Shown: one piece after another, positions 1 to 64,000 of the stretch
How the letters are laid out: every line of letters begins with the position of its first letter
How positions within the stretch are numbered: the first letter of the stretch is position 1
Translations under genes and position numbers: made by a program
The notes under the pieces: model-generated
The model's database searches: none
What the model saw: the letters and a program-made list of their open reading frames with translations, nothing else
Told to the model about the DNA's origin: nothing
Assembly: GCF_963676685.1 (NCBI RefSeq)
Contig: NC_092355.1
Span: 52,700,001-52,764,000 of the forward strand
DNA: 64,000 nt
Source: Mytilus edulis
Lineage: Eukaryota
Direction of reading: 5' to 3'

Positions 1-402
1 ACATGTGGTATCTAGACTAGCTTATAAAAGTGAGCAAGTCTTTAATATCGTTATTATTAGGGACCTACTTGTATTGGTCTATAAAAAAAAAATCCAACAA
101 TAACAATTTGTTAGCTTTAAATTTTTAATTATAGATTTATTTCAATTGTTCATTATCAATTTACTTGTCTGTTGTGGACCTTTAAGACTTTTCTTCAACA
201 CTGTGTTGTTTGTGTAAACCACGATTATAAGATGAATGGCATGCAATTTGACTGCACAAATAGCATAGAATGGTGATGATAGATGCAGTTTATAAAATGT
301 TATATTTACACTGCTATACTTTGTATTTTATGTATTATACAGTATAGCTTGAGGTATTATGTTATTCACTCAATTTTGTAATTATTTTATTTCTTATTTC
401 AG

Positions 403-425
403 ACTTTCTCAAAACCAGAGCGTAG
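403..425 (+). CDS. Possible terminal coding exon of a gene entering from the left edge (exon ending at 29, intron 30-402; reads ...HVVSRLAYK-N-FLKTRA*)
   Basis: Donor aaaa|GTGAGC at 30 and pyrimidine-rich acceptor ttcttatttcAG at 401-402; only one frame is open across 1-29; AATAAA near 688. No recognisable homology. Confidence 0.2.
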
Positions 426-1084
426 TATTTATGAGTTGCAGTCAACAGAAAAAAGTAACAAAAGGACCAAAAACTAACACTACAACTGATCATGAATTGT
501 TTAAATCCGACATCAAAGTTTCCATTTGATGTACATGTATATTGCTTTATAGCATTGTGTTATAAATTTGGTAATACAATTTCAGCGATATAGGAAATAA
601 TTTTGATACATGTAATACAATTTTAGTGAAATATAAAATGAATTTGGTATTAATACAATTTAAGTGGACTTATGATATAAAAATATGAATAAAAAATTGT
701 ATCTCAAAGGTTAAATGTTCCACAATTGCTATAATATTATGTAAGCAAATGACGGAGAAAAACAGTGTTTGTTTGTTTTCTTTAGAAAAATTGTGTTTGT
801 TTAATTTCTTTAGAAAAATTGTGTTTGTTTGTTTTCTTTAGAAAAATTAAGACCAAAGTGAGAAATATGTCCTGGAATTGCAATCTCAGACTCAAGTTGT
901 TAAGAAAAAAAATAACTTGTAAGGCATTTATACAAATTTTAAATAATATAAATGCCAATGAACATGATGAAACAACTTTTCTGTCTGTTCTATGTTTCGG
1001 GTTGTTGTCTCTTTGACAGATTCCCCATTTCCATTCTCAATTTTATCTTCATTTATATGACACAGAAATTAGCTACTAAAGGTA

Positions 1085-1270
1085 TGGCCTTCAAAAATGA
1101 GAAAAAACAAAACTGCATAGTCTGCTATGCTAAAAAGCCCAGAAATGACAAATAATGAATGAAAAACAAATATGATGTACAGCAACAAAAGACAACTGCT
1201 AAATTACAGGCTCCTGACTGAGAACAGTCATACAGAATCATTATGGGGCAGGGTCAACCCGTTAACTCCT
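1085..1270 (-). repeat. Degenerate fragment of the twister-bearing Penelope-related repeat family
   Basis: ctgctaaattacaggctcctgactgagaacag resembles the reverse complement of cctgtcccaagtcaggagcctgtaattcagtgg seen in the 47.9-kb and 9.5-kb copies. Confidence 0.5.
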
Positions 1271-2113
1271 TTATTTAAGGAATGACTGTTATATTTTTTC
1301 TGTCTATGAAGACATAACATAAAAATTGTGGTGCACACTGAATAACACGTGTGATTTAAAGTCTGGACTTTTTAATAGCAGAAAATAATACATATAATAG
1401 TCATTTCCTATAATTTAATTCTTAATTTAATTTTAAACCAGAGTAAATCATGAAAAGACGTTGATGATGTCACAGTCACCTGACAAAATTATATCTATGG
1501 GCTGATTAACAGAACAACGCCAGCCAATCAGAAGACACGTTACATCCAAAATTGAATCATACAGAAATACAGTTGAAAATTTACAGCCACTTCTTTTTAG
1601 AGAAACCTTTTTCAGAAAATACGCTGTCACCCCGAAGGAAGGAAGGTTGGTTGTATTTAAAAAAAAATGCAAACGGAGTTTTCTTCTAATTTATTCTTAT
1701 TTCTGTGGGTGGTGGGGTGTAAAAGTAGTGCTGTCCCTGGATGGGACATAGTATTTTCTGAAGCAACCCTTAATAGGAATTAAAAATCAAATTATGTTTG
1801 TATTCTGTGATTCTGGAACACGCACACATTCCCCCCTGTTTTCCAAACAAACATTTCCCGTGTTTTAATTCCTGATTTTTTTTATGAAATAGTCCACACT
1901 TTATACTGTAGAGTGGATTGTTTGCTAAAGATTTTTTTCATTTGATTCATTTGAAATATGCAGAACATTACCTTTCTGTTGGTGATGCAGGTAAACTTGA
2001 TGTTCAGGAATATATGAAGGTATGGTGGGAATAAGGTAGGTGTTTCTCCACAATTGATGGAAAACTAAGCCAAAAATAAATATTTTTGTGAAATTAAGTC
2101 GATAAATTAAACT

Positions 2114-3798
2114 CAGTGGCGTAGCTTGCCTTCTGTAAATACCGAGGCAGGGGATCAGAGGGGCGCAGCCCCCCTGAAGCTATAGAAGTTTTTACAATTT
2201 GAACAAGAAAAAATCGCTAAAAATAGTTGCTGTTCAATGTTATTTCATCATAATAATGTTAATTATATGCCTTACTATCTATACTCAAAGCTATAAAAAT
2301 AACAAAATACGTGAAAGTATCACATTACACCACCAATGAAAAGTCAGTTTCCTGACTTGCTAGCAGTACAGAAAGCCAACTCAAATGCCTAATGGCTCCC
2401 AATATATTTCCAAGCCGTACTACACGCTAACAAGGATTTGTATAGTTACTATAAAAATCCTTGACTCTAATATAGTTGGCTGTACCTCACACGTCATATC
2501 ACAAGAAATCATGACCTTGCTTGGTGGATAGAAGAAACCTGTACAAAATGTTCAATACAGAAAAAAAACACAAATATTAAGGTTTATTTGTAATAAGTTT
2601 TGTGATAATCATTTATTTGGTCGTAGGTCACGAATCAACGAATTATAGATAATCACCAAAAAATGACAGCTGGATTGAACAAACGAATTTCAGGATAAAC
2701 TAGGAGAAAAACATTCTACATGTAAAGTGTAGCACGGCACTTGTTTTAGTGGTGTATTCCTTCGAAGGTCTTGAAATTACATATTGAATGATTTTTAACT
2801 TTTGTTTTCATTCACGATGAACATCACAACCGGCGAATAACTTACATTTACTTTATTCTGAAGTCTTCATTATAAATGAAAAGTACTTGGTTGATTTTTT
2901 ATATATATATATATAAACTGACGTTAATAACTAACAGACATATTTCTCTGGAATTAGTTATTCCTTTGAATATTTTAAATTCCCTGCTTGTGAAAACGTA
3001 CTATGAATTTAAAATAGCGAGAATAAAACTTGAGAACCACAATATATTTTAAAAATTATTTTCTGTGCACTGTAATATATAAATGCATATTTTGTTTTGT
3101 TTAGTACCAAAGTCAATGAACATAGTCGTAGGGGAACATGTCAACGGTTATAAATGAACGCTTAGAATGGGATTATCAAATATTTATTTTTTTAATCATT
3201 GTCTCCCATAATTTGATTTTCATTTATTTTATAATTTAGCACCATTTTAAATCCATATTTCTTTAGATTTAAATTAATCTCAGGGCCGATTTTTCTGTTT
3301 TCTTAAAACTGCACCCAGGCTCTCATAAACTAGAAATTATTCTGACACAAAATTAACTAATTGACCTAATTCAATGGTAAAGTGATTTGATCGGGGACTC
3401 GCGAGTTGCATCCTCATCTATTCTACCAAAGACAATGTATTATATGTCTCTGATTCTACTCACTGTTTTCGCTTGCAATGGGGTAGGACAAAATAAATCT
3501 GTTGTCGATTTCCTGTTACTCTGACAAACTTAAATTACAGAAAACTACCGGAAAGGGTATTTCCAAGTAGAGGAGAGAACATTAATTCGAATGCTCCCAT
3601 AAGTCTTAAATAATTCGTAAAAGGTATGAATCAATAACCGCGCCAACAAGACTTAACAAGTTGCTAAATTATTGTTTAGTATAACGTAGCCAGTTTGTTG
3701 CAATAATCATTTAAAAGAAAATACAGTGAAGGAAAACATTTTTTACCGAGGCTACCGAGGCAGTTGCCTCGGTTGCCTCAACGTAAGCTACGCCCCTG
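2114..3798. mobile_element. Non-autonomous hAT-like DNA transposon (~1.7 kb)
   Basis: TIRs CAGTGGCGTAGCT / AGCTACGCCCCTG; subterminal ACCGAGGC repeats at both ends; 8-bp TSD not cleanly preserved; no coding capacity. Confidence 0.7.
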
Positions 3799-4869
3799 AT
3801 ACTTTAAACACTGAAATTAAAACAAAATATGCTGGTGGAAAATTTCAAGGTGTCCTCTTCAAAAATGAATCTGGAAATAATATTCTATTCTACAAGGGTG
3901 GCCAAAGGTAGCAAGGGCCATATGAAAGAAAGTGGGCAGTGAGAAATGAGGGACAATATAATTTGTACATCTGAATATTCATTCTCAAATTCATCAACTT
4001 GAGGCCTTTAATATCACAAAATCTGGTATATTTTACAAAGTATTGAAAGATCGTACCCCTAAAAGCGTACTTGGACTTGACAGAAAAAATATTTGATCAC
4101 AAAAATATTTATTTTTTCAATTCTGGCAGTAGTAAAAGTTTAATACATCAAATGAATAAACAGAATAATATTTAAACAATAAAAATAAATACAAATAACA
4201 CTTGTATTAAAGGCACAAAACTGTCCATCAATTCAAGTTTTCGCGGTATTTACACTTCTCCGGAAAATTGGATCTGTCCGCACATGTTCAAGCCTGTTCA
4301 AGGAGTTCTCAAACAACGTCTTTAAAGCGTTTGATAATGGCCCTGAAATGATACAAAATAAAACTCGATTAATAATATTGAAAAGTCCAGCGTGTTCCTG
4401 GATACAGAATTACTGGATTTTAACCATTCTCAAACAAGAAATGTCTCTTTTAACAGAAAATTGCTATCCAAATACGTAAATATCTTGATATTAATGAAAA
4501 CGAGTGGTGTTAATGGGACAAATCGTACAAACATCCCTTTTTTCATCAGATTTACACCAGTTTTTACCCTTTGTCAGTATAGCTTAAACTTTGGATAGCA
4601 TTTTTCAGAAAATATACATTCAGACGATTTCATTGATGCTTTGTTTTTTTGTTGAAAGGTTCCAGCAACACGCTGGAATTTTGAGTTAAAAATGAAATAA
4701 ACACCTTCAGTAGCTGCTTGGGTCACGTGACTACTTTCACTTTTGATGTAAACAAACCGTGAAAAATTAAATTTAGATTTTAATGATTAACACTACTACC
4801 ACTGCTAAGAAATCTTTTTCTGGCAATTCTATGTTAAAATTGTTTAAAAACAGTAACTTTTTTAACGTA

Positions 4870-6760
4870 TTTTTCTCGTAAAGTGCCTTAATATCACTGC
4901 GTGGCGATCTATCGCGATTGTATTTCTCAGGAGATCTTTCACGTGTATATTGATCAGGTGATCTTCCATTGAACTGGTGATCTTGCATGATTATTTGATC
5001 AGAAGAACCGAGGTTATATTGATCGTTCAATCCACGATTATGCTTATTAGTTGAAAGCATAACATCAGCTAGTGTTAGGACAATTTGTGTGAGGTTATGT
5101 ACCTCATTATCCAAAGGACTGCTCATATTTCCTTTAACGGTCGGTTATACTGCGCCATCAGCAAAGTAGACTTGTCGATGATTATAATGGGCACTTTTTG
5201 ATCTATATATCGCCATCTGGTTTGCTATTGAGGTTTTCAATTGTTTTAACGCCGTGTTGAATGTTTCTAGGTTCCTCTCTATTACATGAATAGAAGAATC
5301 TTTGTCTTTACATCCTCGGAGGAATGCTTCGGTTCCAATCTGGTTTGATCGTCTTTTTTGCTGAAGCGCTGCTCCAAACGAATTTTGTAAGGCCTTGTAA
5401 TCATCATATGTGTTAACCTTACGCGCGAACTCAAAGCCAACATCGGCCTGGCAATCAGGAGCCTACACACACATTTTTCGTGTTTTCCCATTGTCATCTA
5501 CCGGCAGTTCGTTCAAATTGGTAAATGAACTCCTCCCAATTCAAGGATTCACTTCAATTGAGTGTTTGCGTTTTTTTGAGCTGTTGGCCTCGGCTACGTA
5601 CGGTCCCTTGCACCAAGATATCTTGCCATCGGGTATATTCTCTCTCCAATGATGAGGCTCCACATTCTTTTTGTTTCCTCCTGTTTCCCGGATCGGTCAG
5701 TGGAGTCAGCTTGCTGTTATGGGAAGTCTGTTAGAGCTCCAGGAGCTGACGAGGTTGTCATAATTGGAGTGATAAATGTGGGATTTGCCATTGACTCGAC
5801 GGGGATGATACCGGAAGTAGGCACTGTATTGGAGAAAATTGATAGAATCAACTTGCAGCCAATTGTTTCTGTAATGGTGTGCTGGTCTAAACCCAATATT
5901 ATTGACTCATAGTAGATGGTTAGTGTGCGTAAGAAGACACATAAACCTTTTGATGGTATCCTTGAGGTTTATAGTATGTTTTTAAATGGAGATTGTTGTT
6001 GAATAATTTGAACTGTCTCATGCAGGACCAAAGGCCCTGCCATAAGACTTTTGCCTTAAGGTGAAGACACCTTCAACAGAGTAAAAGCGGTTTATGGTTC
6101 ATGCGAACTACAATTAGAGAAAGACCCAAGGCATGGTTTTTGTTGTGTACTTTTTGTAAACTTGCGTTATACTGGCTAAGGTCAAGTTTTGGCTTAGATG
6201 ATGTGTCCATTGCAGGATTCTTAACTTCTTTGTTTCGATTCTCCACTAATTCATGTACAACAGATGCCAGTTGGTTGAAGGTACCCTGCTGTTCAAATGC
6301 ACTTTTAAATTAACTGTGTCTCCTTCCTCCGTTGTTGTCAGCTTGTCCATCCGTCTCACCACAACATTGGATATCTTATAGGTCTGACCATCAATTTCGC
6401 CAAGCAATTACCACTAGCCTTATGGTCTATCCTGTTTTCAGACTACTGAAGTTGTAGCGATATCAATATTCATTGCCTCTTTCTGTTAAGCTTGAATCGT
6501 AATGAAACCAACACATATTTTATCAATTCGCTGTTCGCTCTGTTTTATATTGCGGTAAATGTCAGCCGTTCTTTCAGCATTAGATTTTCTATCTGCTAAA
6601 AATTCTTGGTACAATTGTTTAGTAGTCATTTATGAGCTGCCCTGTGTTGAGGCGTCTTTAACTGTGGGTTTCTCCATATCCCCAAGTGATTCAGTTTCTG
6701 CCATTTCAAAGTTCTTGTCCTTGTTGTCCTCAATTCCTGTCTTTTCACTGATATGTGTTT
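4870..6760 (-). mobile_element. Degenerate Ty3/Gypsy-type gag relic
   Basis: Frameshifted minus-strand translation gives a coiled-coil-like N-terminus, NWEEFIYQFERTA.R.QW, EFARKVNTYDDYKAL, LEQRFSKKDD and RSP repeats (ORF 4773-5126); many stops; no pol. Confidence 0.6.
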
Positions 6761-7029
6761 AAATGAATCTCAATTCACAGTATAATATTTCAAATTGCAA
6801 AATATTGCGACTCAAGAAATAACATAAGCACTGGATAATATCTTAAGGCAGGAAAATCCCAAATCGAAGCTTTTCTGTGTGACCCGAGAAAACAAATAGT
6901 GCAGCTTTTTATGAAAGCTACTACTGTAGCTTTTTATGAAAGCTACTACTTTATGTACACATGACAAGCACGGCAAAATCAAAAAGACAGAACTGGGACA
7001 GATACTAAATGACACTATACATCAATAAA

Positions 7030-7384
7030 ATGCTTATATTCAGGTCAATTCTCAATAATGAATATTTGCTAATTTTTCAAGGCGGCCATTTTGAAAATAG
7101 CCGCCATTTTATATTTCAAAGATAAATCAAAACAAAATCTTGCTAAGTACACCAAGTCACTCAAATATGTTGATTTGTGTGCTTCCAGCATCAAATCAAC
7201 TGTGGTTTGTGCAATACTGGAAAATATTAAGAACGTACGGCAGCCATCTTGAAATAAGCCGCCATATTGAATTTTGTGGATGGGTCTATAGCTAATATTG
7301 CTCAGTACACAAAAATGTACCATCATGCACGAATTGGTGCTTTCCTCATTATTTGAGCAATTTTTTCAGCGATCGACCGGACTA
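7030..7384. mobile_element. Solitary Academ-like terminus
   Basis: Ends ...cgaccggACTA (TAGT terminus on minus) with repeated AAAATGGCGGC-type subterminal motifs, the same layout as the ends of the 49969-53587 element. Confidence 0.5.
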
Positions 7385-7739
7385 TTTTGATGTACCTTAT
7401 CATGTTATATGTAAGTTCAGTGTATCCAGGATACGATGGCAATCTTCGTTAACGTGCGTTTACTAAAAATAAAAATAAAAGACACGCCTTCTTTCGCGTT
7501 AACGCGAAGTAAACGCCCGTTTACTCTTTACAAAATTAGAAGACGCGCCGTTTCCACCTTAACGCGGAGTTTACTTTTTTTACGTCTACTTAAATTTCGG
7601 AGTTAACGCAGAGTTAACGCGCCTTTTACATGAAGTGCACGCGAGTAAACGCCGCGTTAACTTTTTCAACCCGTTTACATGTAATGCTTGGTCTGCACCC
7701 AATTGTGCGGCAGCTTTACAATTAAAAAAACAAGGCATG

Positions 7740-8095
7740 CTGATGACGCTATTTAATCCCATTTCCAAACTGTATTTATGCAAATGTATAGAGTAGTGCA
7801 TAAAATAACGACTGATATTCATAGTCTTTAAATCTGTCAAATTGCTTGTTTTTGACAAAAGTATTGAATACTTGTTTATCTATAACATAGTGAATAAATC
7901 TTCTGATACAATCCAAGGAACAAGACAAATTACTTCCCAATTTACTATCTGATGGATCACGTTCTTGCCACAAATAAAACATTATATTTATGATGAAAAA
8001 AAAAACCATACAGCTAGACTTACCTCACATTTTGTTTTACATATAATCCTTTACAATGATGGGGAGTAACGCTACCTACATAAATAAATAGGCGC
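7740..8095 (-). pseudogene. cGLR/Mab-21 pseudogene fragment (third cluster copy)
   Basis: ORF 7776-8009 IMFYLWQERDPSD..NLSCSLDCIRRFIHYV..DRFKD aligns to IMFWLSEEISPSE..MISCFLDCIRRLVYCV..DRFTD of the intact paralogs; upstream ALLPIIVKD matches ALLKIILKD; stops and frameshifts. Confidence 0.8.
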
Positions 8096-8384
8096 AAATT
8101 GATTGTTCAACCAATCTTCTGCAATTCATATCTATCTTTGCTACTCTTATTGTCATTGAGAAAACAAGCATATCAGTATTAAAATACATGAATGTACGTC
8201 AAGTCAAAAAAAGTTTGGTTTAAGATTCATACATTTTGAAACTGAAAAAAAAAAATGTTTTGATACAGGAAATATCCCTAAACAGAATTTAAGATAAAAT
8301 TTAAGAAAACGATGAATAAGTTCTGAAAAAAGTATTACATCATTGTTCTTGTATTTACTTTGCAACATTTGTTGATCGAATAAT

Positions 8385-8796
8385 CAATTTAACATGTGTT
8401 GATCTAATACAGCAATTTAACATGTGTTGATCTAATATAGCAATTTAACATGTATTGATCTAGTATAGCAATTTAACATGTGTTGATCTAATATAGCAAT
8501 TTAACATTTGTTGATCTAATATCGCAATTTAACATTTGCTGATCTAATATAGCAATTTAACATATGTTGATCTGATATAGCAATTTAACATTTGTTGATC
8601 TAATATCGCAATTTATCATTTGCTGATCTAATATAGCAATTTAACATTTGTTGAACTAATATAGCAATTTAACATTTGTTGATCTAATATAAGCAATTTA
8701 ACATTTGTTGATGTAATATAGCAATTTATTATTTATTGATCTGATATAGCAATTTAACATTTGTTGATCTAATGTAGCAATTTAACATTTGTTGAG
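8385..8796. repeat. Minisatellite, 28-bp unit (caatttaacat[t/g]tgttgatctaatatag), ~14-15 copies
   Basis: Head-to-tail units with 28-bp period (8385, 8413, ...), point variants, no spacers. Confidence 0.95.
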
Positions 8797-9159
8797 CAAA
8801 TACAAAAAATCGGTCTATAAAACACTTAAAAGGAAAATGACAGATGGAGTAACATAACTGCCCCCAATACCAGCTGGGGTTAACACAGATGGGCTGGAAA
8901 GTCAAGCAGATAATGCTGCTTTATTTACATCCGTCATGTTGATGAAGATGAACATGATGCAGTGATTAACTATTTAAATAGGGGAAGCAGGATTCTGGCT
9001 TCAGACAAGCCATCATATGTTGCAGAGAAATTCAATAATTATCAACCAAGTCATGATGGCGTCCATCAAATGGAAAGGGGTAACTACAACACTTCTTATA
9101 GGAATCATCAAATGTGAATTATAGAACGAACCAATTTACTTTAGTTTCAATAGTCCTTA

Positions 9160-9950
9160 TATAAAATAAGGAGATGAGGTGTGATTGAAAATGAGACAAA
9201 TGTCCACCAAAGTTCAAATAAAGCTGATGTGAGCAATTATAGGCAACTGTACGGTCTTCAACAATGTTTAAAACATATATCAAATAGTCCGCTAGAAAAG
9301 GCCCGGAAATAAAATAAAAAAGACCTCAGTGGAGAAAACTATCGGTCGAATTCATAAGACAACATCTGTATTTTTGTCCATCTGATTAGTTGAGCCTCTT
9401 TCAACTGATTTTTATAGTTCGTTCTTAAGTTGTACTGTTATACCACTGTCCCAGGTTAGGGGAGTGTTGGGATCCCGCTAACATGTTTCACCCCGCCACA
9501 TTATGTATGTATGTGTCTGTCACTAGTCAGAAGCCTGCAATTCCGTGGTTGTCGTTTGTTTATGTGATACATATTTGTTTTTCGGTCATGTTTTAAAATG
9601 AATAAGGTCATTATATTTCTCGTTTGAATTGTTTTATATTGTCATTTCGGGATTTGCGCATTGTTGATGGCCATGTGGTGACCTATAGTTATTAATTTCT
9701 GTGTCATTTTGGTCTCTTGTGGAGAGTTTTCTCATTGGCAATCATACCACATCTTCTTTTTTATATTTAACGAAAATCAACTATGACAGACATAAACAAA
9801 CGACAAACACTGAACTATAGTTTCCTGTGAAAACAGGTTCATAAAGAAATGAAGAGCATGTTTGTGAGTGCTCATCTCTCCTCATAACCTAGGACAATGG
9901 TTACACAGCACAACAGAAAAAAAACTGTAAAATCAGTTAAAAAATGCTTT
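9160..9950. mobile_element. Nested copies of the twister-bearing repeat: an older minus-strand copy (9160-9360 and 9767-9950) interrupted by a plus-strand copy (~9361-9766)
   Basis: Plus copy is co-linear with 47780-48210 and ends ctcattggcaatcataccacatcttctttttt; flanks are reverse-complement pieces of the same family. Confidence 0.7.
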
Positions 9951-11132
9951 ATGATCCTTATGGTCATGGGGACCTCAATATCGTCACGACCAAGATATTC
10001 TTTTTTTTAAAAGGACCAAGAAATCATCCTGTTTATAAAACAACTGGGGAAAAGTGTCTTCTGGTCACAATAGACTCTCTTCCGTTGTATCGTAAAAATT
10101 CATGTTAAAAGGGAAAAATCTGATAAAAATGTTGATTCTTTTTTTAAATAAATGTATGAATATGGTAGCTATTAGAATATCACATTTTGCAAAAAATTTA
10201 GAAATGAACAAAAGTGAACATAATACGCTTATTTCTTGATTAAGAAACACATTTTAATTATTTTCAAAGCGGTTTGTGTTTTTACCGGACGACAAAGTAA
10301 ACAACAATGTGGTGACGATATGCAGTAAATACTACACGGACGTTCTTTAAACTCTTCTACCTTCAAGTCCGTGCGCTCTACATAGAGTCATATAGTAAAC
10401 AAACATATTTCAGCTTAATACCTCTTCTGAACATTTGCAGGTTCCTACTATATATTGGTTATCTAAACTACACAAATACAGTAACATATAGTTTTATCTC
10501 TGCCTTTAGTAAGTGTTCTACAACAAAAAATTCATTTCATAAATCCTATTTAAGACTTTATCATTAACTTTTATAAAAGAAATTACGAAAATAGTGAAAT
10601 TAATTATTGTTAAGTTAAAATAATCATGTATGTGTTGTTTTTAAATTACGCGCTTTGTTATTGTCCTTTTTGCTCTGTTGACAGTTTTGACTTTACAAGT
10701 TACAATTACAATGTTGAATGGATATATGAGAATGAGTTTATTCAAAGGATGGTAAATTAACCTGGATCATATATAACTTTGTGGGTTCAGTTAGCAACAT
10801 CAGCATGTGCTAAACAGCCTGTAATACGTTATGCAAACATCACTACAGACACGGACATAACGAAAGAGTTGATATATATAAACACAGTAAAATGTTACAA
10901 GAAGAACTCACCAACAATATTGGAATATTTTTGACATTAATGTTGTTATACCAGTGTATATTCAAGTAAGAAACTACGTCTAGCTTGCATTTAAAATTGT
11001 ACAAATCACCAATATCAAAGTCATTTAAAACCATTTTGAGTTATGCATGTCAGATTATCATATAAAACGACATTGAAAATTAATCGAACCTCCAAATATT
11101 CCTCATCAGAAATGAAGGCAATTACAGTGATA

Positions 11133-11329
11133 CCGTATATCAGGTTGTTTTCGCGGGTTGTACATTTACGCTTTTTTTCGCGGATAGAACAAAATCACCT
11201 ATATAAATTCAACACAATTAAAAGTGTACATGTATAGGTATATATAAAAGATTTGAATCCGCCAAAAAATTTCGTATACCTTATTCAAATCGCGAAATGT
11301 TACACCCGCGAATATAACCCGCTGTACGG
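11133..11329. mobile_element. ~200-bp MITE (Tc1/mariner-like)
   Basis: Imperfect TIRs ccgtatatcaggttgttttcgcgggt / acccgcgaatataacccgctgtacgg; TA at left flank. Confidence 0.6.
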
Positions 11330-11920
11330 CAATTCATCGCCTCTATATTTAACATGAATCGCATTCAGTGATTTATATTATGGATTCTGCTGCTTCTATT
11401 ACATCTTTTGGACTTTAATACTGTTATTATAAATCATACAAGTTATATTCAATTGAAATTATGTAAAAACATATCAAATCAATCATTTTGTATTTTCAAA
11501 AATAAAACAAAAACAGTTTTTCCCATTATCCTTTATTGTACAATTGACATACTCGCTCACAAAAGTTAAAATTAACTATCTGGATTCGCACTTTATATAC
11601 ACTGTTACTCCAATGTCTTCTCCGTTAACGTATATAAATCTATCGCAGACTTTTTGTTAAATTACTTGTAAGATTTAGTGCCTTCAACGTTATGAAAATA
11701 TGTTATTTTTTTCAATTTCGTAGTTTTTTACTGATGAATTGTTTGCAATAACCCTTCACACGTTTTGGGTTGCTTGCCAATATAAACATTTAATGATGTT
11801 AATTCATGAATTGTTATAAACTTGAACAAAAGTTAATCGTCAAGATCACAAACTATAACTTAAAATTTGATTTATTAGGTATGCACCTCACCGTCTATTT
11901 TTTAAAAATCATTATGATAA

Positions 11921-13747
11921 TCATAACAATGATTTTACTATATCGAGACATTTATTCAGTATGGTATAAACCTCTTCGATTTGGAAAATAAAGTATCGCT
12001 CCCGTATTGTGAGTTCAAGATCATGCAAAGCATTATGTTTTCCTCTTATATCCCCAAGTTTATTGAAACAAAGAAATTGTAGAAGATACGAGTACACAAC
12101 AGGAGGGAACCTAAGATCGTTGATGGGAATTAAAGGTTTCAGTTCGTCTGGCAATAAACAAAACGGGCGTCGGAAACATACATCTTCAATGATCAAATCT
12201 TTAAACGTTAGCAATAATCCAAATTGTTGCTTCATTTCCTGGAATATAGTTTGTTCGGCCAAGCTGTTGAGAATTGATAGATATATCTTGTCAGGAGTAC
12301 AATTTGATAAACTATAATTGATTATATCGAGACATTCCTTAAATCGTGTACATTTATAAAACAAAGATGCTAGAATTAACCAGGAGGAAACTGAATTGCT
12401 TAGTGAACATATCTTGAAATAACACAACATTCTCTTGTATTGTTTATAAGATGATTTGTTTCTGCCTGTCAGCTTAAGACACTCAGAAGATTGTATATAT
12501 TTTCTGAAACAAACACTTAACATGAACACACACATTTCTTTTTTTAAAACATAATTGTAACTTTCAACAAATCTTTTATACATTATTTGAATGGAATTAA
12601 CATCACCAATACAGAGACTTAAAACTGATAAATATGAAAAACAGGACAATTCCGTCGTAGTTAGTTTAATTCTATGCACATTTACTGATCCTGGCAAGAA
12701 TTGTTTGAAAGTTTTCGTATGAAATACATAAATCCACGGCGATCTATAAATAGACCGAAGTGTTTCTAGTAACTCTTTATGTCGGTTGTCAGTAAATCTG
12801 TCTTCAAACAGATTGTTTTCTGGTATAAAATAATGAAGACATGTTTTATATTCCACACAGTAAACAAGTCTTCTGATACAATCCAAGAAACAAGAAATCA
12901 TATTCTCAGGTTTCCATTCTGATGGACTTATCTCCTCACTCAACCAGAACATTATGGTTTTAAGAAAGTAGGAACAAAGCAAATCTTCATGTCTTGCTTT
13001 GATGAGGTCTTTTAAAATAATTTTCAGTAACGCATAACATAATAACTGAGTATGTGTAAATGAATGAATCAACATTTTTTCGGTTACAGAAAACGATATA
13101 CGCCATTGTAAATCCTCGTTTGGGGAATGTTTACAACCAATAGGAACAAATAAAACTCCGTATTGTACAGCTGCAGTAACTAGCATGTTATCTGGCCAAG
13201 CTGTACGTGATCTGTGAATCCATTGCTGAGCTGATGTGATCCATTTTTCACATCTTAAACAATCTGTAATTTCAATTAACCCATTAGCTGTAGAATGACA
13301 TGGACCATGAATAACCAAACAATCAGGTAAGTTGCTTTCACGAAGAAGTTTACTTGAGAGGTACATTGATTCTCCAACGGTATCAAACATATCATACATA
13401 GGATAAACAAACAATGATTTGTTAGCTAACTTAAGTTTTGCAAATCCAGGTTTTGTGTCGTATGTTTCCATAACCAATAGTAATTTATCTGAATTAGACT
13501 GGATGTCATCTAAGTTTTCATACACACGAATAAAGTTAAGAAGAACCATGATATCGAAATCACTACCTACGAGATCTAGACCTTCTGCTTTACTACCACT
13601 ACTTATGTAGTTTCCAAAAACAGCATTGTCACTAATGTCCTTAGCAGTAAATATTTCTCTTCTTGTTTTTACAACGTCTTCAGATCCGACGATGTTACAT
13701 AAGTAATCATAGAATTGAAGCGATAGATTCTTGTCTCTTAAATCCAT
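11921..13747 (-). CDS. cGAS-like receptor (cGLR; Mab-21 nucleotidyltransferase with helical C-terminal extension), copy 1, 608 aa
   Basis: SGSKAEGLDLVGSDFDIM (GS..DxD NTase motif), WRISFSVTEK, SYFLKTIMFW, CLHYFIPENNLF Mab-21 motifs; uninterrupted ORF; splice acceptor 13 nt upstream of ATG. Confidence 0.92.
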   Translation of the reverse strand: MDLRDKNLSLQFYDYLCNIVGSEDVVKTRREIFTAKDISDNAVFGNYISSGSKAEGLDLVGSDFDIMVLLNFIRVYENLDDIQSNSDKLLLVMETYDTKPGFAKLKLANKSLFVYPMYDMFDTVGESMYLSSKLLRESNLPDCLVIHGPCHSTANGLIEITDCLRCEKWITSAQQWIHRSRTAWPDNMLVTAAVQYGVLFVPIGCKHSPNEDLQWRISFSVTEKMLIHSFTHTQLLCYALLKIILKDLIKARHEDLLCSYFLKTIMFWLSEEISPSEWKPENMISCFLDCIRRLVYCVEYKTCLHYFIPENNLFEDRFTDNRHKELLETLRSIYRSPWIYVFHTKTFKQFLPGSVNVHRIKLTTTELSCFSYLSVLSLCIGDVNSIQIMYKRFVESYNYVLKKEMCVFMLSVCFRKYIQSSECLKLTGRNKSSYKQYKRMLCYFKICSLSNSVSSWLILASLFYKCTRFKECLDIINYSLSNCTPDKIYLSILNSLAEQTIFQEMKQQFGLLLTFKDLIIEDVCFRRPFCLLPDELKPLIPINDLRFPPVVYSYLLQFLCFNKLGDIRGKHNALHDLELTIRERYFIFQIEEVYTILNKCLDIVKSLL

Positions 13748-14806
13748 ATTTATTGCATACCTAGCAAAAATAGTAGATGTTCAAATACATACCCGTTATT
13801 TTATTATTTTAAGAAATATTTAATCAACTCAGTTTAGATATTATTTTGTCGAATCCTTGTCTTAACTACATGCTTATAAAAGTTTATCCTGACTTATTAT
13901 CGATGCTATATGTAGCAATTGTCCTGCCAATGATGTTAAACTGCAGTTTACGTTATATAAGATAAAAACTAAATATATAAAAATTTTAAACGTGATGAAA
14001 TATAATCGAAAATACTATGAATTTATATAATAGATAACAATGTTTGGCTTGGCTTCTGAATTCTTTCCATTTTTCCGTGAAAAGACATATTTCTTTTGTT
14101 CTGATCATTATTATTTTTCAGCCTTTCTGTTTTTTCCTTTGCTGTTTGTTTGTTTCGCAAGATATTGCTTAGATATTTGGTATATGGTATCAGTTAGAAA
14201 CTGGCACCGCTTAACTGAATACTTTTCCATGTAAGAGTTATCTCTCCGAACACCGTTTTTCTTGTTATTTCTTATGTTTTGAAACCGAAAAGAAGACCAT
14301 GATTTAATTTGCAAATTACTTGTTAAATCCTCTATATATATCTATTAACCTTCGTCGTAGGAGTAAAGAAATTATATATGAGAGTTATTTCCCCTTCTGA
14401 ATTTGATATTAGTGAATTTATTTGTTACTGGCAAACCCTAAGTGAAAAATACTTAGTGTCTTTTGATTCGAGGTCGTTGGTCCATATAAAGAGTATGAGG
14501 CTAAGGTCAAATAAAATCCTGGGTTTTTTTTACGTTCATGATTGTGCATGGAATCACTTACCTAAATGATATATCGCAACTTGTTAGTTTTTTAATCAAT
14601 GTTCCATGCCTTTTGAGGAAATATATAACCCGTCAAATACATTTGTTTTATCAAATTGAATGCACGTTTGTTATTCTATTTACATCATTTTAACAAATTG
14701 ATTTGTTTTTACTAAGAAAAGAAATATATTGCATAAAGTACTTCTTAAAAACAATGTATTAATCAATTGATAAACGTTTATTGAAAAACTAGTCAAGCAT
14801 ACTTAC

Positions 14807-14955
14807 GGAAATTTCTGATATGTGATATAAATAGTAGAATATCGTGTACTAATTGAATTATTTATGCTAATAATGCTCCTTATATAAGTACAAGGTAATC
14901 AAAACAGGTTAAAACATGTAAGGAAAGATGTATCACTACTAGGAAATTTTGCATA
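14807..14955 (-). promoter_or_regulatory. Predicted non-coding exon 1 and core promoter of cGLR copy 1 (intron 13761-14806)
   Basis: Donor GTAAGT at 14806-14801; acceptor ttttgctAG at 13762-13761; TATA cttatataag 14879-14888; kB-like GGAAATTTCT 14807-14816; all conserved in the paralog. Confidence 0.6.
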
Positions 14956-15329
14956 ATGATGACATTTTCATATTAAACAAAACACATCATTAGGTCTTTC
15001 CACTTCTCTGTGGAAATACCAAGTGTATACGTTTCGATTATTATTATATTTTAGTCAAATTTATCGTGATGTTTAGAAATTTTGTATCTGTCATCGAAAA
15101 ATGTCATGTGCATTTTAAAAGAGGGACGAAAGATACCAAAGGGACAGTCAAACTCATAAATCTAAAACAAACTGGCAACGCCATGGCTAAAAATGAAAAA
15201 GACTTTAAGTTATACCCTGCAAAACCAAACTAATTTCTTTATAAGAGATAAATCAAAGAAAACTGTTTTTCTTGTGTGTGTATCTCTTTGTTTTAAATTG
15301 CTCGTTAAATGCTCAGGAATCTTTGATGC

Positions 15330-17470
15330 ATCTGAACAAATATACATTATTAAGTTAGATACATACTCTAATGTCTGATCTAACGATTTGAATTATATAA
15401 TATCGTGATCAGAATAAATTCTGTCTGACAATAATAGTTGATGAGTAATATCTAAGGAAATAAATAATAACACGGAAAAAAATGTAGGAGAGCCATTACA
15501 ACTTTATTAATCTGTTATTTCTTCCCGGTGCCTTCAATATATGTAGAAATAATGTTGGATGCAAATACTTCCTTTGATTTATAATCATATCTCATATATT
15601 CTTTTTGAAAATAAAGTCCATAAAAATTTGATAAAAATGTATGAAAGAAAATTATGAAAAATTAGCAGCGACACAATTATTCTATACTGTATTGCTATAA
15701 AGGTGAAGAGATTTCTTAAAAAGATGGCTCTATCTGTTGTGCATTTTGCCCTCACGTTCACTAGGTCACTATTACAAAAGACCATGCCGTCATTATAAAA
15801 AATCTTTTATATTAGAATTACAAACTGTATTCAAATGTGTATATCCATTTGACATTTTTTAGTTGTGATTTAATATTAATATTGAAATGATATAAGGTAC
15901 TAGTATGCAATACATTATAAATTGATAAATTTGTCACCGAAGAAAAAGCCAATTAGTTACAACAAGTTATAGAAGAACAGGCTGTTCATTGTACCTCCTG
16001 CTATTGTAGATGTATTTAATCATTAGATAAACAGTTTGTTATGACATCAGATGGGTAAATTTTCGAAATCTTTTCTTCCTTGATGCTAATAGAAAACATT
16101 TGGAACATTGATTAAGTACGTAACATGGTCTCGATGCTGATGCATTAAGTGACAAATAACCACAAAGTTACCTGGTCCTGGTCTGAATAACAATCGAATA
16201 TTATTTTTCAAAATTGCCCGTTAAATTGCCAGGATGTTTTTGTCAATTTTTATCGGACCAATATTTAGACTCTATATGAGGGTCATTGTCCCTTTTGTTT
16301 TTGACAAACATGATATATAGATGTAAATCATTAACCATAACTTGTAAAAGACTAAGGTCTCTTGATTTGATATTATTGGTCAACCGAAAAGACAAAATCC
16401 AACGGTCACCGTCATATACTTAAATTAATCACGTCGCTTGTTTTTGCATTTCATCTCTTAGCGTTCATATTTGTTATAATACATTTACATCTTTTGAATT
16501 ATGATTTATATTTATTAAAGCCAGTTCACATTTTGCCACTGTTTTTTTTTATTAAGCAAAGGTATCTTACACTGATGCATTTGTACACATAGACTGCATT
16601 AGGTTAGATACATATGATAATGTATGATCTAGAGATTTGAATGGTAATAATAGTTGATGAGTAATGTGTAAGGAAGTAAATACTAACACAGACATAACTG
16701 TAGAAAAGCCAGGACACGCTAGTTTATTGCAACTTTTTTTTAGACATTAGAAAAACCAACATATCTGTTTTTTATTTCCTATGCATTCAGTTTATTCAAA
16801 ATTAATTCTGGATCCAAATACTCCATTCGATTTATAAGATTATATCTGATATATTTATTTTGAAATTATTGTCCATAAAAATTTGATAAACATTTAAAAA
16901 AAAATCATGAAAAGTAAAAGAGATAAAATTATTCTATACTTTATCATGTTTATTGTTATTTGAGTAAAACAAAAATGCAAACACAGAGAAGACTGTATTT
17001 GTTGTACAAGGTGCCCACATGTTCACTAGGTAAATAGTTAAAAAAAGACCATGACGTCATTATTTAAAACAAACTTTTAATATTAGAATTACGCACTGAA
17101 TTCCAATGTGAATGGCATTGTCGTTTTTCCTTTCTTCATAAGTTGTTTGAATCGTTCTTTAACATTTTCATCACTTGTGTTTTAATTTTGAAATTATATA
17201 ATGCACGCAGTACAATGTCAATGAAATAATCTTTCACTAAAGAAAAAGGCAAACTAGTTTCACCAAGTACATCATGTACAGTCTGTTCACTATTGCCAAT
17301 GTTAATGCATATACTTATTGAATAAAACTATCGTTATAACATTAAACGTGTACATTTTCTAAGTCCTATATACCTTTATAAAATATAGATGCTGATAGTT
17401 TTATTAATAAAATCGTTACTTGGTCCGGGTCCTAGTCTGAGTAACATTTGAATATATCAATCAATCTAAA
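15330..17470. repeat. Old tandemly repeated ~1-1.2 kb unit upstream of cGLR copy 1 (further partial copies 19400-19650, 20590-21060, ~30150-30450, 38820-39670)
   Basis: Recurrent blocks such as aatagttgatgagtaat..aggaagtaaatactaacac..gccaggacacgct..aaccaacatatctg and cacatgttcactag. Confidence 0.7.
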
Positions 17471-18720
17471 GCTTTACGAATTGTTTTTTAAATTAACTTA
17501 CATTAAAGCTGTAAAGATTGTATCAAAATTCCCTTTAAAAAAGCTAGCAGAGAAATGTTGACAGAAGTAGTATCGCTAAAATAGTGATGAAACTTGTAAA
17601 AACTTGTGTTCACAGAGTTACAATCTAGGTAATCTGTAAAGTAATTATCTGTAAAAGGAATATTCACAATTCAAATTGCCAAACTGTATGAACATCTTTA
17701 CTGTTGAATTACTATGGTGTATACGTTGTTAATTGATAAATCCTTTATCAATATACAAATACAAAATAATTGTTTTGTGTTTTCATAAAAGATTCATGGA
17801 ACAATAATTGAGATCCAATATCTAAAATTGTATAAACATACATGATTTACACACAACACAAATGCCGCAAAATTCATCAAATGAAACACATAAATAATTT
17901 TAACCTAAACAAAGTGTAGTTGATAACAAATTTGACATGACGTCAATAAAAAAGTACGTGTTTAAAAAAAAGAAAGTTTAGATAAATGAAAAACGAAAGG
18001 AACACAAAACGATACTCTCGTGTTCTTATTATGAATGCTTGTTTCAAAACACAAATATGACAGAAAATGAAAATTAACTTCAAAGAAAGGCAAAATCAAC
18101 GCGCAAACGCATCAATCAAATAGAAAACAACTGTCATATTCATGAGTTTGGTCGAAGTATTTTCTTCTATGACGATGGTGGATTAAGTTGTGCTTTATAA
18201 CTAGCTAAACATCTTATCTGTTAGCTGGTTATTTTGCATTGAAACATATTAAAAATACTCACTCATATTAGGTAGAAATGTTAACAATTGGGATACAGTA
18301 GTTACATGTAACACTGTGTTATAATAATATTAGTCACATGCACTATAAAGACAAATAACTATTAAAACAAATAAAAACAAAACGTGATATACACACCACA
18401 AAGACAAAATATATATGCAAAAAAATAGGGACATAAATACGAAATATCAATTGCACAATGACACAATGTCTGTGATTATAAAAAAGTAGACATAGCAAAA
18501 ATACAAAAGTATATACTAAACATGCACTCAACCGTTAAGATTAAAAAAACACAGGCACAATACAAGATCAGTATTTAACGTGATTAGAATGATAGACAAC
18601 ATCAGTGCCTAGAATATGTACCTCAAGACCATCGACTATTATGCATGCAGTTGATTCAGAAAATTTATTAACAAGGTCTTGGCATTTTCCGATGAACTTT
18701 TATTCAGACAAAAGGAAGAG

Positions 18721-19260
18721 ATATTATACAAATATAGCCTTTGTATGAGGTCGATACAAGGATATATTGACCTGAAAGAAGTATATTGACTGAGGACGAG
18801 GTCGATATACTTCTTTGGGTCGATATATCCTGTATTGACCTCATACAAAGGCTATATTTGTTATATTATTAATTTCCGACCATGTTTGTATCAAAATCGT
18901 CATTTAGGTTTGTTGGAACTTATAGATATTACATTGTCTCCTTGACAATAACAGCAAATTTGTTGTTATTTCATTTACTTTTTTAGGACATCTTATGTAT
19001 TTGAAGATTTTTTTCGTCAAATAATCGATCACAGATATCATTTGTTTCAAAACGTAAAACAATATCCTGAAATTCATCACATGACGTCACAAAGTTTATC
19101 GGTTTTTAGATATTCTAAAAATAACCGTGCAACATGCCTTTTGCCGGTCAATATGCTTTTTGCTATCCGCCGTTTTCTCTCTACCTTCGAAAATATAGTT
19201 TAACATGTGACTATCCCTAAACGAATCAAATTTGTTAATATATACGAATTTATAATATTA
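18721..19260. mobile_element. Non-autonomous fold-back element with ~150-bp terminal hairpin (18721-18868); Crypton-like architecture
   Basis: acaaatatagcctttgtatgaggtc ... gacctcatacaaaggctatatttgt near-perfect inverted arms; family assignment is inference. Confidence 0.6.
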
Positions 19261-19739
19261 TTGGATATAACCCTATTTCATCAACTTTCTCTTCAGACAA
19301 TGGTCGCGTTTTAAAGTCTGAGTAGTAGCTTCAAGATCTTGAATACTGAATAAGTTTGGAAATGTGTATAAATGTACCATATGTAGGGGAAGTTGCTAAA
19401 TTCTGACAATAGCAGTTGATAAGTAATGTCTTAGGAAGTAAATACTAACACGGAAGTAACTGTATCAAAGCCAGGACACGCTTGGGTATTGAAGCCATTT
19501 ACACTTTTGTAAACATTAGAAAGACCAACATATCTGTAATTTCTCTCAAGTACATGGAATGCATGAGCATTTTTGGGATGCAAAAACTTCCTTTGATTTA
19601 TAATCATATCTAAGATATGTATTTTTCAATAAAATTCCATAAAAGTATAGAAATTAAACTCATCTCGTCAGTCATAGATTCTAGTATTTGAAAACCCTGT
19701 TCTGAAATTCGAGGTTTTGGCTCGAAAAGCTGCAGAAAA

Positions 19740-20035
19740 TAACAATCAAAACCAAGAAGTAAACAAAGACTCACACAACCAAAGGACATTTACATCAACA
19801 GTTATAAATAATAAATAAGGAACATCACGAACTCCACTGAAAACCGGGAGTGAAATCAGGTACTCCGGAAGGGTAGGCATTTCCTGCACCGTATACGGCA
19901 CTCTACTTTTTTTTTGTACAGTTCGGTAATGATGTAAGGTTATTATGACTAAGGAAGAAAATCAGATAGGATTTCTGACAAAATTTTGTCATAATGGCCA
20001 AACGGGTCATGATGGCGACCGTAACATTTTTTTTA
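19740..20035 (-). mobile_element. 5'-truncated tail of a second Naiad/Penelope-like subfamily (degenerate related copy at ~8850-9120)
   Basis: Minus strand reads KCYGRHHDPFGHYDKILSEILSDFLP*, the KFYGRHH-type C-terminus of these RTs, followed by a 3' module gcaggaaatgcctacccttccggagtacctg. Confidence 0.55.
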
Positions 20036-21869
20036 GTATATATTTCTGGCAAACAAAAACAATATTGTTTGAGGCTTTGGCAGCTGGAAAGACAACATAT
20101 TTGTGTTGTCCTCTATGAACTGCGATCACCCAAAGTGTTTAATTTGGTACGTGTTGCTTAGTCTTTATTTTTTTTTGGTATTTTCCAGTGTTGTGTTTAC
20201 TATTTTGCATGTCGTTTGATATCGCTTGCCTCTTTTTCTTTGTCATCCAATGTCATATAAATTTTGATTTTGTCATTTGATTAGGGACTTCCCGTTTTAA
20301 ATTTTCCTCGGAGTTCAGTACTTTTGTGATTTTACCTTTTTCATATATCCCAAACAAGGGCAACGCACACATTTGTTCGTAGTGGAGACTACATACTCTG
20401 TCAACTTTGACATATTATTTTCCATGTATAAAGACTAACATGGTTCAATTTGAAAGCTTTAGATTTATTTGTTAACAATGACTGTTATTTGTAAGATAGG
20501 ACTTTGTCAAATACATATATTTTTTTTTATAAATTTCTGATCATGCTATAACTGTATTAAATCGTGAATATGTCAAAACTTAGTTATGTTAGTCTGTAAT
20601 AGTTGATAATTTATATCTAGGGAAATAACTGTTATCACGGAAATCAATGAAAAACTATCAGGACACTCCAGTTGTATCTGAATCAGTCGACCTAAGATAT
20701 TCAAACATTTGGAAAAACCTGAAAACCTACATATCTCTTATTTCTCTCCGGTGCATTTAATAACGTGTATGTCCATTATTATGTCCTGTAGATTTCTTTA
20801 AATCAATACCGTGCGTAACATATTTATTTTAGAATTAAACTTGGACAAATGTTTATTGAACTCCTCTTGATTAATAATGAAATTTGGGAGTGAATAACAG
20901 GACTGATTTCTCACAAATTATCCCCACGTTTACCAGACCTCAAATGAAATTGATTCGGAAAGGCCTTTTTCGAAGACGGATTTTTGTTTAATATTCGAAC
21001 TGCCACATCTTTGTTAAATTCCTATGGTGTGTATATCATAAATCAATGACTCAGTTCATATACGTCCAAGACAAACTATTTGCTTACTGTTTCTGAAATA
21101 TATACTGTTCGGTCTTACTCTCGTCAAATTGTAAAAGTATAGTATCAGGAGTGCGTTTCTTTTAATTAGACAGGTACATTCAAAAATCTTTTGTACCATT
21201 GAAAGAAAAGAAAAACATAATACAAAGGCACTTACAAAATCAAAGTTATACAAACGTAACTTATAAAAACACCTGCATTACTCCTGATTTAGTACATACA
21301 TTTTCCACAGTACATTGTGGGTTAAATCTTTTGTATAGCTAGTTTTTGGTGGGGTTTGTGTTGCTCAGTTTTTAGTTTTCTATGTTGTTTTTTGTTTACC
21401 CTTATTTGACTGTTTGTCTTTTTCATTTCAAGCCATAGCGTTGTCAGTTTCTTTAAGAATTTTTTAGTTTGACTGTTCCTCTGGTATCTTGTGCACCTCT
21501 ATTAAGCCTCCCACTTGTATGTCAGTTGTTTAGAGTTTCGTTTTCTTGACTACTAAAGGTATGCAACCCATCCAGACCTAATAGGTAAACTTGTCATCCA
21601 ATGTGTTATTATAGATTATAGTTCAGATAAAAACCTTTGTAAAATTTAATCTCTATAATTCTTTAAATCTATATAATATATGTTTTGTCATGTGACAAGT
21701 TATGTGAATACAATTCAAAATCACTTTTTCTATTGTAACATTTGATATCAAATGTCTCTGACTTAAAAGAAGAAACATTTAAACTTCATGAATCTTACTT
21801 GACGCTTATATTCACTGTTTAAATAATTATAATGTTCATTAGTAATGTCAATGTTACACCAGTAGATAG

Positions 21870-24780
21870 TAGTGATATCGAAAATATGGCAACATTAAGA
21901 TATTTCTAAATAATTAAGTAAGGGAAAAAATTAATTAAGAGTTTTTCATCTCGGAAAACGATATTCGTCATGGTAAGTCTAAATATGGAGATGTTGTTTA
22001 TCCAATAGGAACAAATACAATTACGTGTTGTATACCAGTATCAAGTGTATTACGTGTATAACAAGGCCTAGCTGTTCAAAGACTAATGACTTTGACATTC
22101 TAAGGGTGCCTGAAGGGTATAAGTATTTTGATAATCTAGGAAAGTTTTTGAAATTTACAGAATCTAATTCTGAAGTTGTATAGTCGATAGTATTGGAAAA
22201 GGGGTTAGTTGATTTTAATAAAAACTATGTTAATTGGCTGTATGTATCTTCCACCTGAAAATATTAAGTATACAAGCAACGAGGCGTTTATCGGGACACT
22301 CGTCTACGACGTTACAAAATTAGACGAGATATCACTGCTTTTGTCGGAAGAGAGTAGCGATCCAAACGAATGAATCAATACAATCGTTGACAAAATATGT
22401 GATATTTTTATGAGCACTGCTAGACGTGTTTTTAAACTAAAGGAAAGATCCTATCTGTCTGGTTCTTCTAATCAACTTTGGTTGAATAAACATTGCAGAG
22501 ATAAGCGAAAGGTTTTCCAAAAAGCGAAAAAAGGTTACAGTTTTAATAAAAATAAAGCGAACCGAGATGAAATGAAAAAGTGCGGGAAAGTTTACAGAGC
22601 CGAAAGGAATAAAAGCTTTGAGAGTTTTCAACATGCACTAGAATCTGACATGCGTAAACTTTCGAAAAAAGATTCTGGTAATTTTTTGAAAATCTTGAAA
22701 AGATTGGATAGAGGGGGTCTGATTAAGATATCCAAATTACCATTGATCAATTATATGAGTATTTTAAGTCATTAAATAAGAGCGATGTTCCAGATGATGA
22801 TATTGATTTAGAGGATTAAGTTGATAGTATAAAAAGTCAGGAGGTTATTGAAATTTATAGATCAGGAAATTACAGGGGACGAAATATTGTCCGCTGTTAA
22901 AAAATTATGTAATGACAAAGCATCAGGGGATGATGGGATTGTCAACGAATATATAAAAAGCACGGTGAATCAGTTTTTGCCTATTTACACTAAGTTATTC
23001 AATTTAGTGTTTGATTCTTGAATCGTTCCAAACTCATGGCTTATTGGTATCAATAAGCTGTTATTTAAAAACAAGGGGGATCCAAATAATTTGGATAATT
23101 ACCGAGCTATTTGTCTTACATCGAATTTAGGAAAAGTGTTCACATCTATACTTAATTCAAGACTTATTGCTCTGTCAGACAAGATCGTAATTATAGCTGA
23201 TGCCCAGGGTGGTTTTCGTAAGGGGTATTCAGTCCAAGAAAGTATATTTATCATGCATGCTTTAATTTCACTACATTTGAGTTCGGGAAAGAAATTATTT
23301 TGAGCTTTTGTAGATTTTAGAAAAGCTTTTGATACAGTGTGGAGGGTGGGACTATGGCACAAATTATAAAAATATAACATTGATGGGAAAATGTTTAAAG
23401 TTATATTGAGCATGTATACGAATATTAAGTCTTGTGTTAAAAATGGAGAACTCAAAACAGATTTTTTCTCGTGTGAGGTAAGTGTAAGACAGGAAGAAAA
23501 AAATGTCACCTTTTCTCTATGCCTTATACCTGAATGACTTGGAGGAATATGTGGATGAAAACTCTGTCGAAGGTCTAACATTTATGAATGACAAATTTAC
23601 AGAGAATCTTGATTTGTATATCAAACTATTTATTCTTCTGTACGCCGACGACACTATTATTTTTGCGGAGTCAGCAGAAGGGTTGCAAAAGTCTCTGAAT
23701 GGTTTTGAGCAATACTGTTTTGAGTGGAAACTCACTGTGATTGTATCAAAAACTAAGATTGTAATGTTTTCAAAGAAAAAGTTTAATAAGAATGTTACTT
23801 TTATACTATGTAATGAAAATATTGAAATTAAAGATTCATATGTTTATTTCGGTCTGCTGTTTAATTCAACGGAAACTTCTTTCAAGCTCGAAAAAAATTG
23901 GTAGACCAAGCTCAAAAAGCACTTTATGCTCTTTACAAGAAGATACAAAATATCTCACTCCCGATTGATTTACAGTTAAAATTAGTTGATGCATTGGTGG
24001 TTCCTATTTTGGCCTATTACTTTGAAATATGGGGGTTTCAAAATAAAAATGATACTGAAAAATAACATCAACAGTTTTGTAAGTTCATTTTGGGGGTGCG
24101 ATCCTCTACGCCAAGTTTTATGGTGTAACGAGAACTTGGAAGATTTCCACTTGAACTGCAGATCAAGTTAAAAATTGTATGTTTTTGGCACAAGCTTGCA
24201 ACACATGATAAAAAAATTATCGGGTAAACTGAACAAGTTACTTTGGTACATGCATGAGTATGAAGGTTATAATTTCAAATGGTTTAACTATGTAAACTCT
24301 GTGTTTAATGACTTTGGCTTTTTTGAAATGTATAATATTCCGGAGCAAGTTGATTATAGTTATATTAAAACTAGCAACGTCTCCAGGACTAGTTTATTCA
24401 AAGGGGGGAATTTTTTTTACACTTTAAAGAAGAGTTTTGCTTAGAACCATATTTGTTATAGAGTAAATAGAGTAAATATATGTAAATTGAGGGTATGTAA
24501 TACAACGCTTCCCATTGAAACAGGAAGATGGAGTAATGTACCACGAAATAAGAGAATTTGTCCACGTTGTAAAGCTGGTCAATTTTTATTCAAAAGGTAG
24601 AAAAGATGCTTGTCTGATTTAAAATTGCAATAAACAAAGATTTATTTTTAAAGATGTATAATTTAAAAATGTATACTGTATGTATTATGAAATATGTTGT
24701 GTTTTATATTGTGTATAATATGCTCTTGTTACGCAGTCTTCTGCGGCTGAGTTTTCTTTAATAAACTATAAACTATAAAC
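21870..24780 (+). mobile_element. Degenerate CR1/L2-group LINE (APE endonuclease remnant and RT)
   Basis: IGCMYLPP (APE), NYRAICLTS, QGGFRKG, FVDFRKAFD, LLYADD, LPIETGRW across frameshifts; tail aataaactataaactataaac at ~24760-24780. Confidence 0.85.
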
Positions 24781-25257
24781 ATGATCAGTGAATACACTGT
24801 CGAAGTGAATCGATCCATTCTTAATATCGTAAATGCATTCCTTGCTCAAATTTGCCATTTAAATAGCTGTCGCTTATTAAAAGTTGTATAAGGAATTTTG
24901 TAGGTATACCTAAATTGTTCTATATCAGTATTAAACAAACGTTTTGCGAGAGGTTCCTATATCAATCAAGTTGACTTTTATTGATATAACATTTGAATTA
25001 GTATTTAAGGTCCAAGTTTATTTTCATATGGACCATCATATTGTTAACATTTTTTTCTGTAAAACATGTATAACCAATATAATACGATACAGTTCTATTT
25101 TTTTTATTAAGTTTATGTCAAAAGGATAAATACATGCAAAATGCAAACAATAACTTAGTCTTTCACTTGATCACAAGTATTTTTGCCTTTGATGTTGATG
25201 TAATTGATCCCGTAGGTGAAAACATTGTAAACACGTCAAACAATAACAATATAACAA

Positions 25258-25830
25258 CTTATCTTACCTCTTATACATTTCTAGGAATGTGATTGGTTAA
25301 AAGCGTCTGCGTGAAGACCGTGTATATTTGATATTAAGATAGTAGGGTGGCGGGGCTTATTTCATATACGGTTAGTAGTGGAGTTACGTCCCTTTATATT
25401 CCATATTAGGTAGTAGGGAGGCAGGGCTTATTTCATACACGGTAAGTAGTGTTGCTACGTCCCTTTATAAACAAAACAAACAAAACGGAAATGAGAAAAA
25501 ATCTTAAAGGTTTCAACAGACGAAGAAATCGATGATTACGATTAAAATAAATTCATTAAACAAATTTAAACCTAACAAGTTGTTATCGTTGGCTATTGTT
25601 CTTGTAGAATCAATAGAAGTAGTTTCTTAATGCTAACAGTATTGAAGACTGGTATGCTCATTTTGATAAGTCATAAGTCTAAATTTGACTCGTTAAGATA
25701 GTTGGTAAGATAAATTCGTTACATAGTGTGCTAGTAACGTAATACGGTACATATGGGGTCAGTAAATTCCATATGGAATTAATTGACCCCATATATACCG
25801 TATTAGGTCACTAGCACACTATGTAACTAA
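25258..25830. mobile_element. Non-autonomous fold-back element with ~110-bp terminal hairpin (25718-25827)
   Basis: gttacatagtgtgctagt ... actagcacactatgtaac arms; left end ttatcttacc is complementary to ggtaagataa at ~25704. Confidence 0.6.
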
Positions 25831-26289
25831 TAATATGTATTTTATAATTCCATATGTTGAAAATGTATGTATATATCATGTATGTTCAAACTCAGACAAC
25901 TTGACTAACTTTTGGTTCGATTTATATTTTTACTTTTAGATACTTTGCTTTTGATAGGTGAAAAAACTGTCACAATTAACACTAACAATAGTGGTTTTGT
26001 TTTTGAAAGCAAAACCAACTGTATGCCCAGTAATGATTTATTTTGACTTTTGTTTCATCATTAATGCTACTTACATAATATTATTAAATATTCGAAAGAA
26101 ACCAACAGAAGTCAATTTAGGAATACGATATACCAGATAAAAGATAACCCAAATTCGTTGAAATCCCTCGTAATATTTCCAACGACTCCAGATTACCTTC
26201 GTTATACAAATGTGAACAAATTGTAAGACAAACTAATACATGTAATATATGATCATAATAAAAAACAACAAAAAGTAAGTTTGAATTTT

Positions 26290-28690
26290 GGCAATTTTTT
26301 GTCATGGATTTATTAGGACAGTTCAACTATGTATCAACCGGCCAACGAATTTGCATTCATCGACAATTTCTCATTAATGTCCAAGATAAAAACATTGAAG
26401 GGCAACCATCATATGTTTTCTCCAAATGGCAACTGGGCTACCAGACGCCAACTGTGATAAATTTAGCCAAATGCTAGCAAACTCCGTTTGTGAGCATCGC
26501 CAAACAAAATTTATCAATCCATGACAAAAAATTCACACTTAAACAAATTCTGAAATTACATAGGTTTTTAAATTTAACCATATCAATTGAACGTAGTAGA
26601 TCAACCATACTTACAACAGTTCAACGTAGTACATGTTTATGAACTATACTATACAACAGTTCAACGTATTATATCAACCATACTATACAACAGTTCAACG
26701 TAGTATATCAACCATACTATACAACAGTTCAACGTAGTATATCAACCATACTAAACAACAGTTCAACGTAGTATATCAACCATACTATACAACAGTTCAC
26801 CGTAGTATATCAACCATACTAAACAACAGTTCAACGTAGTATATCAACCATACTAAACAACAGTTCAACGTAGTATATCAACCATACTATACAACAGTTC
26901 AACGTAGTATATCAACCATACTAAACAACAGTTCAACGTAGTATATCAACCATACTAAACAACAGTTCAACGTAGTATATCAACCATACTATACAACAGT
27001 TCAAGGTAGTATAACAACCATACTATACAACAGTTCAAGGTAGTATAACAACCATACTATACAACAATACAAATATAAGCAATGTGTACAACTCAACATT
27101 TATTCACTTGACCGGAGTCCTATGTTCAAACCAATTTGAAACTGAACTCTTATAAAGGATTTCCCATTAATATGGTATAAAAGCGGACCATTATTTCCAG
27201 GTCTTATTTGCAAAAAAGTTATCAAATTACGTAAATGTAGAGGACAAATCTCATTTGTTTATTTTTATCAACAAACTTTTAAAGTAATGGATCTCCCTTT
27301 TTTATTTAGTTCAGAAAAAACTATAGTAATAAAAAGCTGACTTTACATGATCAATATATATCTCGCCTATGTTCAACATGTGATGGAGTGGCAAGTTCAC
27401 TCGCACGTAAAAATGCAGCACATACGAAGTTACATGCTGTTTGAAGCTTATAATTTTTATATTTCAAATTGCAACAATAGCCAAATTACCACAATGAAAT
27501 TCATTTAAATGCATAAAAAGATGACTAAAGCATAGGTATTATTTTTAAATAAGTGATGTCAACTAATAAAACTTTGTCCCAATTATATGGCTATTTTGAA
27601 AATGATCATGACCCATTTAAATAAACTGCACAACCCAAGAAAAAACCACCTGCACTGTCAGCATACAAATGTAAATCAGCATTAGAAAAGAGTTCATTTA
27701 CATTATATGTAAATTATCTTTTGTTAAAACTTCCTTTTGGGTTTTGTCTATTAGCAGAGTTGTTTAGGAAAGGTGCAATGTCATTCCTATTATACCTAGA
27801 TGGATCAGTATCAATTTCATTGTCCATAAATCGACGACATCTCAAGGAAGAGTGATCTAAACCACATTTGAGACATGCATGTCTGTATTGGCAATTGCGT
27901 TTATTGCAAAAACCTTTAAAATTTAAATCGTAGCATTTATTACTAACATCAGCGTGTTGTTGTTTTGAAGTATTGGCAGTTAAAATACGTAACTACAAAA
28001 AAACATCTATGGATGACCATTTCTTTCTATGATCCCTTGATACCCTTAAACGGAATTGTTGGTCATAAGAATAGCATTTTTCAAAAGAATGATCAGCTGC
28101 TGCACCCCTTATTATGGACATATACGAAAAAAGTTCACTTGCCTTTCCAGGATACCTTTCGATAAGGACCTTGGCATAGGCAATAAATGAATCAGTCCAA
28201 TCTTCAACAGAACTAACAGTATGGTTTTTTTTTTAACTTTGTTTGGAATAACTAGCATACCCTCATTGATGCCAATTGTGTTTTCATTATTTGTTTGGCT
28301 GTTAAAATTCTTACGGTGCATCAGAGACAAATCAATGTATTCAAAATTCCAAATTTGTCCTTAAGTTTTTGGCTTATAAATATGTCAACTTCATTAAAGT
28401 CAGGTAACAGTAGAGGTTCATCATAAACTTCATTTACCTCACCTAATGCAGCTAATTGCGGCTCATTCACTCGAATGTCAACAGGTCGCATGGCAACTAA
28501 TACGGGTTCATCAACCCGCAGTCTTCTTTATATATATGCTTCTTGCTCTACATCAGCTGGCGGACGCCTTCCCACATTTCTCACAACTGGTTGTGGCTGT
28601 TGTACTTCCCTGGGAGCCCTCCTAACCCGAAGCTCCGGACCTCTAACCTAGTCCTGTCGGCGACGTCTACCTTTACCTCTTGGCATTGTT
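26290..28690 (-). mobile_element. Degenerate DIRS/Ngaro tyrosine-recombinase retrotransposon (gag - RNase H - YR), RT deleted
   Basis: MPRGKGRRR start at 28686; gag WTDSFIAY..ELFSYMSIIRGAA..YDQQFRLR..WSSID and zinc finger CYDLNFKGFCNKRNCQYRHACLKCGLDHSSLRC; RNase H LHLYADSAGG..DITYL..FHCGNLAIV (27450-27710); YR FLRASEL..ICPL..FLQIRPGNNGPLLYHINGK (27100-27450). Confidence 0.8.
26575..27068. repeat. Minisatellite, 34-bp unit (caaccatacta[t/a]acaacagttcaacgtagtatat), ~14 copies
   Basis: Period 34 (26675, 26709, ...); two interspersed unit variants; no spacers. Confidence 0.95.
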
Positions 28691-31600
28691 ATAACTATTA
28701 TAATCATAAATACAGACTAGATACATACATCAAGTCTTTAAAGTCCAGATCATATTTAAACATGTATGAATTTAACATATGATAAATTACACAAATTTAA
28801 ATAAATTGAAATACCAAAATGTTTACACTGCGTAGTCTTAACTGAACTTTTGATACATTTTTATGCATCAAAACAAATGAAGTTGATTATAAAAACATAA
28901 CTCAAAACAGCTACGATGTGTTCTTTCTTAACAAAATAAACATCGTTTTAAAAACGTTTGATAGCTTCTATTACCAAGCTTAACTTAATTAAACTATGTT
29001 TCCGCAAATTAAACACACATGTATAAATCATGTAACGTTTAATAAAATTAAACTTTTCCGGTCATGTTAATGATAACACGGCATACACAACATACATTGT
29101 AATTACCTGTTCAAAGTGTATCGCTAATACATTTAAATCAAAATATATCACCTGTAGTAAAGCATTTAATTTTAATGCTAGTCAATGAAATATAAGTGTG
29201 CACACTATAACATAACTATTATTATTAAAATATAGTTTGTTCCGTGTAATATGCTATTCAAGTGAGAGAAATTTTGAGTTAATGAATCGAACTATTTGCA
29301 AGAAATAACTTTCATTTAAAATCAAATAATTTCTTTTACAAATTACAGAAATAAAAATAATCCGGAAAATACAATTGCAGTAACTAATCTAACTATCAAT
29401 AAAACTTTATGTACTTATCTTATGTCCGAATCTGCCTGTCCTTTTTGTGTTCCTTCAGAGTTCAAATCACGCAATGAACAAATCACGAAAAGCATGCAAT
29501 TTTATACCAATTAAAAGCGGGAAAACCGCTTATGAAAAATGTAGGTTAACAAAAGACGCTTAAGTCCGTCAAAATTAAAGAAAAGTTAACTCTAGTTTAG
29601 CAGACGATACTCTCAATTTATTAAATTGATTTAATGCTGAATGATTAAATCTTAATAAAAAAAACAAATACAATATAGATTTTTAAAAGTAGTTTTCATG
29701 ATTTGATGCTAAGTACTGATTAGCATGCTGTCTGCTTATTGATATTGTAAAATATCAACTGGAAGTCACAATATGAAGCTTTTTGTTGAGTGCGCTCTGC
29801 AAACAAGATACAAAAGCCTTCATATATTGTGTAGAGTAACTAACATTTTACCATCTCAATATGCAAATAACCTGATAATCGAATTATTAGGTTGTATTCG
29901 TGTCGTTTGGAAGATGACTTGATAAGTTCAGGTCAATCTTATAATGTCAGTTCAAATATCATGACGTAGGTAATATGCTCGGGTCAAAGTTATCAAGGCC
30001 AGGTCAACTATTAAAACGTCATACAGCCGTGTATGCAACTTTATTAAGAGTTAACAACAAAGTAATGTTAACAGTGGGACGACCGATGAACTTTGCTATC
30101 ACATATACAAGAGAAGGATTCGGAGTTTGAAAAGATGTTTAGTCCTGTCACATCTTAGTATATATAAAAGTTTAAAACTAAGTGTTCAAATCTGCATTGA
30201 ACTTCGTATGAATAACCATGAAAAGATAGAAGTTAATAACAGGACATCATTTAACACACATCATTCCCGTGTTCACCAGATGACAATTGAAAATGATTAG
30301 ACAAGTGCTTATTCGTAGACAGACTTTTTTAATATTGGAATTGCCAAACTGTATACATTATAAATCAATTACTCAGTTCATTAAAGAAAAAGGCAAAATA
30401 TGTACATAAGGTTTCGGAAATACATTCTGTCCAGTCGTACTCTCACCCCAAACAGAAAGAATAGATAAATAAAACAATAATTGACCTTCGATATGTTATC
30501 ATATTATAGAGAAAGATAATGCCCTTTGGAAAATAGAACCGAAAATCAACATAACCCAAACGCAACTTCGAGTTATCTTGAATTGTCTGTCGATTGTTTG
30601 GTGTGCTTTAGAAGATCTTATCGAACAACAACCTGTAACACAACCTGACATTACGTGGTACTGTTTAGACTACGACTTAAACACTTACTACTACAACAAT
30701 AAAAATAAAGACAGACAATACAATGCAGACTTTATTAGTTTCATCCCATTCCCCAGCTCATTTCTGAAAACGTATCAGTTGGCAATACTGAAGGTCATGG
30801 TAAATCATTAATTCGCCTTAGCATATTACGAAACGGCTTATATTCTGTGTTAATACACTTCGCAAACGTATGACAACAAGTGGTAATAAAACAAACTTTA
30901 TATTGTACAGAGTTCATTGATCTTCTGAGGCAACCCAAAGGAACAATAAATTATGGATTCGGGTGTTACATCGTAAGGGAAAAATCGAATATTATAGTTT
31001 TCATATAACAATAATTTTCAATAACGTACAGCTTTATAACTGAGTTTGTTAAAAGGAATTTATCAACTGTTTTTCAGCATTGTTAAATTATGTGCCAGTC
31101 TATCCATTATTACCCTGAACAGAAAACACTACAATAATGTTGGTTTGCATAATAGATATAATCTTAATATTTGTCCCTTGAACGTGTTTAAAGAAAAGCA
31201 TGAATAAAAATAAATTACTACAACATTAGACCCAAATTGTAACGTGTTGGCACCAGCTATATTAGTTGAACGGTAGACATATAAGGTGATGTAGATGTAA
31301 CACTGTACACACACGTCATCCTAGTGTTATTTTGAAAAGCGGATTAAAAGTATATTGCATTATCTAATTTTTTGTTCTTAATGCTATGAAAATCAATATT
31401 ACAAAAATACCAAACTCCGAAAAACCCAAAACGGAAAGTCCCAAATTGAATGGCTAAAACATATCAAACGAATGTACAACAAATCTCATACTTTTGGTAC
31501 ATCCATGTTCTATGTAAAACATTGTAGATTCAACCTTGTGTTCACGCTAGCAAAACCTTTTTACTTGTATGCTAGTCTCATAAAAATACCATTATATTTG

Positions 31601-31783
31601 CAAAAAACTGTGAACTAAACAAATAGACGTGATCAGTAAACATTTCTGCAAGATATATCATTTTGAGGGCTCTTTATCATGTTTATAGCTTGGTGTCCGT
31701 TTCGACCAAATACTCCGTCTTTATAGCTTACTGTTTGATTTGAAATAAGTCGGCGTGTTGGAGACCGTACTTTGACCTAAAAC

Positions 31784-32513
31784 TAATTCATGAAAGCCAT
31801 AGATTTGTTGGAAATTTACAAGTGGCCTGGGCCGTGATAATCGAATTTTATCCTGAGCGATAGCGAGGGATAAAATTAACGAATATCACGGCCCAGGCCA
31901 TGTGTAAATTTACAACAAATATATGGCTTCCATGAATTATTTCGATTCAAATAGAACAAATAAGTTCATTCAAATACTGTGTGTGTAGCTGTTCTTTTAA
32001 ACTCCTTGTTAGATAAAGCTCGAATACTCTCATAAATCTGCAGCTTGCACTGATTATTTCGTTAATAACCGCTAGAAAAAATATGTTTAATTCTCAAACC
32101 CAATATTTCCGATGTTTTCTCGGAAACTACCGTCAAATCCAAAATTGACATTTCGTTAAACGAATTAAGGAGCTGCCATGTTGACTCGCTGAAATCAAAT
32201 GCAATAGAATAGAAAACAACACAAAACCTAATTCAGAATTCCATTTTAATACAATAATATACGAACTTCGATGGTTACAAAAAAGTTTATATCTTTGTGA
32301 CATTTAAATTAGTATATTATTAGCTTTTTTAATATCGTAACATAAATATCAAGCTTATTTTCATCCCTTGATGACCCCGTGATTGCAGAGAAAGTGTTCC
32401 ACGATGAAATTGACATTGCACAAGATATAGCTACATGTTACAATTTAGGAAAAAATCAAAACTAGTTGCAATATATAATTAATTCTTTTTATTATGCATC
32501 CGAATAAGAATAA
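31784..32513. mobile_element. Non-autonomous fold-back element with ~155-bp terminal hairpin (31784-31939)
   Basis: taattcatg..tggcctgggccgtgata..ttttatcc [gagcgatagcga] ggataaaa..tatcacggcccaggcca..catgaatta. Confidence 0.65.
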
Positions 32514-33562
32514 AAGTTCTTTTGTCTTTTATTTTATTACAATTTTTAATACAATCAAATCATGACAAAGCGTTTTCAAAGTAGGTTCAAATACATGTGG
32601 ATTTACGTGGGAGGTATATTGTAACATCCATTATTAGGTATATTTCTGAGTCTGCGCTAAGTATAGATATATTGAGTTTTTTGACACAGTGTTGTTTACA
32701 AAGCGAAAGAAGGACGTCATATAAGAATTTACTTTTACAGATTGTGACTTGGAATGAGAGTTGTTTCTTGGGCATGCATACCACATATTCGTATATCTAT
32801 GTCTTCATAGTTAGTTTGTTGTTGTAAGTTTGTCGCAGTGTTGTTGTTCTTCATTAAACCTACGAATAGTGTGTGCATCTTAAACTTATATAGTTATTCC
32901 CCTAACAGATTAATCACATTTGTTAAATTTCATAATATAAAAGAAATACATTGTTAATATGAAACAAATATAGACTTAATATTGGCACCTTTTAACGTTC
33001 TGATAAGTTGGGTATTTATACATGTATAAGACACCGAATCATTCAAAATTTCAACCGGGGAGTCCGATAGAATGAATCTTTTTGATAATTACTGCATTAC
33101 GAAAAGGCAATATCCAAAACCAGTCGAATTACTTTAACTTATTTTCGTTCAAAATGTCGTTCAATTTATATTAATTTCATATTAACTAAGGATTTAAATT
33201 TGTGTTCATAATCAATGCGTAGCGATGAAAAGCATTTCGGTTTATTTGATATTAAGTAAGAGGTGTAAAGATATGCATAAAGTTGCTTTTGTATAAACAA
33301 TATTCAATGCTTCATCAGAAATTTAGTATAAAAAAACAGAAGATAATTCATATAAACTTGTTGCTTCGTGAAACCCTTTTCCGTTATCTAAAAAACTCTT
33401 TTATTATTTTAAAACTCCATATAGTATATTCAATGATGCTATATAATTAAAAGGAAAAAAAAACAAATGTATTCACATTTATAACTTTTAATTAGAATGT
33501 TTGCACGTTATCATGGGAGCCCTCCAACGCGTCATGGTATTCGAATACTTCCTTGTTTACTT

Positions 33563-35368
33563 TCATATTAATGATCTTACTATCTCGAGACTTTTATATA
33601 TGTTTCTTAAAGTAAACTTATCAGGTCTAATCAAGTATTGATTCCTCACTGTTAGTTCTAGATCGTGCAGTGCATCATGTTTTCCTCTGTTATTTCCAAG
33701 CTGATAAAAGCAAAGAAATTGTAGAAGATACGAGTACACAACAGGAGGAATACAAAAATATTTTCCGACTATTAAAGATTTCAGTTCGTCTGGCAATAAA
33801 TAGAATGGATATTGAAATGCCACAGCATCAATCATCAAATATTTAAATGCATACAATAATCCCCATTTTTGTTTCATCTGGTTGAAAATTGTCTGTTCAG
33901 CCAAGCTGTTGGCAAAATTTAGATATATCCTATCTGGGGTAGAACTGAATAAACAGTAGTTGATTATATCTAGACATTCCTGAAATCGTTTACAGTTGTA
34001 AAATATAGATGCTAGCCATAACCATGTTGAAGTCGACGATGAACGTAAACTTATCTTGAAAGAACATAATGATTTTTTTAATTGTTGGTAGAACAATTTG
34101 TTTCTAGCCATCATGTTACAAAGATGAGATGATTGTAAAAGTTCAATGGCACATACAGATAGTATGTGTGTAAATTGTTCCTTAGTTAAAAAAACGTTAA
34201 CAAGACGTTCAATTGCAATGTTAATTGATGATATGATTGGCATGGTCAGGTAACAATAACACGACAATTCCGACGCTGATAGTATCACTCCACGCGAATT
34301 AATTGATGCTAATCTGTAGTCCTGAAAAATAGAAGTTTCAAATACAGAAACCCATGGAGATTCATAGATAAACCGTAAAGTGTTCAGTACTGTCTTATGG
34401 TCTTTATCAGTAAATCTGTCTTCAAACAGATTGTTTTCTGGGATGAAGTATTGAAGACATGTTTTATATTCAACACAGTAAATCAGTCGTCTGATACAAT
34501 ACAAGAAACAAGAAATCATATTCTCCGGTTTCCATTCTGATGGACTTATTTCCTCATTTAACCAGAACATTATGGTTTTAAGAAAGTAGGAACAAAGCAG
34601 ATCGCCATGTCTCGGTTTGATGAGATCCTTCAAAATAATTTTCATTAACGCATAACATAATAGTTGAGTATGGGAAAAGGAATAAATCAACATCTTTTCA
34701 GTCATAGAAAACGATACCCGCCATTCTAAGTCCTCATTCGGAGAGTTTTTACATCCAATAGGAACAAATAAAACTCCGTATTCTACTGCTGAAGTTACTA
34801 ATTTGTGATGTAGCCCTGCTGTACGTGATCTGTGAATCCATTGTTGAGCTGGTGTGATCCATTCCTTACATCTTAAACATTCTGCATTATCAAATTCTTC
34901 ACCTAATGTAGACTGGCATGGACCATGAATAACCATGTCATCATCTAAGTCTTTTTCTCGAAAACGTTTACTTGAGATGTAAGTTTCTTTTCCAACAGTC
35001 TCATCACAGTCGTGTATACTACTAATACAATGGTATGCTTTGTTAGCTAACTTCAGTCTTGTAAATCCTGGTTTTGTGTCATTTGTTTCCATAACCAATA
35101 TTGTTTGTTGTGGATCATACTGAACATTATGTAAACTTTCATACACACGAATATAGTTATAAAGAATCATTATATCACAATCACTACCTTTGAGATCTAG
35201 ACCTTCTGATTTACTACCACTGCTTATATAGGTTGAATTTTTTTTATTTTGAACAATGTCCATCGCAGTAAATATCTGTCTTCTTGTCTTTACAACTTCC
35301 TCAGAACCGACGATGTTACACAAGTAATTATAAAATCGAAGTGACAGATTTTTGTCATTAAAATCCAT
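33563..35368 (-). CDS. cGAS-like receptor (cGLR; Mab-21 nucleotidyltransferase), copy 2, 601 aa from MDFNDKNLS
   Basis: SGSKSEGLDLKGSDCDIM, WRVSFSMTEK, SYFLKTIMFW, YFIPENNLF; co-linear with copy 1; start moved to ATG 35368 because it aligns with the copy 1 ATG and follows an acceptor tttttctAG (35383-35382). Confidence 0.92.
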   Translation of the reverse strand: MDFNDKNLSLRFYNYLCNIVGSEEVVKTRRQIFTAMDIVQNKKNSTYISSGSKSEGLDLKGSDCDIMILYNYIRVYESLHNVQYDPQQTILVMETNDTKPGFTRLKLANKAYHCISSIHDCDETVGKETYISSKRFREKDLDDDMVIHGPCQSTLGEEFDNAECLRCKEWITPAQQWIHRSRTAGLHHKLVTSAVEYGVLFVPIGCKNSPNEDLEWRVSFSMTEKMLIYSFSHTQLLCYALMKIILKDLIKPRHGDLLCSYFLKTIMFWLNEEISPSEWKPENMISCFLYCIRRLIYCVEYKTCLQYFIPENNLFEDRFTDKDHKTVLNTLRFIYESPWVSVFETSIFQDYRLASINSRGVILSASELSCYCYLTMPIISSINIAIERLVNVFLTKEQFTHILSVCAIELLQSSHLCNMMARNKLFYQQLKKSLCSFKISLRSSSTSTWLWLASIFYNCKRFQECLDIINYCLFSSTPDRIYLNFANSLAEQTIFNQMKQKWGLLYAFKYLMIDAVAFQYPFYLLPDELKSLIVGKYFCIPPVVYSYLLQFLCFYQLGNNRGKHDALHDLELTVRNQYLIRPDKFTLRNIYKSLEIVRSLI

Positions 35369-35729
35369 ATTTACAATATACCTAGAAAAACATAGATTTT
35401 TCAATACACACCAGTTATTCAATTATTTGAAGAAATATTTAATCAACCCCGTTATACAAATTTATTTGCCGAAACCCCGTCTTGACGAAATGCTTGACCA
35501 AATTTAGCTGACCTCAATATCGGAACAGAGTGCAGCCATAGTCCTTCCAATTATGTTAATTGGCAGGTATTTTGATATACATGTAAGATCGAGAAAAAAT
35601 ATTGAAAATGTTGATACGTAGTTAATCTTTTTGAAAATACAACAAATGAATGTTTTAAGAAAATAACAATTATTTGTTTGTTAAGCATTCCCACCTTTCC
35701 ATGAAAAGACCATATGCTTTTGTTCTCAT

Positions 35730-36323
35730 TATTATAAACAATAATTTCCGTGGGGTTAAAATTTCGTGATTTTGTATCCAAAAGTAAGTTCGTTGGGATT
35801 AATTTTCATGGTTTTTAAGTGTAGAAATGTCATGTTATAATTGACAATACTCGATAAAACTGATCTTAACGTTTGCTGTTGTGAAAAAAACAATAATTGC
35901 ATTTCATAGTTTCATGAGCACAAATCAAGTTCTGTTCCCGCTAACCGGCTTATACACATCTTTGATGTTTTATCCAAGGACAATGATTGTGTAATAAATG
36001 TATTACGACTTGAGGGCATTACAGACGCATTAGACTGTTAAATGACATTGATTGACAGTTCTTGATCATTTTTGATAACTGTACAAACAAAAGATTAGGA
36101 TTATTATTTGACTTAAAGAAAACCTTTGAATATCGTTTTCTAATCAATTAACCTATGAATTTCATTATATGCATCATTTATATAATGTCCATAAGATTTG
36201 TCAGATCATAAAATAATGTAAATCTACGGTAAAATGTTCGTTGGGGTTATAATTTCGAGGATAATTCTTATCCTCGATATAAACGAAATTAGATCCCCCA
36301 CGAAAATTTCTGTTTTTACAGTA
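35730..36323. mobile_element. ~590-bp MITE in the predicted intron of cGLR copy 2
   Basis: Ends aatttccgtggggtt.. / ..cccccacgaaaatttctgtttttacagTA; absent at the homologous point of copy 1 (~14105). Confidence 0.65.
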
Positions 36324-36588
36324 TTACTATATTTTCTTCTGCCTATTTTTTTTTCTCTGATGTGTCGTTGAATTTATATATTTAGTATTTGAATTTAAAC
36401 AGCCTATACGCCTTTGAAACTACTATTGATTAACCAAATACTTTTCCATGTAAGAGTAACTCCCCGGCCACTTGTTATTTCTTATATTTTGCAGCTGAAG
36501 ATGAAGCTGACAATTTTTTTTACCAATTTGCTTGTTTTATCGTCAGAATGTTGTGTTTAACCTTGAAGCGGTATAGAAAGTATAAATG

Positions 36589-37702
36589 TAGGACTCTAAA
36601 GTACGATGGACATGCTGAAGTACGATGGTGTCTCACGCTAAATTGCGATGGTTGTTTGTTTGCTTAAGTACGATGGTATATCACACTAAAGTGCAATACA
36701 CCAATAGGGTAAGGTTCGAGGGTTTAAACGTTGTACAATGATTTTTTTAAATATGTTTGCCAAAAAAGTTGGTATATATTCTAGGGTATAACAAATGTGA
36801 TACATGTAGACTTTATGATATACTGGACTGTAGTGTAGGATTAAGTGATTGATTATAGAATACCAACCACGTAATAATTGCTAAAAAGGTAATTTAGGTG
36901 TGACAAAATACTGTATTTCCTGTTCAATCATTTTTTTAAGGTTCAGGCGCAATTAGAAATATTTGAATAATTGGCGAAGCTTGCCGTTCACACAGCTCAT
37001 CAATATTCTACCCCCCCCCCCCCCCCCCCCCCATTTTACAGTCGTCATTGTAAATTTCAAATTCAAAATGTCGGAATAAGTAATATTTATTTGTACAAGC
37101 TTTAGTCTTAATGCAAGAAAAATGCAATATTCGCCAAGATTTCTCCCTCTTCGTAATGAGTACAAATACATGGTATATTGTCCTACAGTTTTAGCCGACA
37201 ATTTATTATTTACGCTTATTTTCAATAAAATCGACAAATATATTTTAACAGGCACCGCAAAATAAATTGCAACGTATACAATGATATGATTGGATCTACT
37301 CGCTACCAATAGAAACAGGACACAGGAAACCTATGCGTATTCTATTTTGCGTCTATATAGTAAAATGCCAGGTCATGTGCAGGACACGGATCCTTCTTTC
37401 AGCACTAAAAAACGCATTTACAGTTAGGTTTGAAATAATGTCATAGCAATTTGGTTTAATTAATTATCAAAGGTACCAGGATTATTAAAAATAGATGTTG
37501 ATTAAATATTTACTTTACGGCATGTACATTTTTGGTTTATATATAAACGACTGTTAACGTCATAATCCAACTGCGTTTCTAACGTCTATATTTTCGCGGA
37601 CCATTGGACTTTAACGTATGTTAGCATCGCACGTTAGCGTTGACCATCGCACTTTAGCGTGACCATCGTACTTTAACGTCCCCATCGCACTTTAGAGTCC
37701 TA
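36589..37702. mobile_element. ~1.1-kb non-autonomous TIR element in the predicted intron of cGLR copy 2
   Basis: TIRs taggactctaaagt / actttagagtccta with subterminal aagtacgatgg repeats at both ends; absent from copy 1 (~14375). Confidence 0.75.
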
Positions 37703-38153
37703 CATGTATAAAACGTATTTCACCTCCTGTATTTGATAGAAGGGAAATGTATTTGTTATGAACCAATCCTAAGTGATACAGACTTAGGGAATTTTGGCCT
37801 AAAGCCTGTGGTCTATAGAAAGGAAAACGAGGCAAAGGTCAAATACAAATATTTATTTTTACGTTCAAGTGTGTGCATGGAATAACCTACTTAAAGGATT
37901 TTTCTCACTGCTAATATCGTAGTGAATGTTCAATGTTGTTTGCAGAAATATATAAGCCGTCATATTTTTTTTGTTTGTTTTTGTTATTTTAATTATATTA
38001 TTTTTTAAAATTGATAAATATTAACAAAGAAAAGAAACATATTGCTTGAAGTAAATATACCTTTGTGGGAAGGGTATTTCCACCATTTTGAAAAAAAACA
38101 ATGTAATGAACAATCGATACATGTATATTGATAAGCTATTAAAACATACCTAC

Positions 38154-38300
38154 GGAAATTTCTGATCTGTGGTAGGAATTGTAGAATATCGAGTTCAAAT
38201 TAAATGATTTATGCTAATAATGCTCCTTATATAAGTACAGGGTAATCGAAACAGGTTAATACATGTATGGAAAAATGTATATCTACCAGGAAAGTCTATT
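38154..38300 (-). promoter_or_regulatory. Predicted non-coding exon 1 and core promoter of cGLR copy 2 (intron 35382-38153)
   Basis: Donor GTAGGT 38153-38148; TATA cttatataag 38226-38235; GGAAATTTCT; AATCGAAA (IRF-core-like) 38244-38251; highly similar to 14801-14950. Confidence 0.6.
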
Positions 38301-40164
38301 CATTACTATGACAATTTGATATGTACGAGAACTAGTCATTAGGTCTTTCCACTTTTCTGTGGAAAGACATATTGTATTTGTTTTCATTATTGGGTCATTT
38401 CACTTCGCTGTGGAAAGACCTATTGTATTTGTTCTGATTATTTTTACTTTCTGTTCAAATTTATCATGATGTTAAGATATTAGGAATATGTTATTGAACC
38501 GTTCATGCGCATTTCAAATTCGACATTGTTGAACCAAACTTATGTCTTTATAAGATATAAATAAAAAAAAAACTGTTATTATTGTGTTTGTATCTCATTG
38601 TCAACCGTAAACATGGTATACCATCTTCAAATTATTTTTTCAAAATGTTTAGTTAAATGTTTAGGATGCTATAGTCAATTTTAATCGGAGCGATAATTAG
38701 ACTCTATATGAGGGTTATTGTCCCTTTTGTTTTTGACATTCACTGTTTTCGTTATTAAACAATGGTATCATTAACTGATGCATCTGTAAAAAAAGACTAT
38801 AGAAGGTTATATACATACGCGGATGTCTAATAAAAAGTTCTAAATTGTATAATATCGTGATCAGAATATAATGTTGTCTGATAATAATAGGTGATGTGTT
38901 ATGTCCAAGGACGTAAATAATATCTCGGACATAACTATAGAACAGCCAGGACACGCTAGTTTAGTAATGTCATTTAAAAAAATTTAAACATTAGAAAAAC
39001 CAACATATCTGTTATATTTTCCCGTGCATGGAACATATACAGAATTAATTTTGGATGCAAATACTTCCTTCGATTTATAATAGTATCTTAGATATTTATT
39101 TTAAAATTAACGTTCATGAATAGTTGATAAAAATGTATTGAACATTTTATGCGCAAGCAGTAGAAAAAAAGAGTAATTATATACTGTATTGCTACAAAGG
39201 TAAAAAAATTTCACACAAAGAAAACTGTATCTGTTGTGCATGTTGCCCACATGTTCACTAAGTGACTAATAAAAAAGAACATGTCTTTAAATATTAGAAA
39301 TACACACTGTGTTTTTCTTTCCTTCATAAGTTGTTTGAATATTCCTTTAACATTTTCACTTGTGTTTTAATATTGAATTTATATAATGAATGCAATACAT
39401 AGTCAATGAATAAATTTTTCGCTGAAGAAAAAGGCAAAATAGTTACATCAAGTACATCATGTACAGTTTGTTCATTATATCTTGATCTCTTGCCAATGTT
39501 AATGCATATACTTATTGAATAAAACTTTCGTTATGCATGTAACATAAGACGTGTACATTTTCTAAGTCCTGTATACCTTTATAAAAGCTAGATGCTGATA
39601 GTTTTTTTAATCAAATCGATACCTGGTCCTGGTCCTAGTCTGTGTAACATTCGAATATATCAATTAATCTCAAGCTTATAGAATTGTTTTAAAAAAAAAC
39701 AACATTTAAACTGTAAAGATTGTATAAAAATTCCCTTAAAAAGGCTAGCAGGGAAATGTTGTCAGAATTAGTACGGCTAGAATAGTGATGGGACTTGTAA
39801 AAAGTTGTGTTCACAGAGTGACAATCTTAGTAATATGTAAAGTAATTATTTGTAAACGGAATATTCTAAAATTCAAATTGCCAAACTGTATGAAGATATG
39901 TACTGTTAAATTGCTATAATGCATACGTTGTTGATTAATATATCCTTTCAAAATAAATATGCAAAATATTAATTTTGTGTTGTTTCATTACAGGTTCCTT
40001 AAGATTCAATATCCAAAACTGTGTAAACATACATGTCTGACACACAACACAACTTACTTAAAGTTCATCAAATTCAACAAATAATTTTTTTAACGCAGAC
40101 GCTTACAAAGATTGAAGTTAATAGCAAATTTGACATGAAGTAAATTAAAAAAAAAAACGTTTTC

Positions 40165-40900
40165 AACAGTTTCATCAAGCAGTTCGAAATCATCATTAAG
40201 ATCATCTACAAGTTCTTGCGAAAGTCAAATGAGCTCAGTCATATATGAACAAGAGCAAAAGCAAAAGTAGAAACAACAAGATTAAAGTTTGTAGAACTAG
40301 AAACAGAAATGAAGAAAAAACAAGCGTCTCTTGATGAGCAAAAAGCAAGAGCCGACAGGTAAAAGGCAAATCTTGCAGCTGAATTAGACTTACAAGAAGC
40401 CAAACGCGAAGCTGCCGGGACAGAAGCAGAAGTTGATGCATTATCAGAATCTCCGGAATCGTCAGAAACTTCAGTTAAATATGAATTAAACATACAATCA
40501 GAGCCATTGGATGCAAAAGCTCGGACTAAGCCAACAATTAAACTTAGCAAAACAGGATGTGCAAACTAGAGTTACAAACAACAACATATTGAATCTTCAT
40601 ACCGTGTACCTGAGACTAATTTGGACCCGAGGATTGAACCCTTTATTCCGTCACAGTCTGTAGCAGGTGACTTTACTCGATATCTGTTGAAAAAAGATAT
40701 GCTTCTCTCTAGACTTTCACAGTTTGATGACAAACCAGAGACATATCTCACATGGAAAATGTCTTTCCGTGCTGTCATGGAAGATTAAAAGTTACACCAA
40801 TGGAGGAATTAGATCTCTTAGTTAAATGGACAGGTCAAGTGTCAAAACGACACGTCATAAGCATCAAATCCGCCAACGCATCAAATCCCTCTAGAGCTCA
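40165..40900 (+). mobile_element. BEL/Pao gag fragment
   Basis: Ser-rich and coiled-coil segment, then GDFTRYLLKKDMLLSRLSQFDDKPETYLTWKMSF..VTPMEELDLLVKW; stops and frameshifts. Confidence 0.75.
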
Positions 40901-41189
40901 TTAGTTCATCCTGAATTTAGATTGGTTCGTTTGGCTTTTGCCTTATTTTTCAGTGCTGTATGTTGTGCCTGTTAAACAAGAAATCATACTATTAGTATAA
41001 TATAACTACTCTTTGTAAGTGGCTCATCAATGTGTTATAAGAGTAACACGACGAAATTGTCATGCGGTGCTAGAAAAGCTTGTCCTTCCGTACCACTCCC
41101 TACTTTTTTTAAGGACTCAGAAAATGGTTTTCAAAAGTTTGTTTTCTGTCTAGTGCATTATTATTTCTTTTAATCTTTTCGTCGATTTT

Positions 41190-43225
41190 AATAAATGGCC
41201 ACGGTGTAGATGTTGTTTTTTTTTATTAAATTCTGACATAATGTTTTTTTCCCTTCGGATGACCAATTGTTCATGCAAATTTCGTAGTCCCAATTGAAGA
41301 CGCGTTTACATATACGAGTGTCGTCCATTGATATAAGTTTGTTCCAATACCTTATCATATTGCACCATCGTCGTTCCTGTGAGTTCACCAACCAACGTCA
41401 CCGTTTATTGCAAATGTCGGTGCAAATTTATGGACGCCAAAAAAATTACGAATTGCTTTGTTCTGGATTTGATTCAAGTAAGCAAAGTCTTTGTATCCCC
41501 AGATCGAAGAGCTTTAGTCAAACTCTGGTACTACACAAGAAGTAAAAAGTTTCTCAAAAGTTTTAATTCCGAAGTCTTTTATATGATGAATCATGGAGAT
41601 CATAACTCCTCCTAAGTGTGCTATAAACAGTTTCGTATAAAAAAAACTAGGGGTTATTCCCCGACTAAAAATAACCATGGAGAAAAACCCCTGTTTATTT
41701 ACTTACTTGGTGAAAAATTATCATGTTTTTTGTATTTGATTGTAAAAATTAGTTAATTAGCTTTCAATTAAAACAGGTTGAATGATTGAAATAATTTTGA
41801 AAATTATATTAAATATACATATTTCGAGGGGAGACAACACTGTAAACAGTCTGTTTTTTTAGCAGTGAAAATTGAAAACTTATTTGCAGCTACTGTAGCT
41901 CTTTTAGGAGCAGGAGACCGTACCCTGAAACAAGATTTTTTTGAAAGGCCACGTAAAAACCTACAAAATTCATACAGTTTTGATTATGAAAAATGTGCAT
42001 GGATCATGTCTTCATTGGTGTGCACATGACCACTTTCAAGTTTTTTATGTTAAAATTATACCTTTTTCCCCCATGTTCATTGGATGAAATTTTTATAATA
42101 TATTAAAAGTACACATTATTTTTATTTCATTATAAACTAGAGAACATTCTGAATCCAGTGATATCTAGTTTTATACAAGTATCTTTATTAATCAGTCCAC
42201 CAGTAAGGGTCACATATGCATGGTCCCTCAAAACATGACGTCATAGAAAAAAACTGTTGATTGCACCCTAAAGCTCTACCTCCAGCTTCTGATAGTCTAT
42301 TTGCGTTGTCTATAAAGTCCTTTAGGTCGTGAAAAATTACACCGAGGTATTTGTATTTGTCAGTCGTTTGAAGTAGATTGTAACCGATTATGAACTGGAA
42401 TTCACTTTTAGATCGAGACGGACGAAAATGCATAACTTTTGATTTCTCTGTATTTATCAAAACACGCCATCGCTTGCACCACTCATGGACTTTATCAAGC
42501 ATGCATTGCATGTCAGTTTCGGATGATGCCAATAAGACTATGTCGTACGCATACAAAAGTAACGAAAGCATTGATTCGTCCACATTTACACCAAGTCCGA
42601 GATTGTTTACTTCCTGTACCAGATCGTTGATAAAAATCGAAAATAACGTTGGGGATAAATTATCCCCTTGTTTATCACCAGAAGTGCATACAAACCACTG
42701 TGAAAGTTTTTTGTTGACACGAACACAAGCAGAAGTTTTAAGGTAAATGTTTTTAATCGAGATGTAAATTTTCCTATCAATGTTATTTAACAAAAGCTTA
42801 TATAACAGCAAATCTCGGTCAACAAAATCGAACGCTTTTTTAAGATCAATAAAGGTTGCAAATGAAGTCTTCAGATTTCTAGATACAGCATTAAGAGTAA
42901 ATACATGATTCTCACACGATCGATCGGAGCGAAAACCATTTTGTTCGTCTGCTAAAATATCGTTGGACTCTAAATATAATGATAATCGACTGTTTATGAA
43001 TGCACTGTACAGTTTTGATATACAAGAAAGTAAACTAATTCCACTAGGCCTGTAATTGAGAGGTACACGTGGATCTGAAGATTTGTCTTTTAGAATTGGA
43101 CAAAGTATAGTCTGTCTCCCAACAGACGGAATTATACCGGTTTCAAAAATCAGTTGGAACAAGGAATGAATCACGGCCACTATAGGTTCAAACTTCAGTA
43201 CTTCGTATGGAATACTATCTATATT
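41190..43225 (-). mobile_element. Degenerate CR1/L2-group LINE RT, interrupted by a MITE
   Basis: ORF 42188-43180: LNYRP.GISLLS, EQNGFR, FIDLKKAFD, QGDNLSPTLF, LLYAYD, YKYLGV; frame resumes left of 41615 (RALGG.., IRYWNKLISMDDTR). Confidence 0.85.
41616..42268. mobile_element. PIF/Harbinger-like MITE, 653 bp, TAA TSD
   Basis: TAA|GTGTGCTATAAACAGTTT ... AAACTGTTGATTGCACCC|TAA; removing it restores the LINE codons GRALGG. Confidence 0.75.
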
Positions 43226-43906
43226 AAGACAACATCAACTAAGGTACATTATTTACTACACATGTACATGTAGTGTGATACAACCTATGGTACATCCATA
43301 TATTGTATATGAACTGGTCAAGCTGTATTATTAATTATTCAAAGATTCATGGTATGTAATGACTATATAAGACTAAAAAACCTTCGTAAGTCTACGTGTC
43401 ATCGTACGTCAATCGTTAACAAATCGTAGGTTTTACAGCCGTTTCACAAAGTTGTCGTAAGTTAAGATGATCGTAAATAATACGCAAATCTTGGCTTAAC
43501 GTACATTATGTACTACAGCTTTACCCAGTCGTAGCTTTTCTACGAATATGAAATAAACCATCCATATAGATCTAGTACTTAAGATCGAAGTGTTCTTTAT
43601 TCTCGACCAAGATGCCGCTAACGTTAGATAAGGAAGACGAGAAAGAATCTTAAATATATCTTCATCGTTTGATCAAAATTTTGACTTTGGTAGAATCAGA
43701 TTAATCTAGCTTTGATTCCCACAAAACCTTAAAAAACTTAGTTATTAATCACTTTGAATTCATTATATTTCCTTCAGGCTTCAGTCAAAACAATTAAATA
43801 AGCAGACTATCTATCACGTCTGCGTTCTGATATCTATTTATTATTATCACTGCAGACACAGTGGTAATAGAAAAGACGTTTAAAAAAGGATGTCTTATTC
43901 CCAATA

Positions 43907-44546
43907 TCTATACTATTAAACGAGAAGACCTCCTTTTGTGTGTCGCTTCTCTTCCATCCACAATAAATTAATCATCATGCCTCTGTGTCCTATAGGTACC
44001 ATGCATAGTAGCATTTGTCATCTATTCTTCTGACTAGTCAGTTTGGGTTTTTTTGGAAGAAAAACGAAAATAAAGGCGTCCGGATATATATATATATACC
44101 GTCATCAAACCAATTTTTGGATTTTGGGTGCTTTGATTTTTTTCTTTTTTCCCCGGACAACCTTTTTTTCGCCTTTGGCGATAAACAATCTATTTTTTTT
44201 GGCGTTACATATAGTGGCAGCTGAGGGTGAAACAAACAAATTTTTCTTCCCCGGGTCCAAATCAAACCGGAAACAATCTTTAAAAAAAAACCACAGCCCC
44301 AGCTAGAATACGTATGTTCATAGCATACATATACACGAAAATAATGGAATTTAGCAATAAACCAATAACGAATTTTGGGGAAAAAGGGGGAGGACATAAA
44401 ATAATTGTCCTGTCTCCAAGTACCTATGAATTGTGATACCTTTTCTGAAATTCTCCAGACATAAAATCTTTAGAAAATTTCTCCCTGCTACAGTTGACAT
44501 ACTTTCAAGCAAGCCATAAATGCTCGCGATTTCGCGGGTGTTTCAG
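43907..44546 (+). mobile_element. Non-autonomous Helitron
   Basis: A|TCTATACTATTAAA 5' end; 3' hairpin ctcgcg-attt-cgcggg then TCAG|T (CTAG variant). Confidence 0.65.
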
Positions 44547-45048
44547 TAATTAATAATAAGTCAGAATAAACCTTCTGATGGAAAAAAACAAATAAATTTG
44601 GCGTTTAAGGAAAGAATACGCAGATCTCATGACAACTGAATCAAATTCATTAATCGTTTAAGAAAAATGCAAAGAGTGTCCCTTTTTTATTGTAAGAAAA
44701 TTTGACTCAAGTGAAATTCATATTGCTGCTACTTTATTCACAATATTTATATAGTTATTTTCTTGATAAATATATAAATATATAAATATTGTATGTTTGA
44801 TTCTAATAAATTATTGCGACATTTTTAATATTGTATGTTTTGCATATCTGACTATGCGATATGGAATTCGCTCATTATTGAAGGCTGAACGGTGACATAT
44901 AGTTTTTAATTTAATAGAGTTGTCTCATTGGCAATAATACCACATCTTTTTTTATATTTGTCCTGTAAATCAAATGATCATTGTATTCGAATTGTACAGT
45001 TTAGATAATTTTATTGACTGTCAATTTTGTTGTTTTACATTAAGTTAT

Positions 45049-45197
45049 AGTTATTGACCAAGCAAGTCGGTATATGCCATTTAATCTGCACAGCACGAGA
45101 TGACCCAATAACCCGAAGGACGTAGGAGTTCGGGTTATTGGGTCATCTCGTGCTGTGCAGATTAAATTACATATACCGATTTGATTGGCCAATAACT
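45049..45197. repeat. ~150-bp near-perfect hairpin, terminus of a fold-back element
   Basis: tttaatctgcacagcacgagatgacccaataacccgaa ... ttcgggttattgggtcatctcgtgctgtgcagattaaa. Confidence 0.8.
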
Positions 45198-46689
45198 GTT
45201 TTAACACATGACGCAATCAATTTACGTGAACGTTTTAGAAATGCGGACGTTATTCCGCAATCCACGAATCCTAGAAAAGTTTCTTGTAGGATAAAGAAAG
45301 GGGGAAATACGACTCTGGTAAGTTTAAAATTAATATATTTTTTTTTATGTTTAGACTCATTCTAAAATTGCGATTTAATGGTTATACTATATTTATTTTG
45401 ATCGTTTCCGTGATATTTATTCCAAGTTTTTATCAAATTGAATTGGTGACGATGAAGACTTTGACAAATTGTGTACTTTCAAATTGGAGTATGAAAAAAA
45501 AATAACTGCAAGGGTTATTGAGTTTAAATAGTTTCAATTGCTTTTGAATTTCTTTCCCTCAGTGATATGCTTAGAGAAAAAAAGAACCGAGGAAGATGTT
45601 ATATTACCTAAATTTCAAATATTAAATAAACAGTAAATACATTTCTCTTTCAAAACCTTTTACTTCCCTACTTCCCGCACCCCCCCCCCCCCCCTCAAAT
45701 TCAAATTTCCTTTTTAACTACCGTATTTAAAAAAAAACCACGTCCATCTAAATGAAATCTGATTGATCTCCAGCTAATCCCCGTTTTGAAACTAGCCTTT
45801 ATATGATCCTCATTAAATTCGATCCAAAAATAGTCCCTTTATAGGAATAGATATAAAAAAAGTCGTTTTAAATTCCATTCAGTCTGAAACTAATCCAAAT
45901 CAGATTTCTTTTATTCGGATATTCTTAGATACATTTCTTTTTTGGTAGAAATTACCAAAAATTGTTTTAACTATCTTTCTAACTTTCAAACACTGATTTA
46001 GATTTACGTTGTACACAAAATATAATAAAACAGTTTATGTCCCAGCTAAGATAAAAAAAAATATAAAGGAATGAAAAACCTTTCTTTTGCCTATTTTGAA
46101 ACTACGGTGTTTTTACGAAGTTCAACTTTGTCGTAATTTTAAGTCAGATGGTGGATTCGGGGTGGGGCGAACAGGTCTTTAACCCTTGGATTGGACCAAG
46201 TATCGTGTTTTAGCTTAAAATCGTCAATATTGTCGTTAGTCTCGCTACACTCGGGGATTTTTTTTTAATTTGATAGAATAACGCCCCTTTCAAAATCTAG
46301 AAACGGCCCCTTAATGTAAAAATAGTTTTGAACTGTGCAGTATATCTGAGGTAGTTAATGCACACCTAAGTTTGCTGTGCATTATTCAGATTATAACACA
46401 GTTAGAACAAAGATATTTTAGGATGAAAAATGTTGTCCTGCCTTTTTTTTTAGTTGTAATCTCTGTCCTGCCTTTCTATTTTTCACTCTATCCGATCCTG
46501 CTTTTTTTTTTTAGTTTATCCTGACTTTCTTACATAAATTGTCATCCTGACTTTTTTTTTACTCAAAACTCCTGTCCTGCCTATTTTTTTTCAAATTTCA
46601 TCCTAGCCTCCCCATAAAAATCAAAGGTAGCTCCCTTATGCATTTCCCTTGGAGTTTGCAATGTCTTTTTTATTTTACTTTTAAGTCTT

Positions 46690-47175
46690 TGCATTTGCAT
46701 TTAGATATCGCAGATCAAATTTATTCATTTATAGTGTATCAATATTCGTTTTTTGATTGAGATAAGCCTGCCAATTAATATTTTACCGTGTGTTTTTCTA
46801 TGTAGTAATGTTATGCTATTGTTTCAGAAAAAGGGAGAAGATTTAGATCCTTTAAAACATTTAATCCTGCTGCAAATGTTTGCACCTGTCCTAAGTCAGG
46901 AATCTTATGTACAGTAGTTGTCGCATGTATATGTAATGTATACGTGTTTCTCGTTTCTCGTTTTTTTTTTTATATATATTAGACCGCTGGTTTTCCGTTT
47001 GAATGGTTTTACACTAGTAATTTTAGGGCCTTTTATAGCTTTTTGTTCGGTGTCAGCCAAGGCTCCGTGTTTAAGGCCTTACATTGACCTATAACGGTTT
47101 ACTTTTAATTTTAAATTGTTATTTGGATGGAGAGTTTTCTCACTGGCACTCACACCACATCTTCCTATATCTATT
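46690..47175 (+). mobile_element. 5'-truncated 3'-end copy of the same Naiad subfamily as 58060-61800 (includes twister-like motif 46815-46918)
   Basis: Co-linear with the reverse complement of 58060-58535; ends cactcacaccacatcttcctatatct. Confidence 0.85.
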
Positions 47176-47679
47176 TGCTTTGATACAAACAGAAATTAGA
47201 TTCTTGACCTGCCGAACTCGAAGGAAGTACGCTTGCACGGGATTCCATAGTCGTCCACCAATAAGAAACTGGCTTATTAGAATAAGAGTTGGAATACTTC
47301 TTTCAAGGTTAATGCGTCAAAAGCACGATAATACGATTATTAAATATTCCAAATATTCCCACGACGCGACTAACAAAGCGTTTCCAACACTCCACTAAAC
47401 ACAAACAACAAAACATGCGTTGAAGTCATCCGAAACGAGTGCCTGATTGGTGAAAAAAAATGTTTATCCAATTCTTGAACCAATGCATGTATATATCATC
47501 AACTAAGTCTTCTCACGGTGCACGATTTGATCATTTTTTTACCCAAAAATATCGTATAAACGTCACTTTTCTCTCTCTGTCTGTTATAAATTGAAAAATA
47601 TTGCCGCTCATTAACTGTTGCGTTTTGAAGACGTAGTTTACTGATTTTCACCTTAAAGTGAACAATCAACAAAGAAGTT

Positions 47680-48210
47680 GTTAGTGGCTTTAAACTAGCT
47701 GTCAGATAACTGCGAGTACTCTCAGATATGTTCATTGTGTCTTTTTGTGTCGGGATGTATAAGTACCCGGCAACGTCCACTTGTATTTGTTTGTCTATCT
47801 GATGAGTTAAGCCTTTTTCAACTGATTTTTATAGTTCGTTGTTATGTTGTACTGTTATACCACTGTCCCAGGTTAGGGGGAGGGTTGGGATCCCGCTAAC
47901 ATATTTAACCCCGACACATTATTTATGTATGTGCCTGTCCCAAGTCAGGAGCTTGTAATTCAGTGGTTGTCGTTTGTTTATGTGTTACATATTTGTTTTC
48001 GTTCATTTTTTTTAACTTAAAGAAGGCCGTTAGTTTTCTCGTTTGAATTGTTTTACATTGTCTTGTCGGGGCCTTTTATAGCTGACTATGCGGTATGGGC
48101 TTTGCTCATTGTTGAAGGCCGTACGGTGACCTATAGTTGTTAATGTTTGTGTCATTTTGGTCTTTTGTGGATAGTTGTCTCATTGGCAATCATACCACAT
48201 ATTCTTTGTA
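47680..48210 (+). mobile_element. Penelope/Naiad-related 3'-module repeat, second family (twister-like motif 47859-47967)
   Basis: Shares ordered blocks with the Naiad 3' UTR: ctagctgtcag.taactgcgagtactctc, gagttaag..aa[c/t]tgat, cctgtcc[c/t]aagtcagg, aggccgtac, gttgtctcattggca..accaca. Confidence 0.8.
47859..47967 (+). ncRNA. Type-P5 twister-ribozyme-like motif, second family (another copy at 9442-9549)
   Basis: ACCACUG..CAGGUU-a-GGGG-GA-GGG-[linker]-UAA-CCCC-G(A/C)-CACAU..AUGUG-CCUG-UCCC-AA-GU-CAGG-AGC(C/U)UG..CAGUGGU. Confidence 0.62.
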
Positions 48211-48632
48211 TATAATCAACAAAGAAGCACGGATATTGAGCACGTGTAAAACATGTATATTTAGATAATAGTTTATCTAAATGACAGATCCATGCGTATT
48301 GCGATCTTTAATAACTTGTATAATTATTTTTGACATTCATACATTATAACATTAATTCAACACTTTGTAAAATTTTGTATTTTCAGCTTTTTATCATTTA
48401 TTAGATTGACTCTTAATTAAAGTATCAGCACCTGCTAGTTATTATAACATTCTATCCGCTCTATAAGTCTCTATATTTTAAATTTCTCCCACGCAAATGA
48501 AGGTGTTATATGAATCTTTCTGTGGACTGTAATCCTTTAAACTAGTACGCAGTGTCTCGCCTACTATTGATGTTAGTCGGAGGGCTCAGGCTCAACAAAA
48601 ATCAGGAACACAATACTATTTTTTTTTCTCTG

Positions 48633-48884
48633 AAGTACGTCCATTATTCATTTTTCATTATTCAAAGTTAGCTGATTAACAGATGGTTATAGTCAATATG
48701 TTCCGCAATTCGGGGCTGACGGTTCAAAATAAGCTACATATGTATTTATATAATGTTCCGCCACGCGCATTTCGATTTTTAGGTCCTTTGTTACTTCTTT
48801 AATCTGCCTTGCGGAACATATTGACTTTATACATCTATTAATAAGCTAATTTTGAATAATGAAAACTTAATAATTGGCGTACTT
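48633..48884. mobile_element. ~250-bp fold-back MITE
   Basis: aagtacg..ttattcaaagttagct..agtcaatatgttccgcaa / ttgcggaacatattgact..agctaattttgaataa..cgtactt. Confidence 0.65.
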
Positions 48885-49968
48885 GAGCGCGGTTATTAGC
48901 TTTCTATGCCAATGGGAAAAGTTTTTAGAAGTCGTAACCAGAAAAATTAATGACGCAACTCCGACATTGACGTTTAATCTGTGTTTTTAGAAAATCTATG
49001 TTGTATAACCAAAACGGCAACAATATGGAGAGTCACTACGATTTAAAAAAAAAAGCTTTATGTTAGACTTGCAACCAACAAAGACTGCTCTCTTGTTTGC
49101 CTACAATCGAGCAAGTTATCATTCAAACAACATGGTGTAAGAGTCAGCATACACTCAAACAAATGAATGACATCACAACAAGCAAAGACGTTAAAAGCGG
49201 CACCTTATGAATATGGTTTGCGATAAATTTGCAATGGTCCAACCCCGGTTCTATCACTTGTCTTATAAAATCATGATATTTTCAGAATTTATTATGCTTT
49301 TACAAAGGAACAAAGACTTAAAGAAGAGAATGCGTTTTGTGTTTGCCCATACATTTGTTTATAGTAAGGATCTTTTTGCTTTTGAGAAAGCTGTCTTCAT
49401 ATTTCATTATCATGATTAATGTGCCATTCGGTTTCTTGCGGAGATTTGTTTTATTGGCAATCAATTCAATTCAATTCTTTATTACTTTAATCAAACCACA
49501 TCTTCTTTTTCATATTTACTGCAGGGTTTGTTACTCATGCTGTGTGGATGCAGTAGAAAGTGTCCACGCGCCTGTAGTCTATGCCCTTATATTTTTATAG
49601 TTAGGTTTTTTTTTGCTTGTGAGAGATTTGTCTACATATTCCATTATCATGATTAATGTGTCATTTTGTCTCTTGTGGATAGTTGTCTCATTGGCAATCA
49701 TACCACATCTTCTTTTTTAAATCTCGGTTTTACAGAGTATGTCCTTTTCAAGAAAGCAATCTCTGTTCAAATCTAGTTATAAGTCAATAGAGCGTTGACG
49801 ACGAAAATGGTGAAGCTGTTTCTCCCGTTTTGATGATTTCACACTAGTTAACTTTGATTGATTTAAAAGGTCCAAGAGTGAAGAGGCGCTCCGATTATTA
49901 ATACTTTCTCTTAATAAGGTCAACAACACTTTCGAGTATCATTTTGGTATTCGATACAAGGTACTACC

Positions 49969-52900
49969 TAGTGGGAGATATTATGGACATAATTGTGCAA
50001 ATCGTGATACAAGCATGAAATTTTGTATACAGCTTGGCTAAATGATAATTAAAAAAAATCCGCTGCTGGCCATAAAAACAAATCATTTTTTCAAAATGGC
50101 CACCGCTCATTTGGAAATGGCGTCATATCCAATTGGCTACATTTCATAAATCCTTTAAAGGCTGTTTTATAGGTATAATCCAAAGTAACTTTTGATAAAA
50201 CTTCAATTAGAATTCCTACAGTACGATGAAACAATACATACATGAAGAAAAGGGTGACTTCCGGTTCCAAAATGGCGGCAACAACGTGGAAAATGTCAAT
50301 TTTATCATTTCTTTTAACTTAACATGAGATGTCACGGTCTTTATTAGATTCAGATGCATATATACAGGTTGTCTATCTTATAATTATCTGACAGTTACCA
50401 ATACACACAACTGTACAAGGAAGACCAGAACGGTAGCATTTACAGTTACCCACACTGATTGATTTCTTGCATTCGCATTTAAATAAATCATGACACGAGG
50501 ATGCAACGACAAGAAGTCCATTTTTGTTACCAACTGCCATTGTTTTCTTTTCTACCATCCAACTCCAGTGTTCATGACTTGGTACATGAACCTGTCGAAT
50601 GCATAAATCCGGATGAGCCCAAACATGTACACCTTGATATGATTCTCTTTTGATCCGGAATAAAACCTCTGGTAGGCATCATAAAGCTGCTGCTTCCTAA
50701 CAAACGATTCAAATCGTGCCTTGTTAACAGCAAATGTTGATGTTGCCATCGTGATGCAAACAAATGCTTCTATTGTGTCAATGTCTTTGTTCTAATACAA
50801 AAGCGGGGTAAAAACGTTCTTTACATCTGGTAATACTTTCCATGTCTGGCAAGCTGACCTCTTCACTTTCCCATGAAATGCCTACACAGTGTCACATCCA
50901 TTGAATGCATGGCAGAAAGGAAGAGCAGCTACACGGGGACCAGACCAATTTGCTATGACATGTAGAGGAAGCCATAGAAAGTCTTCTCAAACCTATTCAC
51001 AATTTGTCCGCATCTTATCTTACGATTGTTGCAATTTCTAATACTACTACAACTGTGTCAGTACTACTTAAAATTCCTTTGTACAATCATTTTCAGCGGC
51101 ATGCATAACATTAACAATGATCTGATTCGTCATGGTTACAAGGGAATAGCTGGGAAGTTTCCGTATTGAAATTGCAAAGAATGTTTAAAAGAGTAACATA
51201 AGCATTTTAATAAATCACTAAAGAAGCCATTATATCAGCAAGAAGCATGAACAAATCCGTTTTGTTGTCATCTTCACAGCGAAAACTACTCCAAATCCTT
51301 GAGGTGTTACCAGAACCAACATCTTTCCGTCTACCACCAGTACCTTGCCTTTTTTCTCTCGCCCTAGCCTTTAAATTATTCATTTAGTAAACATCAAATA
51401 CAATGTTTACTCTGGGATACTTGTCGTTAAAAGATTTTAGGTAAGGCAGTATGACATCATTTGAATAATCATCAAATATTCATGCCCCACGTTGTGACCT
51501 GGAATTAACCATAATGATTGCTGCCCCACCAACGACAAATGTGTCAGAATTGGGATCAGTTGGTGCCCAATCGCAAAATAGACTCATTTGTTGCGATTTA
51601 ATACAACAGTTTAAAGTGATATTCTGAGACAAAGACGGAAGAGCATATTGGTTTTCATGGCTAATGAAATCTTTAAAGTCAAACTGTCAGTTTGACAAGA
51701 AATTAAGGTATTGAAAAGAGATCGCAGTCACTTTTCAGGTTCTCCAGCTTTGTTTTTGACAAAGAACTTTCCAGTTTCATTTTAAACCTTTTATAGGGAA
51801 TTGCTCTTTTTTATCTGGTTATAAAAAGCAGATTCACCTTCGTTTTGCATTTGGTTTCAAAAGGTCTTCGTATTGTTTGGACCCAATATCTTGGATTTTA
51901 TAAACATATATTACCCGCTTCCGAATCAGCAACATCCGTAGGGGAGTCAATTGTGTACAAATCTTACGACTATTCTAGAAATGAATTTCTAAACTCGTTC
52001 ATTACGTTGGAAAGCCTTTGGAGTTTTTCGTAGAAATACTTTTGTGTATCGTAGAGTCTTCATGATGTCGTTCATCTGTTGTAGAATGACTTAAACCACT
52101 AGATCTTTCAAATTTATCTACCAGTCTACTGACTTCTGGTCCAGCTACCATTCATCGTCTCAAAGGGATCTTCGGTTAAACGTATGGCACCAACATCGTC
52201 CTTCACAATTGCATTATTCTGTTTTTGTGTCTGATCAATTGTAATATAAAAAAAAACTTTCTGGTCTTACGCATAGTAAAATTACCACTTGCAAATTCCA
52301 TTGATACCTTTGGGTGTTGTTCGCGAAGATATGTCAGATCTCGGAAATGAATCAGTAACCATCGACCAAAATTAACATGATCAAGACAAACAAAATACGG
52401 TATCATGCTTTGTAAACTACGATATATGCCTTGTGGAATGGGCGTACTCCCGAAAGCACCAGCTAGAAGTTCTTAATTTATAATAATACGCGATATATTA
52501 AACTGTGGTCGGAATGACTCTTTTTCCGTTCGCCAGTTGATCAAATACTTATACTTCACAGAGTCATGAGCTATATTTTCTGCGTTTACGCTTTCATAAG
52601 GTGACATTATCAATTCAAGCAAAACACATGCTGTTATCTGATGCACGTGTTTAGTCCTAATTACATTTGAACATTGAACATTCTAGGTGTTGCAATATCG
52701 GCTTCAGTGAGGGCACTTGTCCATGTTCTATCACACAATATTTTACTCAGACTTTTAAAACATTGCATTGTACAATCCACCAAACATGACGACAAACTTA
52801 TCTTCTCCGTACAAATCTGGCCATTCCCACTGAAATTGCTTAGCCAATACCAAAGTGGTTGATGTGCAGCTATAATATATGGTTGCCCGGGATTTAGAAG

Positions 52901-53587
52901 GTTAACCACCTTGTTCACCTTATCCAATGAATGCTTAATAATTGCACATGAAAGGGCGTGTTTTATAAACAGTGGCATCATAGAAGTTACACTTACTTGA
53001 TCAGAAGAGCCTAGATCTTTAGAGGAAAGAAAGGACGACAAAGATAGTTTTACGAAATCCAAATCCTCATCTGATTTACATCATTGTGCCCTTGTAGTGC
53101 GTGCAAATCGCTCTTAATGCCTTTGAAAAGTGTGCGCATGCACGAAATTGTTAAACGCATGGGTATCGTAACCTCGAAAATGTTATAAAACAAATACATA
53201 ACATCATTAAAACTACCAAAGAGCTAAGTATATAATGAATAGTTCAACTGTTTTTGTGTGATTTTTGTAACATTTTCGCGCATGCGCAAACCATGAACAT
53301 ATTAATTTCTAGTATATATTTCACATGTTAAAAAGTTAGCCACCTAATTTGATATTTATATTCTAAAAAAAGGTCAAAGACAACATTTTCCAGAAAAATA
53401 AGTATTTTAGAACTGGAAAAAACAGCCATTTTAGAAAACGTGGTGGCCATCTTGAAAAAGTTATTTTTTTTTATGGCCAGCAGTTATTTCTAAAAAAGTG
53501 TATAATAATGATGCTTCGTGCTAATTTTCATGCTTGTATCATCATTTGCACAATTCCCTCGATTTTGCTTGCTAATATCTTCCACTA
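49969..53587 (-). mobile_element. AcademX DNA transposon, internally deleted and degenerate
   Basis: ACC|TAGTGGGAGATATTA ... TAATATCTTCCACTA|ACC (3-bp TSD, long imperfect TIRs); minus-strand remnants SMMPLF..LNPGQ..HQPL, LDHVNFGRWL, HAFNGCDTV (XPG-like) and CECKK..CKC..GLPCT..C Cys cluster. Confidence 0.85.
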
Positions 53588-54138
53588 ACCGAGCAATAAT
53601 CGAGTACTCTCGTTGAATCCATATCATATATCTAAAATATGCGAAACTTAACTCGATATTAAAGGCGATCTTATTTTCCTTCTTTTTTTTAGATGTCTTA
53701 AACTCTGCTGATGATTAAAGAATTTATACCATTATTACGACAGATTTTCACACAAAAAAAATGCTAGATGTTATAATATAAGTTATTTTGAATGTTAAAC
53801 TAAACGATATATACAATACGATCAACTCTATCTCTATATTTTAGAATCATAGAATCGAACAAATGTGATCTGAAGTAAACAACAGAATTAATTTCCCACT
53901 GAAAGCAGCCCTTGTTGACCTTCTGAATAGAGATGTGATTGATATGGATGACAATGTAACGAAATATTGCATTTCCAACACTCTGGTAAAAATTGGAAAC
54001 ATGGCACTTAATAGATTTTTCAATACTTGGAATGTACACAGGATTCCAGGTCAGTATTTCAGAATAAACTGAAAAATAACAGACATTCACTACAAATTTT
54101 GGTTTTCTTTAAATTATTGGTCAGATATTAAAAAACTG

Positions 54139-55260
54139 TTTTTAAACTCACCAGGACCAATGGGCCAAGTGACATTTTTTCATCGCTAGGCGTCCGTCGT
54201 TCGTGAACTTTTATAAAAAACAGTTCTCCTCTGAAACTACTGGGCCAAATTTAACCGAACTTGGGCACAATCACCATTGGGGTATCTTGTTTAGAAAACG
54301 TGTCCGATGACCCGGTCCGGCAACCAATCAAGTTGATCGCAATGGCTAAATATAGAACATAAGGGTAAAACGTAGATTTTGGTTTATATCTTTGAAACTA
54401 AAACATTTAGAGCAAACCTGACAAGGGGGACGAAATTTGTCATCAGGTGAAGATCTATCTGTCCGGAAATTTTCAGACAAATCTGGCAACCCGTTGTTGG
54501 GTTGCTGCACCTGAATTGGGTAGCACTCCACAGTTAGGTGTGTAGTTTCGCATTTTGGCCCCTGTAGATTTTTCAAATATGATAGCTAGTGTGCAATTAA
54601 ATTCATTTTTGGATAGCTGAGGATTAAATTAGCCTTCCTACCATCAATATTATGTTATGTATTTAATATAGGCTGTTTTCTGTATGACAGTCCATATTTG
54701 CATATCCATACCATACATAGGTCCCGCAATTATTGTTATGTTTTTTAACTTTTTGTCGCCCGAACTTTGTGATAAAATTTTGCGAAATGAGGAGAAAGGC
54801 ATCCATGTTTTATTCGGTCATTAGAAAGATTAATGACAACAGTTTCTAAAAAGGTATCACTCATAGGCATTGCAATTCTAGTTTGATCCATTTTTTGTGG
54901 GGGGGGGGGGGAGGATATATGACATTTTCATCCCCCTTTTTGCAATATTTTATGGTAAATGAATGCAGAATGTTTCCATGGATACACATAAAAGAAATTA
55001 TATTTCACCCTTTTAACTTTTGAAACTCAAATCTATGGAAGATACTGATTACATACATATGCACATGTAAAACACAAACAGTTACTAGATTAATGTATTA
55101 CAAATCCAGGAAAAGGAGATGATAAAATATTTTGTGGTTAATCTCTAATTTTATTTTCTAACTGTAGAGTGCTCCCTTATTTTGCAGTTTTTGGTTTCTA
55201 TTATCTTGAATATTATTATAGATAGAGATAAACTTTAAACAGCAATAATTTTCAGCTTGA
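54139..55260 (+). mobile_element. Helentron-derived HINE-like element with a nested ~650-bp TIR element (~54519-55176)
   Basis: ctcaccaggaccaatgggccaagtga 5' stem plus cgtccgtcg microsatellite; inner TIRs agcactccacagttag / ctaactgtagagtgct. Confidence 0.55.
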
Positions 55261-56149
55261 CAATGCTGCTGATTTTAAAATACTCCATTCTAGGCCCTTT
55301 TGTTTTCCAAATAGTTAATAATATCAATAATTTAATAATTGATATGATTCAGGTCGATGGGTTCATACGGAAAGATTTTGAAAGCAGAGAAAACTGTGTA
55401 TCTTATAATCAGATGACAATACCAATAGTAAAAGTCCAGGCTAAGATAACACATAGTTATATACTAGTACTTTAATTCAGTCACGGACCTGCGATATCGT
55501 TCAAGTATCTCTGAAACTAAAACATAAGTATAACGGTTGGAATATTTCATGCATCAACAATGAACAAACATAATGTGGTCAGATCAAAGACGAGCAATAT
55601 CTATACAAACTAAAATCAAATATTTAGAATCATACCGTCGATAGATGTGATGCCTGTCTCTTTTTATACCGAGGAGATCTAGATAAGCCTGCATTGTTGT
55701 GTAAAATAAGGCTTTACGACGAAATAAATCAATAAAATACGGCAACTAGAAATGTAAACAAGAACTATCTTTAAAAAAGATATCCGACGTATTTAATTTT
55801 GAGTATATGTTTAAAAAAACTGCGGAAATCTCACATGCGTAGGTGCGTTCTTAGTCGTGTACGTTCGTACAACAAAGTTGACATTGAAAATCATATAATT
55901 GTCCCGAATAAACAGCTGTCATGGATGCTAAGAGCTATTGGAGAAACAACTATTTTCATAAAAATATAAATCTTTGTAAGATCTAGTTCAAATATTTATA
56001 GTTTTTCACTTGCTTTCCATCACGATATAATTAACGAGACGTGTTTTCAAACACAACCAAATCACCCACCATGACAGCATTTTGTCCAATCACAGAAAAG
56101 ATTTTCGAGCATGCGTATTCTGTTGCCATAGTTCAGCGTCCTAGGTTCA

Positions 56150-56437
56150 AAGGGCACAAACCGCAACTATACCGACTACGTCGGAAAAATCGATAGAAAG
56201 GGATTTGAACCCCGACTTATTTATGAATAATATCCCAGACTGCTGTTCATAAGGAGACGATCATGTGATTTCTGAACAGGTTGTGTGGTTCCAAAAGGAT
56301 ATTTTTAGGATGGACTAAAAATATTTCTATTTGATGCCTCGCACGCATCAGATATCTAATTCGGTCGCCTTTTCCGCTCAATCATTTAGTTTCATATTTG
56401 TACACAATAGTAGTCTTCATTATACCCCACGCAACGA

Positions 56438-56473
<36 letters not shown>

Positions 56474-57509
56474 CGTCAGTCCGTCAGTCCTGTTTCTTGT
56501 CATCGCAACTCCTCTCAAACCACACAACAGAATTTCACGAAACCTTTTCAGATAATAAGGACATACTATGTAGTTGTGCATATCGACAGGAAATTGCGAT
56601 TCAATTTTTTTTCTAGGAGTTACGCCCCTTTGAACTTATTTACTTTAATGTACTACTGCAACAGTTTGTCATCGCAACTCCTCTCAAACCACACAACAGA
56701 ATTTCATGAAACTTTGTAGATAATAAGGACATACTATGTAGATGTGCATATCGACAGGAAATTACGGTTCAATTTTTTTTCTAGGAGTTATGCCCCTTTG
56801 AACTTATTTGCTTCAATGTACTTCTGCAACAGTTTGTCATCTCAACTCCTCTGAAAACACACAACAGAATTTCATGAAATTTTGTAGATAATAAGGACAT
56901 ACTATGTATATTGAAAGGAAATTATTATTCAATATTTTTTCTTATACAATTTTTTTTTCTTATACTTATTTAATTTCTCCAATGACAATGTGGGGACGTG
57001 GGGTATGTGAGCGTGCTCACTAAGGTTCTTTAATTTTGTACTGCAAAATATTTATGATTATATTGTCTTATATAAATATGTTTGCAGGTCTTGGCTAAAT
57101 CGTTCTAATGACTTAAAATGAAACTACCCCGGAAACAACTACAGCTTTCGTACAGATTGATCCAACCGAGTATAATAACTACATTCATATCTTTTACTCC
57201 ACAGGTAAAGGTATTCTGAATCAGCTTGCTGAATTGACGAGGGGCATTGTCTACACATCAGACATCGTTCTTCCAACGGCTAATGAAGCAGCTGAAATGT
57301 ATAGAAATGATTGTGGCTCTACGTTAACCAGACATTTGTCTTTCGGAACTGACCCTTTTCACACAGACAGAGGAAAAGAAATCTGCGAAATGGATATTAA
57401 CATACAGTTTCCTGACTTGTTAGAACTACTAGGTGAAACTTGCAACGAAAACTACGGTCCCTTTCAGAATGCTATTCTGTATCTGATAGCAAAAGTAAAA
57501 TCTGTATAA
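56150..57509 (+). pseudogene. Degenerate integrase-core (DDE) transposase remnant, possibly IS3EU-like, split by the HINE
   Basis: GKGILNQL..LPTANEAAEMY..GSTLT..FGTDPF..FPD..YGPFQNAI (ORF 57234-57509) and an upstream RDLNP remnant resemble this transposase family from memory; not verified. Confidence 0.35.
56422..57032 (+). mobile_element. HINE (Helentron-associated non-autonomous element) with ~2.6 internal 169-bp tandem repeats
   Basis: Sub-TIRs ataccccacg / cgtggggtat, 5' stem cgcaac-gaa-gttgcg, (ccgt) microsatellite, core repeats at 56501/56670/56838, 3' palindrome gtgagc-gt-gctcac. Confidence 0.85.
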
Positions 57510-58310
57510 TAAGTTCATTCAAATGTAGGACAAACAATTAGGTTTTTACACGAGCACAAAGGAGGATGATGACACCGATGGTATCAGATGTTATCAAATG
57601 TGCAATGAATAATTAACCAAGAAATAAAAATAAATCATCAATGGAACCAAGCTTATTACTGTGTACGCCAGACCCGTGTTTCTTCATCAAAAGAACCATC
57701 AGCGATGTTCGAATTCTAAAAGTTAAACGGCGAAATCAGATAAAAAATCAAGCATACCTAAAACAAATCAAAAAGCTAATAAAATTAAACGTGTTCAATC
57801 AGCTCAACCGAAGCAAAAAAAAAAAAAAAGAAAAATAGCCATATTCCTACAATTTAACTTGGTGCAGAGGCATTTCCTATTATATTTCCAACCTTAAAGC
57901 CTACTAGATTAACATTCAAACAGGCATACTATTAGGTTAAATTCACATTAATTGGGATTCAGCAAACAAAACTGTGTAATAACATCACACTTGACTGAAA
58001 AGTTCAAACAATTGTGAAGGTATAAATTCTGCGTATTTATATAGATGTATAGTACTAATACATAGATATAGGAAGATGTGGTGTGAGTGCCAATGAGACA
58101 ACTCTCCATACAAATAACAATTTAAAAAGTAAACCATTATAGGTTAAAGTACGGCCTTCAACATGGAGCCTTAGCTCACACCGAACAACAAGCTATAAAG
58201 GGCCCCAAAATTACTAGTGTAAAACCATTCAAACGGGAAAACCAACGGTCTAATCTATATAAACAAAACGAGAAACGAGAAACACGTATATATTACATAA
58301 ACAAACGACA

Positions 58311-58414
58311 ACTACTGTACATCAGATTCCTGACTTAGGACAGGTGCAAACATTTGCAGCGGGATTAAACGTTTTAATGGATCCAAACCTTCTCCCTTTT
58401 TCTGAAACAATAGC
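58311..58414 (-). ncRNA. Type-P5 twister-ribozyme-like motif in the Naiad 3' region
   Basis: P5-GGGA-GA-AGG-[linker]-UAA-UCCC-GC-(UGCAAA ug UUUGCA)-CCUG-UCCU-AA-GU-CAGG-P5'; compensatory changes relative to the 47859-47967 family. Confidence 0.68.
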
Positions 58415-58895
58415 ATAACATCACAACAAAGAAAAACATACGATAAAATATCAATTGGCAGACTTAACTCAATCAAAAAACGTATGATTAAACAATGAAC
58501 GAATAAATTTGATCTGCGATATCTGAATACAAATGCACAGTTAATTAAATATTAGAGACAAACATTCATGACCAAAAAGCTAACAAACAAATTCAAAAAC
58601 AGGACATGACTGAGAAATATTTAACCAATCAATGTTCACTTTAGAAAAAAACCGTTTTTTTTTTTAATCTTGAAGTTTATACAAATGTTGTAAGAATAAG
58701 TGAAAAATTGAAGATATTACAAATAATCAAAGCTGGTGTACAGACAAGATCCATATAAATAAAAAATAACAAAAAAGCATTATAAACAGTATCAACAGGT
58801 CGAATTAACAAGAAAATACGATTTGAGAGTACTCGCAGTTACTGACAGCTAGTTAAAAGCCAAAACCAATTAATAATAAAAAATCATGCATCAGA

Positions 58896-58953
58896 GACTA
58901 AAATCGACTAAAACACATCACAGGGATTTAGTATTTTAACGTCATTAATAGTC
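58896..58953 (-). promoter_or_regulatory. SECIS element (type II-like)
   Basis: gacua uua AUGAC guuaaaauac u AA auc-ccugu-gau guguuuuagu CGAU uu uaguc: helix I, UGAC/CGAU quartet, 10-bp helix II, apical AA, mini-stem; ~135 nt after the stop. Confidence 0.82.
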
Positions 58954-59087
58954 AAAGAAGACATGACTTGTGCAATGCCAAAAATAAATGTATCGACAGG
59001 TAGTAGTATAGTGAAGAGCGACTTCTATAGAAATAAAAGTTAACGTGTCTGTGTCTCTATACATCTCGCCTCAAACGATAATGAAAT

Positions 59088-61796
59088 TTAGTTATGTTTT
59101 AATTTGCTAATGACAATATCAATATTAGTGCCAATGTGAACTATATTCAGAGATCTTATTACAATATTGGTACGATAACCCTTACTTATAAGTTTGTTTA
59201 AAGGTTCGATGAGATTACAAGGATCACATAGTGATTTCCTCGCTTTAAGTACAATATTACCATAAAATTTAGGATGTGAAATACCATTTTTAATAAGCTT
59301 TCTACAGGTATAGCCAAATTTACTAATCAAATCTTTGTATCTCTGAAAGAATTTAGTAAAAGTTTTAAGTAATTTATGGTATCGAAATCCCTGACACAAC
59401 AATTTACCAGTGATGCATTGATTACGTTCGTTAAAATCTATGACATCAGAACACACACGGGCAAACCGAACGAGTTGCGATATATAAACACCGTATGATG
59501 GAGCCAAAGGCACATCGCCGTCTAAAAAAGGAAAATTAACAATAGGAAATGAAAAATCGTCTCTTTTGTCGTAAATTTTAGTGTGAAGTTTCCCGTTTGA
59601 AATTGAAATGTCTAAATCTAGAAAAGGACAACTGCTGCTGTTTATGTTAGATTTAGTTAAATTAAGTTCGTTTGGGTAAATTTCTGAAGTATATTTAGAG
59701 AACCCTGGATTATTCAACGAAAAAATATCATCCAGATAACGGTAGGTATTTTTGAATGTATCAACCAAATGTAACAATGATGGGTCTTTACTGAGTTTGG
59801 TCATAAACTGAGATTCATAGCAATATAGAAATAAATCTGCTATTAAAGGGGCACAGTTGGTGCCCATAGGAATACCTACTACCTGACGATACACTTTATC
59901 GCCGAAATGTACATAAATGTTATCAAGCAGAAAGTTTAAAGCTTCAATCATATCCTCACATTTCCAGTAAGTGTATCTAGCATATTTTCCTTTTTCGTTA
60001 CAGAAAAAGGCCTTAAACGAGTTACAGCAAATAAAATTACAATGAGATTTTTCGAAAGACCATTTTATCAAATACAAAAACTTTTTCTTTATAAGATTGT
60101 GTGGAAGTGTAGTGTACAGAGTAGAAAAATCATAACTGTCAACAGAATTGTAAGGACCATTGAAAGCATGTATTTTATCTAAAACCTCTAAAGAATTTTT
60201 AACACTCCAAAAATAATTAATACCATTATTTTCATAAGCTTTATTACAAAAGTTAATAACCAGTTCTTTGATAGTAGTAAGGGAGGTGGTTAGAAGCACT
60301 GATAGATTAGTAGTAAAACACTTACTGGAAGCGGAGATGAAACGGAATTTAAATGGTTTTTTGTGTAATTTCGGTAACCAGTACATGGTAGGGACTTTCA
60401 AATGTTCGGAAGATGCTTTAAGCTGGGCAGTGGCAGTGGTATGCTTGTTAACGATTTGACTCTCTGTGGTGCGCACTGACCTGAATGTAGAGGAATTGAT
60501 AATTTCGTTTTGAAGAACTTTTGTGTAGTATATGCGTCACACAACCACTACATTATTTGCTGCCTTGTCTGCTGGTACGAACACAAACCGCTCTGCGAGT
60601 ACCTTGAGTTTGTTTTTTATTCTAGAAATGGGTATATCATGGTTCCTATTATTAATTTCAGAATTGTTTTCTAAATGAGATATTCGAATATCAACCGTAT
60701 CCATAATTTTATTCAAATAACTGTCTAAAGATTTTTTATCGGATTTTTCACGTTTGCACCAATTTTTACAATAGGCAGACAGAGCGTCTTTAATGACCTG
60801 ACAACACTGTTTACAATTTATTGTAGATGGAGGACGGTATTTCGGTCCTTTCTTTAGAAAAGTTATGACTTCACGGTCATCGACGATGTTGAGGTCTCCT
60901 GTGATAACATGACCATCGGGAACATATTTAAAACTAGATGTTTCGCAATCTCAAGTGGAAGGAACATTATTTTCTATATTGACGTCTGTTGTAATTGACG
61001 TATAATTGAAAATCAAATTTCTGCTTGGTTTTTTATAAGAATACGAAATAATGGGTTGTTCTATATTATCAAAATATGGAGGTATTAAGCTATAGACAGA
61101 AGAGTCATTGAATATGCTAGACAAATTAATAAAATCAATACCTCTATTTATATATTTTAATTTGAGAAAATGTCGTTTATGATTTTCAGGTTTATCAATA
61201 ATAGGAAAAAGCCTGTGATGACAAATGGCTGTAATAATACGGGTATATTCATAAAATGGGCTAAAAAAAGAAATTTTATCACACTCCAGAAAAATAGCAT
61301 ATAATTTACTTATAGGTATCTGACCCAGTTTGCATAATACTTGATGTCTGCCATTATTCTTTATTATATATAACAGATCAGCAAGTGTATAATTTATACG
61401 ATGTTAAATACGTTGATTACGGTTCTTGCGTTTACCATGAGACCTATTATTTCTAAGTCGTTTATCAACAATATTAATGACATCGATATGAGTTTTAGAT
61501 ATGTTCCCCTGCCCTAATATTTTATCATTTAGACCGAGAGGATAAGCTGTTTGAAGTCTTTTTATCCAAAACAATTCGCGAACTTCGCGTGATTTTTCAA
61601 ATTGCTTGTGCGATTCTCCTGGTTGTTTTTGAACGGTTTCGAGCGGTTGGAATTTTATATATTTCAGATTATGATTATGCTTATCTAAATGCTGATATAC
61701 TAAACTTTTGAATTTTTTGGGTCTACGAAAGCGGTAGAGATGTTCTTGATTTCTTCTGAAATACTCTCGTCCCGTCTGTCCCACATATTGAATACC
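59088..61796 (-). CDS. Naiad EN-RT polyprotein, putative selenoprotein (UGA at 60953-60951 and 60539-60537; one inactivating TAA at 61406-61404)
   Basis: ORFs 61404-61784 and 59088-60476 are in the same frame (offset 1308 nt); the intervening sequence translates openly except PST-UGA-DC and ADKAANNVVVV-UGA-RIYY. Confidence 0.82.
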
Positions 61797-61825
61797 ACTG
61801 AGAGTTCATAAAACTTCATACTTAA

Positions 61826-62577
61826 GGATGTACACATCTGAGGAGCCAAACATTTCTAGAATTACACTTTTTTTTCTTAACCTGATTTTAGGGTTTATAA
61901 GACTGTAACACAATAATTGGTGAAGAAAAAATCATATGGTGGTGCACTTCTTGTTTTGCTACGGCCCTTTGAAAATGCCCAATTTTGATGATTTTCCAAT
62001 TTTTCATCGTTTTCACCTATTTTGGGACTATTAGGGTGAAAAAAATCACAGTTCTATTTTTTTCATTCTTCCTATAAAGATGAAGTGGACCAATCTGAAT
62101 AATTTTTACTTTAAAAAACTTCAGGTAGGTGTTAATATAAAAAATGTTTTATAATATTTTGACGCTTTTTGTTTAAAATTTACCATGCTGTCAATTTTCT
62201 ATTTTTGTGATTTTTCTCAGTTTTAAAAACAAAATGCATATTATTTCGACTTTTTTGTTATAAATGATTAAAAAAATGCATATTTAAGAAATTTGAAAAG
62301 ACAACAATTACCAATGATATGGGATGTACATGATTCTTGTAAAATATTTTTTTGTATCCCTTACCCATTTTCTCAAAATTTTGGCTAAAAATACTGACTT
62401 GGTTGGTCGAAAAATTTTAAAACTGGATTACTCAAAAATTGTTCAGTGTAAATACACATTTTTTTCAAAGATTATAATATTTTTTAAAATTCATTGATAT
62501 TTTCCACTTGTTTTACATGTTTGGAAAAATTCAAGAACGAAATTTCAACGATACTGAAAACTCGGAAGAATACATCC
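61826..62577. mobile_element. Kolobok-like MITE, TTAA TSD
   Basis: TTAA|GGATGTA ... TACATCC|TTAA. Confidence 0.7.
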
Positions 62578-62888
62578 TTAAGCGTGACCATGTGTATTTG
62601 CACAATGATATCTCTCTTTAACCTCTTTTTCTATCGTGGTGTTTGCCAAACAGTTGTGCTGGAGATTCATTGTCTTTTATACATGTGACTAGAGGCTGGT
62701 AAAATAAACGGAGCAATATATTATCAAACTGTCGTTTTTCTCCATTATTGAAGCATATGATAAGAAAAAAGAATGTGCCCAAAGTACACGGATGTCACAC
62801 TAGCACTATCATTTTCCATGTTCAGTGGAACGTGAAATTGGGGTCAAAAGTCTAATTTGGCATTAAAATTAGAAAGATCATATCTTAA

Positions 62889-63351
62889 GGTGTAATACCA
62901 CCAAATCATGGTACGCCACATCCGGTTGCATACGAAAGTAGGCCTAAAAAAATATTCCCTTGAATTTGACAGTTGTAGAAAATTAACCCTGCATTTCAAT
63001 GCACTTAAATTTTTCTGAGTCGTAAATATGTATGTTGGATGTCTGAATGCAGCATTCTTTTTTTATTTGATCGTCTTATAAAATATTCTGGAACGTTAAG
63101 GTTACATAGTTACCAAAGCAAGTAACCAGTAAATACAAGTGTAAAAATTGGGTTGTTTACTTCCGGTGATGATTATTTTCTTATATGCAATGAAATGTAG
63201 TGTGAAATTTTCACTGTATCACTGGAAAGGATTAAACTTTACACATGCAAAGTATTTCTTTGGTTGAAATAAAGGTAAATACTGTACAATTTTTTTAAAA
63301 GTGTCAATTTAACAAAGACTAATAGGGAAAAATCAATGGTGGTATTACACC
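62889..63351. mobile_element. ~460-bp MITE inserted in a HINE remnant
   Basis: TIRs GGTGTAATACCACCA / TGGTGGTATTACACC; TTAA at left flank only. Confidence 0.6.
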
Positions 63352-64000
63352 TATTTAGGGAAACCATATGTGCACTCGTGACCTTTTTGTACTTTCATTT
63401 TTAAAAGTTATAAATAAACCAGTTCATACATTGTAAACATGGACAATTCGGAATGGATTTAGACACAGAAATCACGTTTGAGGTAAAATTGCCTTGAAAT
63501 GGGGGTTTACGGGTGTTTTCTAAGTCAAATGGGTGGACAGACAAATCTGTATTTAGTTTACTGTGTTAAATTTTAAATTACCCTTACAGTTTTGTTTATA
63601 CAACATGTGATTTTTTTATTTCAGTGTTAACCATGTTCTGAAGAGCATTCTGTTGAAAAATCTTATATGTGAATTGGTCTGCAGATGACACTTCAGCATT
63701 AAAGTAAGTATCAACTATCATCATGTTTTTTGTTGGTTTTTTTTGGCCGCAAAAGTTTACAATTTGCCATTGTGCCGTCTACATTTTGCACAGACAATAA
63801 ATCATCTAAACACTTATTTGCCCTGGATTTATACACATCAGATACCAGTCTCACATACTTAAACTTTATAATTCTTACCAATTATTTTTTGTACCTGCAT
63901 TCCAAGGGACATAACTCTTTTTAAAACATTTTGAGGTATTTTTTTATTACTCTTTTTCCCCATTTTTTAATGTAAAATACAAGAAAGTTGACTCTTTGTA

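Follow-up and report, generated by a model that had tools for sequence, protein, structure and literature searches.

What occupies the place of helix P1 in a twister ribozyme carried by a mussel retroelement, and could the replacement make self-cleavage depend on a second copy of the RNA? The question is raised by positions 58413-58312 on the minus strand of the window (the whole 64,000-nt stretch of Mytilus edulis DNA analyzed here), where a type-P5 twister fold lies inside the pseudo-LTR of a Naiad Penelope-like element. Our reading, in which we place little better than even confidence, is that P1 has been replaced by two conserved palindromes, that copies likely pair through them, and that cutting at U^A is likely turned on, or greatly enhanced, by this pairing.

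Fold and parts of the ribozyme

Judging from its sequence, the motif in the window is a type-P5 twister ribozyme, for which self-cleavage is predicted. A descriptor search and the folds recover the strand order P2'-GA-T1'-P1-NAA-P2-T2-P3-P4-L4-P4' closed by P5, with the place of P1 unpaired. Its parts, and the other copies in the window, are the following.

58401..58413, minus strand: P5 5' strands (58413-58407 and 58405-58401), closing the P5-type permutation; different sequences that still match their partners occur in families 2, 3, and 4
58388..58396, minus strand: P2 3' strand GGGA, general-base G (58392), A (58391), and T1 3' strand AGG (58390-58388)
58387-58368, minus strand: 20-nt segment between the T1 3' strand and the cut site
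58378..58385, minus strand: palindrome 1, TGGATCCA; subfamilies have a TA or GC center
58367..58374, minus strand: palindrome 2, AAACGTTT, whose last base is the scissile U
58365..58367, minus strand: U^AA, with the predicted cut between U-1 (58367) and A+1 (58366); reads end at the homologous position in family-3 RNA
58329..58364, minus strand: P2 5' strand, T2 5' strand, P3 hairpin, and P4 with L4 (TCCTAAGT)
58312..58326, minus strand: P5 3' strands (58326-58322 and 58318-58312)
58062..58366, minus strand: cut site to the fixed 3' end common to family copies, 305 nt
46800..46925, plus strand: second family-1 copy, both palindromes decayed
47859..47975, plus strand: family-2 copy, palindrome 1 intact (GGGATCCC, 47887-47894), palindrome 2 with one change (AACATATT)
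9443..9550, plus strand: family-2 copy, palindromes intact (GGGATCCC, 9469-9476; AACATGTT, 9480-9487), catalytic core decayed, with A+1 and L4 bases lost

In twisters, a conserved G serves as the general base. The G and A ahead of T1', the NAA at the cut, and the L4 consensus are all conserved here, and both pseudoknots covary: T1 as CCT/AGG, CCC/GGG, and ACC/GGT, and T2 as GC/GT, AC/GT, GC/GC, and CC/GG. Sites with a twister of this Naiad type number in the tens of thousands in this genome. No Rfam family matches the window at gathering score; below that score, the only match is twister-P1 (14.4 bits, E 6.7).

The type-P5 twister, as described in PMC6765202 and PMC10085705 (here and below, a citation stands for the portions of the paper that were consulted), shares with this motif the strand order, U^AA, P2, P3, P4, L4, T1, T2, the G and A, and the P5 end. 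The motif differs in having two palindromes instead of a P1 hairpin, and in sitting in an animal retroelement.

The host element

The ribozyme is located 725 nt past the stop of a 5'-truncated ORF and 305 nt ahead of the 3' end of the element.

59091..61805, minus strand: 5'-truncated Naiad ORF (GIY-YIG-type EN, CxC, DKA, RT), containing a TAA specific to this copy and two in-frame TGA that are conserved

By its domain order, motifs, and insertion pattern, the element is a Naiad Penelope-like element. Its GIY-YIG-type domain precedes the RT, and CxC, GPKY, and DKA motifs are present; the marks of Naiads are a GIY-YIG-type EN upstream of the RT, CxC, GxKF/Y, and DKA (PMC8557442, section 6). The published elements also share with the present ones the N-terminal position of the EN, partial tandems, a unit of 4.0-4.4 kb, and TGA at Cys (PMC8557442). 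Pfam reports only RVT_1 on the ORF (E 0.017). The Naiad units measure 4,444 and 4,031 nt, in keeping with the 3.4-4.4 kb body, and show 5' truncation and partial tandems. Copies of families 1-3 have a common 3' end 280-305 nt past the cut site and a variable 5' end. Two same-strand ribozymes, one unit apart, flank the ORF in 5 of 36 loci, which were taken from around the top RT matches for families 1 and 3; at one such tandem locus (L150), both ribozymes carry the GC variant.

Several further features of the element deserve mention. The in-frame TGA codons at 60951-60953 and 60537-60539 (minus strand) fall at cysteine positions and are conserved in families 1 and 3 (L147, L149, L150, L171); TGA at Cys sites has been described in clam and spider selenoprotein Naiads (PMC8557442). 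A putative SECIS-like hairpin is located at about 58957-58883. Back-to-back inverted pseudo-LTR pairs, as in descriptions of Naiads, are present at L056/L057 and L167.

Absence of P1

According to the initial annotation of this locus, a normal P1 cannot form between T1 and the UAA site. The comparison with other twisters bears this out: the number of end-to-end P1 pairs is 0 in 13 of 13 Naiad-type representatives, which are intact copies by choice, decayed ones having been left out, while four phage P5 twisters have 7, 8, 9, and 11. A P1 hairpin is present in 6 of the 7 descriptor hits obtained from 120 viral loci.

P1 defects are reported not to reduce cleavage by natural twisters (PMC11662667), and P1 has been called dispensable (PMC6154101); a twister without P1 is also described as cutting inefficiently (PMC8501958). 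Because P1 is described as dispensable in other twisters, its absence marks a twister variant and does not by itself force dimer dependence.

The T-variant twisters of Schistosoma Perere-3 likewise have a weak or missing P1 and are tied to a retrotransposon (PMC8501958). They occupy the 5' end of a LINE, target DNA supplies the rest of their P1, and their insertions begin at the cut. The Naiad ribozyme, in contrast, is found about 300 nt in from the 3' end; insertions extend across it, and its P1 region shows conservation.

Conservation and covariation of the palindromes

The annotation gave GGAUCC as the first palindrome. That sequence is self-complementary, as claimed, but the palindrome is longer, namely the 8-nt TGGATCCA. 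The second palindrome had been said to abut the scissile U, and so does its 6-nt core AACGTT, the full AAACGTTT including the U. Family 2 was said to have palindromes that differ in sequence yet are self-complementary, and they are seen as GGGATCCC with AACATGTT at 9469-9487. Palindromy across families, whose absence the annotation had named as a refutation, is kept with compensatory changes, the central pair included.

Two palindromes of at least 6 nt arise in 2.4% of shuffles of the 20-nt segment of the window, which makes one copy by itself no more than modest evidence; the palindromes gain evidential weight because covariation is seen across families. Copies were gathered by patterns anchored outside the segment, which gave 2,655 matches (43 in the control) and 14,724 (14 in the control); a family-4 26-mer has 7,196 exact matches. 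A hand count of palindrome-1 centers in the first 100 rows listed of the 2,655 matches comprised 92 family-1 rows, of which 88 are self-complementary (43 AT, 43 TA, and 2 GC) and 4 are not; the other 8 rows were 4 of family 4, 1 other, and 3 likely chance matches. Where the first center position is G or C, 47 of 69 copies read GC. TA and GC centers each mark a subfamily of their own with diagnostic changes (96 copies), and the two center substitutions are linked, with matching counts in RNA reads.

Seven distinct palindrome-1 8-mers form 28 of 28 pairs, a value reached by 0 of 100,000 permutations; pairs were counted at anchored positions, the related families are not independent, and families 5, 6, and M3 have few copies. 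All four self-complementary centers occur among these 8-mers. Every one of the four pairs of palindrome 1 varies, and so does its length (6-12 nt, with a symmetric 2-nt indel in family 4), with symmetry retained throughout. Palindrome 2 is less variable, with centers CATG, CTAG, CCGG, and CG together with odd-length forms, and taken alone it is not significant by permutation (0.17).

No second covarying partner site was seen within the unit in the three units checked. A single strand cannot form the central pair, which, together with the absence of a further covarying site from these units, makes another copy the most likely partner. In our opinion, the covariation makes it highly probable that the palindromes pair between two RNA copies.

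A proposed model of cleavage gated by pairing

Whether pairing between copies gates the cut is, in our estimate, about an even call; that cutting is strictly limited to tandem transcripts, as the annotation had it, we hold to be less probable than gating itself. The annotation further proposed that copies pair intermolecularly to supply P1. The compensatory changes, which extend to the central pair, speak for the pairing, and tandem loci do have a ribozyme on each side of the ORF, but a dimer cannot rebuild a canonical P1, because the two palindromes are not complementary to each other. Only a palindrome-2 duplex would occupy the place of P1. Predicted duplex energies are -10.9 to -18.9 kcal/mol for palindrome 1 and -5.3 to -10.1 kcal/mol for palindrome 2.

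When 12 monomers were folded without pseudoknots, the best pairing in most of them engages the T1 3' strand and UU wrongly, either with palindrome 2 (its 5' half) or with the P2 strand and the AA of the cut site; this mispairing model involves 3-5 pairs and carries no pseudoknot or tertiary energy. In the family-1 misfold, the general-base G pairs with U-1, and palindrome 1 is left in a 10-nt loop. A switch can be pictured from these folds. In a lone copy, the T1 3' strand and UU would be mispaired, with the core held off and palindrome 1 exposed in a loop, on which another copy would dock with its own palindrome 1; a palindrome-2 duplex would then form beside the scissile U as a stand-in for P1, releasing T1. 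The purpose might be to have two-copy RNAs, such as a tandem precursor, cut in preference to host transcripts that cross any one of the numerous lone copies. Formation of two helices simultaneously between closed loops may be topologically hard.

For dimer dependence, likeness to the hammerheads of Penelope-like elements offers an argument by analogy only. The minimal hammerheads of Penelope cleave as dimers and not as monomers; they too are pseudo-LTR ribozymes in which a palindrome replaces the helix beside the cut, and their tandem copies flank an ORF (PMC4209133). The differences are that the core here is that of a twister and not of a hammerhead, and that two palindromes are present here and one there, where dimerization restores helix III of the hammerhead directly. 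Hammerheads of this dimer type have already been described in Penelope-like elements (PMC4209133, PMC6765202).

A more far-reaching proposal, which we advance tentatively and would not ourselves bet on, is that of an obligate-dimer twister with a self-inhibited monomer, a two-helix switch unlike known P1, independence from the hammerheads of Penelope-like elements, and subfamily-specific palindromes, the two-palindrome module being a Naiad-wide dimer signal that includes the second motif described below. To our knowledge, no natural twister that is an obligate dimer would have preceded it. The minimal dimer hammerheads of Penelope-like elements were reportedly treated by Lunse in 2017. If the obligate-dimer reading is true, family-specific palindromes would keep subfamilies from pairing. 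Should the cut prove to be gated by pairing, two ribozyme classes with no relation to each other would have converged on a count-two rule in one retroelement group, the purpose of Penelope ribozymes would become testable with a 120-nt RNA, and the motif would be a natural partner-dependent twister switch with orthogonal variants.

RNA read ends and the question of lone-copy cleavage

Among the listed carriers of the motif, no RNA record was present. Four raw RNA runs under the same species label were mapped on a young family-3 unit. In 3 of the 4 runs, all three from one study, reads end at position 835, which is A+1 (13 ends at depth 65, 14 at 65, and 43 at 108); among the 22 rows listed, it is the sole place common to the three. 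These are taken as 5' ends by the usual stranded-library convention, and cutting at A+1 may have occurred during extraction. The fourth run has no end pile at A+1 among the matches listed, and family 1 RNA has none at the cut at the threshold used. Two runs show other piles of read starts or ends in the RT coding region (L171:1607-1625), at positions that differ between them.

Sense reads across the tandem junction number 2-4, and the 5' UTR has a depth of 0-6, versus 13-43 cut ends. This excess fits cutting of lone copies; it also fits cutting of tandems, provided that library selection removes the unit once it is cut. Cut ends that outnumber junction reads count in favor of the strongest alternative, which we judge possible, though somewhat unlikely: a P1-less monomer cuts, and the palindromes are a separate RNA dimerization signal of the element that lies in the P1 loop by chance. 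Such a signal would bring together the two pseudo-LTRs, or a pair of RNAs, to serve reverse transcription, template jumping, or the loading of protein. The dispensability of P1 in twisters (PMC11662667, PMC6154101) agrees with monomer cutting, and two covarying palindromes sit in an unrelated Naiad 3' motif too. With such palindromes present in other Naiads outside a twister, pairing may benefit the element rather than catalysis. Moreover, in another Penelope-like element, the hammerhead is unneeded for insertion in vitro, and the protein is a predicted dimer; another Penelope-like hammerhead is described as needing the protein (PMC11167929).

A chance location is hard to reconcile with two regularities: in all families the scissile base is the last one of palindrome 2, and the spacing from T1 is constant at 20-23 nt. 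Reads that cross the site uncut are at least as numerous as cut ends; lone copies are therefore not cut efficiently. The insertions point the same way, with 1,476 of 1,595 retaining four bases across the cut site and no excess of 5' insertion ends seen at the cut; of eight exceptions fetched, two were junctions at the site, about the background rate.

Because insertions read through the site, their template was either uncut or re-ligated there. The second possibility leads to an alternative that we regard as improbable, namely a ligated or circular unit-length RNA intermediate. It is in keeping with insertions that are longer than one unit and cross two cut sites (L147, L150, L165, L169, L171), with an intact site in every copy, with palindrome 2 being the free 3' end after cutting, and with the circular intermediate proposed for Penelope hammerheads (PMC4209133). 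Uncut tandem RNA, however, accounts for such insertions, being the main template in vitro for another element (PMC11167929), and short reads cannot separate a circle from a tandem transcript.

Short palindromes are typical of binding sites of dimeric proteins, and GT-center copies, the expected RNA wobble intermediate, form no clade (8 copies of mixed background, a test that favors neither side). That the palindromes are DNA sites of such a protein, or a by-product of template-switch mutation, with the RNA unpaired, is nevertheless very improbable: sequences differ at all four palindrome-1 pairs and in length with symmetry retained, the RTs of the AT and GC subfamilies are each 98-99% identical to that of the window, and non-palindromic centers founded no large subfamilies.

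Occurrence in other Naiads

The motif is recognizable by eye at 5 of the 24 published Naiad consensus ends (last ~450 nt, supplement of PMC8557442).

Naiad_Mgal consensus end: palindrome 1 AGCTAGCT, palindrome 2 AACC-A-GGTT
Bpla Naiad consensus end: palindrome 1 GGCGCC, palindrome 2 AATC-T-GATT
Mphi Naiad consensus end: palindrome 1 TGATGCATCA, palindrome 2 AACC-T-GGTT
Scon Naiad consensus end: palindrome 1 TGGAGCGCTCCA, palindrome 2 AACC-A-GGTT
Mmer Naiad consensus end: palindrome 1 GGTGCGCACC, palindrome 2 AACCGGTT

Scon and Mmer are clams, and compensatory changes are found in their P2, T2, and P4 as well. Bpla and Mphi we take to be mytilids. Further variants come from metagenome contigs, where 119 loci give 9 descriptor hits of the Naiad type, in addition to decayed ones.

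Family 4 (L207-L236) has a short P2 of two pairs plus a mismatch, T1 of ACC/GGT, T2 of AC/GT, and a 3' end ~160 nt past the cut. In one of its subfamilies, C replaces the scissile U; this subfamily resembles, by eye, the Naiad_Mgal end.

Naiads were reported without the canonical hammerhead, and the consulted text of that report contains no occurrence of the word twister (PMC8557442). In the literature searched, most subscription papers and the supplement of PMC11662667 being outside the search, no description of a palindromic twister in Naiads was found. That supplement may list bivalve twisters, since bivalves are named among the new groups of the paper (PMC11662667). Several bivalve Naiads gain a ribozyme by the present findings, and they belong to a group described without the hammerhead of other Penelope-like elements.

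A second RNA motif and other observations

A second, unrelated RNA motif occurs at Naiad-like 3' ends. In it, a GGGTG/CACC helix encloses two covarying palindromes, one of 10 nt and the other of 6-8 nt. The motif has no Rfam match and is possibly an undescribed ribozyme or dimer signal.

L031:2599-2700, L155:5086-5190, also L169, L195, L203, L218, and L219: second motif in this genome
CGi, Sglo, Olur, Tgra, Pmar, Skow-1, and Skow-2: second motif at 7 consensus ends of the PMC8557442 supplement

Elsewhere in the window, paralogous 619-codon frames at 11924-13780 and 33566-35422 (minus strand) belong to a duplicated block whose copies are ~21.6 kb apart, and tandem arrays of 28, 34, and 168 nt are located at 8364-8802, 26590-27066, and 56497-56908, respectively.
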